Shown here one piece after another: positions 1 to 64,000 of a DNA stretch of 64,000 nucleotides. Each line of letters begins with the position of its first letter. The stretch's first letter is position 1. This DNA comes from a virus. Taxonomy: Duplodnaviria > Caudoviricetes. Both the position numbers and the translations under genes were made by a program. The stretch is from positions 1 to 64,000 of the IMG/VR virus record IMGVR_UViG_3300028914_001625; one strand, 5' to 3'. The notes below the pieces were generated by a model. The model had not been told where the DNA came from, searched no databases, and was given only the letters and a program-made list of their open reading frames with translations.

Positions 1-693
1 AGTGGCAAGAAGTATAACGGCGAGAAGGCAATCATCTCGCTGACTAGCTGGCGTGCAAGAATCAACACAGTATCAAAGACTTTGTATAGTCTCATCAAGC
101 AGTGTCCTGGATTTCATATCGTATTGGTATTATCGGAAGAGGAGTTTCCGCAGAAGGAGAAGGAACTACCTGAGAACTTGATGGTATTTGTTGAGAATGA
201 ACTTATTGAATTGCTCTGGGTGTATAAGAACTATAAGAGCTTTAAGAAAGTTCTGTTTACTATGGATAAGTATAGAGATGTTCCTGTCATTTCAGCAGAT
301 GATGACTGCTTATATCGTTTTAATTATGCAGAACAGTTATACCAAAATTGGTTATCAGATAAAAAAGCATTCGTTACATATTACTGCACGCGTTATCGTG
401 GCTATCCACATACGGGTGGTTATGCAACACTGCACCCACCTTACTGTTACGGTGACGTCGTTCATAAACTTGACATATCTAAACTTCCTTTAATAGAAGA
501 TGATATTTTATATACCGTTATCAGAAGCATAAAACATCTAAATCATTGCATAAATCTGAATAAACATCTACTTCAAGTTATATGCATTCATGATGAAAAA
601 CGTCCATTACATGACTTGTATAGAAGAAAAGGAAGATTTTCAACAAAAGTCTCCAATATGATTTCATTAATATCAAAAGTACTCAATTCTTAA
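1..693 (+). CDS. GT-A-fold glycosyltransferase-like protein, 5'-truncated by the window edge
   Basis: Frame +1 is open from base 1 (SGKKYNGEKAIISLTSWRARI...). It shares IISLTSW..RI, LVLSEEEFP and a DDD motif (ADDDCLY) with 2078-2872 and 2876-3562. Confidence 0.7.
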   Translation, partial: SGKKYNGEKAIISLTSWRARINTVSKTLYSLIKQCPGFHIVLVLSEEEFPQKEKELPENLMVFVENELIELLWVYKNYKSFKKVLFTMDKYRDVPVISADDDCLYRFNYAEQLYQNWLSDKKAFVTYYCTRYRGYPHTGGYATLHPPYCYGDVVHKLDISKLPLIEDDILYTVIRSIKHLNHCINLNKHLLQVICIHDEKRPLHDLYRRKGRFSTKVSNMISLISKVLNS

Positions 694-1261
694 TTATAGA
701 ATAGATGTACTTAGATAATTGTGAATTATCTTTACATCTTTCTTTTATAGTATAGTATCTCTTATTCTTAAATTCATAATGATTTGAAAACAAGATAATT
801 TCAAAGTTACTATTCATTTCATCAATCTTCATTAACCATTCTTTATCATATTTTCGCAAATCATTATCATGTAAATCTGCTATTATAAATGTAGGTTTCT
901 CTTTTGTATCAAGCATGCGTTGAACACGTTCTTCATATTTTGAAGCAACATATTCCCACATTCTATTCCATACCAAAACATCGTGTTCACTCTTACTTCG
1001 TGATGCTAACTTTTCAGCCTTTGGGTCAAACAAATAATGAATGTACTGTACTTTTATTTTTCCATCTATTATGATGCTAAAATTCCAATTTTCATCTTTT
1101 ACCAATTCATAATTCAAAAAATTTATTTTGTCCCAATCACGGATAAGATAATAATAACTCTTTAAATCTATAACATTCCAGCAAAACGGATTTACATATT
1201 CCGTTTTTAAATGTTCTCGCATTAGATACGCACCACAACAGCTATTTGATATTATGTTCAT
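683..1261 (-). CDS. DUF1919-like exopolysaccharide-associated protein
   Basis: N-terminus NIISNSCCGAYL...NPF resembles the DUF1919 IISNNC.G motif; lies in a glycosyltransferase cluster. Confidence 0.6.
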   Translation of the reverse strand: MNIISNSCCGAYLMREHLKTEYVNPFCWNVIDLKSYYYLIRDWDKINFLNYELVKDENWNFSIIIDGKIKVQYIHYLFDPKAEKLASRSKSEHDVLVWNRMWEYVASKYEERVQRMLDTKEKPTFIIADLHDNDLRKYDKEWLMKIDEMNSNFEIILFSNHYEFKNKRYYTIKERCKDNSQLSKYIYSIIKN

Positions 1262-2088
1262 AGTTCTAACATTCGTCCAAATTCAAAATCATCATTATCA
1301 TTTCTATAATGAATGTATGCTGCCGACGGTATAAATGTAAGTTCACCGAAATAAAGTCGTCCGTTTATCTCATAAAAGTCTACACGAACAAACTTAAAAT
1401 CTTCACACAGTTTCTTAGCATATTCTTTCATCAATTCAAAATTTTCGGGTTTCTTTGGCATCTCTTTAGCATTTGGGTCATGCATCTTTATAGACAAATG
1501 ATTAAAATTCATATCAAAGAAATCACATGTAGGATTAGAATAATTTCCGTCATCGCCAATATACATTACTTTTGGTTCGCCATTAAAGCAAAAAAACTTA
1601 TAATCTAATAGAGTCTTTTGTGAAGGCATAAATTGTTCTATTAAAATCTTTCGCTTTATTGGAATGTAATGTAATTCGTAACCGTACCAAGACCAATCCT
1701 TAGACAACCAATTTTCAAATTGTCTTTTAGCAGTCGCTTTATTTATGTTTCCATTACGAACTATAATGTTAGTATGACTGCCATGATTTGTTTTCATAAC
1801 ATAATCTTTGGGAAGTTTACTAAAATCTATATCATCAAATTTATCATACACGCCTATCAAAGGTATAGAAATGTCTTTGCCAAGTTTTTCTTTAACATAT
1901 TCACGAACCAAAATTTTGTCAGCACACATGGTCTTTAAGAAAGTAGAATCGTATGCTTTCAACCATTCAAGTTTATCCGTAAATCTTTTAGGATTTACAA
2001 GATCGGGTTCTCTACCCATCATTTGTTTAAATCTTGCTTTCATTTTTGGTATTTGGGAAATACAAAATTCTTTCCAATTATCCGCCAT
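1258..2088 (-). CDS. TupA-like ATP-grasp protein
   Basis: NPKRFTDKLEWLK, DKILVREYV, KTNHGS, DYKFFCFNGEPK and FVRVDFY...YFGELTF match the ATPgrasp_TupA pattern. Confidence 0.85.
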   Translation of the reverse strand: MADNWKEFCISQIPKMKARFKQMMGREPDLVNPKRFTDKLEWLKAYDSTFLKTMCADKILVREYVKEKLGKDISIPLIGVYDKFDDIDFSKLPKDYVMKTNHGSHTNIIVRNGNINKATAKRQFENWLSKDWSWYGYELHYIPIKRKILIEQFMPSQKTLLDYKFFCFNGEPKVMYIGDDGNYSNPTCDFFDMNFNHLSIKMHDPNAKEMPKKPENFELMKEYAKKLCEDFKFVRVDFYEINGRLYFGELTFIPSAAYIHYRNDNDDFEFGRMLEL

Positions 2089-2872
2089 AATTAAACAACC
2101 TCTTATATTTTTCTAAAAGTTTAGGAATACTTGAAAGAACGCCATAAAGCCAGTTATCACGTCTTTCCAATCCGTTTGCTTCTCTTTGATGAGACCAACC
2201 AACAATTCCTTTCATCTTACCATTTTGTGGATCTATATCTATACCCCAGCCATAACTTAAATGAATAATTGGAATATCATTATACACAGTCCATGGTTGA
2301 AACCAACATTCATCTGAAACAGGATCTACTTTATCACGTATTCGTTGGTTCTCTTCACTTAAGCATTCTTTAGGATAAAGTTTAGCTGGTATCATGCTTT
2401 GACCGCACCAGCGATTCTTATTAACATGCGGTTCTGTCTCAGTCACATCTGGTCCATAAATTATTCGTTTTCCTTTATATACATGAGCTGGATAACGATT
2501 ATAGCACACAATACAGTTAGGAAATTTTTGATGTGTCTTAACTACATTTTCAATAAGATCATCAGCATAACGAACGTCATCATCTATTAAAAATACCAAA
2601 TCATTATCATCAGCAATCTTAAAGTATTCATGTCTTTTATGCACATAAGTATTCTTTGGCAACCAATGAATATGTGCTGCGGCTGAACTTAGCAGCAGTT
2701 GAAGATCCTTAGGCAAATCCTTTTCTTTGTTTGGAAATTCCTCAACAGACAACCATAAATGTATCTCATCTGGTTTTCTTGTCTGCTTTGCCAATAATAA
2801 GTAAATAGACTTTCCTACATTTGTAATTCTGCCAGGATAACTGGTCATTGAAACTATAACTTTCTCGCTCAT
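2078..2872 (-). CDS. GT-A-fold glycosyltransferase-like protein
   Basis: VIVSMTSYPGRI, LWLSVEEFP and IDDDVRY (DxD motif). Confidence 0.7.
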   Translation of the reverse strand: MSEKVIVSMTSYPGRITNVGKSIYLLLAKQTRKPDEIHLWLSVEEFPNKEKDLPKDLQLLLSSAAAHIHWLPKNTYVHKRHEYFKIADDNDLVFLIDDDVRYADDLIENVVKTHQKFPNCIVCYNRYPAHVYKGKRIIYGPDVTETEPHVNKNRWCGQSMIPAKLYPKECLSEENQRIRDKVDPVSDECWFQPWTVYNDIPIIHLSYGWGIDIDPQNGKMKGIVGWSHQREANGLERRDNWLYGVLSSIPKLLEKYKRLFNYGG

Positions 2873-2875
2873 ATT

Positions 2876-3562
2876 CTATTTATTGTATTCCGGATGGTCA
2901 GCAAAGAACTTGTCCATAGCTGCCTTGAAGTCAAACTTATCATATACATCGGTAAAGCGTTTAGACTGGTCGCCGAATGTGATACTGATGACAGGATTGT
3001 ATGCCATCTGTTCCATAGGCGTTCCAGCAACCTTCGCTCTAATTCCATTCCATTCATCGTCCTGCATGTATTGGAAGTAAGTCTTGAAGTATTCAGTCGG
3101 AATGTTAGCAAGAGAGTGAGGAGGGTAAAGACGAACACCGCCAACACGCATGACACCACGCCATTCTCCGCAGAACAATCCGAGAATTTTGTTGGGTCTT
3201 GCTTTGATTTCAGTACAGAGGTAGTCTACGAGCCAAGGCTGCATCAGTTCGTCATCATCAAGAGTCGAGATGTAGTTATTCGGATACTTCTTCATTGTCG
3301 GGTCAAGTTTCTTCAATGCTCTCGTATTCTCGTATGTCCACAAAATCTCGAACCTGTCAGGATAGTTCTTCTCGAAGTCCTTAATGTTCTGAGGTACTTG
3401 GAAGTCTTTTCCAAATTCCTCTTCAGACAAGACAAGCACTACCTTATACTTGTGATTTCCGATCTGCTGTGCTATAAGACGATAAAGAACAAGCGGAAGG
3501 TTAGGATCGTTAATGCGTCCTGCCCAGCTTGTCAAAGAAATAATAAGCTCGTAATCATTCAT
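2876..3562 (-). CDS. GT-A-fold glycosyltransferase-like protein (paralog)
   Basis: LIISLTSWAGRI, LVLSEEEF, ALKKLDP and LDDDE. Confidence 0.7.
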   Translation of the reverse strand: MNDYELIISLTSWAGRINDPNLPLVLYRLIAQQIGNHKYKVVLVLSEEEFGKDFQVPQNIKDFEKNYPDRFEILWTYENTRALKKLDPTMKKYPNNYISTLDDDELMQPWLVDYLCTEIKARPNKILGLFCGEWRGVMRVGGVRLYPPHSLANIPTEYFKTYFQYMQDDEWNGIRAKVAGTPMEQMAYNPVISITFGDQSKRFTDVYDKFDFKAAMDKFFADHPEYNK

Positions 3563-3583
3563 AAATTCACCTCAATTTTGTTT

Positions 3584-3591
3584 TATTTATC
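3584..3591 (-). promoter_or_regulatory. T4-type late promoter motif GATAAATA upstream of the GT cluster
   Basis: Minus strand reads agATAAATAaaacaaaattgaggtgaattt-ATG. Confidence 0.5.
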
Positions 3592-3752
3592 TACGGAAAG
3601 TAAACTACCGTTTTTTCTTCAACATCCGGTCCAGTAGCCCAAAATTCTAATGTTTTTACGATTGGTGCTTCAACGGGATAAGAGTTCCAGTCATAAACTT
3701 CCAAATCTTGTGGAAGTTTCTTAAGCAGTTCTATAAGTTCTCTATTCTTCAT
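3591..3752 (-). CDS. Small hypothetical protein (53 aa, not in the ORF track)
   Basis: Manual translation MKNRELIELLKKLPQDLEVYDWNSYPVEAPIVKTLEFWATGPDVEEKTVVYFP; fills the gap and overlaps the upstream stop. Confidence 0.6.
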   Translation of the reverse strand: MKNRELIELLKKLPQDLEVYDWNSYPVEAPIVKTLEFWATGPDVEEKTVVYFP

Positions 3753-4218
3753 TCAGTCTACCTATCGCTTCTTCTCTAGCCTTGTCAAAAACTTCAGACG
3801 AGACTTCTTTGAACTTGTTGTAACTTCTATCGCAGCAGTAGTCAACGTAGAGACAGCCATCTTTACCGATATGAAACATTTCTTCAGCAGCGATGTTCAT
3901 ATCTGCTTGAGGAGTCAAACGAAACTTTGCAAGATCGTCGTTATAGTCTTCCTGCAGCCAGTGATAGTCATCAAAGTTATAAGTACCGTCACTATGCTTG
4001 TCTACTTCTTCATAGATGAATTCTTCCCAATATCTGCATGATTCCCAATAAGGATTATCAGTGTCATCTCTAACACCAAGAATCTTAATCAGTCTATGCT
4101 TACCTCTATCAGCGAAGCACTTACCGACAAGAGTCTTTACGAAGTCATAGTCAACTTCAAAGAATTCGTCTTTAATCTTGCGGCTCATCAAGTACCTCAT
4201 AAAGTGTCTTAATGTCAA
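3742..4218 (-). CDS. Hypothetical protein
   Basis: ORF in a tightly packed minus-strand run; start may be MSRKIK. Confidence 0.6.
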   Translation of the reverse strand: MTLRHFMRYLMSRKIKDEFFEVDYDFVKTLVGKCFADRGKHRLIKILGVRDDTDNPYWESCRYWEEFIYEEVDKHSDGTYNFDDYHWLQEDYNDDLAKFRLTPQADMNIAAEEMFHIGKDGCLYVDYCCDRSYNKFKEVSSEVFDKAREEAIGRLNEE

Positions 4219-4507
4219 ATGGCTTATCTATTTTCTTTGTTTTAGCGACGTAAGCAAAGTGGTCATAATCGCCGTCAGGATCTGCGGTAAGAAGACCAAT
4301 AGCATTTCCACTCTTCTTTGGATTAAGACGAATAATGTAACCATCTGCTGCTTCTTGATAGACTGGATAGACCTTTACTGAAGGATCTTTGTTAAAGACC
4401 TTCTTCAAGGTGACATCGTCTATCAAGTCGGGAAAGTGTTCATTAATGTACTTGAGTGAAGACTCGCCTAAGCAAGTCCAATCGCCTAATTCAGTCTTAA
4501 ATATCAT
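4172..4507 (-). CDS. Hypothetical protein
   Basis: ORF in packed run. Confidence 0.6.
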   Translation of the reverse strand: MIFKTELGDWTCLGESSLKYINEHFPDLIDDVTLKKVFNKDPSVKVYPVYQEAADGYIIRLNPKKSGNAIGLLTADPDGDYDHFAYVAKTKKIDKPFDIKTLYEVLDEPQD

Positions 4508-4712
4508 CTTCGTATTCTCCTCTTACGTCAGCAAAGTATTTATCTGACTGGTCTAATTTGTCATGTTCAAAAGGTCTTCCAAGCCCGGGATAAAGGAAGT
4601 CTATTGCTTTCTGCGACAAGACAAGGTATTCGGGCGAGTTCTTTCCCATCTTAATCTGATGAGACGCTTTAACGATCGTCTTGACTATGTCGCCTTCTTC
4701 ATACTTTTTCAT
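4497..4712 (-). CDS. Hypothetical protein
   Basis: ORF overlapping both neighbours. Confidence 0.6.
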   Translation of the reverse strand: MKKYEEGDIVKTIVKASHQIKMGKNSPEYLVLSQKAIDFLYPGLGRPFEHDKLDQSDKYFADVRGEYEDDI

Positions 4713-5065
4713 TTTTCGCCGCCTCCTTTCAAATCATAGATGATAAGCGGTAAAGCGATGAGGGCAAATGCAGAACCAAGAGGCAGATAGACTACCCAAG
4801 CACCGCTAAAGAAAGACATCGCAATGAAATATCCTAAAGCGAGCTTTCCCTTAGGTGCAAGTTGCCAAATGACAAAGAGAGTAAATGAAAGCACAGCACT
4901 CAGCACCATCCACCAACCGATAGGTGTAAAGACGCCTATAAGAATGGAACCGATAAGTCCACATATTACATGGAATACCGCCATCGCTGCAGCGCCTGAA
5001 CAGTCACTGGAGTCTTTATGATAAACGATAAGACCAATGATATCATCTAATGCTTCTTTAATCAT
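4709..5065 (-). CDS. Multi-pass membrane protein
   Basis: Several long hydrophobic stretches. Confidence 0.65.
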   Translation of the reverse strand: MIKEALDDIIGLIVYHKDSSDCSGAAAMAVFHVICGLIGSILIGVFTPIGWWMVLSAVLSFTLFVIWQLAPKGKLALGYFIAMSFFSGAWVVYLPLGSAFALIALPLIIYDLKGGGEK

Positions 5066-5652
5066 TACTTCTCCTTTTCAGGCGACTCCATGAAACGGCA
5101 CTTCTTAAAGTCTTTCCAAACAAGGTCAAAGTGCTTCTTCGGGAATACATCTTTGCCACACCACTCAACATCGCTGACGACCTTTGCTTCCCAGTCCCAG
5201 CAGCTCTTAGCATAGTCATCAATGCCAGTATAATAAGTTTTGTAAAGCATTTCAGACAGAAGATCCTTGATGACAGATTCGTCATAGCCAGTGTCATCTA
5301 GCCATTCCTTGAACGACATGCCAGGTTCAGTAGGAAGATCTTGTGCCAAACAATCGGTGTAAGGGATGATGTCATACTTATAGCCATCGCCGAGGTCATG
5401 TTCAACAGCTACACGGAATGCTTCTTCAAATGACATGTACTCTGTTTGAGTACCGTCTGAAAAGCCCTTGTAAGAGAACTCGACATCATAGCCAAACTCA
5501 AAGTCCCAGAAGTGTTTGGTCTTGCGCTGCTTTTCAAGTCGCTGTTCTTCCTTTTCCTTTTCTGCTTTCTTATCTGCAGCCTGACGATCCTTAAATTCCT
5601 TGTGGATCTCAGGATATTTTTCTTTTAAGAATTTTTCGCATGAAATTGCCAT
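5065..5652 (-). CDS. Hypothetical protein
   Basis: Track ORF 5065-5688; likely start MAISCE at 5652, just after the upstream stop. Confidence 0.6.
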   Translation of the reverse strand: MAISCEKFLKEKYPEIHKEFKDRQAADKKAEKEKEEQRLEKQRKTKHFWDFEFGYDVEFSYKGFSDGTQTEYMSFEEAFRVAVEHDLGDGYKYDIIPYTDCLAQDLPTEPGMSFKEWLDDTGYDESVIKDLLSEMLYKTYYTGIDDYAKSCWDWEAKVVSDVEWCGKDVFPKKHFDLVWKDFKKCRFMESPEKEK

Positions 5653-5656
5653 CTTA

Positions 5657-5884
5657 TTACTCCTCGGGTTCAATGATCCCGCGTTCAATTAAATCTTGTT
5701 CTGCTTCAAGGCGAGTGTCCCATGTAATGTTATGGAAAATCGCACTCATTCTGCCGTATGATTCCTGTAATTCTTTGTATTCTTCAAGCCACTTTGCTAT
5801 CTGAAGATATTCACTAGAAGTTTTGTTAGATGCGCATCCAACAGCCTTTTCTTTATAGTATTCAATCGCTTCTTCAAGTACCAT
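5657..5884 (-). CDS. Hypothetical protein
   Basis: ORF in packed run. Confidence 0.6.
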   Translation of the reverse strand: MVLEEAIEYYKEKAVGCASNKTSSEYLQIAKWLEEYKELQESYGRMSAIFHNITWDTRLEAEQDLIERGIIEPEE

Positions 5885-5885
5885 C

Positions 5886-6560
5886 TTATTCTTCTCCTAC
5901 TTCATAAACGATTTGCATCTTTACATGAACTGGCTTGCAGAGTTTCAGAGCATCATGCAAGACAATTTCTGCCGGCCATCTCATGTGTTCTTTATTTTCA
6001 AAGGTCTTCAGTAATGTTTCAGCAAGTTGCTTAGTGGTAAAACGAGATGCTTGCATTACATCATCGGTAAATTCGTCTTCAATACCAAAACCCGGGAACT
6101 GTGTCACATTAGGCGTCTGTATCAAGAACTTTCCGTCATCTCTGCGAAGAGTCCAGAAGTCACGGTCAATAGACTTACGTTCTTTTACGATTAAACGCTC
6201 AAGCAACTTCCTATCCCAATCTTCTATGAACGCCTTTTCGGATTCAGTGTATTCCATCATTTCTGCAGAAGACAACTTTGATGGGTAGTTTGCTTTATCA
6301 ACATACCAGTAGCCTTCACCGTTCTTGGTCCAATGACATAAAACTTGTTCTTTCATTTTCTTTTCCTTTCTTTTAAAAGTGTCGCAGTGACTGCATTTGT
6401 AGTAATCATACTGAGGGTCAGGAATGCCCGGTATGTAAGAAACGACCATGTGCATTTCTCTTCCGCAAACATCACAGCAGACTGCATTTCTTAATCGTTC
6501 TTCCTGATGTTCCTTTGTTTCAAAGAACCCAGGCACTTCCCAAGGTTCATATTTACTCAA
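5886..6560 (-). CDS. Hypothetical protein with an N-terminal Zn-ribbon-like motif
   Basis: CDVC...CSHC pair. Confidence 0.55.
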   Translation of the reverse strand: MSKYEPWEVPGFFETKEHQEERLRNAVCCDVCGREMHMVVSYIPGIPDPQYDYYKCSHCDTFKRKEKKMKEQVLCHWTKNGEGYWYVDKANYPSKLSSAEMMEYTESEKAFIEDWDRKLLERLIVKERKSIDRDFWTLRRDDGKFLIQTPNVTQFPGFGIEDEFTDDVMQASRFTTKQLAETLLKTFENKEHMRWPAEIVLHDALKLCKPVHVKMQIVYEVGEE

Positions 6561-6949
6561 TCTATGCCTCCATACATCGTAATGTGTTTTTCATACGCTG
6601 CTTTTACGCGTTCTGCTTCTTCAAGAGTTTCAAATATCGCTGGCTTATACCTGCCGCCTTCAGTGTTCCCAGAGAATCCCCATTTGGGTTTCTTTCTGTA
6701 GTGAAGCGTGCACCAGCCCCACCCATAGTCTTCCCAAGTACCACAGAGATAGCAGAACTCAATTTCAAAACGGTGTGTGCCTTTCTGAATGATCTTTGCT
6801 TTATAATGTTGCTTATCAAAGTATGAGGTAATACCTAGAAGACCAGCGACGAACAAAGCCAGTCCCAATATGATTAAAACCGCAACAGTTGAACAACTCA
6901 TGCTTTCTCCCTCCTGAACGGGCAACGATTTGGAAAACCGTATTCCCAT
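6557..6949 (-). CDS. Membrane-anchored hypothetical protein
   Basis: N-terminal hydrophobic helix VAVLIILGLALFVAGLLGI. Confidence 0.55.
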   Translation of the reverse strand: MGIRFSKSLPVQEGESMSCSTVAVLIILGLALFVAGLLGITSYFDKQHYKAKIIQKGTHRFEIEFCYLCGTWEDYGWGWCTLHYRKKPKWGFSGNTEGGRYKPAIFETLEEAERVKAAYEKHITMYGGID

Positions 6950-7170
6950 TCAAAATGTTCTTCTGGAATGACTTTATTCTTGTTATGCGATGTCTTGTGA
7001 ACAGTGAAGCTAGCACGGTTAATGTTGAAGTTTTCCTTCCCACAGTACTGTCGCCAGCCTGGCTTCTGTCCGGGTCTTTCTTCGCCTTTATGAATGACGA
7101 CTTCAACAAAGTGTGGACAATGTTCGCATCCAACAATGTTATACTTTTTTCTTATCTCTTCCGGTGTCAT
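6898..7170 (-). CDS. Cys-containing hypothetical protein
   Basis: Track ORF 6898-7365; likely start MTPEEI at 7170 after an aggaaa SD; CEHC motif. Confidence 0.55.
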   Translation of the reverse strand: MTPEEIRKKYNIVGCEHCPHFVEVVIHKGEERPGQKPGWRQYCGKENFNINRASFTVHKTSHNKNKVIPEEHFEWEYGFPNRCPFRREKA

Positions 7171-7411
7171 TTTCCTTCTTTGCCTCCGGTTGGTATGAAT
7201 AGATGCAGAACGCATCAACAAGTTTCTTCTTAAAGTCACCGATTCCAATGCCAAGACTTTCACAGGTCTTTCTGGCATTGAAACAGACTTTGTCATCTGT
7301 GACTTTGATGTCTTCCAATTCAATAGCAGGGCAACCTTTGTGGAATGCGATAGCGACCCAATCACGCAAGAACTGTGCTGCTTCTTTTTTCTGTTCTTTT
7401 TCAGTTGACAT
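7139..7411 (-). CDS. Hypothetical protein
   Basis: ORF with TAATG coupling to the upstream small ORF. Confidence 0.55.
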   Translation of the reverse strand: MSTEKEQKKEAAQFLRDWVAIAFHKGCPAIELEDIKVTDDKVCFNARKTCESLGIGIGDFKKKLVDAFCIYSYQPEAKKENDTGRDKKKV

Positions 7412-7581
7412 TATTCTTCCTCAGCCCAGTAGTAAAGATAGACATTGTAGTCATCGTGACAGATCTGCTGAATGTCTTCTCGCTGAATGTTATGATCTTT
7501 GATGAACTTAACACAAGTAGAGGATGTAAGTCCTGGTGTTTCAAAAGTTCCATTAAATCTTTGTGTCTTGAGTGTTTTCAT
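7411..7581 (-). CDS. Small hypothetical protein (56 aa, not in the ORF track)
   Basis: Manual translation MKTLKTQRFNGTFETPGLTSSTCVKFIKDHNIQREDIQQICHDDYNVYLYYWAEEE. Confidence 0.55.
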   Translation of the reverse strand: MKTLKTQRFNGTFETPGLTSSTCVKFIKDHNIQREDIQQICHDDYNVYLYYWAEEE

Positions 7582-7738
7582 TTTCTTTCCATGTAACGGT
7601 TATAGAATATCCGCAAGTATCCATCCTACGGACATTCTCAAGTGGTATGTTGTTCTTAACCAGCCATTCTATAGTTTCCATAATCGGATAGTACTTATAG
7701 AAGTGCGGGTTGTCTATTCTTATGCCTTTACAGGTCAT
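7553..7738 (-). CDS. Small hypothetical protein
   Basis: ORF; loosely similar in layout to 7411-7581. Confidence 0.55.
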   Translation of the reverse strand: MTCKGIRIDNPHFYKYYPIMETIEWLVKNNIPLENVRRMDTCGYSITVTWKENENTQDTKI

Positions 7739-7992
7739 TGAAAATCTTTAGGCAAAAATGCCCAACGAATACAATCTTCAAGGTTCTCTTCAGTGTCATT
7801 GTCAAGAACCCAATAGTAACCATTAGGATCGTTCTCGTCTGTATAGTCAGTGACTAACTGAGCTACATCCCAATAAGCATCACGCGGGCTCTTACCAAAC
7901 TGGCATAAGACTGGACGATTCAATCCGATCTCCTTTATGTGTTCAGGAACGAACGGAAAGAAGACCATTTCTTTTGCTTCGGGTATGTTCAT
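7735..7992 (-). CDS. Hypothetical protein
   Basis: ORF in packed run. Confidence 0.6.
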   Translation of the reverse strand: MNIPEAKEMVFFPFVPEHIKEIGLNRPVLCQFGKSPRDAYWDVAQLVTDYTDENDPNGYYWVLDNDTEENLEDCIRWAFLPKDFQ

Positions 7993-8456
7993 TAGTCTCT
8001 CTTTTCCTTAATAGCGATTATCCATTCGCCTGCGCATTCTCTCCAAGAATCTCCGTCTTCGTCAATCTTTTCATAAAGACTTCCATTACAGAGAATGCGA
8101 TAAGACTTGGGGTCAAAATGCATTGTGTAGTCATTAGGAAATTCCATAATGATTTCTTCATCTTTATCATCAGAAACGACAGCGTCAGTATGAACCTGCG
8201 GGCTGTAAGCGATACCGCCTGAGTAAGAGACTGCTTCAATGTACTTTCTTACTGTGTCATACTTGACGACAGGTACTTCAACAGTAATCTTTACAGTGTC
8301 TCTGATAACGACTGGGTTACGATACTGTTTGATAAGTTCGGTCTTTGTCGCTTCAATGTCATTTCTTGCATCCTTGACAGATACAATGACAGCAGTCATC
8401 GCAAGAAAGACAACGAACATCACAAGTCCGAAGGAAAGTTTAAGTTTATCGTTCAT
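7992..8456 (-). CDS. Membrane-anchored hypothetical protein
   Basis: Likely start MNDKLK at 8456; N-terminal TM helix. Confidence 0.6.
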   Translation of the reverse strand: MNDKLKLSFGLVMFVVFLAMTAVIVSVKDARNDIEATKTELIKQYRNPVVIRDTVKITVEVPVVKYDTVRKYIEAVSYSGGIAYSPQVHTDAVVSDDKDEEIIMEFPNDYTMHFDPKSYRILCNGSLYEKIDEDGDSWRECAGEWIIAIKEKRD

Positions 8457-8782
8457 TAGTTGTTCTCTTTGTAGAATTGAAGATAAAGTGGGTAGTCGCC
8501 TTCGCCGTCGTCCCAATCAGAGTCAATCTCGACTTTGCCAGTTTCATCCATTTGACGAACCAGATAAGTCAAGACCTTGTCAAATTCAGGATTAGGTCCA
8601 AGTGTTTTCTTGATGTCAGGCGGAAGCATGAACCATCTTTCTTTGTCAGGATTCCATGTATAGTCCCTGAAAAGAGGCTCAAAGACTTTAATCGCCTCGT
8701 TGCGTTCTGGACCTGCATACTTGATTTTGATGAGAGGCGCTCCGCCCCAATAGTCAATGCATGAAACTACGTAAGTTGCCAT
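8456..8782 (-). CDS. Hypothetical protein
   Basis: ORF with TAATG couplings. Confidence 0.6.
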   Translation of the reverse strand: MATYVVSCIDYWGGAPLIKIKYAGPERNEAIKVFEPLFRDYTWNPDKERWFMLPPDIKKTLGPNPEFDKVLTYLVRQMDETGKVEIDSDWDDGEGDYPLYLQFYKENN

Positions 8783-9084
8783 TACACAACCTCAGTAGTG
8801 CAGACAGAAGTGACCTTCATCACGCAGATTTCATAACCGCTTTGCTTTGCGTTTCTGATATCATGCTGAATGTAAGCACCAGTCTTGATGACAGACTTTG
8901 CGATGCCAGGTGTCTTGTAAGACTTAGCCCTGCCAACATCAGGCTGGAATCTGCCGCTCCAACCTGGTCTTACTTCCCAGTAAGTAACTGGTTCGGCTGG
9001 GTTCTGAACATTCACCTTAGCGATGACGTAGGTGACTGAACATTCACTTCTCTTTGCGATTTTGAGTGTATCAAACTGTAGCAT
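8782..9084 (-). CDS. Hypothetical protein
   Basis: ORF with an aggag SD. Confidence 0.6.
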   Translation of the reverse strand: MLQFDTLKIAKRSECSVTYVIAKVNVQNPAEPVTYWEVRPGWSGRFQPDVGRAKSYKTPGIAKSVIKTGAYIQHDIRNAKQSGYEICVMKVTSVCTTEVV

Positions 9085-9095
9085 TTTGTTTCTCC

Positions 9096-9188
9096 TTATA
9101 ATAATACGATGAAAAGTATTCCGATTATTGCGGTTACCACCACATAACCAATAAGTTCTTTATCTGTTGGATCTTCGTGTCTAGCCAT
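9096..9188 (-). CDS. 30-aa single-TM peptide (not in the ORF track)
   Basis: Manual translation MARHEDPTDKELIGYVVVTAIIGILFIVLL; fills the gap. Confidence 0.5.
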   Translation of the reverse strand: MARHEDPTDKELIGYVVVTAIIGILFIVLL

Positions 9189-9399
9189 TGATTAGTCTCT
9201 CCAAAATTCTTTGGTAATCTACTCCTGTTTTCTTCCGGTCTTCTTCCAAAAGTTCAGTTGTTTTCTTCATGATTTTAACTCTGGGTCCCGCTTCTTCATA
9301 CGGAGGAACGGCTGCCCAAGCGGCATCTAAGATGGCGTGTTCTTCTGCCTTCTTCTCTGCTTCCGTTTTGAATTTACTTGCTATTTTAAACGTTGACAT
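9181..9399 (-). CDS. Hypothetical protein
   Basis: ORF in packed run. Confidence 0.55.
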   Translation of the reverse strand: MSTFKIASKFKTEAEKKAEEHAILDAAWAAVPPYEEAGPRVKIMKKTTELLEEDRKKTGVDYQRILERLING

Positions 9400-9493
9400 A
9401 TTTCATTACCACCTCAAGAATTTCTTCAATATCTTCATCTTCATAGCCTTTCTCTTCAAGATCGTCCCATATCTCCGACTCGAAAGTAGTCAT
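9386..9493 (-). CDS. Small acidic hypothetical protein (35 aa)
   Basis: C-terminal part of track ORF 9386-9664, starting MTTFESEIW. Confidence 0.45.
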   Translation of the reverse strand: MTTFESEIWDDLEEKGYEDEDIEEILEVVMKYVNV

Positions 9494-9821
9494 TAAGCGT
9501 GTTGACGAAGCGATGGGTCGCGTCTTCACTTTTATTGCTTTCTCCAAAGGCAAACTTATCTTTTGTATGATAGGCTGCCAGCCGGTCTCCGATGATGAGT
9601 CCACCGCCGAGATCTTCTGTCCGATCTTGAACGAAGACGAGTCTGCTTTCTTTTTCTTGCTCATACATTTCCACCATTTTCTTTATTGTTTCACGGTCAA
9701 TCTCTTGAGTAATCTCATTTTGTAAACCACCTATCAGCATCTTCTGAAGTTCCTCGGGAGAAATTTCAGACATGTCTTTTGGAGGTATGACCGTAACTTT
9801 AATCTTAAACTTTTGTTTCAT
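9456..9821 (-). CDS. Hypothetical protein
   Basis: ORF with SD. Confidence 0.55.
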   Translation of the reverse strand: MKQKFKIKVTVIPPKDMSEISPEELQKMLIGGLQNEITQEIDRETIKKMVEMYEQEKESRLVFVQDRTEDLGGGLIIGDRLAAYHTKDKFAFGESNKSEDATHRFVNTLNDYFRVGDMGRS

Positions 9822-10686
9822 ACTCCTCTGATGCTGACTTGATGTCGTGTAAGCGAGATTCCTTACACATGGTTTTATACTGTCTCATCAAAGTTTCATA
9901 TTGGTCAAGTATGTTCTGAAAATTATCTATGTTTGCTTGAGTGTGTTGCGGTGCTTCATAATCAATCTTCCATGTAAGTCCGCTTAGATTCGTGATTAAG
10001 AAACGATTTTCATCTGCCCAAGCAGGCTGTGACTTCTCATTATAAGGATACTGTTCATCATAGGCGCAGCGAGTAAACTTATTCGGATCATCGCCGACAT
10101 ATTTGCATTTCTCACTAAAAATGTATGCCTTACGCAGAGGCACATACTTCAGAAGACAGAAAATATCCTTAATCATTTCCTGGCTTTTCTTGTCAATGCA
10201 AAGTTTGAAAACAAGCCTGTCATGAATATCGGGAATATGTTCTTCTGGAAGAGCAATTCTAATCGGAACAGGCAGAGCTTTTCCAGTTTCAATGTATGTT
10301 CTATTACATGCTTGCATAGCCGTATCCACATTGTCATGATAATAGAATACATCATACCCAAGTTCTTGACAGTGATTTCCGAGAAGAGCAAGAGCGTTGA
10401 ACATAAGATTAAGTTTGATGAATGTATTCTGTCCGCCCTTAAAAAGACCATTTCTGAAAGCGTTGAGTTTATCATCCTCAATGCGTCTGACTTCATCAAT
10501 GGACAACAAGTTAAGCGTGTTGTTATGTCTTTCTTCTCTGAACATTTCTCGCGTAAAAATGTCCACTGCTTCTTGAACAAAATCCCATGAATAGTCATAG
10601 ATTTCAGCGGGCTGGTAATGCTTATTTCTAAAGTCTTCCAGATGTTCAGCAATCTTCTTCATGTCTTCAATTTTCGGCACAATCAT
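9805..10686 (-). CDS. Hypothetical protein, C-terminal-motif family member 1
   Basis: Ends RLHDIKSASEEYETKV. Confidence 0.7.
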   Translation of the reverse strand: MIVPKIEDMKKIAEHLEDFRNKHYQPAEIYDYSWDFVQEAVDIFTREMFREERHNNTLNLLSIDEVRRIEDDKLNAFRNGLFKGGQNTFIKLNLMFNALALLGNHCQELGYDVFYYHDNVDTAMQACNRTYIETGKALPVPIRIALPEEHIPDIHDRLVFKLCIDKKSQEMIKDIFCLLKYVPLRKAYIFSEKCKYVGDDPNKFTRCAYDEQYPYNEKSQPAWADENRFLITNLSGLTWKIDYEAPQHTQANIDNFQNILDQYETLMRQYKTMCKESRLHDIKSASEEYETKV

Positions 10687-11242
10687 ATTCGTTACCTGCT
10701 CTTTTAATAATAAGTTGTCTTTCTTCGTTTTTTACTTTTGCTAAAAATGCTCTAAGTTTCATCAACTTGTGATAAAGTGTGTTAAAATCATTAATGTCTT
10801 CAAGGTCACTTTTTTCAAGACTAACGCTTTTTGTCTCTGCTCGGAGCAAACGATGTTCATACCTATCAGGCGTCGTTTCCCAACTGTTGTAGTCAAAGAA
10901 CGGGTATCTGACAGTTGCCCACTTTTTGCCTCTATCATCCTCTACTATATAAGTTGACAAGAAAACATCTTCGCCTTCGTTTAAGTATGAATTAGCAATG
11001 AACACACCAGCCATTCCGACAATCTTAAGGCCAGGTGTTACATATTCAGATTCGTTTTCATACTGCAAGACAGGTCCTTCAGAAATGAAAGGTTGACCTA
11101 TCCCACTATACTGGACTCTAAGTCCATTCTCTCTGCAGAAAACTTTTAACTTAAAATAGTCAAACATAATGCATCTAGGCTGTGTATTCGTTTCCGGCAT
11201 CTTCAATTTCCTTTTGCTGCATTTCCTTTGATAGTCTAGCAA
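10667..11242 (-). CDS. Hypothetical protein, family member 2 (true start possibly 11167, MFDYF)
   Basis: Ends RQLIIKRAGNEYDCAEN. Confidence 0.7.
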   Translation of the reverse strand: MLDYQRKCSKRKLKMPETNTQPRCIMFDYFKLKVFCRENGLRVQYSGIGQPFISEGPVLQYENESEYVTPGLKIVGMAGVFIANSYLNEGEDVFLSTYIVEDDRGKKWATVRYPFFDYNSWETTPDRYEHRLLRAETKSVSLEKSDLEDINDFNTLYHKLMKLRAFLAKVKNEERQLIIKRAGNEYDCAEN

Positions 11243-11693
11243 GTGTAGGCAGCGTTACTTCCATAATGATTCTTTCTACATCTATGATATTATGTAGCTC
11301 AGAATAGCAAGACTTCATTTCAGATGTTATCAAAGTTTCATGATACCCAGGATCATTCGGATCTGTCTGTGCTTCTGTCTTTTCAACCTTCGGATAGAAA
11401 CTTGTTATCTCATAAATGTCAGTAGGTTCAAGCGTAGCAAGATCATAAGCTTTATGTTGAGACTTTCGGAATGTTCCAACGCAGTCAAGGCCGCTGTCTA
11501 AATACTTAGAATAAATCATAAGTCCAATACGACCAGTTGACTTGTCACGGTCTACGTCTAATACCAAATTACAACGTCTACATAAAGTCTCAAGTTGTTC
11601 TTTTGTTGCTTTAACTCGTCCATAAACTGAAATGTTTGGGTCATGTAAATCAGAAAGTTCATCAAGTTCAGCAATTAAACCGGCTGTGTTCAT
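11175..11693 (-). CDS. Hypothetical protein, family member 3
   Basis: Ends QQKEIEDAGNEYTA. Confidence 0.7.
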   Translation of the reverse strand: MNTAGLIAELDELSDLHDPNISVYGRVKATKEQLETLCRRCNLVLDVDRDKSTGRIGLMIYSKYLDSGLDCVGTFRKSQHKAYDLATLEPTDIYEITSFYPKVEKTEAQTDPNDPGYHETLITSEMKSCYSELHNIIDVERIIMEVTLPTLARLSKEMQQKEIEDAGNEYTA

Positions 11694-12286
11694 ACTTCAT
11701 AATCCTTACCGCAAGTCTTAATTCTGTTGACTCGCCATTCATTCTCAAGTTGCTTAAACTTTCCTATAGCTGTTGCTATGCATTTTTCAAATTCATAATC
11801 ATTTCTGATGAGAGGGTCAAAAAGAATGATCTTCTTTTCATATTGAAAGACTCTGTTGCCAGACCATGGGTCATCGGACATAAAAAGTCGGTCCATATCA
11901 TCTTCTCCAACATATCGTCCATAGAGCTTTCCCCAACTCTTAATGTCAAGGAGCTGATGATTAAGATAGTTGATTCTGTATCTTGTGTTACCACAACGAT
12001 CATACATTGGACCGTAACCAGTGTCCCACCGATTCATTCTCTTAAGGTTGAAAAATGTCTCGGAATGTAAATCTGCAAAGATCTGATTCACAGGTGTGTA
12101 AACTCCAAGATAAGCATCACCTTCTTCACCTTTAATGTCCAGTCCCCACTTTTCTGCAATCTTCTCAAGCTTCTTATAGTCAATCTCAAAGCTATCATAC
12201 TTTCTTCGGAACCGTTCACGCTGTTCATTGTAGACATTTTCGTCTTCAAAGTACTTCGGATACCTGTCTTCAGGATTTTTTGGCAT
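11690..12286 (-). CDS. Hypothetical protein, family member 4
   Basis: Ends RVNRIKTCGKDYEV. Confidence 0.7.
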   Translation of the reverse strand: MPKNPEDRYPKYFEDENVYNEQRERFRRKYDSFEIDYKKLEKIAEKWGLDIKGEEGDAYLGVYTPVNQIFADLHSETFFNLKRMNRWDTGYGPMYDRCGNTRYRINYLNHQLLDIKSWGKLYGRYVGEDDMDRLFMSDDPWSGNRVFQYEKKIILFDPLIRNDYEFEKCIATAIGKFKQLENEWRVNRIKTCGKDYEV

Positions 12287-12322
12287 AGTTAGAACCTAAG
12301 TTTAGCAGTGGTTATATAGACA

Positions 12323-12358
12323 AATATAACAAAAAATGGAGGGCTTGTAAACCCTCCA
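12323..12358 (-). promoter_or_regulatory. sigma70-type promoter TTTACA-N17-TATATT with the -35 inside a hairpin (terminator/promoter overlap)
   Basis: Minus strand: tggaggg-TTTACAag-ccctcca-ttttttgt-TATATT. Confidence 0.75.
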
Positions 12359-12383
12359 CAGACGAAAATTTCAAGAAAACTTT

Positions 12384-12743
12384 CTAAACCTCAAAATCAG
12401 CAGAAGCGTTCTTAATTTCATCACGCTTATTTTCAACGCCTATTTCCTTAAGACGGCGAAGCGTGTAAAAAATTGCTTTCTTACATTCTTCAGTCGTCTG
12501 AATGTCATGCAAAGCCATGTTGTCAAAGTATGTAAGCGAGTTAATGAAGCTCAGGTTGAAAACATCGCTTTTCTGATTAGTTTCTTGAAAGATAGCGATA
12601 ATTTCGTCCCCATTATAGAGTTTCAAGTCCCATAAGAATACCCAGGCATTCGCTCCAAAGTCTGCATGCATGCCTTTATGTTTCTTAATAGTCAAGCCAG
12701 TTTCTTCAGCGATAGTTTCTACTTGTTCTCTGCTGCACTGCAT
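12384..12743 (-). CDS. Hypothetical protein, family member 5
   Basis: Ends KRDEIKNASADFEV. Confidence 0.7.
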   Translation of the reverse strand: MQCSREQVETIAEETGLTIKKHKGMHADFGANAWVFLWDLKLYNGDEIIAIFQETNQKSDVFNLSFINSLTYFDNMALHDIQTTEECKKAIFYTLRRLKEIGVENKRDEIKNASADFEV

Positions 12744-12814
12744 CTTTTAGCTCCTGTTTTTAGTGGGTTTCCATGAATTCTAAGCCTTCTAAATCGGCTC
12801 GCTATACAGTTATA

Positions 12815-12844
12815 TTATCGCTTTAAATAAGAGATTTTGTCAAT
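12815..12844 (-). promoter_or_regulatory. sigma70-type promoter TTGACA-N18-GATAAT
   Basis: Minus strand: accaTTGACAaaatctcttatttaaagcGATAATata. Confidence 0.5.
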
Positions 12845-12874
12845 GGTTTTGACGAAAATCTTTCCAAAAAGAAA

Positions 12875-12898
12875 AACAGGAGAATTTCTCCTCCTGTT
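12875..12898 (-). terminator. Intrinsic terminator after hsp20
   Basis: 8-bp aacaggag/ctcctgtt stem, T-run on the minus strand. Confidence 0.65.
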
Positions 12899-12928
12899 AA
12901 TGATTTTTCCGAAAAATCAGAGAACTAA

Positions 12929-13486
12929 CTATTCAATAGTCAATTCTACCGGTGTTTCTTCTGGCTTCTTCGGGATACGAATGGTAAGAAGACCATTCTC
13001 GACCTTCGGCTTAGCGTTCTTGAGATCATAAATGTTCTCAACCGGCACAGAGAAAGTCATTGAAGTCATTCCCTTGATGCGAACGATTCCCTTACGACGA
13101 GCTTCTGCATACTCCTTGTCGGCGTCTACAGGTGCCTTAACTTCAATGCGAAGCAAGGTAGCGTCTGGAAGAACCTTGTTAGCAGTCAGATAACGGAAAG
13201 CAGCGGTGTTCTTCTGAAGAGTACCACCAACCTTCACAGAAACATTTTCCTTAGTCTTACCCGGGACAGCTACTTCTACGATCTTATCGCCATTCTTATC
13301 AACGAAGATGTTGCATGGGACTGTGTTAAGATCCATTTCGAGAGCTTCCTTTTCCGCCTTAACCGCTGCGGCCACATCAGGTGCCAAACGGTTAACTGTG
13401 TCACGGACGAGCGGTGCCACTTCTTCAATGTTAGCACGGAAAGCGTCTGCTAATGTAGAAAACAACTGTTCATTCTGATTATCCAT
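12929..13486 (-). CDS. hsp20: Small heat-shock protein (Hsp20/alpha-crystallin)
   Basis: NIFVDKNGDKIVEVAVPGKTKENVSVKV and AKPKVENGLLTIRIPK (alpha-crystallin signature); SD taaggag before MDNQ at 13486. Confidence 0.8.
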   Translation of the reverse strand: MDNQNEQLFSTLADAFRANIEEVAPLVRDTVNRLAPDVAAAVKAEKEALEMDLNTVPCNIFVDKNGDKIVEVAVPGKTKENVSVKVGGTLQKNTAAFRYLTANKVLPDATLLRIEVKAPVDADKEYAEARRKGIVRIKGMTSMTFSVPVENIYDLKNAKPKVENGLLTIRIPKKPEETPVELTIE

Positions 13487-13565
13487 ATCTTTACTCCTTA
13501 GGACCATTTCGTGTCCTAACGCTTCATCATTTAAATCTTTGTGCCTGGTAATTCATAACACAAAG

Positions 13566-13606
13566 CGGCTAGATGGCGAAGCAATCCATCTAGCCAACTA
13601 TTTATT
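13566..13606 (-). terminator. Hairpin after the DUF2828 gene, preceded by a late-promoter-like AATAAATA
   Basis: 10-bp ggctagatgg/ccatctagcc stem; AATAAATA at 13599-13606. Confidence 0.55.
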
Positions 13607-13608
13607 TC

Positions 13609-15099
13609 TTACTTAATTGTGATCGGAGCGTAACGGTCACCGAGCAAGACCTTCTTCAAAGCCTCAAACGGTCCCTTAGCGTCATTCATCACAATCTCGA
13701 TGGCGTTCTGGCTGAAGCCAGATACCAACTTGACACCAGACGGGTTAGTCTGCATAGGCACAGTATTTGTGCGTCCGCAAACGTTCCAGAATGTGATGCC
13801 AGGAAGTGTGTAGCCTGCGTTCTTCCAGTCCTGAGCGATCTTACCAAACAAAGTCTGGCTAGGACGATGTGTAGTAGCGCAGTCAAACTCCATGTCGGAG
13901 ATAATCAAGACCTCAGGGATTTCCTTCTGGTCAAGATGTGCATGACGGGCAGTCTGGAGAAGGAGGTCAAACACCTTCTCGATGTTTGTGTTAGAAATGT
14001 CTGCTTCTTGAACTGCACGGACAATCTTGTCACGCAAAGTTGTCAAGTTAGACAAGTCTACATACTTCGGCGAAGAAGAGAATGTAATGAACTTGTCCTT
14101 ATACTCCGGAGAGCAATGCTCAGAGAAGTAAATGGCAAGTGCAGTAGCGATGTCAAGCGGAGTTGCATTTGTTCCGCTGATTCCGCGGTCCATAGAGCCT
14201 GAACCGTCACGAACAACGATGACCGGCTTAGCCGATGCATCTCGTGCTGGAAGACCCTTCCACATACCCTCAAGAGCTGCGTCTACAGGACCGTTCTTAT
14301 TACCCCAACGAGTAAGACCATAAGAAGCGATAATGTCATGCGGGAAGCATGCAGCGGAATGAATCTTTGCCTCGCCCTTGACCAACTTGCCCAAGAACTC
14401 ACGACGACGAGTTTCGTCATTGCGGAGGAAGGCGTTCTTATACTTGAGGTTAGCCTTTGACGGCACCTTCTCATAGTCAATGTCACCCCACTCCTTCGCA
14501 CAGATCTTCTGCTCGATGACACCGATGTACTTACGAAGTCCAGAGAGCATCTTACGGTACTCTGCTGGAGAGATCTTCATAGCCTTGATGTACTTCAAGG
14601 CAAGCTGGCGAGCAGCCTTAGAAGAGGTGTTCACAGAAGGAAGCCACTTGGCAAGCAAGGATACTGACTTTCCTGCCTTCATGTTGTTGATGTCTTCCAA
14701 AAGAGTCTTCTGGACATAAGTCAACATTTCCTGCTCAGCTGTAGTACCGAACAACTCTGACAAGATGTCAAAGCGAGAGTACACACCGATCTGCGGAATG
14801 AGATGCGGGAAAAGTGGAATGACATGCTTGACCAAAGTTCGGAAAAGACGACGCTCGCCGAGACCTTCTCTTACGTCACCTGCATAGAACATCCACTTTG
14901 TAGCGAGTTCCGGGTTCTCAGAGAATGCCTTCAAGAAGTCATTCACAATTTCATTTTCTGGCTTTGTTCGGTAACCTGTTACCTTCCAGTTCATATCAAC
15001 GAGAGCCGATCCTGAGGTCTCAAAACCGACTGCGCCATTCTCTGTGCGCTTTGTTGCCTTATCAAGTTCTGCCTTAAGCTTATCGTAAAAGCCTGCCAT
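13609..15099 (-). CDS. DUF2828 family protein (TROVE/Ro60-like domain plus vWA/MIDAS)
   Basis: RTENGA, DVREGLGERRLFR, SLLAKWLPS, YEKVPSKA, VVRDGSGSM (DxSxS MIDAS), IISDMEFD, FWNV. Confidence 0.8.
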   Translation of the reverse strand: MAGFYDKLKAELDKATKRTENGAVGFETSGSALVDMNWKVTGYRTKPENEIVNDFLKAFSENPELATKWMFYAGDVREGLGERRLFRTLVKHVIPLFPHLIPQIGVYSRFDILSELFGTTAEQEMLTYVQKTLLEDINNMKAGKSVSLLAKWLPSVNTSSKAARQLALKYIKAMKISPAEYRKMLSGLRKYIGVIEQKICAKEWGDIDYEKVPSKANLKYKNAFLRNDETRRREFLGKLVKGEAKIHSAACFPHDIIASYGLTRWGNKNGPVDAALEGMWKGLPARDASAKPVIVVRDGSGSMDRGISGTNATPLDIATALAIYFSEHCSPEYKDKFITFSSSPKYVDLSNLTTLRDKIVRAVQEADISNTNIEKVFDLLLQTARHAHLDQKEIPEVLIISDMEFDCATTHRPSQTLFGKIAQDWKNAGYTLPGITFWNVCGRTNTVPMQTNPSGVKLVSGFSQNAIEIVMNDAKGPFEALKKVLLGDRYAPITIK

Positions 15100-15188
15100 A
15101 ATGTTTCTCCTTTCTAGATTCTTTTGTGTGCTTTGCTGTGCGAATCTAATTAAACAGCGGTTGTTTGTTTCAATTTTTAACTGAGTAA

Positions 15189-15225
15189 AATATAAAAAAG
15201 ATTTGGGGTATTGGCAACCCCAAAT
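15189..15225 (-). promoter_or_regulatory. sigma70-type promoter TTGCCA-N17-TATATT with the -35 inside a 9-bp hairpin
   Basis: Minus strand: atttgggg-TTGCCA-ataccccaaat-cttttt-TATATT. Confidence 0.75.
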
Positions 15226-15298
15226 TTTTGAATTCTTTCCTTATCAGTTAAGGTATATATTTTCAAGAAAAGATAAAAACTTCATATATACCTACATC

Positions 15299-16063
15299 CT
15301 ATTCTTCCGGAGGCAACTGCTCAAGAAGAGGAACGAATGTATCGTTCATCGGTGGAATGTATGCCGGCAGACGTAGATAGTCAAGTTTGAAACGATTTCT
15401 CTTGAACATATCCATGATCTTATTGTAATGCGGTCCCTGCTTGCCTTCACGAATAAGTTCATTTACTTCGTGATAAGTAAAGCCGAGTTTCTGTTCATCA
15501 GAAAGATCCTGAAGACCATCAACCGGAGTCTTATGCGTGAGATCATAAGGGAGACCAAGTTCGTCACCCACTGCAACAACTTCTTCTGTCGTCAAGCGAG
15601 CAATAGGCATGATGGAAGTGAAGTTGTCTCCACCCCAAGTTGCATAGCCTACAATGTCTTCGCTTCGGTTACAAGTACCGATGACGAATGCCTTCTTCAT
15701 GCCTTGAGCAATGCAGTGCAGCGAAGCCATGCGAAGACGGGCAGGAAGGTTTGTGCGAGAATCATATGTTGCGAACGGAACCTGTCCAATAATGGACTCA
15801 AAGGCGCCTTCAATGTTAAGGGTCATGCGAGGAATCTGCAAGTGGTCGCATACACGCATCGAGTCGCTGATATCCTTCTGAACGCCGTTGGGCAGCATGA
15901 CACCAAGAACATTCTCTTTTCCGAATGCCTTGACGCAAAGAGCAGCGACTACCGAAGAGTCCTTACCGCCGGAGATGCCGACGACTGCCTTTTCAAAGCC
16001 CTTAATTTCCTGCTGACGCTTAAGCCATGCGACAAGTGCTTCTGCCAAATCTTTCGGTTCCAT
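15299..16063 (-). CDS. nadE: NH3-dependent NAD+ synthetase
   Basis: VVGISGGKDSSVVAAL, NLPARLRM, GTCNRSE..VGYATWGGD, KTPVDGL..SDEQKLG; 254 aa with no glutaminase domain. Confidence 0.92.
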   Translation of the reverse strand: MEPKDLAEALVAWLKRQQEIKGFEKAVVGISGGKDSSVVAALCVKAFGKENVLGVMLPNGVQKDISDSMRVCDHLQIPRMTLNIEGAFESIIGQVPFATYDSRTNLPARLRMASLHCIAQGMKKAFVIGTCNRSEDIVGYATWGGDNFTSIMPIARLTTEEVVAVGDELGLPYDLTHKTPVDGLQDLSDEQKLGFTYHEVNELIREGKQGPHYNKIMDMFKRNRFKLDYLRLPAYIPPMNDTFVPLLEQLPPEE

Positions 16064-16064
16064 C

Positions 16065-16652
16065 TTAACGCTCCACAGTAATCTGGTTCATTGCCATAAC
16101 GGTGAGAGCTGCTTCATGCGATTCCGGAGTGATGCCGGCGCAGCAGTTTTCAACGACCGTAATCTTCATGTTCGGGAAAAGCGAACGAAGAATGAGAGCG
16201 TTCGAGATCACACAGATGTCAGTGCAGAAACCGAACAATTCAATTTCATCAAACTTGAACTGCTTAAGGTATTCCTTCCAACCGTCCCAACCGAATGTAT
16301 ACTTGTCAATGCAGAAGAACTTAGTCGGACCGTTCATTCCGTTCTTTGCCTGACATGCCTTAAGCAAAGTCGGATGGATTTCCCAGCCTTCAGTTAGCTT
16401 AATGCAATGAGCAGGAAGACCAGCGAACTTGTGTTCGTAAGAATCTTCATAAGCAATTCCTTCCTGAGGAGGCCAGTTGCTTTCAACTTGAACCTTATTG
16501 AAGTGTGTGTCATGAGTAGCGATGAGGTCGCCGTCATGAGCGTTAATGCGGGCAACAAGGTTAGGAAGACGCTTCTGTGCTTCGGGGTTAGCGAGAGCGC
16601 CGTCAATAAAATCCTTCTGGCCGTCAATCAAAATCTGGAGCTTCTTAGCCAT
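16065..16652 (-). CDS. pncA: Nicotinamidase (isochorismatase family)
   Basis: IDGQKDFIDGAL, THDTH, PAHCI..TEGW, K.TFG, GFCTDICVISNA (catalytic Cys). Confidence 0.88.
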   Translation of the reverse strand: MAKKLQILIDGQKDFIDGALANPEAQKRLPNLVARINAHDGDLIATHDTHFNKVQVESNWPPQEGIAYEDSYEHKFAGLPAHCIKLTEGWEIHPTLLKACQAKNGMNGPTKFFCIDKYTFGWDGWKEYLKQFKFDEIELFGFCTDICVISNALILRSLFPNMKITVVENCCAGITPESHEAALTVMAMNQITVER

Positions 16653-16654
16653 TT

Positions 16655-16993
16655 TTATTTCTTCCTTTTTACATTTTTGTCTTTTTGAATTTCAATCGTA
16701 ATGTCTCGTCCGTAGATGTCAACAAGTTTTCCATCATAGGTATAGATGCGGATAAACTTTGTGCCATCTTGAGTAGTCAGCCACTTATATGTCTTGAAGT
16801 TCTCGACTTGCTGTTCATAACAGACGCCGTTCCTGCAGACATTAAGCGACTTGTTTTCAGCGGGAATCTTCGGGCATAGAACAAGAACGAGAAGTATTAC
16901 GGCTGCTGCAATAATAATCGCAACATGAAATGCGCGGTTTGCTTCCTTCTCGCCGAATTCTTTACTCATGTTCAACTCTCCACTTAATAGCAC
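16655..16993 (-). CDS. Membrane-anchored hypothetical protein between pncB and pncA
   Basis: TM helix VAIIIAAAVILLVLVLC. Confidence 0.6.
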   Translation of the reverse strand: MLLSGELNMSKEFGEKEANRAFHVAIIIAAAVILLVLVLCPKIPAENKSLNVCRNGVCYEQQVENFKTYKWLTTQDGTKFIRIYTYDGKLVDIYGRDITIEIQKDKNVKRKK

Positions 16994-18185
16994 GCTTCAA
17001 GTATTCGTGATATTCTTCGCTCTTACCCATAAACTTACCGTCATCGTCCGATACCTTACATACCGGGATTCCGTTGACTTCTGTCAACTTGATGACCTGA
17101 TTCATCGGCTTGAACCAACCCGTATCGTTAAGCAGCCAAGTACCGATACCAAAGGCGACATTGCAGCGGAGGCTGAAGCGCTGGTAGATAACTTCTGCTT
17201 TTTCAAAGTTCAACGAGTCAGAGAACAAGAGGGTCTTTTCCTGAGTCTTGATACCGAGAGCCATGTAGTGAGCAAGCATCTTCTCGCCCCAAGCAATCGG
17301 GTCTGCCGAGTCATGTCTGACACCACCAAAGACCTTTGCGACAGGTGCCTTGAAGTCCTTCAAGAAGCAGTCAGTCGTGACGCAGTCGGTAAGATAGATA
17401 CCGTTCTTGTCGCCATATTCCTTAATCCAATGCTTCATCATGTACATGTTGGAATATGCCGGGTTATGCTGCGGAAGACCCTGACCTACAAGTTCAATCG
17501 CTTCGTGAGCCATAGTTCCAATCGGCTTGGTGCCGAACAAGAACGAGAAGTAAACATTGGAAGTACCAACAAACTTCGTTCCCTTGAACTGGAACTGACT
17601 GATGTAACGGAGAGCCCATTCTTGGAACTCCTTACAGAAACGACGACGAGTACCAAATTCCGAGAAAGCACCGATCTTGATTTCACCCTTGATGAGTTTC
17701 TCAACCTTGGCGATGAAGCGCTTCTTAGCGTCTTCAATGATCTGCTTCTGTTCTTCCGGAGTGTAGGTCATACGGAACCAAACTTCCGAAACGATGGACA
17801 TCACCGGAACTTCGTGATAAGAAACGTCAACATTGTAGCCACGGAAATGGATTTCCGGCTGTTGAATCTTTTCGTCAAAGACGCAAGTGATTTCATCACG
17901 GTCAATTGTGTAACGCTGAAGGAAGCGAACGTAGTCGTCCTTCATGTGGTCAATCTTCTTGAAGTTAGAAAGTTCCCACTGTGTATAACGGAGTTTGGAA
18001 TAAAGGTCAATCTGATAGTTGATTTCGTCAATCATTTCCTTAGTGAAATGACGTTCTGGGTCGCGGTTCTTGTAAGTCCACTCGACCTTCATATCGTGGA
18101 ACTGATGCACGAACATCTGACCCATTGTGTACTTGTAGTAGTCATTGTCCGTGAGATGTGTAATGATCTGCGGTAAATGTGCCAT
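16962..18185 (-). CDS. pncB: Nicotinate phosphoribosyltransferase
   Basis: TDNDYYKYTM, SEFGTRRRF, GTSNV, PIGTMAHE, GVRHDSADP, LFSDSL, FGIGT, KVSDDDGK: E. coli-type PncB motifs. Confidence 0.92.
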   Translation of the reverse strand: MAHLPQIITHLTDNDYYKYTMGQMFVHQFHDMKVEWTYKNRDPERHFTKEMIDEINYQIDLYSKLRYTQWELSNFKKIDHMKDDYVRFLQRYTIDRDEITCVFDEKIQQPEIHFRGYNVDVSYHEVPVMSIVSEVWFRMTYTPEEQKQIIEDAKKRFIAKVEKLIKGEIKIGAFSEFGTRRRFCKEFQEWALRYISQFQFKGTKFVGTSNVYFSFLFGTKPIGTMAHEAIELVGQGLPQHNPAYSNMYMMKHWIKEYGDKNGIYLTDCVTTDCFLKDFKAPVAKVFGGVRHDSADPIAWGEKMLAHYMALGIKTQEKTLLFSDSLNFEKAEVIYQRFSLRCNVAFGIGTWLLNDTGWFKPMNQVIKLTEVNGIPVCKVSDDDGKFMGKSEEYHEYLKRAIKWRVEHE

Positions 18186-18199
18186 TTTGTGTTTCCTTT

Positions 18200-18559
18200 T
18201 TAATCTTTAAAATACGGCTGCAGCGCAGTAATGTATGCGTCAACCGGCTTGTCCATTTCATTCGGTTCAGCCTCTACACACTGCTTGTAAAATGCTTCAT
18301 TGTAGTACTTGGACTTTTCTTTGAAGCAGAGTTCATACAGTTCATTGACGAACTTGTAGCGGTGCATCTTTTCAGGATTCTGCGAGATACCGATGAGGTA
18401 GTTGAAGTTTCGCTTCAGAAGTTTCGGAGTTTCCTTCTTGCACTTATGCAGATAGACAGAACATTGCTGATACTGCTGACAGGCAAGATAGCGGCCTACA
18501 TTCTGTGTAATTGTAAGGTCCGGCTTAAAGAGGCGAAGAAAAAGTTCTTTCATATTCAT
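18200..18559 (-). CDS. Hypothetical protein
   Basis: ORF. Confidence 0.6.
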   Translation of the reverse strand: MNMKELFLRLFKPDLTITQNVGRYLACQQYQQCSVYLHKCKKETPKLLKRNFNYLIGISQNPEKMHRYKFVNELYELCFKEKSKYYNEAFYKQCVEAEPNEMDKPVDAYITALQPYFKD

Positions 18560-18572
18560 AAAAATAAGGAAA

Positions 18573-18596
18573 GAACTGCTAGTTACCTAGCAGTTC
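18573..18596 (-). terminator. Intrinsic terminator
   Basis: 10-bp gaactgctag/ctagcagttc stem followed by a T-rich run on the minus strand. Confidence 0.65.
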
Positions 18597-18609
18597 AAAG
18601 GTTAAAGAC

Positions 18610-19311
18610 TTACTTGTCTTCGTTCTTGTTTTCGTTAAGAGTCTGAGGTGCCGGAGCAGTTTCATCGCCTTCATCGAAGTCAATGTCAAACATCTTACCG
18701 AAGTCCAAACCGCCAAGAAGGCCACCGTTTCCACCGCCAAGCATAGTCTGCATAGCGAGGAGCGGCATGATTCCCTGGAACATCTGGCCCATAGGATTCT
18801 GGTCAGCAGCGGTCTTGCCAGTTGCCTTTCCGCCGAAGAGGTTGCCGTTGTTCATCACTTCCTGCATGACAGCAAGGCCAAGCATGCTCTTAAGCGCGTT
18901 GCCGCCCTTGCCGAACTGCTTTCCGAACGGATTTACGACCTTACCGTAGAAGTAGGAAGCACCCCAAAGAACATGATGTTCAGGATAGATGTCTTCACGC
19001 TTGTTAGTTTCATAGTCAATGACAGTGACGGTTCCTTCGTCCTTGCCGTTGACCTTGATGACGCACTTTGCTTCGCCATCAACGATAATGACATCACCAG
19101 TCTTGACCTTTGCGGTCGGCATGACGAAGAACATATCAATTCCGTTCATGCAGAGTTCAGTGACGTTGGTAAGACGCTTGGTGTTCACATCAAAGGTCTT
19201 GTAACCTTTGCTGGTGTTGACTGCAAGCTGGCCGTCAAGAGAAAGAGCGAAGTCGCCCTTATTCATCTTTCCGAACATACCGTTAAACATGTTACCGAGG
19301 TTGAGATTCAT
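18610..19311 (-). CDS. Hypothetical protein with Gly/Met-rich C-terminus
   Basis: ORF with biased codon use and a good SD. Confidence 0.7.
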   Translation of the reverse strand: MNLNLGNMFNGMFGKMNKGDFALSLDGQLAVNTSKGYKTFDVNTKRLTNVTELCMNGIDMFFVMPTAKVKTGDVIIVDGEAKCVIKVNGKDEGTVTVIDYETNKREDIYPEHHVLWGASYFYGKVVNPFGKQFGKGGNALKSMLGLAVMQEVMNNGNLFGGKATGKTAADQNPMGQMFQGIMPLLAMQTMLGGGNGGLLGGLDFGKMFDIDFDEGDETAPAPQTLNENKNEDK

Positions 19312-19363
19312 AGTAAATTTTCCTTTTTGTTTGGAGGTTTGAGTTTTGTTTGATTACGTAGTA

Positions 19364-19395
19364 AATATAAAAATAAATGGGTTGTTTGGCAACCC
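19364..19395 (-). promoter_or_regulatory. sigma70-type promoter TTGCCA-N17-TATATT with the -35 inside a hairpin
   Basis: Minus strand: gggTTGCCAaacaacccatttatttt-TATATT. Confidence 0.75.
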
Positions 19396-19401
19396 GTTGA
19401 A

Positions 19402-21408
19402 TTAGATTTTTTGCTTTTTGTTTCTCTTAAGAGTAATTACAGGCATTTCCATGAAAGAGTAAGTTGTTACAGCGTCTGCCTTCTTAGCAGGCTTCTTCAA
19501 GGTAATGCGTTCTTCCTTAACTTCCGCGTCTTGCTTTTCTTTAACTTCAATTTCAAAGTCAAGATCCATTGGAGTGTTGAGCCAGCAATGAAGATGGCCG
19601 TCATAAAAGCAATTACACATATCCATAATTTCACGATTAGTCATCTGTCTTACAGTGAAGTCACCCATCTGTTCACAAAGGTGAGGAATACGTCCGTTGT
19701 CTTGGTTGATTAAGATGCAGACATCAGGCTTGGTAGCATCAATGTCAAACTTATATTCGTGTGCCCAAGAAAGTTTCAAAGTAAGACCAACTTCATTACG
19801 GTCAGTTTCCGGATTTCTGTAGATCTTAGAGTCATAATCTACCTTCATGCCGCGAGACTGAAGATAGCTAGCGACATCGTTGAGATTCTTCTGATTTACA
19901 GGAATGACGAGGAGAGATGGAAGCATGTTATCATTAAGATAGACATCTAATCTCTGAACGTTCTTAAGAACTTTCTTCTTCTTTACCATTTTCTTTTCTT
20001 CCTTTTTCTTTAAGCCAAGATTGCTTTCCATAAGTTGGCGAACCTTCTCTGACAGATCATTCTTTATTTTTTCAAGTTCATTTGGTTCAGCGCTGCGGCG
20101 CAGCATTGTATTTGCGCGGCATCTTGCGACAAAGTCCAGCATTTCTTGCTGGTTCTTTCGTTCATCACCCCAGCGGTCACAATCGTAACCTTGCATTTCT
20201 TGCTGATGCTTTAGTTCGTCACCCCAGCGGTCATAATCGTATCCGACTTCTTGATTCATTTCTGTTTCCTTTTCAGTTGTGGTTAGTGTAGTTACATGTG
20301 GATAAAATTCAATCGGTCCTTCATAAAAGCCAGTGCATTCATTAAGCTTGAGTTGATAATAGTCGTTAATCATCATGTACTTAACAAGCATGATTCTTGT
20401 ATTTGCGTAGCACTGACATACATCTGATTTTTCCGACAGTTCGTCACACCCATATCCGTAGCATTCATCTTCCCAATTCCAAGTTCTATAAGTATACTTG
20501 TGGTCATGAATTTTTACATCTATCTGGTCAAGATGTCCAGCAGGATAAATCAAGTTCTTGGGAGTTCCATCATTTTTCATCTCAAAGAACTTGTGATACT
20601 CCTCACGCGGCAAGGGCGACTGCACTCTTGTCTGCTTTCCAATAGTCTGGAATACCAAGTCACGTCTGTCGTCATCATCAATGTTTTCAAACTTCTTGCC
20701 GACATTAGGCAAGATTTCAGACACAGTACCGAACAGCCAATACTCTGCATCACTGTCTTCAGATTTAAATCTGAAGTTCTCGAGAGGGAAGAGCGGCTTG
20801 AAACCCTTATGATGAACAGAAGGTCTTGCTCTGTTCTCATTTTCATTACTCTTCAACGGCCAAGCGTCATTGTAAAGAGTAAGCAAGTAAAGAAGTTTAG
20901 CAACCTTCAAATATCTTGGAGTTCCGTATTCAAGCTGGGTTGTCCTGTTAGAAACTTGCCAAGGAACCTGACCCCAAGATATAGCCTTCACTTCAGAAAG
21001 CGGGATGGTAAGTTCTTCATTGGTGTTATAGCTGGCAAAGTCGCCATCTTCCCAGTCATCATGCCAAGCAGGTTCAAGATGCAAACGTCCTACACAGTCA
21101 AACTTCTTAAACCAGTAAGGTTTCAGTGTGAAATTGAAATCTGACCTGAAGTCGCCGTGAGTGCAGAGCTTGATGTACATCGGCTTGGAAGGTTCAAATT
21201 CCTTAAAGAGCGGGAACTCGAAGTAAGTCATTCTTCCCCAGCCCATACGGTTAAGGCACTTATTGTCCTTAAGAATTTGGCCGGAGATTACATAATCCTT
21301 CTCATCCCGCTTGTCAATGTTATCAAGTAAATAACATTTCTTGTCTCCCCATACATAACTGACATTCTCGCCAATCGGAGACATCCAAAATTTAAAGTTG
21401 CTTGCCAT
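19402..21408 (-). CDS. Large hypothetical protein (668 aa) with an internal 18-aa duplication
   Basis: ORF. Confidence 0.7.
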   Translation of the reverse strand: MASNFKFWMSPIGENVSYVWGDKKCYLLDNIDKRDEKDYVISGQILKDNKCLNRMGWGRMTYFEFPLFKEFEPSKPMYIKLCTHGDFRSDFNFTLKPYWFKKFDCVGRLHLEPAWHDDWEDGDFASYNTNEELTIPLSEVKAISWGQVPWQVSNRTTQLEYGTPRYLKVAKLLYLLTLYNDAWPLKSNENENRARPSVHHKGFKPLFPLENFRFKSEDSDAEYWLFGTVSEILPNVGKKFENIDDDDRRDLVFQTIGKQTRVQSPLPREEYHKFFEMKNDGTPKNLIYPAGHLDQIDVKIHDHKYTYRTWNWEDECYGYGCDELSEKSDVCQCYANTRIMLVKYMMINDYYQLKLNECTGFYEGPIEFYPHVTTLTTTEKETEMNQEVGYDYDRWGDELKHQQEMQGYDCDRWGDERKNQQEMLDFVARCRANTMLRRSAEPNELEKIKNDLSEKVRQLMESNLGLKKKEEKKMVKKKKVLKNVQRLDVYLNDNMLPSLLVIPVNQKNLNDVASYLQSRGMKVDYDSKIYRNPETDRNEVGLTLKLSWAHEYKFDIDATKPDVCILINQDNGRIPHLCEQMGDFTVRQMTNREIMDMCNCFYDGHLHCWLNTPMDLDFEIEVKEKQDAEVKEERITLKKPAKKADAVTTYSFMEMPVITLKRNKKQKI
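20139..20244. repeat. Two-copy 54-nt in-frame tandem repeat
   Basis: Copies start at 20139 and 20193; encode GYDYDRWGDELKHQQEMQ and GYDCDRWGDERKNQQEML. Confidence 0.9.
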
Positions 21409-21653
21409 TAAGTGTTTCCTCGTGAGTTAGGAGTCTTAGTACTTCCACTCACATACTTAGTGTGAATTACATTAGCAGTGATAAAATGTGCTACTTTCTC
21501 AAGGAACCTGTCTTCTTCAAGATAGAAGATGTCCATTCCATACCAGCTGCAAAAGTTTGACATAAACTGACCAAAACGCCAGTCTGGGAAGTTCTTCTTG
21601 TGAATTTCCTTCAGTTGTTCATAGAAGGTATCAAGACGAGCAGCATCTCTCAT
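21408..21653 (-). CDS. Small phage protein, weakly DUF1040/YihD-like
   Basis: MRDAARLD...PDWRFGQF...DIFYLEED pattern. Confidence 0.5.
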   Translation of the reverse strand: MRDAARLDTFYEQLKEIHKKNFPDWRFGQFMSNFCSWYGMDIFYLEEDRFLEKVAHFITANVIHTKYVSGSTKTPNSRGNT

Positions 21654-21685
21654 TTTAAGTTCCTCTTTTAAAGTTTTCTAAAACA

Positions 21686-21720
21686 AAAATATAAAAAACT
21701 TGGGGTCTTGTAAACCCCAA
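21686..21720 (-). promoter_or_regulatory. sigma70-type promoter TTTACA-N17-TATTTT with the -35 inside a hairpin
   Basis: Minus strand: ttggggTTTACAagaccccaagtttttta-TATTTT. Confidence 0.7.
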
Positions 21721-21743
21721 ATTTATAAGATCTTTCTTAAAGA

Positions 21744-22178
21744 CTAAAGGCTAAACAAACCATAGCCTGCGCCTTCTAACTGGAAGCTCTGTTCTTGATT
21801 CGGAATGTAGTAACGTTCCCATTCAAAGTCAGGAATGAAGTGCTTGACCAATTCCATAGCGATGGAAACAAAGTCGTCGTCGCCATCAACCCAGTAGCGC
21901 TTATCATCATCGTCGTCATCATCATTTTCAAGATACTCTTCCTTAATGATTCCGAGCTCAAGAAGCTTGTCAAGGGCTTCGCCGCGAATATATCTGTCTT
22001 CGTAGTCGCTGCACATTTTTTGAACGTCGCAGCCAAGTTCTTTAGCACACTTTTCAAGAGCTTTATCAATCTCCTTACCGGAATGATTAGCGCAGATAGT
22101 CCAATCTTCTTTAAGACCAGAGCCATCGCCTGACGGATCGCCCATTGTGAAAGTGATAATGTGATTTTTCTTTGCCAT
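21744..22178 (-). CDS. Acidic hypothetical protein
   Basis: ORF with a poly-Asp run. Confidence 0.65.
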   Translation of the reverse strand: MAKKNHIITFTMGDPSGDGSGLKEDWTICANHSGKEIDKALEKCAKELGCDVQKMCSDYEDRYIRGEALDKLLELGIIKEEYLENDDDDDDDKRYWVDGDDDFVSIAMELVKHFIPDFEWERYYIPNQEQSFQLEGAGYGLFSL

Positions 22179-22191
22179 AGTATGTTTCCTT

Positions 22192-22707
22192 TTATTTTGT
22201 TTGAATTCTTTTCACGACGTCAGCCTGCATCTTTGACCAATCAGGATCCGGCTGTTCGTCCATAATCTTGTCTGACCATTCTTGATTAGCACAAGGCTGG
22301 TAGTCACCGCAGGTACCACAGGCACACTTACAGGTATGACAGTAAATGTTACCGTCCGAAGGAATGTAAGCACGGAGCTTATCAGACGGGTCAAGATAGA
22401 CGACAAAGTGGACGGGATATTCCCAGTCGCCGCCTGCCCAACACCAGACGATAGCGGTTCCATCAGGAAGAACGCGAGAACCTTCAGTAGCTCCTTCACA
22501 GTTCTCGAAGTCAAAATCAATCTTTTCAAGATCCTTACGAGCCTGCGTGTCGCTGTAAGCCATAGAAGACAGATACTGACAAATTATCTGGTCTTCGTCA
22601 GTTTCATCAAAATCTTCTGGGTCAATTTCTTGGTCCTTTCTGATAAACTCAAGCATCTTTTGAATGATGTCTTGACGAGTTGAACCTTTCTTAGCATATC
22701 TTGCCAT
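22192..22707 (-). CDS. Hypothetical protein with a Cys cluster
   Basis: CHTCKCACGTC motif; aaggag SD. Confidence 0.65.
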   Translation of the reverse strand: MARYAKKGSTRQDIIQKMLEFIRKDQEIDPEDFDETDEDQIICQYLSSMAYSDTQARKDLEKIDFDFENCEGATEGSRVLPDGTAIVWCWAGGDWEYPVHFVVYLDPSDKLRAYIPSDGNIYCHTCKCACGTCGDYQPCANQEWSDKIMDEQPDPDWSKMQADVVKRIQTK

Positions 22708-22731
22708 AGTTTTACTCCTTTAATACTTTCC

Positions 22732-22932
22732 TTACTTTTGAACACAAACCCAGTTAACGGAGCCGCCATTACTCTGGTTATTCCTTACACTAGGTTGAGC
22801 CTTTGCCCATTCCGCACCTGCAAAGCGGCATGTAGCAGCACTATTAAATTCCTGAGTTGCTACCGTTGAACTGCCCCAACCCGCATAACCGGAATTACCT
22901 GCAAAGACGATAGTCATAATGAGAATCCACAT
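22732..22932 (-). CDS. Small secreted or membrane protein with two Cys
   Basis: Start MWILIMTIVFAG at 22932 after a gagg SD. Confidence 0.55.
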   Translation of the reverse strand: MWILIMTIVFAGNSGYAGWGSSTVATQEFNSAATCRFAGAEWAKAQPSVRNNQSNGGSVNWVCVQK

Positions 22933-22946
22933 TTTTATTACCTCTT

Positions 22947-23282
22947 TTAGTTGCCGCCTTCGGCTTCTTGAATGATCATATCTTTTACTTTTGGTGAAAG
23001 ACAAAGTTCATATCTGTCTTTGTCATAATAAACCAATTGCGGTGTGACTTGAGGCACTTTCGGATCATCTGACATTTCCATCAAGCACATCGCATTGTAT
23101 GTTTGACCGTCAAGTTCAACGGGAATAGGAAGAGGCATGATCATCTTCTTATTCTTAAATTCTTTATTGCGGTCATAAACGTCCTTCCAAGTAAGCATGT
23201 GCGTTTCAGCAATCTTATAGAGAAGGTCATTTGCCTTCTTATCTTCTACATGTTTAACTTTTGCTTCCATTAGCCGTCCCAC
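22947..23282 (-). CDS. Hypothetical protein
   Basis: ORF; start may be MEAKVK. Confidence 0.6.
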   Translation of the reverse strand: MGRLMEAKVKHVEDKKANDLLYKIAETHMLTWKDVYDRNKEFKNKKMIMPLPIPVELDGQTYNAMCLMEMSDDPKVPQVTPQLVYYDKDRYELCLSPKVKDMIIQEAEGGN

Positions 23283-24328
23283 CTTTCTGTCTTGTTTCCC
23301 CAGTCATTGATGATTTGTGCATGATGGAATGCGAGATGCGGAAGGTCATTAACATTGAACCATCTTGCTTCTGCTGCGTCATCATCGCCCTTAGCAAGTT
23401 TCATATCCTGCTTGGAGATTCTTACTGCAAAGGCTACATCAACGATCTTCATTCTTGGGTCAAAGTTATGTCCGTAAGCCTTAATCTGCTGGAACTTCTC
23501 AGGATCATAATTAAGACCAGTTTCTTCCTTCAATTCTCGTGCAGCGCCGTAAGCCAAGTCTTCGTCTGTCTTTTCAAAGAATCCACCAGGCAAAGCCCAG
23601 TAATTTTGGAAAGGCGGTTTCTTTCTACGGATAAGAAGAATTTCATCACCGTTCCAAGCGATAGTGTCAGTTGTGACAGAAGGCTCGCCCCAATGATTTT
23701 CTTCTTTCTTCTTTGCATATTCCTGAAGGAACTTGAGTTCTTCCTTATCATACTCAGGTTTGTTCTGATGATAAAGTCCCCAGTCCTTAATTTCACGGAA
23801 CGCCTTATGAGTCAAGCAATCATTGACTTCATCATAATGGGTTTCAGGATTTCGGTCAAAGATCCGACGAACTTTAGACGAAGAACAGTCAGGCAAATCC
23901 AGCTTCATGATCTGGACATTATCAAGATGTTCTACAAGGTTATCTTCACGGGTAAAGACCAGGAACTTGAAGTTCTTCAAAAGCAAGTCGGAATGAACCC
24001 ACTCACCGGCCTTAAGCGACTTCCATTCGTCGCCGCCAATAACAATCGTATAATCGTTGTCATCTTCAGGTTTAACGTCTTGACGAATGAACTGATACAT
24101 TCTGTAAGCCTGTTCAACGACTTTGACATTCTTACTGAGCATTCCCTTAAGAGAAGCACAGACAAGCATCATACGGGAATTGATGCAAGCACCGTATTCC
24201 TTTTCGTCATTGTTCGTTACAGCGATGATAAGTTCATCACCATCCTTAAGCAGTTTCTTGACCTTCTTGATAATCTCAATATGAGCTTTCGTAATCGGGT
24301 CAGCGGCAAATCCATAAATGTAATGCAT
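23270..24328 (-). CDS. nadD: Nicotinate-nucleotide adenylyltransferase (NadD-like) fused to an ADP-ribose-type Nudix hydrolase
   Basis: YGFAADPITKAH ((T/H)xxH), IVIGGDEW.SL..W, CSSSKVR; Nudix part PSVTTD, WALPGGF, GAARELKEETGL, DPR, GDDDAAEARWF. Confidence 0.82.
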   Translation of the reverse strand: MHYIYGFAADPITKAHIEIIKKVKKLLKDGDELIIAVTNNDEKEYGACINSRMMLVCASLKGMLSKNVKVVEQAYRMYQFIRQDVKPEDDNDYTIVIGGDEWKSLKAGEWVHSDLLLKNFKFLVFTREDNLVEHLDNVQIMKLDLPDCSSSKVRRIFDRNPETHYDEVNDCLTHKAFREIKDWGLYHQNKPEYDKEELKFLQEYAKKKEENHWGEPSVTTDTIAWNGDEILLIRRKKPPFQNYWALPGGFFEKTDEDLAYGAARELKEETGLNYDPEKFQQIKAYGHNFDPRMKIVDVAFAVRISKQDMKLAKGDDDAAEARWFNVNDLPHLAFHHAQIINDWGNKTERWDG

Positions 24329-24329
24329 G

Positions 24330-24713
24330 TTACTTTACCTCTTTGATTTTAAATTTTTTTCCGTATTTTTCAATGCACCAGTTTGCTTCATCAATCATTT
24401 CTTGAACGGACTTATAGTCAGCAGCGTCTGCCCAATCAACAGCAACCCAAGGCTGCATTCCAATCAAGACTGCTTCGCCATCAGGAAATGCAGCATCATC
24501 ACAGTCTTCATCGTATGTTTTGTCATTTGCATCTTTAAAGCAGAATTGAAATCCTTCAGAGGCTTTATATCCTTTCTTCATAAATTCAATAAAGCCTTTG
24601 CTTTCTTTCATGATATAAAAAGTCCCGTCTTTTTCAAACGCTTTTTTCACGACTTCTATAGGGAAGCGCGGCTTGTCATACGGCTTCACCTCATCACGGA
24701 AAATGTTTTTCAT
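24330..24713 (-). CDS. Hypothetical protein
   Basis: ORF in packed run. Confidence 0.6.
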   Translation of the reverse strand: MKNIFRDEVKPYDKPRFPIEVVKKAFEKDGTFYIMKESKGFIEFMKKGYKASEGFQFCFKDANDKTYDEDCDDAAFPDGEAVLIGMQPWVAVDWADAADYKSVQEMIDEANWCIEKYGKKFKIKEVK

Positions 24714-25048
24714 TATAGTAGTCTCCCATTCATAAACAGTTCTTTAAGTTCTTCTTTTGAAAGTTTGTCCCAATCAGGAGACAATTCACAAGTCCTACAC
24801 CAATGTCGCAGAGCATCTTCATCGTCATTAAACGACATTTCGTAAGCACAAGAAAGACGCATGTACATTGCATTGTTTCCAGCCTTCTTCTGTTCCCAGG
24901 CCTCGTCAAGCGTCTTGAAATTTTCTTTAGAGTCATCAAAGATCTTTTCAGCGTCATCGCCAAAAACACGCCTGACAGACTTTGCTATCAGGTCAAGATC
25001 CTTCTCAAACTCAGGATACTTCGTTTTCAATTTTTCATAGGAAAGCAT
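24713..25048 (-). CDS. Hypothetical protein
   Basis: ORF in packed run. Confidence 0.6.
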   Translation of the reverse strand: MLSYEKLKTKYPEFEKDLDLIAKSVRRVFGDDAEKIFDDSKENFKTLDEAWEQKKAGNNAMYMRLSCAYEMSFNDDEDALRHWCRTCELSPDWDKLSKEELKELFMNGRLL

Positions 25049-25133
25049 TTCTATACCACCAAGAAAATGATAATAAAAGCGATAGAGACAATCATCGCTA
25101 TCGCTGCAAAAAGTTTGTCAAGATCCGTCTGCT

Positions 25134-25412
25134 TCATACCACTATCCACCAAAGACCGATAAGAATGATAATCAGCATGATGAAGAGAGGGTAAAATTCT
25201 TTGAAGCAATCAATAAGCAGATCATAAGTTACATCAACTGAAATATCCAAATCAGGCGAGTTAATGTCCGGCTTGACAGTGCATTTCTCATCGGTGTAGA
25301 ACTCCTTAAGGTTCTTGAAATGCAAGTAATGTCTTATGATTTTCTTTAAGAGCTTTTTCATATTGTCCTTTTGCTTTTTTGTAAAAATAAAAACATTTGG
25401 GTCAACTGTCAA
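25134..25412 (-). CDS. Membrane protein (true start likely MKKLLK downstream of the promoter)
   Basis: C-terminal TM helix; the track start lies inside the promoter. Confidence 0.55.
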   Translation of the reverse strand: MTVDPNVFIFTKKQKDNMKKLLKKIIRHYLHFKNLKEFYTDEKCTVKPDINSPDLDISVDVTYDLLIDCFKEFYPLFIMLIIILIGLWWIVV

Positions 25413-25420
25413 CCCAAATG
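25384..25420 (-). promoter_or_regulatory. sigma70-type promoter TTGACA-N17-TATTTT with the -35 inside a 9-bp hairpin
   Basis: Minus strand: catttgggTTGACAgttgacccaaatgtttt-TATTTT. Confidence 0.75.
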
Positions 25421-25446
25421 CAAAAGAAAAAACAAGATTTTTCTAA

Positions 25447-25698
25447 TTACGAGACAGGTTTTGTTTTATCTATCTCGATAGAACGAATGTCATAATCGGT
25501 GCCGTAATAAGGTAAGAGCTGTTCTTTAAGGACATTTCTCACCTCATTCTCATCTTTTCCATAGCGCTTGAAGTACATCAACTGCTTCGGTTGATAAATT
25601 ATTTTAGCGCCAGTTTTTGGGTGCGTAAAGGTTATTTCTCGGGTTTCTACAAGAATCTTGTATCTTTCCATTTCCATCCTTTTAAACGTTACCGACAT
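25447..25698 (-). CDS. Hypothetical protein
   Basis: ORF. Confidence 0.55.
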   Translation of the reverse strand: MSVTFKRMEMERYKILVETREITFTHPKTGAKIIYQPKQLMYFKRYGKDENEVRNVLKEQLLPYYGTDYDIRSIEIDKTKPVS

Positions 25699-25918
25699 CT
25701 AACTTTCTCACAAAGGTCGCATGGTACTCTTCAATTTCGGTTTCCCAGCCTTTAGACTGATATGCTTCCGCCATTTTACGAGCCCATGTTTCCATCTTAT
25801 AATGGTGAGCCTCATGAAGGGCCTTGCAGATACATGTCCGAGCATTCCTCTTTCCGAGGTAGTGGACATCTGTATATCCGTGGCCCGTCAATTTAACTAC
25901 AAAGAAATTGAACTCCAT
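25682..25918 (-). CDS. Hypothetical protein
   Basis: ORF with an aggac SD-like site. Confidence 0.55.
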   Translation of the reverse strand: MEFNFFVVKLTGHGYTDVHYLGKRNARTCICKALHEAHHYKMETWARKMAEAYQSKGWETEIEEYHATFVRKLDVGNV

Positions 25919-25926
25919 AAGTCCTC

Positions 25927-27228
25927 TTAGATAGAGTAGTTAGGGTTCTTTACCTTAAAGGAAACATTGTAGTCATCACGGAGACGAAGAACGAATCCTT
26001 CTCTCTTGTGCTTGAGGTTGTTTCCGAAGACAGTGTTCTTGTCAGACTGTTGAAGCATGATGTCAGCACCAGATACTTCAACACCTTGCTCGTTCACAGT
26101 TCCTGCAGGCAACTTGTAATGCTCGTCAAGAACAGGAACGAAAGGAAGTCCCCACTGTTCAGCAAAGAGCTTAGAGTCTTCGTAGTTCAACTTGACCCAA
26201 CGAGACTTCATCTTCTTGCCGTTCTTAACATCAAGGTACTTCTCCTTACGGTAGAAGTCAAAGAAGATGACCTGAGTCTGAGGCAACTTGTAGATGTTAC
26301 CTTGAATGTTAGGTCCGCAATGTTCACCACGGCACCACCATTCACCAGGAATGTTCTTAATCTTTTCATCAAGACCAAGTCTCTTTACAGTGTCCCAGAA
26401 GTTCTTACCAGTTCCGTTAGGACGGAGACGGCGAGTTCTAGAGCAGACACCGATGTCCTTGACTTCCTTCTTTCTGAACAAACCAAGGAATGTAGGCTTC
26501 ATGACCATTTCAGAGAAGATAGAGATGTTCTGACCTTCCAACTTCTCAGTAGCAACCCATTCCTTGTCTGCATACTGTTCATACATTCTCTTGTAGAGCT
26601 TCTGAACATTTTCTTCGTCAGACTTTCCAGGGAAGGTTGCGTCCCAACCCTCAACGATCTGATGAGCCTTACGGAGGTTGCGGAACCAAGAGAATCTCAT
26701 CAACTTTCTGACAAACCAGTTGTCCTTCTCTCCGCCTACTACTCCTGCTTCCTCTTCGTCCTGAATTGCTTCAGTGATTTCAAACTTAGCAGTGTAGTCC
26801 TGACCTTCCTTGACCTTGTCAAGTCCGATGTCGGAAGGCTTGAAGAGAATACCTTGAGAAATTACTCCGAACTTGGAGAGCTTCATAGACTTAATCTTGA
26901 ACTTCTTGTCTCTCAAGAACTCGAAGTATGGGAACTTGGACTGTGCTTGAACAGCAGCAAGAGCTGCCTTCACTTCCTCTTCAGTTGCAGTCTCACCGAG
27001 GGCAGTACCATCCTTGATAGAATCATACTTTACCTTAAGTTCAGGAGAAAGACCGTCAGGAAGGACAGAGTCAACTTCCACATACATAGCCAAATCACCT
27101 GGCTTGTATTCGTTCTTCTTTACTACAACAGTGTAGTCCATTACAGATGCCAACTCAATGCGGTCAGCACCTGGGATGTTTCTGATTTCACCTACCTTAA
27201 CGATGTAAGCGAGCTTCTTTCCATACAT
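25927..27228 (-). CDS. RNA ligase, Rnl2/DRB0094-like, with N-terminal OB-type domain
   Basis: KLAYIVKV.EIRNIPGADRIELA, GDLAMYVEVDSVLP, GVISQGI, motif I TEKLEGQN, GEHCGPNIQGN, REGFVLR, SFKVKNP. Confidence 0.85.
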   Translation of the reverse strand: MYGKKLAYIVKVGEIRNIPGADRIELASVMDYTVVVKKNEYKPGDLAMYVEVDSVLPDGLSPELKVKYDSIKDGTALGETATEEEVKAALAAVQAQSKFPYFEFLRDKKFKIKSMKLSKFGVISQGILFKPSDIGLDKVKEGQDYTAKFEITEAIQDEEEAGVVGGEKDNWFVRKLMRFSWFRNLRKAHQIVEGWDATFPGKSDEENVQKLYKRMYEQYADKEWVATEKLEGQNISIFSEMVMKPTFLGLFRKKEVKDIGVCSRTRRLRPNGTGKNFWDTVKRLGLDEKIKNIPGEWWCRGEHCGPNIQGNIYKLPQTQVIFFDFYRKEKYLDVKNGKKMKSRWVKLNYEDSKLFAEQWGLPFVPVLDEHYKLPAGTVNEQGVEVSGADIMLQQSDKNTVFGNNLKHKREGFVLRLRDDYNVSFKVKNPNYSI

Positions 27229-27231
27229 ATT

Positions 27232-27576
27232 TTATTTTCCTTTCCTTTTAGCCATAGGAACGATATTGAAGTATCTGTTTCCATTGGCAGTTGAGTATGT
27301 TATCAGCACATCCTCACTATTCTCACAGTCGGGGTACTGTTTAAGATTAGCGGATAGCTGTGTGAATGCTTCATATAGCTCAGTTTTGGTCAGGTTCGGG
27401 TCCGAGGCAAGTACATCATTTGGAATCCAAAACTTCTTTCCAAATGCTTCTGCAACGCAGAAGTACTTTTTGGTGTCAACTTTACCGTCTGTATTTCCGA
27501 GCTTCATAAGAAGACCGAAAATGAACGGTGAAGCAAAGCAAAGAATGATAAATGCGAAGACAAAAACGACACCCAT
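27232..27576 (-). CDS. Membrane-anchored hypothetical protein
   Basis: N-terminal hydrophobic helix. Confidence 0.6.
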   Translation of the reverse strand: MGVVFVFAFIILCFASPFIFGLLMKLGNTDGKVDTKKYFCVAEAFGKKFWIPNDVLASDPNLTKTELYEAFTQLSANLKQYPDCENSEDVLITYSTANGNRYFNIVPMAKRKGK

Positions 27577-27585
27577 CTTAATCTC

Positions 27586-27792
27586 CTAGTCTTGACATTC
27601 TTTGTTGATTTCGTATGCAGGCTGCGGTTCGGCAGGCACATCAATGCGCTTGACCTTTACGTCCTGCGGTGTGACGGTTGTGGTACCAATGCTTGCCACG
27701 ATGATTTCCTTCATTGCATCGTATTCTTCATCGGTTGCTCCGTCGGGGATTTCAAATTCACGAACGGCTGTGTATGTTACTTGAAACTTCAT
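27586..27792 (-). CDS. Hypothetical protein
   Basis: ORF with an aggag SD. Confidence 0.6.
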   Translation of the reverse strand: MKFQVTYTAVREFEIPDGATDEEYDAMKEIIVASIGTTTVTPQDVKVKRIDVPAEPQPAYEINKECQD

Positions 27793-27812
27793 AGTGGTTT
27801 CTCCTTTAGTTG

Positions 27813-28181
27813 TTAAACGTTAAGTCCTGCTTTCAAGAATGTCTTAACATCATCTTTGTCCATGATCGGCATAGCGTTAAGCATTCCTTCATAAGTGATA
27901 GTCGGTTGAGAAGTCGGGTTTTCCTCTTCCTTAAATGTTTCATAGTCAAACGAACGGAGCATGTTGCCTTCTTCATCATAAAGATGGCAGCAATAGAAGT
28001 CAGTTGTCTCACATTCCTCAATCATTTCCTTTCGGAGAGAGGTTACAAAGTCAACATATTCTTCTTCATTCTCAATTACGCCTTCAGTGAAACGAAAATC
28101 TTTTTCTTTTGTCTTTCCATTGAAAATGGCGGTCTTGCCCGGGTTACCACTCTTAGTTCTCAACAACTTGTATTTAAGCAT
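27813..28181 (-). CDS. Hypothetical protein
   Basis: ORF with an aggag SD. Confidence 0.6.
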   Translation of the reverse strand: MLKYKLLRTKSGNPGKTAIFNGKTKEKDFRFTEGVIENEEEYVDFVTSLRKEMIEECETTDFYCCHLYDEEGNMLRSFDYETFKEEENPTSQPTITYEGMLNAMPIMDKDDVKTFLKAGLNV

Positions 28182-28306
28182 TACTTGTATCTCCTTTTGA
28201 GATTATCTATTCTAATCTCAGAAAGAATGTTCTTTTCACGTCTTACAAGTTTTGAAACAAGATAAATTCCAAAGCAAGCCGACACTATCTTCAAAATTCT
28301 TTTCAT
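28181..28306 (-). CDS. 41-aa basic/amphipathic peptide (not in the ORF track)
   Basis: Manual translation MKRILKIVSACFGIYLVSKLVRREKNILSEIRIDNLKRRYK; TAATG coupling at both ends. Confidence 0.55.
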   Translation of the reverse strand: MKRILKIVSACFGIYLVSKLVRREKNILSEIRIDNLKRRYK

Positions 28307-28974
28307 TATGCGTTATACTGCCTTAGTGACTGCATGATTTCAGCACGATGGGTCACTTTCGCCATAAGTCGCAGAATCAAAGATTCATAATCTTCACGAG
28401 CCTGACGACCTGCCGTGCTGCGTCTTCCTTTTTCTTTGATAATGTCTTTGAACTGCTTTCCGTCTGTCTTAATCTGCTTGAGAACTTCCTTAAGCTTGGC
28501 GTCCTGCCCTCTCCAGTACTGAATTTCATCAGCAAGAGTTTCAAGGTAAGCGTCAATGTCCTCTTCCGCAACGATCTTGTAGTTCTTCATGTCGCCACGA
28601 AGCCATTCATGGTCAGAGAAAGCACGCCAGACTCTTGCAGTTGCAGCGAGGGCGACCGGACACTTGAGATAAGTTGAACTTGCCTTGAGAGTACCTTCTC
28701 TCATGAAGTTCACGTCAATGTCTTCAAGTTTGAGAGCGACAAGTCCGGCTTCTTCTCTTCCATATTCATCAATAGAAGATGAGAAGACCTCTGCCTGTTC
28801 ATAATCAAAGTCGCCACCTTTACGGCCGAACTTTTTAGAAAGACCGCAACCCATAGTATCAAGAACTACGAGTTCATAGATATGACTACGGACAGAGACT
28901 TTGATGCGTCTTGCTTCCAGTCCATTTTTCTCACAGAAGTCAAGAAGTTTAGCGTTAAGAATTTCAAGTTTCAT
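28306..28974 (-). CDS. Hypothetical protein (possible distant member of the C-terminal-motif family)
   Basis: N-terminal KLLDFCEKNGLE resembles KLKVFCRENGLR; ends RAEIMQSLRQYNA. Confidence 0.65.
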   Translation of the reverse strand: MKLEILNAKLLDFCEKNGLEARRIKVSVRSHIYELVVLDTMGCGLSKKFGRKGGDFDYEQAEVFSSSIDEYGREEAGLVALKLEDIDVNFMREGTLKASSTYLKCPVALAATARVWRAFSDHEWLRGDMKNYKIVAEEDIDAYLETLADEIQYWRGQDAKLKEVLKQIKTDGKQFKDIIKEKGRRSTAGRQAREDYESLILRLMAKVTHRAEIMQSLRQYNA

Positions 28975-29002
28975 ATTCTGTTTCCTTTTTGATTACGAAT
29001 AA

Positions 29003-29031
29003 AAAATAACAACTTTGAAGAATTTTGGCAA
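29003..29031 (-). promoter_or_regulatory. Promoter TTGCCA-N17-TATTTT with AAAGTTGT before the -10
   Basis: Minus strand: TTGCCAaaattcttcAAAGTTGT-TATTTT. Confidence 0.75.
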
Positions 29032-29122
29032 TCCATCCAGCCGCAAAATCTTATAAATCTTTCTCAAACAGATAATTTGCCAGAAAGCAAAGAATTATCA
29101 CAATCTCGGGTTCTTAAAGAAA

Positions 29123-29157
29123 AAAGGTGCCCTTTCCGAGACAAAATGGGCACCTTT
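29123..29157 (-). terminator. Intrinsic terminator
   Basis: 10-bp aaaggtgccc/gggcaccttt stem, T-run on the minus strand. Confidence 0.65.
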
Positions 29158-29179
29158 ATTTCACAATTTTTAGGACTAA

Positions 29180-29479
29180 TTAAAGTCCAACGTTTTTAAG
29201 GTCCTCAGCGACTTCCTTCAAAGCCTTCTGATAACCCATGTTGAAAGCCTGTTCCTGCCAGTACTTTGTAGTAGCGTCAAGGACAGCGGAAACTTTCTTG
29301 TCATCTGCACCTTCATAAGCTGCCTTAAGAGCCTTGTCAGTCGGCAACTGGTTTGGATTCTTGAAAGCGCCTGCTTTCTGAAGGCGAAGATCAATGCGCT
29401 GCTTAACCTTACGGAAAGCACCAGCAACAAGTTCGTCAGAGTTAAGTGCATCAAAAGATGCTGTTTCAAAACTATTCAT
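29180..29479 (-). CDS. Ala/Lys-rich helical hypothetical protein
   Basis: ORF with a gagg SD; both an extended -10 (29542-29550) and GATAAATA (29514-29521) lie upstream. Confidence 0.65.
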   Translation of the reverse strand: MNSFETASFDALNSDELVAGAFRKVKQRIDLRLQKAGAFKNPNQLPTDKALKAAYEGADDKKVSAVLDATTKYWQEQAFNMGYQKALKEVAEDLKNVGL

Positions 29480-29573
29480 ATTTACCTCACATTATAATGT
29501 TATTTGTCATTTCTATTTATCTCAATAAATTTGACGTAGAAAATATAACAATTTATATGAGGAAATGAAGTTC

Positions 29574-30281
29574 TTAACAGTAATTCTTTCCGCAGTCTTT
29601 TATTTCGCCCTTCTTTAACTCACATTCAACGATCTGTCTAAGACCGTCACAAATAGACCAAGACCAAACTGCCTCATTCTGATTCTGAGGTTTTGAATAA
29701 GTGTATGTAAGTCGGTCAAGGAAACGATAGCAGGCTAACTCGTCAGCGTTAGTAAGAATGTCAAACTTGCGCTTAAATTTTCTTAATGTCGTAGCAAGGT
29801 CGCCTTCTTTTGTCGTCGAGTTGAAGCGCTTGCTTTTGACATACTTACCATCGTAATAGAACTCTGCATCAGAAAACTGCAAAGTGACCTTACTTCCTTT
29901 TCCAGTAAGTTCTTTCATTGAAGAAAGATACTCAATGTTTTGGATACGCCACTTTCTTGTTACTGAATCTTCTCTCCGATAATACCATTCACGCAGTAAG
30001 TTGAGGCTTTGGTTGTCATTTGGGAAGACAGGCGGTTCTTCATCAATGAAGAAAAGGTTTATCGTTCCTTTGACAGCAGCCTTAATGGTGCTTGGAAAGT
30101 TGACTTCCATCCACGCAAGATACTTCTTGTCTTCGGATTCTTCATTTCTGTTATAGAGATAACACTTAAGGCCAGTTTCAAAGATCTTAAGCGTTTCTCC
30201 TAACAGTTCTACCTTCTTAAGGCCTATCTGTCCTCGCCTCATCAATGCGTCATAGCTTGCGAAACCGAGGATAGTTGACAT
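29574..30281 (-). CDS. Hypothetical protein, C-terminal-motif family member 6
   Basis: Ends KKGEIKDCGKNYC. Confidence 0.7.
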   Translation of the reverse strand: MSTILGFASYDALMRRGQIGLKKVELLGETLKIFETGLKCYLYNRNEESEDKKYLAWMEVNFPSTIKAAVKGTINLFFIDEEPPVFPNDNQSLNLLREWYYRREDSVTRKWRIQNIEYLSSMKELTGKGSKVTLQFSDAEFYYDGKYVKSKRFNSTTKEGDLATTLRKFKRKFDILTNADELACYRFLDRLTYTYSKPQNQNEAVWSWSICDGLRQIVECELKKGEIKDCGKNYC

Positions 30282-30662
30282 TTAGACCTCCCAATCATTT
30301 TCGTTGTTGATAACCTGAGTCGCTTGAACGATAATCTGTTCACGAGCCTTCTTATGGAGTTCATTGAAGAAGAACACAAGGGCTGGGTGAGCCATCTCAA
30401 TGCAAGCGGAGTCAGGCAAGTAAGAGCAGATTTCTTTGATGTGACGAACAGAAACGGCTCCGCCCATTTCAAATGGTTCATCTTCTGACGGACGGTGGGC
30501 CTTTGCTTCTTTTTCCAACGCCGCCAATTCTCTGAAGTGAGCAATCTCCTTTCGTGCTTCTTCTTCCTGCTTGCGAAGTTCTTCAGGGTTCATACCCATC
30601 ATACGGGCAAGCACTTCAAGTTTTCTTTTCTGTTCGTCAGTTAAGTCGTCGTTGTGAAACAT
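30282..30662 (-). CDS. Hypothetical protein
   Basis: ORF. Confidence 0.6.
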   Translation of the reverse strand: MFHNDDLTDEQKRKLEVLARMMGMNPEELRKQEEEARKEIAHFRELAALEKEAKAHRPSEDEPFEMGGAVSVRHIKEICSYLPDSACIEMAHPALVFFFNELHKKAREQIIVQATQVINNENDWEV

Positions 30663-30672
30663 AGTTAATTCC

Positions 30673-30903
30673 TTATTTGTTAGGGCACTTAGGTACCTTT
30701 TGAATACAGACTTCCGGTTGAGCGATGCACTTGACGTTTGTCATAACATCTTCAACGATGCTACAGACAGTTACACCAAGAACAATCGTTATAAGTACTG
30801 CAATGATGATGACACAGACAGAACGAAACTCGTCTTCAGGGAAGCAGCGTTCAGCAAGATCACCAAGTTTGTCAAGAATAGTCTTTTCTTTTTGTTCAGC
30901 CAT
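30673..30903 (-). CDS. Single-TM protein
   Basis: Central hydrophobic helix. Confidence 0.6.
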   Translation of the reverse strand: MAEQKEKTILDKLGDLAERCFPEDEFRSVCVIIIAVLITIVLGVTVCSIVEDVMTNVKCIAQPEVCIQKVPKCPNK

Positions 30904-30912
30904 GATTTTCCT

Positions 30913-31113
30913 TTAGTTGATTACGTAGTAAGTGTCTTCGGGCAAGATCGAGATACCGCCCCAAGTTCCAGAAATAGAACCGTCATCATTCACAGATGTA
31001 ACTGTTCCAGTTTTTCCGATGAGACGCTTTTCGCTTTCATACATCGTGCCAGCAAAACCGCAGATCTTAATCTTGTCGCCGACTTTTGCTCTTGCGTCTT
31101 TCTTACTCGTCAT
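30913..31113 (-). CDS. DUF4314-like SH3-fold small protein
   Basis: KVGDKIKI...GKTGTVTSVNDDGSISGTWG. Confidence 0.55.
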   Translation of the reverse strand: MTSKKDARAKVGDKIKICGFAGTMYESEKRLIGKTGTVTSVNDDGSISGTWGGISILPEDTYYVIN

Positions 31114-31459
31114 CTTTATACCCCAACTTTGTGCGACGAAGTGTCATCAACTGTTCACGCTCATCAGCAGTAAGATTATCACGAGTAAGCAGCTCATCAA
31201 TTTCTGTCTTGAACTGTGCTCGTGCCTTCGCTTTCTTGTTTACATCAAACGCCCACATAACGCCGAGACCGATGTAACATAAAGCTAAGAAGAAACTGCC
31301 AGCGAAGATGAAGAGTGCAGCCATGACGATGTTCAGATAGAACATTATCTGTGCGTTTCGTTGCATCACCGCAAGGTTCTTTTTCTTGATATCTGTGACG
31401 ATACCGTAGACGCAGAAGGCAATAAAGATAATTACCGCAATAGTGATAATTGCATTCAT
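31103..31459 (-). CDS. Membrane protein
   Basis: Two or three hydrophobic helices. Confidence 0.6.
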   Translation of the reverse strand: MNAIITIAVIIFIAFCVYGIVTDIKKKNLAVMQRNAQIMFYLNIVMAALFIFAGSFFLALCYIGLGVMWAFDVNKKAKARAQFKTEIDELLTRDNLTADEREQLMTLRRTKLGYKDDE

Positions 31460-31561
31460 TGTTTACTTTCCTTTCTTGAGTTTGAGATAGGCAGAAAGAA
31501 ACTCTTTCCAAGATTTGCCTTCCGCCAGTTTGATAAGTTCTTTAGTATTCATATTTTTCCT

Positions 31562-31867
31562 TTATCCCTTAGGATATGTTTTGATGAAGTGCATATTTAT
31601 CGGCGAGTTAACATGCTTTTCAATGATTTCGTATCCGTCATCAAAGTACTTGCTGTTGTCGGCGACCTTCAGATTATAATCTCGTATGACCTTCTCAAGG
31701 AAAGCACGATCATCTGAAGAACCGCAGTCGTGATAAGAATAACAAGTAGGCGCCCCATCTGGACCGAAGTTCATGTGACGCGCTTGCAAGACGTAGTAAG
31801 TATCTGCATTAGGCATAGTTTGTTTCTCCTGTTTACATTCCATTATATTCGTCAACCTTTGTGACAT
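31562..31867 (-). CDS. Hypothetical protein (start likely MPNAD)
   Basis: aggag SD before MPNAD. Confidence 0.55.
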   Translation of the reverse strand: MSQRLTNIMECKQEKQTMPNADTYYVLQARHMNFGPDGAPTCYSYHDCGSSDDRAFLEKVIRDYNLKVADNSKYFDDGYEIIEKHVNSPINMHFIKTYPKG

Positions 31868-32408
31868 CTAAAACAGCGTCAACTTCAGTGCAGCCACCGC
31901 ACCCATCATCCCATGACATCATGCAACAGTCGTCTTCTTCAGCATGTTTCAATTCATGCGGATAAATTGCTTGTGCATCAGGATCATCATTGATTTCTTG
32001 ACATTCCTCTAAGACTACATCAAAATTCTCACGCATGGCCTTACATGCCTCAGCATAATCATCATAGAACTCGATTTCAGCGGCATCACTGTCGCCTGCG
32101 CCCATACCAAATGAGATACGAATAAACTGTTTATCAGTTTCAAAAACAATGCCGTAAAGTTCGGGGCAGCCTTCATCAACCCAGAAAGGATCATCGTCTT
32201 CATTAAGATCAGCAGCCATCGTGCGCCAACAAGCAATAGCATTATCGGGAAGATCTCTTTGACGGTTGCCTTTTTCAATGTACTCAGGATCCTTGTCTTC
32301 AGTCATAGAGAGAAGCAAGCGCTTTACATCTTCTTCTGCTTCCTGAACTGTGTCATGCTTCTTAAACTGATAAATTCTACGAGCAGAATGAACAAGTGAA
32401 TAAATCAT
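31833..32408 (-). CDS. Acidic hypothetical protein
   Basis: ORF with an aaggaa SD. Confidence 0.6.
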   Translation of the reverse strand: MIYSLVHSARRIYQFKKHDTVQEAEEDVKRLLLSMTEDKDPEYIEKGNRQRDLPDNAIACWRTMAADLNEDDDPFWVDEGCPELYGIVFETDKQFIRISFGMGAGDSDAAEIEFYDDYAEACKAMRENFDVVLEECQEINDDPDAQAIYPHELKHAEEDDCCMMSWDDGCGGCTEVDAVLDVTKVDEYNGM

Positions 32409-32424
32409 TTTAAGTTTCCTTTTA

Positions 32425-33756
32425 TTAGCAATCCCTCTTGTTTTCGTAAACGAATTTCAAAATCGGGAAGCGGAGAGAGTAAGTTCCGTTCTGATTCTTG
32501 GTTTCTTCAAAGTACTGCACAGTGACAGTCTTGCCGATGATCTTGGAAGGATCTTCATACCAAGCGATGCGCTGTTCCTTTGTGAGGCCAGAACCGACAC
32601 GAACGGTATTTCCGCGGTGGGTGATAAGAAGAGCCTTAACACCTGTGTACTTGACGTTTCCGAGGCCCGGTTCAGCAGTTGTCATTTCTGCAATTTCAAC
32701 ATCATTGACGACATATTCAGCGTCATCAAATTTCTTGACCTTGAGCAAGTTCTTGGAACGACCAGTTTCAAACGGAATGTCCTTGCGGAGCATGAAGCCT
32801 TCCCAATTTCCATCTTCAACATATTTGGTCCAGCGGTCAAAGTCTTCCTGAGACTTGATGAGTTCCTGTTTGAGAAGTTTGATTTCCTTGAACTTGTTTC
32901 CCTTCATCATCTTCTGCATCTGTTCATAACGAGCAGTGAAGTTTGCAGACTTGGTCTCGCCATTAAATTCGGCAAGAGTGCAGAAGTCAAACATCTGATA
33001 GCAAGGATCTTCAATAGTCCAGTCCTTTCGCTTGATTTCCTTCATGATGGCTTGGAAGTCTTCATCGCCATTTTCGTCAACTTTACAAAGTTCGCCGTCG
33101 GTAACATAGTCACCGTCCGGAAGATCGCGGAGATACCAAGCAAGTGCGGGTTTCACCTTGTCAAGTGTTGTGAATTCTTTGTTTCCACGAGAGAGGAAGG
33201 TTACATTGACTTCGCCGTCTGCTTTGTGGCACATACCGACGCAGCGGGTGCCGTCGCATTTACGAGAAGCATAGAAAGTTCCGTCAATCGGGTTCACGCC
33301 TTTTGCCTTGTCAAGGTTGATGGCAAGAGTGACTTCAAACTTTTCGGGAACACCAGATCCTGCAAGCTTAGCAAATGTGTCCTTAGAAAGACCGATCTTC
33401 AAATTGCGGTCAACAATGGCACATAGAATTTCCTGATCTTCTGCGACATACTTAGTGATGATGTCAACAACAAGTTCAATGGCGTCATTGCCAGTAACTT
33501 CACGAGCCGCAAGTTTATCAAGCACCTTGTGGAACTTGTCGTAATTCTTTTCAAGAGTAAGTTCACCAGTGAGGAAAGGCGGAACTTCAAATTTCTTGAC
33601 GTAATACATACGAGACTTATCGTATGTGTCATTGAAAATCTTGATGATGGTTTCCTTGACGCTTTCATCTTCGAGAGCTTGCTGCATCAGCGCAGTCTTG
33701 TCAGAGGAACCGGAGGTGGACTTGATAGAGTTAAAAATCTGGTGAATTTTAGTCAT
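32425..33756 (-). CDS. lig: ATP-dependent DNA ligase (T4 gp30-like)
   Basis: Motif I SRKCDGTR, TDGELC, EGFMLRK, LLKVKKFDDAEY, VGSGLT, SLRFP; start MTKIHQ at 33756 downstream of a promoter. Confidence 0.9.
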   Translation of the reverse strand: MTKIHQIFNSIKSTSGSSDKTALMQQALEDESVKETIIKIFNDTYDKSRMYYVKKFEVPPFLTGELTLEKNYDKFHKVLDKLAAREVTGNDAIELVVDIITKYVAEDQEILCAIVDRNLKIGLSKDTFAKLAGSGVPEKFEVTLAINLDKAKGVNPIDGTFYASRKCDGTRCVGMCHKADGEVNVTFLSRGNKEFTTLDKVKPALAWYLRDLPDGDYVTDGELCKVDENGDEDFQAIMKEIKRKDWTIEDPCYQMFDFCTLAEFNGETKSANFTARYEQMQKMMKGNKFKEIKLLKQELIKSQEDFDRWTKYVEDGNWEGFMLRKDIPFETGRSKNLLKVKKFDDAEYVVNDVEIAEMTTAEPGLGNVKYTGVKALLITHRGNTVRVGSGLTKEQRIAWYEDPSKIIGKTVTVQYFEETKNQNGTYSLRFPILKFVYENKRDC

Positions 33757-33786
33757 GGATTTTTCCTTTTGAAATTTTACGATATA

Positions 33787-33815
33787 AAAATAACAACTTT
33801 TGAAGCAAATGTCAA
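33787..33815 (-). promoter_or_regulatory. Promoter TTGACA-N17-TATTTT with AAAGTTGT
   Basis: Minus strand: TTGACAtttgcttcaAAAGTTGT-TATTTT. Confidence 0.75.
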
Positions 33816-33830
33816 TCGGTTTTATGCGAT

Positions 33831-34244
33831 TTATCTTTGTTCTTTCCATTCAGGCAAGTTGTGGCGCTTTCTGAAGTCTTCCACAATCGGAATCCACTTG
33901 TCGCAGAGAGCCTTTCTGTCTTTCCAATACTCAGGGTTGTTATCCAACTTACTGACTACATTGGGTTGGTAGGAAAGTTTTATCTTAAACTCCATCGGAC
34001 AGTCAGGATCCGGCCTGATGTACTTCGCTCTGATGTCCTGCAGCTCCGCTTGGAACGGGTTCCAAAGTTCATCGTCAAAGATTTTGACTGCTTCATTAAA
34101 GCGTCTCATATCTTCCGCACGTTCTTCAGGGTCTAAAGCGACTTTCATGAAAGGATCAGTCATGTCGCAGTGAGTATCTATCAGCAAGTGCTTGAGTTTG
34201 TGTGCCTGAACGTCTTCTTTAAGAGTGTCAATTTCCTGAGACAT
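33831..34244 (-). CDS. Hypothetical protein
   Basis: ORF with an aggag SD. Confidence 0.6.
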   Translation of the reverse strand: MSQEIDTLKEDVQAHKLKHLLIDTHCDMTDPFMKVALDPEERAEDMRRFNEAVKIFDDELWNPFQAELQDIRAKYIRPDPDCPMEFKIKLSYQPNVVSKLDNNPEYWKDRKALCDKWIPIVEDFRKRHNLPEWKEQR

Positions 34245-34256
34245 AAGTTTTTCTCC

Positions 34257-34472
34257 TTAATCGTCAATGTATTCAGGTTCTTTAGGTTTGACTGTCCCGA
34301 GTCTCACAAGAATGTCGTGAACTTCGTCTTCAAGGCGCAAGTATGCATTAAGCTTAGGAAGCAAGTTTCTGAGACAGTCTCTTGTATCTTCATATTCCAA
34401 GTGGCCGTCACGAAGTGCATAACTACATGCTTCCGAAATAGCGTCTATTTGCTTTCTGTTAAAATCAATCAT
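34257..34472 (-). CDS. Hypothetical protein
   Basis: ORF. Confidence 0.6.
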   Translation of the reverse strand: MIDFNRKQIDAISEACSYALRDGHLEYEDTRDCLRNLLPKLNAYLRLEDEVHDILVRLGTVKPKEPEYIDD

Positions 34473-34475
34473 TTC

Positions 34476-34667
34476 TTAATACTCGATGACTTCGGGGTGA
34501 GCCGGAAGAAAGAGAATCTCATAATCATCCGGATAAGTAAGTGTATCAAGAACCTTCTGTGCTTCTTCTTCAGTATGAAAGCGAGCTCTCAACTTTTTGA
34601 GTTTCAAAGTGCGTTCAACAAAGACAAGGCCAATGTTCTTTGGGAGTTCTTTCTTCTTTCTTGCCAT
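34476..34667 (-). CDS. Small hypothetical protein
   Basis: Start MARKKKE at 34667 after ggaagg. Confidence 0.55.
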   Translation of the reverse strand: MARKKKELPKNIGLVFVERTLKLKKLRARFHTEEEAQKVLDTLTYPDDYEILFLPAHPEVIEY

Positions 34668-34668
34668 T

Positions 34669-35088
34669 TTACACCTTCCAATCAGAGGTTGCTTGAGCAA
34701 TTTCTTGCTTTGTGATATTTTTACGGGAAAGAGCCTTAAGTTGGGCACCCCAAGCGTATTCGTCGCCGACTTTCTTAACGGAACCGTTTTCAACAGCGAC
34801 TCGGACAAGCTGAGACGCATATTTCTTAAGTCGGTGAGAAAGAAGTTTGTCTTGTTTCGGAGTGACGCCGCCATGTTTCTTAGCATACTTGGCAATAGAA
34901 GTCAAAACCTTCGCATCAGCGTGGTTAAAACCTTTATTGTTGAAGACGTGGGTCATTTCATCAATGTATTCGCTGTCTGTCTGACGACGGGCAAGAATCT
35001 CAAGGGAACGAAGACGCATTTTCGGGGAAGTTTCAATCAAGTTGATGAATGCGTTCTTTACATCTTTAATGTCAGTGATTTTAGCCAT
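34669..35088 (-). CDS. Phage hypothetical protein
   Basis: ORF; LARRQT..E...GFNHADAKVLTSIA...TPKQ. Confidence 0.65.
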   Translation of the reverse strand: MAKITDIKDVKNAFINLIETSPKMRLRSLEILARRQTDSEYIDEMTHVFNNKGFNHADAKVLTSIAKYAKKHGGVTPKQDKLLSHRLKKYASQLVRVAVENGSVKKVGDEYAWGAQLKALSRKNITKQEIAQATSDWKV

Positions 35089-35464
35089 AGAAGTTCCTCA
35101 TTGGAATGTAAGCAACGGTTGAAGGGTCACAGAAATACTTGCCGCAAGCGGAAGTTGAGCGGACAGTCGCATATCTTTCACCATCAGATGTGGTGAGAAA
35201 GACGATATAGTCTCTGTCCATTTCAAGGTCTTGACAAATTTCTCGCGCTTTGATGTCAATAATTTCGCATTTGTGCAAGTCAAGATAGGCATACTCTTCA
35301 TATTCACCGACCTGCAGGCCATGGTTCTTCCAAGTCTTGTAGTCCATAGCCCAGTCGCGGTAGCCTTTCTTACCCTTGTAGAAGAGGATAAAGTCCTCGT
35401 GCGACGGACGCTCTTTTTGATAAGCGTTTTTGTAAGTGTCATCAAAGTGCTTAGTCATTATCAA
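35081..35464 (-). CDS. Hypothetical protein
   Basis: ORF. Confidence 0.6.
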   Translation of the reverse strand: MIMTKHFDDTYKNAYQKERPSHEDFILFYKGKKGYRDWAMDYKTWKNHGLQVGEYEEYAYLDLHKCEIIDIKAREICQDLEMDRDYIVFLTTSDGERYATVRSTSACGKYFCDPSTVAYIPMRNFYG

Positions 35465-35652
35465 TCCTCAGAAAGAAGACTTTCTGTCTCGTCTAAGCAG
35501 TCAGAGCAAATGTTGTCAAAACTGCGATAGTTTCTTTCTTCATAATCTTGTTGAACTCTTTCATCATACCCGTTGTCAGCGATTTCGTCAACATAATAAC
35601 ATTTCGATGATCGGCAGCCACAAGCGGCGCAAGTTCCAAAGTGCATATTCAA
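35461..35652 (-). CDS. Small Zn-finger-like protein
   Basis: CAACGC...C...CSDC. Confidence 0.55.
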   Translation of the reverse strand: MNMHFGTCAACGCRSSKCYYVDEIADNGYDERVQQDYEERNYRSFDNICSDCLDETESLLSED

Positions 35653-35655
35653 CTC

Positions 35656-35886
35656 CTACTTGATAGTGATTTCGTCAAGGAAGATACAAACGGGTTCATT
35701 GCGGTCCGGGGCGAAAGGCGACAAATTCTTGTCAAAATCCGCCAGAGCGACATCAACACAAGGAATGCCATGTTCCTCAGCGATTTTCTTGATGAACGGA
35801 GTTTTCGCTTCCCCGTGGTCAAGGTTGATGGGGCCAAGGTTTGAAAAATCACCCAATTCCGGCTTTTGAAAATCCTTGTTTTTCAT
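35656..35886 (-). CDS. 76-aa protein resembling a truncated AAA+ ATPase N-terminus
   Basis: LDHGEAKT (degenerate Walker A), IKKIAEEHGIPCVDVALA, VCIFLDEI (Walker B-like), then stop. Confidence 0.5.
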   Translation of the reverse strand: MKNKDFQKPELGDFSNLGPINLDHGEAKTPFIKKIAEEHGIPCVDVALADFDKNLSPFAPDRNEPVCIFLDEITIK

Positions 35887-35925
35887 TTTTGTTATTCCTT
35901 GTTGTTTTGTTTTGTTTACGTAGTA

Positions 35926-35954
35926 AAAATAACAACTTTCAAGGAATCCGTCAA
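35926..35954 (-). promoter_or_regulatory. Promoter TTGACG-N17-TATTTT with AAAGTTGT, heading the early region
   Basis: Minus strand: TTGACGgattccttgAAAGTTGT-TATTTT. Confidence 0.75.
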
Positions 35955-36027
35955 TAGAAAAATCACAAAAATATGAAAAAGTGTAATAAATCACGAGATT
36001 CTTACAGACGGTCAATTATACAGAATA

Positions 36028-36049
36028 GCGAGATTCGTGGGAATCTCGC
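36028..36049. terminator. Hairpin, probable terminator of the virion operon
   Basis: 9-bp gcgagattc/gaatctcgc stem with a 4-nt loop. Confidence 0.55.
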
Positions 36050-36102
36050 GTGTTTTTGTGAAATTTGTGTAATAAAATTGCCGTTTTTGACCCGGAAAAC
36101 GT

Positions 36103-36906
36103 CTATTTCCAACCCTCAAATGGGTCAAATGACACTTTATCAGATTTTTTCCTGTAAAGCGGGTCCATTAAGGCAGCGTTTTCTGACTTCTCAATATCTC
36201 TGAATTTGTCGTTAAGTTTCAATGGGTCATTTGTGTTATGTTCTTTATGGAAACCATTAGTAGCGACATCATAAATTGGGTCCGTAGGGTCGGAAAGTGT
36301 CGGGTCAAGTTCTATGCCTTTATACCCGTCAGTCGGAATAGAAAATTTGCAGTCCTTATAGACTCGCATTGTCAAGTCATAAGTCTGTGACTGAAGTCCA
36401 AAGGCAGTGTTATAGTACTTGACATCTGCAATTTCGTAGAATGTCTTGTTTGGTTCAAGATACACAACATCGCCAATTCTTGGTTCAAAGGCGTCATGCT
36501 GCTCAGGATCATTTCTTGTTTTGCCACCATAAGTTGACCAATACTGGAAAGCAGCTCTGCCTACGAAAATCTCTAGAATGTCTGCGCCCCAGATACCCTG
36601 AAGTTGGTAGTTCAGAACATTGGGCGGAATCTTGTCAGTATAGCCTTTGAAATAGAAAGCTCTTTCAACATACTGCAAAGTATCTTCGCCATAAAGTTTA
36701 TCGCCTGACCATTCTCCGTCATTTTCAAACTGGTGACTGATCTTGTAGTATGTGAACTTAAGTCCAAACTTGCCATAAGCCTCTGTTGTGTAAGCTTGGG
36801 CTTCATACGCTTCGTCTTCTGAAACGATGTTCTTCACATTTGGCGAAGTACATTCATAATCGTCTCTAATTGTGTTGCAGAGCCAAGGATACTTTTCATT
36901 TGCCAT
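36103..36906 (-). CDS. T4 gp14-like neck protein
   Basis: TYYK...DKLYGED...AFYFKGY, EPRIGDVVYL, FYEIADV...AFG...YDL follow the gp14 layout. Confidence 0.7.
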   Translation of the reverse strand: MANEKYPWLCNTIRDDYECTSPNVKNIVSEDEAYEAQAYTTEAYGKFGLKFTYYKISHQFENDGEWSGDKLYGEDTLQYVERAFYFKGYTDKIPPNVLNYQLQGIWGADILEIFVGRAAFQYWSTYGGKTRNDPEQHDAFEPRIGDVVYLEPNKTFYEIADVKYYNTAFGLQSQTYDLTMRVYKDCKFSIPTDGYKGIELDPTLSDPTDPIYDVATNGFHKEHNTNDPLKLNDKFRDIEKSENAALMDPLYRKKSDKVSFDPFEGWK

Positions 36907-36908
36907 AC

Positions 36909-37721
36909 TTACTCCGCCTCAATAAATCCGTTGACATTCCATTTAATGTTAATTTGGTCAAAACTCGATCTTACCGGCTTAGGGAACTGATAATATGCGA
37001 TAGGAATCATATCAGGTATCTGCATATTCTGTCCTTTCCAAGACAACAAGTAACCAACTGCGCCGACAGCAAGAATGTTTTCGTTTCTTCCTTTATATCC
37101 CGTGTAATTTGCAGAGATACTGTTGTAGTAACGATTACGGTTTGCTTTCTTTTCATCATCATCTTTGAAATTGACATCATCGCAAGTCTGTGTAATGCGA
37201 GACTCGATGATATCGTCTTCTGGAATGTTCAAACGATAATAAGAACCTTGCTCATATTCGTTATTCAAGTCATATTCTTGAACGATGGAGTCAAAGTGAC
37301 GGCCAGATGTTGAAGGCCCACGATAATCATAAGATTTTGTTACTGGACATGCTGAAACATATCGTTCAAGACCCTTCGTAAACAGGTAAGCAGATGCCGG
37401 TGTGTGACACATGTTCTGATATGTGTATTCAGGAAGTGCTTCCGTATCTTTATCAACTGAAGTAGTCTTGACTGATCTTAAATAAGTATCTGCTAACTGA
37501 ACAGTTGCCTGTGGCAATTCCATAAAGTCACGATAACGAAGGTTTGGGTCAAGAGCATTAACATCAAACCAGCCCTTTATGCCGGTGATAGTCGGAATGT
37601 CATGAATGACCCAAGACAAAACGATGTTATTGTTGTTAAAGCCAGATATCTGGCCTGTGCCTAAAGCATAGCGATAGGCATTGAAGACCATCTTTCTGTT
37701 AGCAGCAGAAAAATCTGCCAT
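36909..37721 (-). CDS. Putative virion protein
   Basis: In the structural operon; N-terminus VFNAYRYALGTGQI resembles IFNSFKQRFLNGEV of the next gene. Confidence 0.55.
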   Translation of the reverse strand: MADFSAANRKMVFNAYRYALGTGQISGFNNNNIVLSWVIHDIPTITGIKGWFDVNALDPNLRYRDFMELPQATVQLADTYLRSVKTTSVDKDTEALPEYTYQNMCHTPASAYLFTKGLERYVSACPVTKSYDYRGPSTSGRHFDSIVQEYDLNNEYEQGSYYRLNIPEDDIIESRITQTCDDVNFKDDDEKKANRNRYYNSISANYTGYKGRNENILAVGAVGYLLSWKGQNMQIPDMIPIAYYQFPKPVRSSFDQINIKWNVNGFIEAE

Positions 37722-40700
37722 TAGTTAACCTCCATCAACAGACCACCGTTTGTGTTTCCATAATTTATAGCAGGCGTCTCGATGTTATAAGATACATTGT
37801 CGAGCTGGGCGCCATTTGTATTATCTATAAACATTACATTTCGGTCTTGCGAGTCAGTAACAAGAATACCACCAAACTGGTGAGCATCATCTGCAGGAAC
37901 AATCTCGTTATTTCTAAACATCGCAGCAGAAACTGCAGAAGTAGTGAACGAAGTGTTATGCAAAAGTGTCTCACGAATATGTCTTGGTGAAACAGAGTTA
38001 CCGATATGCAAGTAGTTATTGTTATACTTGAAGCCGTCAGCAGAGTTAGTCAAGTCATCACGGAATGCGTAACCGTAAACTGCCTTGCGTGTATCAGAAA
38101 TTCTTCTATTATCGTCTTGCTTAACAGCAGAAGTGAACTGAACTTGATGACGGAATGTGAAGTCAGTCAAGAATGCGCTTGCGGCTGAGTAAGTATAGCT
38201 GAAGTAAAGGTCTTCAGGGTTTGTCTTGCCTTCAAATACCACCTTATCTGCCAACTTGTCAATGTCAAGTGTAGTTGAATAAGATTCTTGAATAGGTACT
38301 GCCTGTCCTGCAGCGCCAGCATCACGGCGTGTCCAGTCTACGGTGTCTCTGTAATAGATTCTTGAAGGAGAAGACTGGTTAAGCAACTCTTGATTTGCGA
38401 AAGTTTGAGCAAGATTTGATGAATACTGCGCTGTCTTCAACTTATTAAGGTTATCTTTCTGCATTTGAGTTGTTCTAGCAAAGTTAGGAATGAATGACAA
38501 GTATGAACCGAAGATAGAATCAACCGACTGGAAGTTCTTCTTGGTCTTATAGATGTCAATGTTGTTAGAGAAGTCACCAATTACTTGGCTATTCATCGAA
38601 ACGCCGTTGAAGTCAAAGATATCACCAAGAACTTCAGTCTTGATATAAATCTGAATATCTTCCTTTGAAATCTTTTGGTTGTTTTTAGCAGTTAATAATG
38701 TCTGACCATAATCTGGAATAGTATCATTATCCCATCCATAGAATGCTGCGAACGAGTTACCGATAGGAGCATAATGAGGGTCATAATCAGACAAGGCCAA
38801 ATCTCTATACATTGGCATAGGAACATCAATAGCCCATGTTGTATAAGTGTCTGGTCCTGTCCAGTCACCGCCTTTATCTCTACCAGGGCCTTCAGTAGCA
38901 AGCACAGAAGGAATTTCGTTGAACTGTGTAGAGATGTAGCCAAACATATTCAAGTCACTTTCATCAGTCTTGTTTGGTCTGTATTCTTTCAACTTACCAA
39001 CTGAGTTGACAGACTGCATTGAAAGAAGTTTCTGGCTTGTATTCAATGATCTGTTGCCAAGCTGTGAAGTCTGAACGTCAAGCAAACCAGCGAATGAACC
39101 GAAGGCGTTATGCACATCCTTGTTAATGATGTAAGCATCGTTTACATGTTCGTTACAAGATGGGTCATGAATATCATTCAACTGATAGCTAGTGTTGATG
39201 TCGCGGAATGTAACGATGTTATACTTTTGATTAGTCTTAAGTTCAATCTTGTTTTCGTTTTGGTTCGTCGGAATAAGACGGCCAAAGACACCACCCGCAT
39301 TGAAGATCGGGCGAAGACGGAAAGTAACCACATCGTCAAGCGGCATAGTAGTAGCATTTTCACAATCTGCATACCATTCTGAACAGAAGTCAATGATTGG
39401 TTTTGCTTCCTGATAGAATGCATAGTCGTTTACGTAGTTCGGGTTCTCTGTGAAGTAAGGATAAAGGTCTGGGTGCTGTAAGCTATAGTTCGTTTCCTTA
39501 ATACTAGAGCCTTCATCTTGTGTGATACGGTAAACTCTGATGCCTCTCTTGTTCAAAGTAGTCAAGTATTCAGTGAAGCGGTCAATCTCAGCCTGTGTAG
39601 CGTTCTCCCAATCCTCGTATGTTGTCAAAAGACGAGATTCATCAACAAGATCCTCAGAATCTTCTGGGTAGTAACGATACTTCTTAGAGTCTTCAGCTGG
39701 GTTAGCACCAATTTCTTGAAGTGCTGAAGATTTTGCTCCAGGAATGATAGGCGTCATCTTATAGCGAACATGGAAGTTGTCGTTCGCTATCTTTGACTTA
39801 TACTTTGAAATCTGTTCGTTAGCAAGCTCTTGGTTGTAGAAGTCTACAACAGGTTCTTGTGCATATTCCATATACCAAGTTGGTTCATCAATGATGTCAG
39901 TAGAGACATGTTCAACGAGACCTCTTTCTTGCTTACCAGCAACACCGCCCAAGAATCCAACGAAGTTACCGCGGTTTCTTCTTGTTGTCTTAACGATGAC
40001 GTTTGAAATATGTCCATAATTAGCACCAACTACTGGCGAGATGTTATAAGCAGCTCTTGCCATGTGAGCCATGCGAAGTGGCTTATTATAAACAGCATGT
40101 GGAAGGTCAAGATACTTAATGTTCTTGTCCTTAATATCACCTTCATCATAATCAGTAAAGAATCCGTTCATTGTTTCGTTGTTCTTGAACATCATCTTCT
40201 CAATATTCCAGTTATAATGAATGACGTTTGTGCTCATTCCAAGTGTTGGCGAGAAGCCCCATGAATTCAAGTAAGGCGTTCCGTAGCCATAAGCAAAGTT
40301 TGAAGTTCTAACTACCTGTGTAGTGAAGTCGCCATTGAAGTCAAGGCCGTAATAACGAGGATCCTTGATGTACATTTCAGCGACATGATGCATTGAGTAA
40401 GTAGCTGCTTCAAGTTCGCTACCAAATACATTTGTCCATGAACCTCTGTTATTAGCCCAGTTACTGAGAATTTTACCAAAGGTTGAACCAGCATCTCTTA
40501 CGGTATCATATACGCTACCTGCAACGACTCCAGCTGGGCAAGGAAGGTCTTCATGACCTTGTCTTGGCACAGCGTGTGTAACTGGAGCATAGTGCAAGTT
40601 CTTTGTGTCAATCAAATAGAAGTCAATAGAGCCTTCAATATCATTGACGTGACCGTCGTTAATAGTAACGTCACACCATTTATTGGTATGTCTTACCTTT

Positions 40701-43396
40701 GGCCAATACGTTACGAGCTGCGACTCAGGATGTTCTGGTGTAGCAGGCAATTCATATGTTCTAGCTGCATAGAATGACTTCAATGTAGACTTATCGTCTT
40801 CATCATTGATTAACCAGCCTGACCAGTCTTTATCATCCTGCCAGAAGCTTGGGTCAGTATCTATCAAACCTTCCGTCATCGCTGTCATGTTCTGAAGGAA
40901 GCAACGAATCAACATCTTTTCACTGATTACATAACCTGTAGTATCGTCATCAGTCTTAAATGCGCCACCAAGTGCGTGATTAGGTATTGAAAGAATTGCT
41001 GCAAGTGGGCAGCAGTTTTCAGTCCACCAAGGGCCATACTTCTTCTCTATATCATTTTCACTAAGACCTGGTTTTTGTCTTACCAAGTCATTGTCTCGTG
41101 CGGAGATAAGAATGTATCTGTCTTTCTCTTCAGAATAATACTTATAGACCGGGCTTACTGCCTGCCAGCCTGGGTAGTTCTGTGACGGATTGCCGGCATA
41201 CCAAACCTTAAGCCACTCTTCGTTCCAGTAATACTTAAATGTTTTTTCTTCACCGGCAGCATTCTTAGCAGTTAACTGCATTGAGCCGAGCGGGTTAGTA
41301 GCAAGGTTGATAATCATTCTATCCCAGCAGTGGGTAGAAGAATCACGGTACTTCGGTTCCCATGCAAGGTTTGTGAAGTTCTTTGACACGATCTTTGCAG
41401 GAGTACCTTCCTGTGTGAAAATCTTAATATCGTCTTCGCCAACAATGTAGTCAGTTTCAAGTCCGATACCCACATCAGAAATCTTAGACTGCCAACCTAA
41501 ACTTCTAATCCATGTGTTGTCATATCTGAAGACAACGCGCTGGTCATAAGATTCGTTGTTCCAAGAGAAACCGATAGCCATGTTAATGATATGCGACTCA
41601 AGAGTCGCATCTTCACCAGCCTCAGTATCTACACCAAGTCCAAGTTTTTTAAACAAGTCAACCGGCTGTTCAGTGTCTGGGTCAAGGAAGTAACCGAACT
41701 CTCTGTTCTTAGCGAGTTCTTTTTGAATGTCTTCCATCACGGCAGGATCGACATCAGGGTCTTCATGTTGAAGATCATCAAATGCCAAAGTAACTGGGTC
41801 ACCATCTTCATCTTTGTCTTGTATGATGATTATCGGTTGATGAGTTTGTTCGTCATATTTGATACTGCCGTCAGGGTTGCGGTCAAATGTAACGCCTTCA
41901 AGCGTGATATCATTTGCATCAAATGATGCTGCGCCGTCAATCATCAACCACGGAAGCACTGAAAGATTCATTCTACCAGCACGGAACTTATAGCGACGTT
42001 CGCCCATACCTGCTTTCTTATCAAAAGCAGTACCGTGAATTTCAAGGAAGTATCTTGTCTTAGCTCCAGTATCTTCATTAACTGCATCTTGACCGATGAT
42101 AAGAATCATGTTTCGTCCATAAGGGTCATCAAACACAGTCAAACGAGATTTATCGTTTTCGTAAATTCTCTTAAAGGTATCATCAGCTAACATTGAGTCA
42201 ATGTAGCCTTTACCGCGTGAGCCGAAGTACTTGATGAAGTAAGCAATGTCTGCTACATTCTCAGTAAGGTCAAGTGACTCAGGAGTCAAACCTGTGTAGT
42301 AAGTAGCACGCTGTCTTGGAGCTGCTTCAACACAAGCAAATTGTCCGTTAGTGTTATAACCACCACCATACTGAGCATAAAGACCTTCAGCGAAATAACC
42401 TACATAAGGGCAAATGTTACCCGGAGAGTTAATACACCAAGAGTTCAAGAAGTAGAAGTTTTCACCATCGTCATACTTCTTACGGATAGTCGAGAAATCT
42501 GTGTATTCATCTGACTTATTAGAGACAGAATAAACCTGAGGCACGAAACCTGAGAACGTAAAGTTGTTAAGTTGAGAACCATCAATGTTTTCAACTCGTC
42601 CATAGTTTCTACCAACAAGAATACCAGCATTAACATCTCGTCCATCTGACTTGATGTGGTTCAAGTTGATGAGCTTGTTACAAACAAGTGTCGTTGCGTC
42701 GTTCTCTGCTTCACGAAGTTTGAAGTTTCTTACGATACCGTCTTGTCCAAGAACACCTACAAGACCGTTGTCATCATTATCACAAATGATAGTGCCAGCG
42801 ACTGTATGTCCGTTACCGTCAAAGATACCTTGGAACGGATACTTTTCATCTTTACCAATCTGTCCACGGATAACGCCGTTGATGTCGTCACCGATAACAC
42901 CGATTACTCGGTTGTTTGCTTCATTGACGTGGTCAGCAAACCAACGAAGTTCTTCCTTCGTTCTGATGTAATAGAAACCACCTTGCTCAAGATAGTCGCT
43001 GATAGCCTTATTAGCAGAAATATCTGAGTAGTAAGTAGTCTTACAGAAGCGTTCCCAGTTTGACTCTTTACTGTAAACGCCTTTCTCGCCCATAGCACCG
43101 GAGGTAATGAACATCGGCTTCTTGGTGCCGCTTGTATCAGCAGGACGATACCAAGTGATGTCATTACGAATGCCAGAAAAACGCATATCGTAATATGCTT
43201 CTTGCTTATTCATCTTGAAGTCATCAAGTGAACGATACTGCGCTAGCTTATAATTCGATGATGGGCTGTCACCGAACTCGTCTTTAAAACGGTTATTCAC
43301 AGGAATGAAGTTCCAAGTGTCATTACCTGGAACTTCGCCATTAAGGAAACGCTGCTTAAATGAATTGAAAATAACAGACGCCATTATGATTCCCAC
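37721..43396 (-). CDS. Very large putative virion protein (1891 aa) with GLUG-like segments
   Basis: FQGIFDGNGHTV, GLVGVLGQDGIVRN, AGILVGRNYGRVEN, later VVGANYGHISNV, GFLGGVAG and AGGVFG. Confidence 0.6.
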   Translation of the reverse strand: MGIIMASVIFNSFKQRFLNGEVPGNDTWNFIPVNNRFKDEFGDSPSSNYKLAQYRSLDDFKMNKQEAYYDMRFSGIRNDITWYRPADTSGTKKPMFITSGAMGEKGVYSKESNWERFCKTTYYSDISANKAISDYLEQGGFYYIRTKEELRWFADHVNEANNRVIGVIGDDINGVIRGQIGKDEKYPFQGIFDGNGHTVAGTIICDNDDNGLVGVLGQDGIVRNFKLREAENDATTLVCNKLINLNHIKSDGRDVNAGILVGRNYGRVENIDGSQLNNFTFSGFVPQVYSVSNKSDEYTDFSTIRKKYDDGENFYFLNSWCINSPGNICPYVGYFAEGLYAQYGGGYNTNGQFACVEAAPRQRATYYTGLTPESLDLTENVADIAYFIKYFGSRGKGYIDSMLADDTFKRIYENDKSRLTVFDDPYGRNMILIIGQDAVNEDTGAKTRYFLEIHGTAFDKKAGMGERRYKFRAGRMNLSVLPWLMIDGAASFDANDITLEGVTFDRNPDGSIKYDEQTHQPIIIIQDKDEDGDPVTLAFDDLQHEDPDVDPAVMEDIQKELAKNREFGYFLDPDTEQPVDLFKKLGLGVDTEAGEDATLESHIINMAIGFSWNNESYDQRVVFRYDNTWIRSLGWQSKISDVGIGLETDYIVGEDDIKIFTQEGTPAKIVSKNFTNLAWEPKYRDSSTHCWDRMIINLATNPLGSMQLTAKNAAGEEKTFKYYWNEEWLKVWYAGNPSQNYPGWQAVSPVYKYYSEEKDRYILISARDNDLVRQKPGLSENDIEKKYGPWWTENCCPLAAILSIPNHALGGAFKTDDDTTGYVISEKMLIRCFLQNMTAMTEGLIDTDPSFWQDDKDWSGWLINDEDDKSTLKSFYAARTYELPATPEHPESQLVTYWPKVRHTNKWCDVTINDGHVNDIEGSIDFYLIDTKNLHYAPVTHAVPRQGHEDLPCPAGVVAGSVYDTVRDAGSTFGKILSNWANNRGSWTNVFGSELEAATYSMHHVAEMYIKDPRYYGLDFNGDFTTQVVRTSNFAYGYGTPYLNSWGFSPTLGMSTNVIHYNWNIEKMMFKNNETMNGFFTDYDEGDIKDKNIKYLDLPHAVYNKPLRMAHMARAAYNISPVVGANYGHISNVIVKTTRRNRGNFVGFLGGVAGKQERGLVEHVSTDIIDEPTWYMEYAQEPVVDFYNQELANEQISKYKSKIANDNFHVRYKMTPIIPGAKSSALQEIGANPAEDSKKYRYYPEDSEDLVDESRLLTTYEDWENATQAEIDRFTEYLTTLNKRGIRVYRITQDEGSSIKETNYSLQHPDLYPYFTENPNYVNDYAFYQEAKPIIDFCSEWYADCENATTMPLDDVVTFRLRPIFNAGGVFGRLIPTNQNENKIELKTNQKYNIVTFRDINTSYQLNDIHDPSCNEHVNDAYIINKDVHNAFGSFAGLLDVQTSQLGNRSLNTSQKLLSMQSVNSVGKLKEYRPNKTDESDLNMFGYISTQFNEIPSVLATEGPGRDKGGDWTGPDTYTTWAIDVPMPMYRDLALSDYDPHYAPIGNSFAAFYGWDNDTIPDYGQTLLTAKNNQKISKEDIQIYIKTEVLGDIFDFNGVSMNSQVIGDFSNNIDIYKTKKNFQSVDSIFGSYLSFIPNFARTTQMQKDNLNKLKTAQYSSNLAQTFANQELLNQSSPSRIYYRDTVDWTRRDAGAAGQAVPIQESYSTTLDIDKLADKVVFEGKTNPEDLYFSYTYSAASAFLTDFTFRHQVQFTSAVKQDDNRRISDTRKAVYGYAFRDDLTNSADGFKYNNNYLHIGNSVSPRHIRETLLHNTSFTTSAVSAAMFRNNEIVPADDAHQFGGILVTDSQDRNVMFIDNTNGAQLDNVSYNIETPAINYGNTNGGLLMEVN

Positions 43397-45633
43397 CTCT
43401 CAACGTAATCGCCCTTAGTGCCTTCATCAGTTTCTGGATATTGGCGCGGGACGCTTAACGTAATACTAAACTTATCCATATCCGTATGTATAGTATTTAT
43501 TTCCTCAGCGTCATAAAGCGTTGACTCGTTGTCGAGAATGATGTCTGTTGCTGATTCATCTCCTGAAGCAATGATCTTGTAGAATCGCTTCCAGTCAGTC
43601 ATGATCTGCTTATCATCGCCGTCGCCAAAATAAGCCTTACATACTGAATTGATGAAGTCAATGTTATCAGTTCTGACCACATCAACGTTCTTTGACATTC
43701 CTGGAAGTTTCAAAGTATAGAAAATTTCAACTTCACCAGAAGGCAAACGACAAAGGACAGGAATACCAATCGTATTCGGATAACGGTCAGTGCCCTTTGA
43801 AGCATAGTGAACCTTTGGCAGTCTTACTGTCTGATAATTTCGTTCGTCATAATGCGAAAACTTCGTGTCATGAATCATCTTGATAGACTTATAGTCAAAT
43901 CGCATTGAGTCATGAACGATAGCAGAGGTCATGCGAGGTCCTTTAATGAAACGAGTGATGTCGTAATAGTAAAGCACCTTTGACGAGCCTGTGTAGCGAG
44001 GCTCTTTCATAATCTCGTCAAACTTATCCCAGCCGTTCTTGCCGTTCCAAACGAACAATTCAGTTGTGTACTGTGTCGTTCTCTTGAATGTACACCAGTT
44101 AGCCAAAGTGTTTGACCACCACCAGACAGGTTTCGTCATCTTATCTTCATCATTATTCATAAGTACTTTTGACTTTAAGTAACCGTTCTCACCTTCAGGC
44201 AATGTGTCAGTAGTAGCGCCTTGTGCGTAATACTCCTTAGGAGTTTTCCAAGCATTCTTGGGATCGTTCAATGCTTCATCGAGAATTTCATCAACATTTC
44301 TATTGTCAGAAAGTACTGGCTTAATGTTAATCGCTTTGACGAAGATAGACTCGGTCGTGTAGTAATGTCTTGCCATTACATTATAGTTGGCCTTGACATA
44401 GTTTCCGCCGTCCATGTAAATCAAAGCAAGGTTATCATCATTTGTTCTTGTAGTCGATGTAGCTGTAATGTCTTCTGTATTCTGAATGATAGGTGTCTCA
44501 TCTCTAAATTCATTAGCGAAGAGAACCATATCCTTCATCTTGTAAGTAGCAGAATAAGTATAGTAAGTGCAAGTGCCAAAAAGACTGTTGCTTCTTATCT
44601 GCATTATGTTATTCAAGACATTCTTATACACTGGGTTGTCTACCCAGTAATAAATTCCTGATGAAGTATTAGTCACTGGTCTATACCAATCGTCACCTAG
44701 CTTAAACATGTGGAGTTTAAGTGTAGAGTTCCAGAAGAGGTTATTGGTATGAAGCAAGCAAAGCGCATTATTATCAAAGATCTTAAGGTCAGGTCTTTGT
44801 GCATTGATAAGCGGCCAGAAATAATCAATAGTAGCGACATCTGGCAAAGAAGCTGGAATAGCGACTGCCTGTCCTGTAGTCGGGTCTATGACTCCTCTAA
44901 GTCCAAAGAATCCCCAGAAAGCAGTAAGTATCTGCCACATATCATTCTTTTTGTTTATAGGATAGTTTGGATCTCTTAAAGTGACAGCCCATCTACCAAA
45001 ATCGTAAAGAGTGAACTCATCTTGAGTCCAGCGTTTTGAACAGTAGCTTCTTACATACCACAAGAACGAAGAAAATGCGTTCATGTCAGTAGCATTAGCA
45101 AGTGGAATCGTATTTCCTTGTGCATCAAGAATTGCTTGATTAGTGGTTTCGTCCCACTTTATGCCGTTGACTAAAACGCCTGCTTCATATCCTAGAAGAT
45201 AGTAAGCATGCCCATTTTCAGGTGCAGTTATTTCGTCAAGTGTGCCTTTTACGTCAGTAGGTAAAAGTCTTACTACTGTCAGACGCTTATCATTAATGAA
45301 GTCATAATCAGTACCGTAGCATTTATCAGCGGTCATAACTTCGCCAGGCTTGAGCGGAGTCAATGTAGGCCATGAATCAGTGTTCAATCCTTTATTAAGA
45401 ATCGTAGCATCTGACGCATTAGCCATGTATTCTAATGCATTGTCATTAAACTTTGTGTTCTGAAGAATTCTTGGGTCTTCTGCTACATCTTCATATCTGG
45501 AAAGGTCTGTCTTAATGTAAGGACAGAGTGTAGCATCTGCTTCGGTGCCGTTTTTCGGTATGTAGTAATGGACAAACCCAGGCCAGATATGTCCAAGACG
45601 ATCTATGTTCCAATCATAATAAACCATACCCAT
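43384..45633 (-). CDS. Putative virion protein (749 aa)
   Basis: Long ORF within the structural operon. Confidence 0.55.
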   Translation of the reverse strand: MGMVYYDWNIDRLGHIWPGFVHYYIPKNGTEADATLCPYIKTDLSRYEDVAEDPRILQNTKFNDNALEYMANASDATILNKGLNTDSWPTLTPLKPGEVMTADKCYGTDYDFINDKRLTVVRLLPTDVKGTLDEITAPENGHAYYLLGYEAGVLVNGIKWDETTNQAILDAQGNTIPLANATDMNAFSSFLWYVRSYCSKRWTQDEFTLYDFGRWAVTLRDPNYPINKKNDMWQILTAFWGFFGLRGVIDPTTGQAVAIPASLPDVATIDYFWPLINAQRPDLKIFDNNALCLLHTNNLFWNSTLKLHMFKLGDDWYRPVTNTSSGIYYWVDNPVYKNVLNNIMQIRSNSLFGTCTYYTYSATYKMKDMVLFANEFRDETPIIQNTEDITATSTTRTNDDNLALIYMDGGNYVKANYNVMARHYYTTESIFVKAINIKPVLSDNRNVDEILDEALNDPKNAWKTPKEYYAQGATTDTLPEGENGYLKSKVLMNNDEDKMTKPVWWWSNTLANWCTFKRTTQYTTELFVWNGKNGWDKFDEIMKEPRYTGSSKVLYYYDITRFIKGPRMTSAIVHDSMRFDYKSIKMIHDTKFSHYDERNYQTVRLPKVHYASKGTDRYPNTIGIPVLCRLPSGEVEIFYTLKLPGMSKNVDVVRTDNIDFINSVCKAYFGDGDDKQIMTDWKRFYKIIASGDESATDIILDNESTLYDAEEINTIHTDMDKFSITLSVPRQYPETDEGTKGDYVERWES

Positions 45634-45639
45634 TATTTA

Positions 45640-47133
45640 TTAGTATAGTTTATAGACGCGCTCGACCGTCTCGAACTTTTCTCCTTCATAATATGCCTGT
45701 CTTTCTCTCCAGTGCTTGACAAGATAGTTGTCAACTGTTCTACCTGTTCGAGTCTGATAGGTAAGATCATCAATGACATCAAACAATGTAACATTGTTCT
45801 TCTGCTGATGCTTTCTCAATCCACGACCGATAGTCTGAAGAACTGTAATCTTTGATTTACTATCTGCGAAGAGAATTACATCGTGAAGCTTAGGTACATT
45901 CACGCCCACTGCCATCGTCTGGTAGTTAGCGACAAGAATAGTTCCGTCCTCGGTATTGATGTCCTTTCTAATCTTATTACGTTCGGAGCCTTTAACGCCG
46001 CCGTAAATGACTTCAATCTTGCGAGTCGGGAAAACCTTCTTCAACCAGCTTGCTACGTCCTTTAGATGCTGGACGTGGTTCACGAGTATAAGAATGTTAT
46101 TGTTTATATTACGATGAGAAATAATGAATTCCAGGACATTATTCCGGCCCTCAAATGACTCGACCATTTTGACCTCTTCCTGCCAAGATCTGTTCTTGTT
46201 TTGCTGAACAAACTCAGGCGGGAACTTGGCAAAGATATTCATTATCTTAATCTTCGCAAGAACGCCTTGGTCAATCAGTTCATGAGACTTAAGCTCATAG
46301 ATGATATTTCCAAGGTTTGCTTGAATCTTCATCTGCGAGAGTTCATCAGTAGGTAAAGTACCAGTACATCCGAACTTTACTTTTGCATTTACGCAGTGTT
46401 GAAGAATGTCAAAGAGCTTCATCGCCTTAGCGCCGTGCGTTTCGTCAACGATTACAGCGTCATACTTCTCAAAGAACTCTGGTTCCTTATGCTGTAACGA
46501 TTCCCATGTCGAGATAAGGACAGGCATGTCAAAGTCTGCCTTGTTGCCGTCTCCCTGGATGGTAATCTCTTTATCAGGATCGTCATAACCGTAATCGAGA
46601 AGGTCATCACGCATCTGATAGATGAGATGAATCGTCGGAACGATAAGAAGAATGTGCTTGTAATTTTCCTTTCTTAACGCACGGACAATGTTATAGATCA
46701 TCAAGGACTTACCTGAGCCTGTGCAGGAAAGCAAGATGCCTCTCTTGTGTGTAAGGGCAGCTCTTATCGCCTCGTCTTGATAAGGACGAAGTGTCTTTCC
46801 CGAGTTTCTCATGAAGTACTCGGTGCTCTCTTTATACTTAGCTTCATTCAAGGTTCTTGTGAGTTTCTCTTCATCAATGCCGTCGAGCTCATATTCATAA
46901 TGCTCTTGCTTGCACCAGTTGAGAAGGTCTTCCAAGAATCCGTAAGGAAGCAACCCTGAGCCAGGACGGAAGAAATGTGTCTTGCCGTCCCAACGTCTGT
47001 CTTTATATGCTTGAGAATACTGATAGCCTGACTTGTATGCTGCATAACGAGAATGCACTTCAGACAAGATGTCTAGCTCACCTTGTAACTCAAGAAATGA
47101 TTCGTTTACTTTGCTAATTCTAATATCTGTCAT
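45640..47133 (-). CDS. uvsW: UvsW-like SF2 DNA helicase
   Basis: LRPYQ, TGSGKS, IVPT, DETH, GCTGT, LQTIGRGLRK, FDVIDDL. Confidence 0.9.
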   Translation of the reverse strand: MTDIRISKVNESFLELQGELDILSEVHSRYAAYKSGYQYSQAYKDRRWDGKTHFFRPGSGLLPYGFLEDLLNWCKQEHYEYELDGIDEEKLTRTLNEAKYKESTEYFMRNSGKTLRPYQDEAIRAALTHKRGILLSCTGSGKSLMIYNIVRALRKENYKHILLIVPTIHLIYQMRDDLLDYGYDDPDKEITIQGDGNKADFDMPVLISTWESLQHKEPEFFEKYDAVIVDETHGAKAMKLFDILQHCVNAKVKFGCTGTLPTDELSQMKIQANLGNIIYELKSHELIDQGVLAKIKIMNIFAKFPPEFVQQNKNRSWQEEVKMVESFEGRNNVLEFIISHRNINNNILILVNHVQHLKDVASWLKKVFPTRKIEVIYGGVKGSERNKIRKDINTEDGTILVANYQTMAVGVNVPKLHDVILFADSKSKITVLQTIGRGLRKHQQKNNVTLFDVIDDLTYQTRTGRTVDNYLVKHWRERQAYYEGEKFETVERVYKLY

Positions 47134-47137
47134 AAAT

Positions 47138-47145
47138 TATTTATA
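47138..47145 (-). promoter_or_regulatory. T4 late promoter consensus TATAAATA, 4 nt upstream of the uvsW ATG
   Basis: Exact TATAAATA on the minus strand. Confidence 0.65.
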
Positions 47146-47150
47146 AGAAA

Positions 47151-47172
47151 AGAGGGAGCATACACTCCCTCT
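47151..47172 (-). terminator. Intrinsic terminator abutting the uvsW late promoter
   Basis: agagggag/ctccctct stem, T-run on the minus strand. Confidence 0.65.
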
Positions 47173-47202
47173 AATTGCTTAAATTATGACAGAAAGGACT
47201 AC

Positions 47203-47826
47203 TTATTCTTCGTCAGTCTTTTTCTTTCTTGTTGCTTTCTTTACTGGTGTTTCTTCTTCAACAGTAGCAGGCTCTTCTGCGATGTCTACTGGTGCATCAG
47301 TGACTTCTTCAGTTTCACCTTCGGTCTTACCATCATCTTCACATACTGGTTCTTCAGTAGCTGTGTACTGAATTGGTTCAGCAGGCTCAGTTGCTTCTGT
47401 CTGAACGTAAGACATTTCAGGTGGAAGAATTGGTTCCTCTTCCTTCTTAGCGTTCATTGCTTCATACTGTGCTACTGTCATCTTGCGCTCGACGAGAAGC
47501 TTTCTGTATTCAGCTGGAACATTGTGCGACTTACAGTATTTCATCAATATCATGAATGCCTCATATTCCTTTTCCCACTCATCCATCGCTGACTGCTGTG
47601 GCTGAGGTCTATGAACTGGAACTACCTTCGGTAATACCCTTGCTGCTGTCTGCTTGTTCTTCTTATTCTGTTCTTTCAATACACTATCAGGTACTGGGAA
47701 CTTTGTATTTGCATTTGCTGTGTGGAACATTCCGTATGCCATGTTTCTTTTATCCCTCCTTAATTTTCTCATAATAAGAAACTCTCCATTATAATAATTT
47801 CTATATTTATTTGGAGGCTCTACCAT
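47203..47826 (-). CDS. Hypothetical protein with acidic low-complexity tail (start likely MAYGMF)
   Basis: aaggagg SD before MAYG; AATAAATA at 47804-47811. Confidence 0.6.
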   Translation of the reverse strand: MVEPPNKYRNYYNGEFLIMRKLRRDKRNMAYGMFHTANANTKFPVPDSVLKEQNKKNKQTAARVLPKVVPVHRPQPQQSAMDEWEKEYEAFMILMKYCKSHNVPAEYRKLLVERKMTVAQYEAMNAKKEEEPILPPEMSYVQTEATEPAEPIQYTATEEPVCEDDGKTEGETEEVTDAPVDIAEEPATVEEETPVKKATRKKKTDEE

Positions 47827-47829
47827 CTT

Positions 47830-48230
47830 TATTTGATATGGTAACTGGAGACAGTAAGCCCATACGGGGAACTTACTGACTCAAGGCTTTCACTTTATTT
47901 TGACTGGTGAACTGTTTGACCTTGTAAGAAGTCTTACTGTAAGTTTTACTGGGCGGCTATCCGGTACCCAGGCTTAACTAACTTACATGCTTATAGCGGC
48001 ATGCAAAACACGGGCTAGGTGTTTTTCCTTCGGTTCTACATATATGAGTCTGAAGCGAACCTTATTCAGATATGACTTGCACATGCCGATAGCTCATTGG
48101 GTTGAGTCTCGCTCCTGTAAGCAAGATTAAAATGTTTGAGTCAAATATAATTACTTTTGCCGGCTAAATGAACAACGGAAAAATTTTTCCTAAGAGCCTA
48201 GAGAATCCTGTAAAAGTCCTTTTGACTTGT
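47830..48230 (-). ncRNA. Candidate structured non-coding RNA or replication-origin element
   Basis: No credible ORF; several hairpins; 7 GTAAG/CTTAC pentamers; candidate leftward promoter at 48235-48263. Confidence 0.35.
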
Positions 48231-48375
48231 TCTATATATAACAACTTTTTTCGTTTTTGGCGGTTTTACTTCAAATTCTTTCTCAGGAGTTCATGCTTCC
48301 TTCTGCTAGGAAAGATTTTAAGCGGACAAATTTTAAGTATAAATTTATTAAATTTCAATCAGAGGTTATAAGTAT

Positions 48376-48804
48376 ATGGCACTACTGACTAATGAAAAAT
48401 TTGCGGCTATGAAGATCATGGCGGACGCCGATGTAAAGATGGGCGACACCTTGACGGAGATAGCTAAGAAAAACTCTGAATTACCTGGCTTAATTCAGAA
48501 ATGGACTAAGTATTATACAAGACAGAACTATGAAGTCACAATGCTGGAAATCGCATTAGATGAATCATACGGCGAGTTGTATAGAGACAAGAAGTTTAAT
48601 GACAATGTAGACTGGGGAACATCTTCTAAAGGGATAGATTCTCAGATTAGATGCGATAAGGGATACTGCGAAAAGCTTAGACAGTTGGCGGCGCAGAAAT
48701 ACTACCTTAATTTCATTTCGGAAACTCTTGCTAATTTAAAGCAGATGCATTACACTATCAAGAACTTCAACGACTACAAGAAAATTACAACGACAAACTT
48801 GTAA
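48376..48804 (+). CDS. uvsY: UvsY-like recombination mediator
   Basis: 142-aa helical protein; LPGLIQKW.KYY and the C-terminal MHYTIKNFNDYKK resemble UvsY; synteny with uvsW, 46 and 47. Confidence 0.65.
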   Translation: MALLTNEKFAAMKIMADADVKMGDTLTEIAKKNSELPGLIQKWTKYYTRQNYEVTMLEIALDESYGELYRDKKFNDNVDWGTSSKGIDSQIRCDKGYCEKLRQLAAQKYYLNFISETLANLKQMHYTIKNFNDYKKITTTNL

Positions 48805-48849
48805 TAAATTTAGAAAATTTTCATGCAGCAAAGAATTGTGTAAATTCTT

Positions 48850-48858
48850 TGTTATATT
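48850..48858 (+). promoter_or_regulatory. Extended -10 promoter TGTTATATT upstream of gene 46
   Basis: TGn plus TATATT; no good -35. Confidence 0.45.
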
Positions 48859-48884
48859 TTATTATGTAAAAAGAAGGTTTAATA

Positions 48885-50642
48885 ATGCATGTAGAGTTCA
48901 AAACATTAAAATTCAAAAACGTGCTTTCTTATGGTAACCGTTGGACAGAAATTGACTTTACTTCTGGCTTGAACTTAATCAAGGCTACCAACGGTTCGGG
49001 TAAGTCTGCAATTCTTGACGCTATAAACTTTTGCTTGTTTGGAAAGCCCTTTAGAAATATAAAAATAGGGCAGCTCATCAACAAGTATAATGCGAAGAAT
49101 CTCGTTGTCGGAATGACATTCCAGATTAACAAAGACGAGTATGAAATTATTCGTGGCTTAAAGCCTGGCATTTTCAAACTCGCCCGAAACGGAAATGAAA
49201 TTGATGACTTGTCTTCAAAGCGTTTGAACCAGGAAGAAATTGAAAAGCTCCTCGGAATTAATGAAAGACTTTTTAAGAACATTGTTGGTATCGCTGTTAC
49301 GAATAACAAACCGTTCTTGACAATGTCTATCGGCGATAAGCGTTCTCTCATCGAGTCCATCTTCAACATTGACGTCTTGTCAGCGATGGCTCGTGAAGTA
49401 AAGAAGAGAAACACTTTGAATGACTCTGAGCTTCGTCTTAAGCTCAGTGAGAATAAAGGCATTCAGACCTCTATCGCTGATAACAAGTCTTACATCGAGC
49501 GCATCAACAAGTACATTGAACAGTTTGATGAAACGAAGAGAACAACTTGTGAAAATCTTCAGAAGTCAATTGGTGAGTATGAAAAGGCAATTACTTCTAT
49601 TGAGTCAAACATCAGCAAGGGCAACAGCGCAGTCGAGAAACTCGAAGCAAAGGTTGAACCTCCAAGTACTGAAGACTTCATAAAGGTCTCTCAGGAAATT
49701 GGTGCTGCTCAAAATACAGAGAAGACTGTAACGAAAAATTTGAAGGACATTGGCGAAGGCGCCTTCTGTCCGCTCTGTGGTGGTGAACTTGATGAAGGAC
49801 ATTCTGTCACTCACATCAAGGAGCTTAAAGCAACGCTTGACAAGTTGAAGAATGAAGTACTTCCTCGTTTGCTTGAACAGCAAGCAGCTCTCAACAAGAA
49901 GAAAGAAGAGTATGATGCTTTGCAGCAGAAGATTAACGTCATCAAGCAAAAGGTAGTTGCTGAACAAGTCAAGTTGAAGACAAACACACAGCACCTCGAG
50001 ACTTTAAGAAAACAGCTCAAGACAGAACAAGAAAAGAAATGCGACTTCAATACAGCCGATTATGAAAAGAAACTTGTTGAACTTGAGATTACCGCAGCAA
50101 AGCTTGGTTCTGAAATCACTGAAGCAGAACATCGTCTCAAGATAGACAGTAAACTTATTGATATTCTTGGTGACGAAGGTTTGAGAATGTACTTCTTCAA
50201 GAAGTTGCTTCCAATTCTTAACAAGCGCATCAACTATTACTTGAAGCGTTTTGAATTGCCTGCTACTCTTGAACTCAACCCGATGATGGAAGAGACAATC
50301 ACGACTGGTCGTTTCGAGCAATCGTATAACCAGTTCTCAAATGGTGAGAAGGCTCGCATTGACATGGCTATCTTGTTGTCATTCTTTGACATCAGTAAGA
50401 TGATCTCTAACTGGTCATGCTCAATCTTGTTCGTTGATGAAGTGATGGACGCAGGCGTTGACTCGAACGGTACTGAACAGTTCTTGTCAACATTCTATTC
50501 AATCGTTTCTGAGGAAGACAAGAATGTTGGAATTTATATCATCTCCCACAAGTTGGCAGATGTACAGATTAACTGGAGTAATGTAATTGAAGTTCAGAAG
50601 AAGTCTATGTTCTCTGAGCTCAAGAAAGGAAGTGAAAAATGA
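48885..50642 (+). CDS. gp46/SbcC/Rad50-like recombination ATPase
   Basis: KFKNVLSYGN, NGSGKS, CPLC zinc hook, FSNGEKARID, FVDEVMD, ISHK. Confidence 0.92.
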   Translation: MHVEFKTLKFKNVLSYGNRWTEIDFTSGLNLIKATNGSGKSAILDAINFCLFGKPFRNIKIGQLINKYNAKNLVVGMTFQINKDEYEIIRGLKPGIFKLARNGNEIDDLSSKRLNQEEIEKLLGINERLFKNIVGIAVTNNKPFLTMSIGDKRSLIESIFNIDVLSAMAREVKKRNTLNDSELRLKLSENKGIQTSIADNKSYIERINKYIEQFDETKRTTCENLQKSIGEYEKAITSIESNISKGNSAVEKLEAKVEPPSTEDFIKVSQEIGAAQNTEKTVTKNLKDIGEGAFCPLCGGELDEGHSVTHIKELKATLDKLKNEVLPRLLEQQAALNKKKEEYDALQQKINVIKQKVVAEQVKLKTNTQHLETLRKQLKTEQEKKCDFNTADYEKKLVELEITAAKLGSEITEAEHRLKIDSKLIDILGDEGLRMYFFKKLLPILNKRINYYLKRFELPATLELNPMMEETITTGRFEQSYNQFSNGEKARIDMAILLSFFDISKMISNWSCSILFVDEVMDAGVDSNGTEQFLSTFYSIVSEEDKNVGIYIISHKLADVQINWSNVIEVQKKSMFSELKKGSEK

Positions 50643-51682
50643 AAGTAGCTTTAATCGCTGACTTGCATATTGGTGTAAAGAAATCTGATAAGACTTTTCA
50701 GGAGTCGCAGTTACGATTTTTCAGAGAGCAGTTTGTTCCTGAACTCATTGACGAAGGCGTCAAGACAATCATCGTTTGCGGCGACGTCTTTGACACAAGA
50801 CAGACTATCAACGTAAGCACTGAGAACGTCGTTCTTGACTTGTTTAAGAATACATTCAAGGATTTTGATGTTCACGTCATTGTAGGCAACCACGACATCT
50901 ATCATACAACGACTACTGAGGTCAACTCATTGAAAGCGTTGAACTTGTTGCCTAATGTCACTGTTTACGAGAACCCAACTGAGGTAATGCTTGGTAATGA
51001 AAAGGTCTTAATGCTTCCGTGGATTACGAAGTATGAAGACTTTGACAAGATAGTTCTTGACAACTATCGTTATTGCTTCGCTCATCTTGACGTCGTCGGT
51101 TTTGATATGGGCTGCAAGAATATGTCAACCGATGGCATAAGCGTTCAGTCAGTCATTAAGAAGATTCAGTACACATTCACTGGACATTATCATACAAGAT
51201 CTCACCGCGTCATGCCAAAGGGACAGGAGATTACTTACATCGGTTCTCCTTATCAGATTACCCGTGCTGACAGAGGCGAGGACAGAGGTTACATCTTGCT
51301 TGAACTTGATGACGGTATGTTTGAATGGAAGAACAACACGAAATCAATGCTCTTCACCAAGTATGTCTATCCTGTTATTAACAAGAGCAAGATTAAAGGC
51401 AATCAGGTTGACATCGAAATTCCGTTCAACATGCAGAACGAGACAAAGAAGATCTATGACCTTGTTGCTGAGCTTAACGCATTAGGTCCGGCTTACCCAA
51501 TCAACACATTCTATGGTGAACCGCCTGACGCTGATGATAAGATTACCATTGATGTTGACCAGCTCAACCTCATTGTTCTCTTTAAGTCATACATCGAGCA
51601 GATAGAGACTGACCTTGATAAGAATGAACTTTATCAAGAACTAATCAAACTGTTTGATATGTTCAAAGGAGCTAACTCTTAA
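50639..51682 (+). CDS. gp47/SbcD/Mre11-like nuclease
   Basis: ADLHIG, GDVFD, VGNHD, LPWI, GHYH, YIGSPYQ. Confidence 0.92.
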   Translation: MKVALIADLHIGVKKSDKTFQESQLRFFREQFVPELIDEGVKTIIVCGDVFDTRQTINVSTENVVLDLFKNTFKDFDVHVIVGNHDIYHTTTTEVNSLKALNLLPNVTVYENPTEVMLGNEKVLMLPWITKYEDFDKIVLDNYRYCFAHLDVVGFDMGCKNMSTDGISVQSVIKKIQYTFTGHYHTRSHRVMPKGQEITYIGSPYQITRADRGEDRGYILLELDDGMFEWKNNTKSMLFTKYVYPVINKSKIKGNQVDIEIPFNMQNETKKIYDLVAELNALGPAYPINTFYGEPPDADDKITIDVDQLNLIVLFKSYIEQIETDLDKNELYQELIKLFDMFKGANS

Positions 51683-51933
51683 TGACAGCACAAGAATTAG
51701 TCGCTAACAAAGACAAGATCTTTGACTTAGCATTTACACTAATCAAAACAAATCAAGTCGGACGATGGAGATGGTCCGACTTCGTTGATTATGTAACTGA
51801 ATATAAGCTAGATGAAAATTTAGATGACTGCTTTGACTTTAAAGACGACATGCCAATGATGACAAGCGCTCACTTTACAGCAAATAGAATCTTATACAAA
51901 ATTGAAGAACACATCAAGAAAGGAAACTACTAA
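51682..51933 (+). CDS. Hypothetical protein
   Basis: TAATG-coupled ORF. Confidence 0.6.
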   Translation: MTAQELVANKDKIFDLAFTLIKTNQVGRWRWSDFVDYVTEYKLDENLDDCFDFKDDMPMMTSAHFTANRILYKIEEHIKKGNY

Positions 51934-52874
51934 TGAATAAGCACATCGTTTTACTTACTAAGCCTTATGACGTTAAGGAATGGGCACATTGGTATGCCTA
52001 TCACAAGGCTATGGGTTGGATCATTCACGTCATTGCTAACCTTGACGGCGAAGCAGATACTGACTGCAAGAAGGCTATGGAAAAGATGATACAGCCTGGC
52101 CTTGACATTTGGTATGGACAAGCGGTTAATGCCTACTCGTCTATTCCTGTTCATAACAGCCAGTATGACACATTTGAAGTTCTTTACGGTTGGCCTGACC
52201 AATGGAATCTTTTCAACAAGATCTTGAACACAAACAAGTATGGTTTTCGTGAAGGCGATTTGGTCACTTTCATTGATGACGACGAGTACTTGTGGTTCTA
52301 CGCTGACTTCTGGGCATTAGCTGAAGCAGGAACCCCTGAAGCAAACGGCAAGCATTACGAAACGCTTGCAGAATACATGAAGAAGAACAACCCACACAAG
52401 AAACCGCTTCTTGTTCCACAGATTTTGATGTCAGATAAGACTTTGCCTGACTATGATTTCAGCGTTAAGTCTGCAGTAAGCACAAAGTTCTATGCAAGAA
52501 ATGACCAGTCTTCTCAGGGCAAGGCAATTATCATATTTGACCCGAATGTCACTTACGATTTTACATTCAAGTCTGGTGAAGAATTGGGACATGTGCCTGC
52601 TATCAACGGCGTTCGTGACTCTCTTGTAAACATGGTAGGCGAGTCATTCACGACTTATGGAGCTCTTGACCCGAATGCTTGTGTTCGTCTTTACCACTAT
52701 CATTTGAAGTCAAAGTCTGACTATTTGAAGAAGTGGAGAAGAGGCTCTGTATCTCATCAGCAACAGTGGAAACCTGAAGACGTGACAAAGAATCTTGCTT
52801 ACGGCAACTATACACGTCTTGATATGACAATGCAGAACACTTGTGCTTTGTTAGGTTTGGAGATTAGAAGATAA
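51933..52874 (+). CDS. Glycosyltransferase, GT92/GT2_4-like
   Basis: DVKEWAHWYAYHKAMG, FIDDDEYLW, KAII, LYHYHLKS..DY.KKWRRG. Confidence 0.65.
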   Translation: MNKHIVLLTKPYDVKEWAHWYAYHKAMGWIIHVIANLDGEADTDCKKAMEKMIQPGLDIWYGQAVNAYSSIPVHNSQYDTFEVLYGWPDQWNLFNKILNTNKYGFREGDLVTFIDDDEYLWFYADFWALAEAGTPEANGKHYETLAEYMKKNNPHKKPLLVPQILMSDKTLPDYDFSVKSAVSTKFYARNDQSSQGKAIIIFDPNVTYDFTFKSGEELGHVPAINGVRDSLVNMVGESFTTYGALDPNACVRLYHYHLKSKSDYLKKWRRGSVSHQQQWKPEDVTKNLAYGNYTRLDMTMQNTCALLGLEIRR

Positions 52875-53791
52875 TGCTTGGAAACGATTATAGAGACGAG
52901 TATCTTGCGGGCAAACACCCGCATAATCCTTATGATGACTGCCGTTTCGCGGAAGACAAAGTTGCTTACGCTAAGAAATGGTTGACTGAAATCAAAGGAA
53001 GAGACATCGACTTCGAGAACCCGCGTAACATCGTTGACGTCATTTGTAAGGAGAAGGTGGATTTGATTACAGCTCCTTACGAAAAGCTCCTGGAAAAGCA
53101 ACTATGGGCCGACAAAATCCTTGTTAGGGACCAATTGAAGAAGCTTGGAATTGAAAATGAACTGCCTTTGCCTCATAGCATCTACACAGGTCATCATACA
53201 TCTATTACTGACAAAGAGATGGACCTTATTTGGACAACGATGATGAATTGCAGTAAAAATTACGGCAGCAAATTCATTATCAAGACCAATCACGGGTCTG
53301 GATGGAATATGAAAGTTGACATCAACACGACTCCTAGAGAGTTTGTCCAGAAGCAGTTGAACGAATGGCTCAGTCTTAACTATGCTTACGTTTCAGGATA
53401 TGAAATTCAGTATAAGTTTATTCGGCCTGGCATCATCGTTCAACCGTTACTTGCTGAAGAGCTTATTGACTGGTCATTCTGGTGCGTGGACGGAGAAATT
53501 GAGTTCATCGGTCTGACGAAGAAATTCGGTAAGAACTTTGAAGAGTACATCGCTTGGACTGATAAAGATGGTAACAAGACGCATCACATTATCGGTACCT
53601 ATCCTGAGATGTACTTCTTACCGCCTACTATGAAAAAGACCATTGAAGAAATGAAACCTTATGTTCATGCTATCGCAAAACCGTTTAAGTTCGTAAGAGT
53701 TGACTTATACAGAGTCAATGGACAGAACTACTTCGGTGAAGCGACATTCACGCCTTGTTCTGGTGTACTTGATTATGTTGAGGTAAAATAA
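52874..53791 (+). CDS. Second TupA-like ATP-grasp protein
   Basis: DFENPRN, ADKILVR, IKTNHGSG, IIVQPLL, FWCVDGE, FVRVDLY...YFGEATFTP. Confidence 0.8.
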   Translation: MLGNDYRDEYLAGKHPHNPYDDCRFAEDKVAYAKKWLTEIKGRDIDFENPRNIVDVICKEKVDLITAPYEKLLEKQLWADKILVRDQLKKLGIENELPLPHSIYTGHHTSITDKEMDLIWTTMMNCSKNYGSKFIIKTNHGSGWNMKVDINTTPREFVQKQLNEWLSLNYAYVSGYEIQYKFIRPGIIVQPLLAEELIDWSFWCVDGEIEFIGLTKKFGKNFEEYIAWTDKDGNKTHHIIGTYPEMYFLPPTMKKTIEEMKPYVHAIAKPFKFVRVDLYRVNGQNYFGEATFTPCSGVLDYVEVK

Positions 53792-53815
53792 AAGGAGCTG
53801 CTTAGCAGCTCCTTT
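53791..53815. terminator. Bidirectional intrinsic terminator between convergent operons
   Basis: 11-bp aaaggagctgc/gcagctccttt stem. Confidence 0.8.
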
Positions 53816-53837
53816 GTTCTTTTATATTCACTTGCTA

Positions 53838-54290
53838 TTAAGCCCCAAGTGAATTATAGAATGTAATTATAGCGGCACAAAGATCCAATGCAGAAAGGTC
53901 ACGAGAGCTTGAATGACGAATAGTCTTATAAGCAATCGGTGAAGAATTTTCTGGTGTTGGGTCAAAGTGCTTAGCTTCAACAACAGCTTGGATCTGTTGG
54001 CAGGCACCGCGAAGTGTCTTTTCCCAGTTCTTAATCTGTTGTTTCATTTCTTTGAATTTCTTAGTCTTAGCACAGTCGTCCTTATATGCTTCAGTCACAG
54101 AAGTGATAAGTGACTTAGCCACCTCGACTTGTGGTTCAATAGCAAGACGAACGGCTTCACGAGGATCATTTGGTTCAGTTGACTCCTCATGTTCCATCGG
54201 AATATCGTCAGGTGAAGAAATAGGAATGTCTTCATCTTCGTTTATCTTTGCTACTTCATCAACGATACGATAAAATTCTTCTTTAAGCAT
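53838..54290 (-). CDS. Hypothetical protein
   Basis: ORF with a gagg SD. Confidence 0.65.
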   Translation of the reverse strand: MLKEEFYRIVDEVAKINEDEDIPISSPDDIPMEHEESTEPNDPREAVRLAIEPQVEVAKSLITSVTEAYKDDCAKTKKFKEMKQQIKNWEKTLRGACQQIQAVVEAKHFDPTPENSSPIAYKTIRHSSSRDLSALDLCAAIITFYNSLGA

Positions 54291-54307
54291 GTTAACCTCT
54301 AGTGTAT

Positions 54308-55747
54308 TTATTCGGCAGGCGTAATAAAGTAATTTCTAGCAAGAGTTACGATAGGCGGTGGGTAATCATATCGGCCAGGCTCCTGTGAATGAGATCTGTC
54401 GCATGTTTGGAGCCACTGCATACTCTTGCTTGATTGGTAGTTGTGTGTATGAACTGCACTGAATGATACCGTTGATTGTGATCCCCAGTCATAAGTTTCA
54501 AGGTCAGCAATCTTTTCATCAATGGTCATCTCTCTGTAAACCAAATCATGCCCTTGGCAAGACTGTTTTGTTGGGAAATAACCTGTGCCATCGCCCCAGA
54601 CCATAGAACCATCTTGATAATCTGTCGTTCCTGAAGGACCACCTGCATAATAGACGTATCTTGGCTGACCCGTGTGAGGCAGGATCTTAATCTGGATTGC
54701 ATCGCCCGCATAAGCTTTATTACGAAGCGTCAACTCATTCTGTGTAATGAGATAAACCATCTCGCCTATGTAAGCAGCGTTATCACCAGGCACGTAGCTG
54801 TTTGCTTTATAGTGTGGAAGGAACATAAAGTTTTTGTCCTTTATGTAGTAGACATCATTCTGAATCTTTCTTGCTTCCTTCTTAAGGTCATAGTACTTCA
54901 AATATCCATGACTTACTGGGTCAAAAGCACCACCACCGATTCGTGTACATCCTTTAACACCAATAGCAATCCAACCATTAGCGCCGTAATATGTTCTTGA
55001 GTTATGTGTGCTTTCAATGTATCTTGTCAAACCATCGCCACTAATGACTGACTCAAAGCCAAGATAAGCATCTTGATTAAAGTTAACCTGAAATTCAACT
55101 TCTTCATAATTGCTTAAGCTGCCACTTCTTGGAACGACGCTGAAACCTGCAGGTGCATTACAATTTTCAACTGACATGTCAGTTCTATGTGTGCCTTGTT
55201 GGTCCGACCATTTACCGCGTAATACTGGACTGTTAGTGCAGATTCGTCCGCAGTTTGTATGAAGATAGTAAGGAATATCGCCGTCTAAGTATGTAAATGT
55301 TTCAGGAACACCGTTAGCACTAAAGCAGCTATACATTTCCCAGTCACGAAAATAATCGTTATTCTTCATAGCGTCCCAGCAGTCTGAGATGTATCGTCTT
55401 ACAGATTCTTCATCACAACTCCAAGCGTTGTTGGTTGAAGTACTTCCAGGATATCCGTCATACATTTGCGGTGTAGACCAGTTATCAAACATGTAGTAGT
55501 CATCACTTGTAGCACGTCTATAAGAATAGAATGTGTTATCATTTTCATGCTTATACGCATTCTTAACGACCAAGCAGTTATCTTCTTTCTTTAGAAAATC
55601 AGCAAAATAGAAAGGATGATACTGAAGAGTATGCGATGTCCAACCACCAGTTGGGTGGTCGCCAACTATATCGTCATGGCCTCCAGTTTTGTGAATGACC
55701 ATTGCATCTACTGCTTTATTATTTTGTGTTTTCTTAAATTCTGCCAT
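54308..55747 (-). CDS. Putative tail-associated protein
   Basis: Tyr/Trp/Gly-rich ORF in the tail-fibre operon. Confidence 0.5.
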   Translation of the reverse strand: MAEFKKTQNNKAVDAMVIHKTGGHDDIVGDHPTGGWTSHTLQYHPFYFADFLKKEDNCLVVKNAYKHENDNTFYSYRRATSDDYYMFDNWSTPQMYDGYPGSTSTNNAWSCDEESVRRYISDCWDAMKNNDYFRDWEMYSCFSANGVPETFTYLDGDIPYYLHTNCGRICTNSPVLRGKWSDQQGTHRTDMSVENCNAPAGFSVVPRSGSLSNYEEVEFQVNFNQDAYLGFESVISGDGLTRYIESTHNSRTYYGANGWIAIGVKGCTRIGGGAFDPVSHGYLKYYDLKKEARKIQNDVYYIKDKNFMFLPHYKANSYVPGDNAAYIGEMVYLITQNELTLRNKAYAGDAIQIKILPHTGQPRYVYYAGGPSGTTDYQDGSMVWGDGTGYFPTKQSCQGHDLVYREMTIDEKIADLETYDWGSQSTVSFSAVHTHNYQSSKSMQWLQTCDRSHSQEPGRYDYPPPIVTLARNYFITPAE

Positions 55748-55758
55748 AATAAATTCAC

Positions 55759-57063
55759 TTAAATGAGATAGAAAGTATTGTCCTCAAGTGTAGATGGTAT
55801 TTCTGATACAACTTGTAATCTATGTCCAGCTAAAGCAATGTCATTAGCCTTTCGTGCATACATTTCGCAGCTAGGCGTAGAACTATCAGGATCTCTGAAA
55901 AGTTCAATATGAACAATTTCTGGAGCGCCATCATTATAAAGTGTTTTCAAAACATCTTTATAACCATCTCTAGTACTTATCTTAAATGCAGGCATAGCGC
56001 TTGTATGCATGAATTCTGTATCAGCATAAGCTGAGTATTCATTAAACCCAGTCTTAGACATGTACATGCTTAAAGTATTGTCTATTGTGCTCTTGTTATA
56101 GTAGTCTCCAAACTTTGTAGTCAACTGGCTGTTGCTTGATGTCTCTGTTTTCTTATAGTAGTCAGAAGAACAAGATTTAGGCCAGTATGTAGCTGCTGCA
56201 TCGGTCTTAGTCAAATAAAAGTTAAGTTCAGTTTTATCAGCCTTTGCTGCAATCATCGTGTTGATTTCAGCAGTCGAGTAATAAGCAGGCATAGAACCTA
56301 CAACGGTGAACGAATCAAATGGCACATCGCCAGTAGTCTTCTTATTACCAGTATACTTATAGTAAGTCATTTGGTCTTGGTTATCGCCGCCGCTCAAAAC
56401 CTTAATGATAGCGTTTCTTGTAAGAACGCCGCCGGCAGGAATATGGTAAGGACTAATATCAGATACATGACCTACAACGTCAGCAACGTCAGAGCCTGCA
56501 TCAATAGCGTCAATCTGGCTCTGAAGATCTGCACTTGCTGATTTAAGTCCACCAATATCAGAAGTATGCGTTGTAAGCGTAGATGCTACATCAGCACTCC
56601 ATGTATTGATTCCATTTCTCCAACCGTTTATGTCAGTTCTGAACTCAGAGAACTGTCCTGAAACATACTCGATCTTTGGGTTATATTCGTTCTGTGCAGT
56701 TGTCAATGCATAAGCACTGCATGCTCTTGCATAAGCAGAAAGATCTGTATCTCCTTGGATTCTAGCATTCTTTTCTGTTATGATAGCGTTATCCAAGTAT
56801 GCGCTTGCTTCATTGAGTTGCTGAACAATCGCATTGTCATAATTTTCTCTAGCAGTTGCTTCGTCAGTAATAGCCTGTCTCAAAGCAGCAGCAGATGCAA
56901 CAAGTTTTCCTTCAAGTGCATCGATGAACATACCTAACTGTTCATCATTACCGTTAAGAACGTCAAATGTATTACGCTGCATCCACTGGCCGTCAGCTAC
57001 AGTGCTGCGGTGCCATCTAGCAGGCTCATGCTGTTGGATATATTCTTGTGCATCATTTGCCAT
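55759..57063 (-). CDS. Putative tail fibre protein (coiled coil)
   Basis: EATAR/EKNAR..GD heptads, YYxKxE repeats, C-terminal QVVSEIP..DNTFYLI. Confidence 0.6.
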   Translation of the reverse strand: MANDAQEYIQQHEPARWHRSTVADGQWMQRNTFDVLNGNDEQLGMFIDALEGKLVASAAALRQAITDEATARENYDNAIVQQLNEASAYLDNAIITEKNARIQGDTDLSAYARACSAYALTTAQNEYNPKIEYVSGQFSEFRTDINGWRNGINTWSADVASTLTTHTSDIGGLKSASADLQSQIDAIDAGSDVADVVGHVSDISPYHIPAGGVLTRNAIIKVLSGGDNQDQMTYYKYTGNKKTTGDVPFDSFTVVGSMPAYYSTAEINTMIAAKADKTELNFYLTKTDAAATYWPKSCSSDYYKKTETSSNSQLTTKFGDYYNKSTIDNTLSMYMSKTGFNEYSAYADTEFMHTSAMPAFKISTRDGYKDVLKTLYNDGAPEIVHIELFRDPDSSTPSCEMYARKANDIALAGHRLQVVSEIPSTLEDNTFYLI

Positions 57064-57080
57064 AATCTTTTACCTCTAGA

Positions 57081-57719
57081 TTATTTATCTTCTTCAGCGG
57101 TATAGAAGAAGTCCTCGGAAGTTGCGTAAGTAATCGCATCAGCTGCATCAAGCATGTCTTCATACTTTTGAAGTCTTTCAGGTGTTAAGAATGAGTCAGG
57201 CTCAACTGTCTTAAGCACCATCTTTGCTTCACGGAATGAACCTGTCTGTACTAAAGCAATTACAGTCAAGAGCTTTTGAGCAATCTCAAGTGGTGTGATA
57301 TCCTTGAAGTCTGTAAAGATACATTCTTCACGGAACAATGAAATGAATTCATTACCGATGTTGATGTTATACTCGACTTCACCAGCAACGCCGTCTATAG
57401 AATTTAAGCGTGTTACGTTATTATTATACTCAACTTCAAAACGATACTTATCAACTGGCTTACCCATAAAGTCAAGTACTTCATGTTCTTCATAATCTAC
57501 AAGAACATCCGGTGCATATTTTATCCAGAACTCTTTAGAGTTATATGCACATTTTCCGTCAACATAAACAATGCGTGAAATGTATTTCATATCAAGATCC
57601 TGTGTTATGAAAAAATCTTCTTCTTTGTAGGTTGAATTTTCAATCCAATCTTTTGCTTGTTTTAGATTACCAAACTGTCCTTGTAATAGCCAGTTGCTTT
57701 TCTTTATAACAAAAATCAT
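57081..57719 (-). CDS. Putative tail-associated or chaperone protein
   Basis: Position in the fibre operon only. Confidence 0.4.
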   Translation of the reverse strand: MIFVIKKSNWLLQGQFGNLKQAKDWIENSTYKEEDFFITQDLDMKYISRIVYVDGKCAYNSKEFWIKYAPDVLVDYEEHEVLDFMGKPVDKYRFEVEYNNNVTRLNSIDGVAGEVEYNINIGNEFISLFREECIFTDFKDITPLEIAQKLLTVIALVQTGSFREAKMVLKTVEPDSFLTPERLQKYEDMLDAADAITYATSEDFFYTAEEDK

Positions 57720-58378
57720 ACTTGTACTCCATTTACCTCGGCTTTAATTTTATGATCATTATGGCTAGTTAACATGGATAATATATTAGTGTTTTGTTGT
57801 AAATAATAATCTTCACCGATAAATTCAGCATAATCTCCAGTTGCATTAGAATATACTAGTGGGACCCAATAATCACTTGTATATGCTGTACCGAAATAGA
57901 TATAATAATCTGTTCCTTCTTCAACAGGTATATTTAAATTATCTTTATATAATGTATATACTGTTTTACTAGTGCCATTTACTATTAATGTATCAGTGGA
58001 ATACGAAGGACTAACACCCTGATGCATCTCGTAAATAGTATCTCCTGTCGATGCGTTTAAAATTTTTATTACTTCATTATAATTATTATGATCAGAATTT
58101 GACCATAATTTTAAACTTGTAATTGATGATGAAGTTGCATGATATTTAAATAAAATTTTCTGCGATGTATTAAACGCATCACTATATTCATCACCTCCAG
58201 GTGAATGATCTCTTTTCCAAACCAATTTAGCAGTCACACCATCTGGACACCAATATACTTCTTTTACACTTCTGCTAACATTATTGTGATCTCGCCAGTA
58301 TATGTTTCTTACAAGTTTTGATGTAAGAGTAGAATCTGGCGCTACCAGAACGATGTTATCCAAATCACCAGCTGCCAT
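57716..58378 (-). CDS. Putative receptor-binding or tail-tip module, AT-rich
   Basis: N-terminal VRNIYW...VKEVYW...KLVW motif; visibly lower GC than flanks. Confidence 0.45.
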   Translation of the reverse strand: MAAGDLDNIVLVAPDSTLTSKLVRNIYWRDHNNVSRSVKEVYWCPDGVTAKLVWKRDHSPGGDEYSDAFNTSQKILFKYHATSSSITSLKLWSNSDHNNYNEVIKILNASTGDTIYEMHQGVSPSYSTDTLIVNGTSKTVYTLYKDNLNIPVEEGTDYYIYFGTAYTSDYWVPLVYSNATGDYAEFIGEDYYLQQNTNILSMLTSHNDHKIKAEVNGVQV

Positions 58379-58380
58379 TA

Positions 58381-60456
58381 TTATACCTCATAAACAAAAT
58401 AGTAAGTATTAGGAGTCAAAGTGACATTATTCATATCAGTGCAGTTAACGAATCCAGCACCGATAGTGAACTGGCCATCCGCATTCTTTGCGATTAAGTA
58501 GTTAGGACCAGATACCAAGTTTGCATTGCCAGATGTTGTCATCGCATCGCAAGATGATTTAGTCGGGTTAAGAATTTGTGTTTCCGGACAGTCATTTCCA
58601 TTATTCTTTGCTCGAGCAAAAAGCTGTCCTTTATTAGTTGGAGTAAATTCTACTTGCATTTCATTGTTAGAATTTAAATCACCAACATTTCCACCTTGTG
58701 TATATTTTAAGAAACCACGATACATGCCAGGACCGCCAACGCCCATCCAAGTAGTACCCATTGCAGTGTTATTCTGTCCAAAGTTTGCCTCGGACTGTCT
58801 TGATGCACCGACTAATGAAGCAGCTGATGCAACAGCAAGGATGTTCTGACCGGTTGCAGCACTAAAGTTTGTTCTTCCTGTTACAGTTCCACCAGAAAGC
58901 GGCAAGTAGTCACCACCGCTTTGAATCTCCGTCCAAGCGTGTGTATCATAATCCCAACCATATTGTTTAGTAGCAGCCATGCCAGTTTCATCGATGCCAA
59001 ACAAGTTTCCAGCACCAGAAGCACCGATACCAGAGAATGCATGCTGTGCTGAGTTACAATGAACATATTTAATTGCTGCATGTATTTCATCAGCAATTAA
59101 CCCATCTAAACCTATCTGTGTAGTAGCACCATTACCGCTTATAGTAGTTCCGTCAGTACTTACTGTCTTTAAGAAGTCACTTGAAGCAGTCTTGTATGCT
59201 AAAGCAACATTGTATGCTTCTTCCCAATGATCTGTATAAGTCTTCTTCAAACCGAGAGCATTCTGGAAAGTACCATTACCTGAGAAGAATGTTGTGTCAG
59301 GTGTAATTGGAAGTTCTGACTGCAACTGGACCCACGAGTTATCTCGCCAGCCGTAATAAGCACCAGCAATAGTTGATGCTGGTTTCTTTACGAAGTCACC
59401 TGATGCATTCACATAAGCATTAGCAATTTCCTTTGCAGAATCCCAAGCATCAGTAAATGACTTCTTAATGCCGATAGCGTTATTAGTAGTGCCATCACCA
59501 GAAAGGTATGTATTATCAACTTCAACTTGATACATGCCTTCTTCCAATTCAGCCCAACCTGTGCTCTTCATCACATACTGCTTACCAGCTTCAACGCCTT
59601 CCATCGTGATGAAGTCGCCAGATGTACTATCCCAAATTGTCTTATCAAGTTTTGCTGATACATCATTCCAACCTGCGGAAGCGGCTGCAAGAACAGGCAC
59701 TTTTGCCAAAGCTGTTTGTGTATCTGTATCAAGCGCTACATTAAAGTTATCGCCTGTTCTTACAACATCAATGCCGGTACCTTCTGAAACGGTAAAGCTA
59801 GCGCCTTCTCCGTTAGTACCATTATAAATGTTTATGCTTTCCGTCTGGCCTCCTTCTGGACCATACTGGAATGTAAGTTTATAACCACCACGACTATCTA
59901 CAGATGTCGGAATAACTTCAGCACTTACAGTAGGTGAGAAACCATCAGTACCATTATTACCCGAAGTAATCAAGTCAAGATTTTTCCAACCTTGTTCGCC
60001 TTCACCAACATATTCCCACTGGAACATCGAGTCGGTTTCACGAACTCTGAATGTAGGTGTTCTACCAGCTTCACCGCGTTCACCTTCAGGTCCCTGAGAA
60101 CCAGATGTAATCATACCTGTATCAGTCCAACCAGATGTAGCATCTTCATACTTCCAAAGGAAATGAGAATTTTCTGGGTCAATACTGATAACTGGTGTTC
60201 TACCATTTACACCATCAGCACCAGGGTCACCGTCTTGTCCTCTAACAACATATTCATCAGGAGTAGAAACGCTCTTGCTTAATGTCCAGGACATTCTACC
60301 ATTTGCGTCCACACTTGGTCGCCAGTATGAATAGTCGCTATATCCAGCTGAGATAATAGGATAAAGCGTTTCACGAATTACGTCTATCTCCTCAGGAGAC
60401 AAATCGTAAGAATGATTTGTTAAAATCTTATTAAAAGAATTAAGTCTTGTGCTCAT
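58381..60456 (-). CDS. Tail fibre-like protein with short collagen-like segments
   Basis: GQDGDPGADGVNGRTP, GSQGPEGERGEAGRTP, repeated T.SG.GT..GL units. Confidence 0.65.
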   Translation of the reverse strand: MSTRLNSFNKILTNHSYDLSPEEIDVIRETLYPIISAGYSDYSYWRPSVDANGRMSWTLSKSVSTPDEYVVRGQDGDPGADGVNGRTPVISIDPENSHFLWKYEDATSGWTDTGMITSGSQGPEGERGEAGRTPTFRVRETDSMFQWEYVGEGEQGWKNLDLITSGNNGTDGFSPTVSAEVIPTSVDSRGGYKLTFQYGPEGGQTESINIYNGTNGEGASFTVSEGTGIDVVRTGDNFNVALDTDTQTALAKVPVLAAASAGWNDVSAKLDKTIWDSTSGDFITMEGVEAGKQYVMKSTGWAELEEGMYQVEVDNTYLSGDGTTNNAIGIKKSFTDAWDSAKEIANAYVNASGDFVKKPASTIAGAYYGWRDNSWVQLQSELPITPDTTFFSGNGTFQNALGLKKTYTDHWEEAYNVALAYKTASSDFLKTVSTDGTTISGNGATTQIGLDGLIADEIHAAIKYVHCNSAQHAFSGIGASGAGNLFGIDETGMAATKQYGWDYDTHAWTEIQSGGDYLPLSGGTVTGRTNFSAATGQNILAVASAASLVGASRQSEANFGQNNTAMGTTWMGVGGPGMYRGFLKYTQGGNVGDLNSNNEMQVEFTPTNKGQLFARAKNNGNDCPETQILNPTKSSCDAMTTSGNANLVSGPNYLIAKNADGQFTIGAGFVNCTDMNNVTLTPNTYYFVYEV

Positions 60457-60472
60457 GTTTCAATCCTTTATC

Positions 60473-63400
60473 TTAAACTGTCTTAACGCGGTTTCTTATC
60501 TGCATGAAGAATCTTGGAACCTCTGGGAGCTCGTGGAAGTTATAGTCACCAGCCCATGAACCCCAACCAAAATTGTTGAATGACAAGTCATTCATGTCGT
60601 TAGGCCATGAATCTTTACCTTTAATGTAATGTCCAGTCTGCAAATAACCACCAATGTTAGCTTGGTCAAGTGTCAACTGAGGTACTGCATTGAATGTATT
60701 ATTCTGTCCATAACCCGGGCAAGATGCAAGCAAAATGTTGCTTCCAGAATCAACAGGAACATAAATAGCAGCATAATACAAGCAACCAGATTTAAGTTCT
60801 TTATCAGTCTCACCCAAATTGTTGAAGTGCTTGATAGTAAATTCATTTAAGCCTTGCTTAAGGTTGACAGGACCAGTATCACATTTAGGAACGGTACGTC
60901 CCCATTCATGTGTTTGTTCATTATAGTAAGATGGGTCATATTCATATAGACCGAGGATGATATTTGACTGATCCCAAACTTGCTTACTATAAACACCTAT
61001 AACCGATTCATAATCTTGGCTATCATTAGGTCCGTAAAGTGTGCTGTTAATCGGCACAGCGAACAAGAATCCAAGGAGAACACCTGAATGAGTTGTGCTG
61101 CCTTGGTTAGCAAAATCAGTTACGCCTGCAATGTTAGCATAGTCAAAGTTAACAGTTACCTTTGTCTGAAGGTCACTTTCCATCTTCTGAACTTCCTGAA
61201 TAACTTCTTCAGTTACTTCGTTAAGTTCAAGAGTACCTTCAAGAGCTCCAGATTCAATGATCTTTAAACCATTACCGGCCTTAACCCTTAATGTGTTAGT
61301 TGCTTGGTCAATCTCAAGACCGCCACCAGCATTAACATTGATAGAGTTAGTGTCAGGCGAGATGGAAATTGCTTCACCATCAATGTAGGTTGTTCCAGCG
61401 CCGCCTATAAGTTGTGCGATAGATGTTATCTGTTCATGAATGTTGATGTTCTGAATTTCATAATCAGTTCTAACGCCTGCAGGTAAACCAGTGACTGAAA
61501 TACCAAACTTCTTTCTGCTATCAATCTTTACGTCAAATGAAAGTTCAATAGTCTCAGTGTGCTGGTAAGTGTTTTCAACTTCACGTGTTACAGTAGGACG
61601 CTGCAAAACAGTGCTTCCAATCTTTGGAGCAACTTGAATTGTGTAATTACCAACCGCGTCATCATAGATGTTAGCAGGAACGACAATGTTGACCTGTGTA
61701 TCAATGTGGAAGATACCTGGGTTAAGGTAAATCTCGTTGGTTGTAGTGTCATACTCAATAGTGTCGCCATAAAGCTCAGACTTGTTGTAATAGTTTTCAC
61801 CATCATTAAGCATCTGATAGAATCTACCGAATGAAACGACGGCATCAGAAAGACCAATTACCCATTCACCAGTTTCTTCATTCTTTTCAGCGCTAATACC
61901 ACGATGTGCTGAAATTTGAGTTACATCACCAGGTTCAACGTGAAGTGTATACTTGTATGTACCATCTTGAAGTATTTCTCTGTCAATGTCAACAGTTTCG
62001 TCTGCTGAAAGAACGGTATTATGGAAACCGCTTACTGCAGAAGTCAAAGCATAAGGCTTAAGAGCTTCTTCAAGTTCATGTTCATCTACAAAGTCGCCGC
62101 TGAACGATACGATATGATTTTCAATTTTGATACCGTCTGCACCAGAATATCCCTGAAGATCCCAATTAGCACTTGCTGCACTTGAGATGAAATTCTGTTC
62201 AACCCATTCTTCTGAAGCAAGTCCTTCAAGGTCTTCAGTCTTTGCATACTTTGCGAATTCTTCAGAAAGCTGGTCTGCAGCGCTTGTATTATCTTTGGTA
62301 TAACGATTATCGAGCGCAGAAGCAATATCAGCGCTATAAGCGTTAAAATCAGTTTTATCAAGTTTGGCACTTACTTCATTCCAATTGCCTGAGAAGTTGC
62401 TTACCAATCTATAAGCCTCGTTCCAATCTGCGCTTGCAGTCTTGAACGGTTCAATAGACTGTTCAGTAAGGAATGTGCCATTTGCCCAAGCAGAAGTTAA
62501 ACGGAACTGTTCATTTACATCCGCAGTCTTTGCGTAAGGCACAAGAGCAGCGCTTGTAATGAACTTGCCGTTTGCCCATGCTGAGATTTCTTCTGCTTTA
62601 TCAGTCAATTCTTGCTTTGTAGCATAGTCGCCTTTCAACTGATATCTTGTATCTGCTTCTGCAGAAGTAATGAAGTCTTCAATCTTCTGGTCAATCGTTG
62701 ACTTATTGTAATAGTCGTCAAGAGCATTTGCCGAAAGGTAATCTCCCTTCGGTTGATAGTTAGCGCTTACCCATGACTGCTTAGCATATTGGGTGATTCT
62801 TGCGTCCCATTCATCTTCAGTAACATAGTCTTCAAGTTCAAGCGATGTGGTGCCAATACAAACCCAATCATTGCTCAACCAAATCCATTCTGAATAGTTG
62901 TCTTTTCTGCTATCAGATTCTTTTGTCAAGAAGATGTACTTACCGCGTTCAGCAACAGGCACATCAGTTTCTGGCTTCTGTGTCTGTGGGTTATATGTAG
63001 CGAGCTTATATCCACCAAGTTGAGAGATGAGATGTTCTACTTCTTCCTTGGTATAATAATTTTCTGCAAGAGTGTTGCTGAGTGCTTGAAGTTCTTCAGG
63101 TGTAGCGAACCAAGTACCGATAATCTTAATCTTATGGTTACTGTCTACATCAATCTTTTGACCGTCACCTGAGTAAGGAGTAACATCCCAGTTCTGTGTT
63201 CTTGAATTGAACTGAGCGTTAGTCATGTAGTCACCAGCTGGCTGATAATCGCCTTTAGGCTGGAATCTTTGGTCAGAAACTGTCTTACTGTAATAATTTT
63301 CATTGACCCAAGGCTTTGTAGCATAGTCTCCAGACGGTGCTGTGCGAGCAAAGTTTTGGTCAACCCAAGCAGAAGTTGCAAGATCATTGAAATTCTTCAC

Positions 63401-63496
63401 GCCAAGTGGACTTGCGGAAGTACCGTTACCTGACAATGAAACAGTGTCAGTCTTAGCAGGTCCTATCGCTAAAATTTTACCTTCGTGTACAAGCAT
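60473..63496 (-). CDS. Long tail fibre-like protein (1007 aa)
   Basis: SLSGNGTSASPLGV, QPKGDY x3, repeated SAW motifs, AG.GL.I repeats. Confidence 0.65.
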   Translation of the reverse strand: MLVHEGKILAIGPAKTDTVSLSGNGTSASPLGVKNFNDLATSAWVDQNFARTAPSGDYATKPWVNENYYSKTVSDQRFQPKGDYQPAGDYMTNAQFNSRTQNWDVTPYSGDGQKIDVDSNHKIKIIGTWFATPEELQALSNTLAENYYTKEEVEHLISQLGGYKLATYNPQTQKPETDVPVAERGKYIFLTKESDSRKDNYSEWIWLSNDWVCIGTTSLELEDYVTEDEWDARITQYAKQSWVSANYQPKGDYLSANALDDYYNKSTIDQKIEDFITSAEADTRYQLKGDYATKQELTDKAEEISAWANGKFITSAALVPYAKTADVNEQFRLTSAWANGTFLTEQSIEPFKTASADWNEAYRLVSNFSGNWNEVSAKLDKTDFNAYSADIASALDNRYTKDNTSAADQLSEEFAKYAKTEDLEGLASEEWVEQNFISSAASANWDLQGYSGADGIKIENHIVSFSGDFVDEHELEEALKPYALTSAVSGFHNTVLSADETVDIDREILQDGTYKYTLHVEPGDVTQISAHRGISAEKNEETGEWVIGLSDAVVSFGRFYQMLNDGENYYNKSELYGDTIEYDTTTNEIYLNPGIFHIDTQVNIVVPANIYDDAVGNYTIQVAPKIGSTVLQRPTVTREVENTYQHTETIELSFDVKIDSRKKFGISVTGLPAGVRTDYEIQNINIHEQITSIAQLIGGAGTTYIDGEAISISPDTNSINVNAGGGLEIDQATNTLRVKAGNGLKIIESGALEGTLELNEVTEEVIQEVQKMESDLQTKVTVNFDYANIAGVTDFANQGSTTHSGVLLGFLFAVPINSTLYGPNDSQDYESVIGVYSKQVWDQSNIILGLYEYDPSYYNEQTHEWGRTVPKCDTGPVNLKQGLNEFTIKHFNNLGETDKELKSGCLYYAAIYVPVDSGSNILLASCPGYGQNNTFNAVPQLTLDQANIGGYLQTGHYIKGKDSWPNDMNDLSFNNFGWGSWAGDYNFHELPEVPRFFMQIRNRVKTV

Positions 63497-63533
63497 GAAA
63501 ACCTCTTGAAGCAGATATAAATTCTATTTTTAG

Positions 63534-63541
63534 TATTTATA
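63534..63541 (-). promoter_or_regulatory. T4 late promoter TATAAATA heading the fibre operon
   Basis: Exact consensus in an intergenic gap. Confidence 0.7.
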
Positions 63542-63557
63542 CAAGAAAAGACAACGC

Positions 63558-63986
63558 TTAATGCGTTGTCCATTCCGAATTTGCTTCAAGAATTTCAACT
63601 TTCCGAAGATCTCTTTTCTTCTTTTTCTCTCCAGGAATAGTTCTATTTGTCAAAATGTTCAGAAACTGTTTAATATCTCCTTTTTGTCCCGCTTGCCATG
63701 AATATCCGGGTACTTTAGAGCCGTTTATTTCTATCAGTCCAGTATACCATTGAACTCGCCAAAAAACCCGTTGGAGGTCATTCGCGAAGAAGGTAATGGA
63801 GCCTAAATTTTCCTCTTCCGACATGCCAAAAAAGACTGCTACAGAGCAGTCTATTCTTTCTTCAGCATTAGGGTCTAAATCATTCCTAATAGAGACATGC
63901 AATCCAAAGAACTCAGCGGTCTTCTGAAATGCTTCTACATATTTGGAGATAACCTCAATGTTGTGAATGTATGGCTGTATGTCCAT
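63558..63986 (-). CDS. Hypothetical protein
   Basis: ORF; GATAAATA at 63991-63998 upstream. Confidence 0.6.
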   Translation of the reverse strand: MDIQPYIHNIEVISKYVEAFQKTAEFFGLHVSIRNDLDPNAEERIDCSVAVFFGMSEEENLGSITFFANDLQRVFWRVQWYTGLIEINGSKVPGYSWQAGQKGDIKQFLNILTNRTIPGEKKKKRDLRKVEILEANSEWTTH

Positions 63987-64000
63987 ACATTATTTATCAT

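Follow-up and report, generated by a model that had tools for sequence, protein, structure and literature searches.

A predicted four-enzyme Preiss–Handler NAD+ salvage module in a probable T4-like jumbo phage of the herbivore gut

Results

The window analysed here is a stretch of 64,000 nucleotides from an IMG/VR virus fragment of 82.7 kb that is rated ~25% complete. The minus strand of the window carries nadE (15299..16063), encoding an NH3-dependent NAD+ synthetase; a pncA-like nicotinamidase gene (16065..16652); orf112 (16655..16993); pncB (16962..18185), encoding an ATP-coupled nicotinate phosphoribosyltransferase; and orf119 (18200..18559). A further gene on this strand (23270..24328), encoding a NadD-like NaMN adenylyltransferase fused to an NrtR/NadM-type ADP-ribose (ADPR) Nudix domain, is located 5 kb upstream of pncB. 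Gaps of 1 nt (pncA/nadE) and 2 nt (orf112/pncA) separate neighbouring genes and orf112 overlaps the end of pncB. All ORFs of the original prediction were found at their predicted minus-strand coordinates. Catalytic motifs of the enzymes are conserved, and family scores, profiles and folds back each assignment.

The two small ORFs of this region differ in their conservation. Its earlier description as a membrane ORF needs correcting for orf112, whose product contains just one hydrophobic helix, has no match in Pfam, NCBIfam or PHROG and is not kept at this position in relatives, where only a weak match (36% over 56 aa) was detected at another position. Thus, orf112 is filler and lies outside the conserved module. 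The product of orf119 has no family match (Pfam, NCBIfam, PHROG) and no Atlas match, and the gene is a conserved upstream neighbour of pncB, adjoining it in loci L002/3/14 (64% identity), L007/8 and L011/12 (38–42%). Regulatory signals were examined using a pattern scan, which returned consensus matches only. On the minus strand, a terminator-like hairpin with a 9-bp stem followed by a T-run (15201..15225) lies just 3' of nadE, and a sigma-70-like promoter match (TTGCCA-17-TATATT; 19364..19392) could drive transcription of orf233-orf119-pncB-orf112-pncA-nadE. An internal hairpin is present at 18573-18596, between the promoter match and the end of nadE.

The PncA-like protein (195 aa) matched PF00857 with 60 bits and scored far below the NCBIfam nicotinamidase cut-off (PRK11609; 42.3 versus 174 bits). 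In a family alignment of 36 sequences, K117 of the catalytic triad was invariant, D10 and C147 were at least 90% conserved and the metal site (D48-x-H50...H82) was invariant. These three metal-site residues align to the DxH...H residues of the Acinetobacter baumannii nicotinamidase (2wt9); this Asp/His/His site is not known from other isochorismatase-like hydrolases. An AlphaFold model (pLDDT 94.9) was compared to the PDB using Foldseek. Most of the best matches were nicotinamidases, including the top four (i.e. the enzymes of Bacillus subtilis, Pyrococcus horikoshii, A. baumannii and Streptococcus pneumoniae), with an E-value of 5e-13 and TM-scores of 0.74–0.82.

PncB (407 aa), by family a type I nicotinate phosphoribosyltransferase (TIGR01514 / PRK05321), exceeded the cut-offs of both TIGR01514 (336.8 versus 269.55 bits) and NF003704 (401.9 versus 379) and holds both the NAPRTase_N (PF17767) and NAPRTase (PF04095) domains. 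All six PDB matches were NAPRTases, with 235 bits for 1yir. The GTMAHE histidine (H227), which we take to be the phosphorylation site that couples ATP to the reaction, was invariant in a 21-sequence alignment and aligns to the same motif in Pseudomonas aeruginosa PncB2 (1yir). The protein scored 42 bits against the PHROG Nampt family as compared to about 400 bits against the PncB models, an indirect sign that nicotinate would be preferred to nicotinamide.

NadE (254 aa) matched PF02540 with 154 bits and TIGR00552 with 156.8 bits (cut-off 63.65). An SGGKDS ATP-pyrophosphatase loop is present and a glutaminase domain is absent from the 254 aa. All PDB matches of single-domain length (about 250–310 aa) were NH3-dependent NadE proteins, the best including 2e18 and 1xng.

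The NadD-like::Nudix protein (352 aa) contains a CTP_transf_like domain (residues 10-155) and a NUDIX domain (221-338) in Pfam. The family profile matched NadD structures over positions 3-199 (5llt, E 6e-12; 2h29, E 9e-11), whereas matches of this profile to PPAT covered only the first ~60 residues. In Foldseek searches the N-terminal domain was NadD-like (TM 0.76 to the NadD proteins of B. anthracis and E. faecium) and the whole protein resembled the NadM-Nudix structures 2r5w, 2qjt and 2qjo. Three motifs of the N-domain, GxxxDPxTxxH, GxDxW (G98-D100...W110) and SSSxVR (S149-S150...R154), were conserved in 31 homologues. The N-domain nevertheless fell below every curated NadD cut-off (TIGR00482, 41.8 versus 112.45 bits; PRK00071, 46 versus 167), its HxGH motif reads TKAH, and a single-sequence PDB search gave weak PPAT matches only and no NadD. 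The domain is, by these scores, very divergent and because of this divergence its substrate was assigned mainly from gene context, the gene co-occurring with PncB and NadE where no Nampt is present.

The Nudix part is closest to the ADPR-binding effector domains of NrtR (2fml, 3gz8) and is 38% identical to Butyrivibrio NrtR. The REx2EE, G and U positions of the Nudix box (GX5EX7REUXEEXGU) are intact and invariant in the 31 homologues, with a Gx5E spacer that is one residue longer than in Butyrivibrio NrtR or Synechocystis NadM. Rodionov et al. (2008, PMC2330246) associate ADPR pyrophosphatase activity with a box that is intact. These similarities, together with the low N-domain scores and variant TKAH motif, could suggest that the protein is mainly an NrtR-derived ADP-ribose hydrolase or sensor that might control its own N-domain or have a different nucleotide as its target, with the host NadD converting NaMN to NaAD. 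The location of the gene is also in keeping with such a function, as it lies 5-27 kb from pncB in the window and in two complete relatives (G001 and G002) and, in locus L116, beside an RNA ligase gene with no other NAD genes within 10 kb. We consider this function improbable given the full-length profile matches and fold similarity of the N-domain to NadD, its three conserved motifs, the invariant catalytic REx2EE residues of its Nudix box, and the clustering of the gene with pncB, pncA and nadE in loci L013 and L114 and within the same 17-kb region in L115. A NadD::Nudix fusion was not detected in 201 Lachnospiraceae genomes searched, and a fusion of NadD to an NrtR-like Nudix was not found in cultured-phage records.

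The origin of the window was assessed from its other genes and its relatives. Phage-type helicase, SbcCD, DNA ligase and RNA ligase genes with PHROG replication and repair matches are present, among many ORFs without a known family. The helicase, DNA ligase and RNA ligase are 72–73% identical to their counterparts in another virus record (G005), which together with the window's own record (G000) forms a lineage encoding an ATP-dependent DNA ligase. The helicase is 46–47% identical to those of the relatives G001 (424 kb, with terminal repeats and rated 100% complete) and G002 (411 kb, rated 98% complete), both of which carry a Gp23 T4-type capsid gene and a terminase gene. NAD+-dependent DNA ligase domains occur in these complete relatives, and also beside the NAD cluster in L115; a search of the 25% of the genome available for the window's phage gave none. 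In a tree including 80 bacterial sequences, PncB fell within a viral/metagenomic clade of its own (SH-aLRT 99), its nearest cellular homologues being those of rumen and gut Lachnospiraceae (45–49% identity). The pncB gene is thus of viral ancestry. A gene set typical of gut Clostridia operons, and the lack of a capsid or terminase match in the 82.7-kb record itself, might be taken to indicate a piece of bacterial chromosome, or host sequence binned in error, carrying ordinary host salvage genes. This is almost certainly not the case, as shown by the IMG/VR classification, the phage-type and family-less ORFs, the similarities to G005 and to the Gp23- and terminase-bearing phages, and the separate PncB clade, and the phage origin originally assumed is borne out. 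The window is probably a piece of a ~0.3-0.4-Mb T4-like jumbo phage from the herbivore gut, whose host was probably one of the rumen or gut Clostridia.

All four genes were present in each of the five related virus records tested, including G001 and G002, indicating that the observed gene set is not due to chance. Tight four-gene clusters occur in L013, L114 and L115, with an order of Isochorismatase..PncB..NadD-Nudix-NadE in L114. Whilst PncB and the helicase of the window exhibit the same level of identity to G005 (72% for both), PncB is 87% identical to the G001 and G002 proteins, yet the helicases are only 46–47% identical. By these comparisons, pncB and pncA appear to have been exchanged between jumbo-phage lineages. 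Such exchange is common among accessory genes, including those that counter host defences.

A cellular counterpart was found in Butyrivibrio sp. SIG348 (locus L044), which has an nrtR-pncA-nadD-pncB-nadE operon, and pncA, pncB and nadE were linked in 50 of 80 bacterial loci. Such Lachnospiraceae operons look like the cellular source of the phage genes. Like the phage, they encode these four enzymes together with a Nudix domain that binds ADPR, and they contain the closest cellular relatives of the phage PncB and the NrtR homologue of the Nudix part. In bacteria, the repressor NrtR combines the Nudix domain with a winged-helix DNA-binding domain and NadD is a separate protein, whereas the phage Nudix domain lacks a DNA-binding domain and is joined to a NadD that is highly divergent.

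Discussion

The module is probably a phage-borne copy of a host-type Preiss–Handler (deamidating) salvage pathway that keeps NAD+ available. The predicted four-step chemistry, from nicotinamide through nicotinate, NaMN and NaAD to NAD+, is supported by family and motif evidence for each enzyme. The analysis shows what the genes are, their conserved catalytic residues and folds, their co-occurrence in phages and the viral ancestry of pncB; which substrates the enzymes prefer, when the genes are expressed, how much flux they carry and what they do for the phage are inferred. PncA would convert nicotinamide to nicotinate and NH3, and PncB would form NaMN from nicotinate and PRPP in a reaction driven by ATP through a phosphohistidine. 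NaMN would be adenylylated to NaAD by the NadD-like domain and the ammonia-dependent NadE would then produce NAD+ from NaAD, ATP and NH3. The suggestion that NH3 released by PncA feeds NadE is right as to the 1:1 stoichiometry, but nothing was found to indicate channelling. The fused Nudix domain would most likely hydrolyse ADP-ribose to AMP and ribose-5-phosphate, and the latter could be returned to PRPP via the host Prs, this enzyme not being phage-encoded. The module may thereby maintain NAD+ over a long infection, whatever releases nicotinamide and ADP-ribose, be it NAD+ consumers of the phage or host NADase immunity. The NAD+-dependent ligase domains of the complete relatives and of L115 speak for this reading, as does the lack of an alternative route in G000, G001 and G002; the ATP-dependent ligase of the window's own lineage, the low family scores of the PncA-like and NadD-like proteins, the longer Nudix spacer and the demand for PRPP and ATP speak against it.

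An alternative role, possible if rather unlikely, is that of a dedicated counter-defence, namely a fourth, early-expressed NAD+ reconstitution pathway that rebuilds NAD+ from the products of Thoeris, DSR or SIR2-HerA type NADases, with PncA taking the nicotinamide and the Nudix domain removing or recycling the ADP-ribose. A gene set acting on exactly both NADase products is what such a role would call for, and the apparent swapping of pncB and pncA between phage lineages is in keeping with it. The sigma-70-like promoter matches suggest transcription by the host polymerase, possibly early, although these calls are consensus matches only. Many hosts already encode the four enzymes, and each NAD+ made by this route would cost several ATP as well as PRPP from the host. 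E. coli, for one, encodes all four and still loses its NAD+ to NADase defences; hence, without strong overexpression of the genes, flux through the route may be too slow. The literature searched contained no biochemical or genetic test of any phage Preiss–Handler set and no experiment on rescue of phages from NADase immunity by such a route. A counter-defence role has already been proposed for other jumbo phages in one report (Li et al., Microbiome 2024, PMC11662467). As the cluster mirrors the host-type operon (i.e. nrtR-pncA-nadD-pncB-nadE), a point overlooked in the original prediction, plain metabolic maintenance is an equally good reading. A more far-reaching possibility, which we regard as unlikely, is that this gene set constitutes a deamidating pathway of NAD+ reconstitution against NADase immunity that experiments have so far missed. 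In it, the phage-specific element would be a NadD joined to an NrtR-derived, ADP-ribose-binding Nudix domain, and this domain would feed ADP-ribose back towards PRPP or else activate the adenylyltransferase when NAD+ cleavage causes ADP-ribose to build up.

The novelty implied for a phage Preiss–Handler route was forestalled by the same report (PMC11662467), which describes 'NAD-jumbo phages' with complete Preiss–Handler pathways, such as the pncB-nadD-nadE cluster of Kuafu_71. Phage pncA is mentioned there, and NAD+ supply and a possible counter to NAD+ depletion are proposed from bioinformatics only, as is the case here. These are, like the window's phage, animal-gut jumbo phages with pncB, nadD and nadE, often clustered, and both G001 and G002 belong among them as defined (i.e. 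>200 kb with pncB, nadD and nadE). The available part of the report does not describe the NadD::Nudix fusion, PncA entry as an explicit four-step unit or a T4-like 0.4-Mb lineage. Because the idea already appeared in 2024 on the basis of sequence data, the window mainly adds one more lineage. Also added here are the apparent host-operon origin of the genes, the recurrent fusion of NadD to an NrtR-like Nudix and the signs of pncB/pncA movement between jumbo-phage lineages, details that ease the design of bench tests and leave the overall picture unchanged. A working four-enzyme deamidating route, if true, would mean that phages can also use classical bacterial salvage and would provide a testable anti-defence candidate.

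Reconstitution of NAD+ by phages has been shown at the bench for NARP1, NARP2 and NARP3, all of which are two-gene amidated routes, a point that also counts against the counter-defence role. The module is distinct from NARP1 and NARP2, as originally claimed. In G000, G001 and G002, there was no match to the PRPS-like Adps gene of NARP1 (PF13793) or to the PnuC of NARP3 (PF04973), and no Nampt-type phosphoribosyltransferase of NARP2, the sole NAPRTase-family gene of each genome being PncB-type. NARP1 (Adps + Namat) and NARP3 (PnuC + NadR) resemble the window module as phage-encoded means of NAD+ restoration; however, ADP-ribose is here probably hydrolysed and not pyrophosphorylated as in NARP1, and there is no import of nicotinamide riboside as in NARP3. 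NARP2, as in the NadV + NatV pair (Nampt + NadM-Nudix) of Vibrio phage KVP40, is likewise a phage-encoded conversion of nicotinamide to NAD+ using PRPP, and it too carries an ADP-ribose Nudix domain on its adenylyltransferase. In contrast to the two amidated steps via NMN in NARP2, the window module would take four steps via nicotinate and needs NadE, with a phosphoribosyltransferase that is PncB-type and not Nampt, and an adenylyltransferase domain that is NadD-type and not NadM-type.

Identification of the NAD+ salvage genes

Back-to-back ORFs on the minus strand comprise nadE (15299-16063), a pncA-like gene of the isochorismatase family (16065-16652), orf112 (112 aa; 16655-16993) and pncB (16962-18185), with a two-domain NadD-like::Nudix ORF of 352 aa lying 5 kb upstream (23270-24328, minus strand). 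The pncA-like gene is separated from nadE by 1 nt and from orf112 by 2 nt, and orf112 overlaps the end of pncB. PncB passed both NCBIfam cut-offs (TIGR01514, 337 versus 270; NF003704, 402 versus 379), and all six of its PDB matches were nicotinate phosphoribosyltransferases, headed by P. aeruginosa PncB2 (1yir, 235 bits). The histidine of the GTMAHE motif was invariant in 21 homologues, and the PHROG Nampt family matched this protein at only 42 bits. A Nampt/NadV identity was thereby ruled out, and the enzyme is PncB, as the original prediction had it.

NadE scored 157 against a cut-off of 64 for TIGR00552, contains the SGGKDS loop and, at 254 aa without a glutaminase domain, matched NH3-dependent NadE structures. 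The PncA-like protein fell far under the cut-off of the curated nicotinamidase model (42 versus 174). Its catalytic triad (D10/K117/C147) and metal site (D48-x-H50...H82) were conserved among 36 homologues, with K117, D48, H50 and H82 invariant and D10 and C147 conserved in at least 90%. A confident AlphaFold model (pLDDT 94.9) gave nicotinamidases as the top Foldseek matches (i.e. those of B. subtilis, P. horikoshii, A. baumannii, S. mutans, S. pneumoniae and S. aureus). Adjacency of the two genes is the sole hint that PncA and NadE might bind one another.

Searches of Pfam, NCBIfam and PHROG found no credible family for orf112, orf119, orf233, orf668 or eight further small ORFs located from pncB to beyond nadD; the sole match among all of these ORFs was a sub-threshold hit to Caa3_CtaG (15.8 bits). 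Atlas searches with orf119 and orf668 returned no usable match. The family-less orf119 (119 aa; 18200-18559, minus strand) is directly upstream of pncB and keeps this position in a number of related phage loci (identity of 64% in L002, L003 and L014, and of 38-42% in L007, L008, L011 and L012); it may assist the NAD module as an accessory protein.

By consensus match only, a terminator-like hairpin follows nadE (15225-15201, minus strand) and a sigma-70-like promoter is present at 19392-19364 (minus strand). GC-rich hairpins recur on this strand at 25421-25393, 21724-21696 and 19395-19379 as well as after nadE, and every one of them contains or overlaps a sigma-70-like -35/-10 pair. These hairpins look like combined terminator-promoter elements that would separate successive transcription units here. 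RNA-repair-like genes flank the NAD genes on both sides (13609-15099 and 25927-27228, both minus strand), encoding a vWA protein of Ro/TROVE-like type (phrog_850, DUF2828/DUF7788) and an RNA ligase. In another locus, L116, an RNA ligase lies 1.7 kb upstream of NadD-Nudix.

Architecture of the NadD-like::Nudix fusion

In the 352-aa protein, a cytidylyltransferase-like N-domain precedes a C-terminal Nudix domain. The N-domain scored under the curated NadD cut-offs and is too divergent for NadD to be detected by a single-sequence search. A profile of 31 homologues matched the whole N-domain to NadD structures (5llt, E 6e-12; 2h29, E 9e-11), with PPAT matches limited to the first ~60 residues. NadM structures matched only the linker and Nudix part, ruling out NadM as the identity of the adenylyltransferase domain. 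In Foldseek comparisons, the architecture of the whole model was like that of NadM-Nudix bifunctional enzymes, the N-domain alone resembled NadD (TM 0.76) and the Nudix domain resembled the domains with which NrtR and NadM bind ADP-ribose. Conserved motifs comprise GxxxDPxTxxH, GxDxW, SSSxVR and the REx2EE core of the Nudix box, whose Gx5E spacer has one extra residue. In the NrtR/NadM clade, ADPR pyrophosphatase activity is reported to accompany an intact Nudix signature, and ligand binding only to accompany a degenerate signature (Rodionov et al. 2008, PMC2330246). As the catalytic glutamates are invariant in the fusion, catalysis is favoured, with a sensor role for the Nudix domain as an alternative that may apply.

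Over 3,000 homologues of the fusion were found in metagenomes, many on contigs of 250-370 kb. No match spanning 80% of the protein was present in 50,697 GenBank phage records, and every match in 201 Lachnospiraceae genomes was to the Nudix part only.

Phage origin and distribution of the salvage genes

The window lies within an IMG/VR virus record of 82,750 bp with an estimated completeness of 25%. PHROG-typed genes in the window encode a helicase, SbcC/SbcD, an ATP-dependent DNA ligase, an RNA ligase and a Ro/TROVE-like protein, alongside many family-less ORFs. PncB occurs at 72-87% identity in 13 IMG/VR loci, two of which are within near-complete genomes, G001 (424,163 bp, direct terminal repeats, 100% complete) and G002 (411,059 bp, 98% complete). 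Both encode terminases and a Gp23 capsid protein of T4 type (E about 1e-68 to 1e-70). The closest backbone is that of a third virus record, G005 (identities of 72% for helicase, 72% for DNA ligase and 73% for RNA ligase); G001 and G002 are more distant, their helicases being 46-47% identical to that of the window. Megablast of the 9-kb region found nothing in the 50,697 GenBank phage records. Host contamination was ruled out by the virus status of the record, the viral PncB clade, the Gp23 and terminase genes of the relatives and the helicase identities, so the attribution of this DNA to a phage rather than a host chromosome holds.

PncA, PncB, NadE and NadD::Nudix were all present in each of five related records tested, with variable gene order. 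In G001, the fusion gene is an intact ORF of 374 aa, a TAA flagged within its match being the stop codon of the gene. The four genes are scattered over about 45 kb in G002 and form a tight nadD-Nudix/pncB/pncA/.../nadE block in G005 (locus L013), where the RNA ligase and Ro-like flanks of the window recur. The association repeats in two more distant contigs: L114, whose PncB is 55% identical, has Isochorismatase..PncB..NadD-Nudix-NadE in about 5.6 kb, and in L115 a stretch of 17 kb holds an NAD+-dependent ligase, a longer NAPRTase, NadD-Nudix, Isochorismatase and NadE. The co-occurrence across phage genomes that the original prediction proposed to examine was therefore found, indicating that NadD::Nudix genuinely and repeatedly accompanies the salvage genes. 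Mainly from this recurrence, we infer that NaMN is the substrate of the NadD-like domain.

TnpB/IS605 OrfB-like genes (Cas12f1-like_TNB) adjoin the salvage clusters of L114 (15349-16542) and L115 (11851-13089), both phage-like contigs, and may provide a means of mobilising the NAD cassette. A variant cluster is found beside a large tRNA array in Phage Phass-1 (OQ749652.1, 96860-101298), a TAG-recoded human-gut phage, and comprises a nicotinamidase, a ribose-phosphate pyrophosphokinase, an annotated 'nicotinamide phosphoribosyltransferase', a hypothetical gene and a NadE-like gene.

Ancestry of the salvage genes

The cellular PncB proteins closest to the phage enzyme are 45-49% identical to it and come from rumen/gut Lachnospiraceae (e.g. 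Butyrivibrio, Roseburia). In 50 of the 80 bacterial loci with these proteins, pncA and/or nadE adjoin pncB, and a Butyrivibrio locus (L044) has the order nrtR-pncA-nadD-pncB-nadE. The phage Nudix domain and linker are 38% identical to the NrtR of this locus (E 3e-28), and the NadD of this locus shares barely recognisable similarity with the phage NadD-like domain. Phage-versus-host phylogeny was run for PncB; the maximum-likelihood tree had a branch parting 58 viral/metagenomic from 80 bacterial sequences (SH-aLRT 99), indicating that pncB is a long-time phage resident and not a recent capture.

Identities to G001 and G002 were 87% for PncB and 64% and 77%, respectively, for PncA as compared to only 46-47% for helicase, whilst those to the backbone relative G005 were 72% for PncB, 55% for PncA and 72% for helicase. 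This discordance, assessed with very few backbone markers and by helicase only for G001 and G002, suggests that a pncB/pncA(/orf119) cassette has been exchanged between jumbo-phage lineages.

Proposed pathway and biological role

Following the established enzymology of these families, PncA would hydrolyse Nam to NA and NH3, PncB would join NA to PRPP (with ATP) to form NaMN, NadD would convert NaMN and ATP to NaAD, and NadE would produce NAD+ from NaAD, ATP and NH3. The NH3 freed by PncA would equal the amount consumed by NadE, and no sign of channelling between the two was seen. The Nudix domain would most likely cleave ADPR to AMP and ribose-5-P.

Two roles accord alike with the sequence data. 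Maintenance of NAD+ through a long infection would be consistent with a host-operon origin and with the NAD+-dependent ligases of G001, G002 and L115. The ligase of the window's own lineage (32425-33849, minus strand; also in G005) is, however, ATP-dependent; no match to it was obtained in G001 or G002, which encode an NAD+-dependent ligase adenylation domain instead. A need for NAD+ by a phage ligase holds for G001, G002 and L115 and has no demonstrable bearing on the window's lineage. Counter-defence against NADase immunity is also plausible, as the paired activities would act on exactly both NADase products, and would be consistent with the apparent cassette exchange; it is weakened by the cost of the route and by hosts already owning the same pathway.

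Comparison with known NAD+ reconstitution routes

No second NAPRTase-family gene, PnuC or PRPS-like gene was found in the window's record, G001 or G002, indicating that the route differs from NARP1, NARP2 and NARP3 and relies on host PRPP. PncA, PncB and NadE are unmentioned in the descriptions of NARP1/NARP2 (bioRxiv 10.1101/2024.02.11.579819) and NARP3 (PMC13464706). A 2022 survey of viral NAD+/ADPr systems covers NadV, NadM and NadR only (PMC9503650), and a November 2026 review gives only NARP1 and NARP2 for NAD+ reconstitution. Li et al. (Microbiome 2024, PMC11662467) report 174 'NAD-jumbo phages' of animal guts whose salvage or Preiss-Handler pathways are complete, describe a pncB-nadD-nadE cluster in one of these, Kuafu_71, mention phage pncA and propose, wholly from bioinformatics, counter-defence against NAD+ depletion. 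The same article describes the phage of GenBank LR756501.1 (735-kb 'uncultured phage') as carrying only nadD; in that record, nadE adjoins pncB (428734-431429). The gene set of the original prediction was confirmed and its deamidating biochemistry is, as read from sequence, well supported; its novelty did not stand, the concept having been published in PMC11662467. To that concept, the present analysis modestly adds the NadD::NrtR-like Nudix fusion and evidence that the cassette is exchanged.
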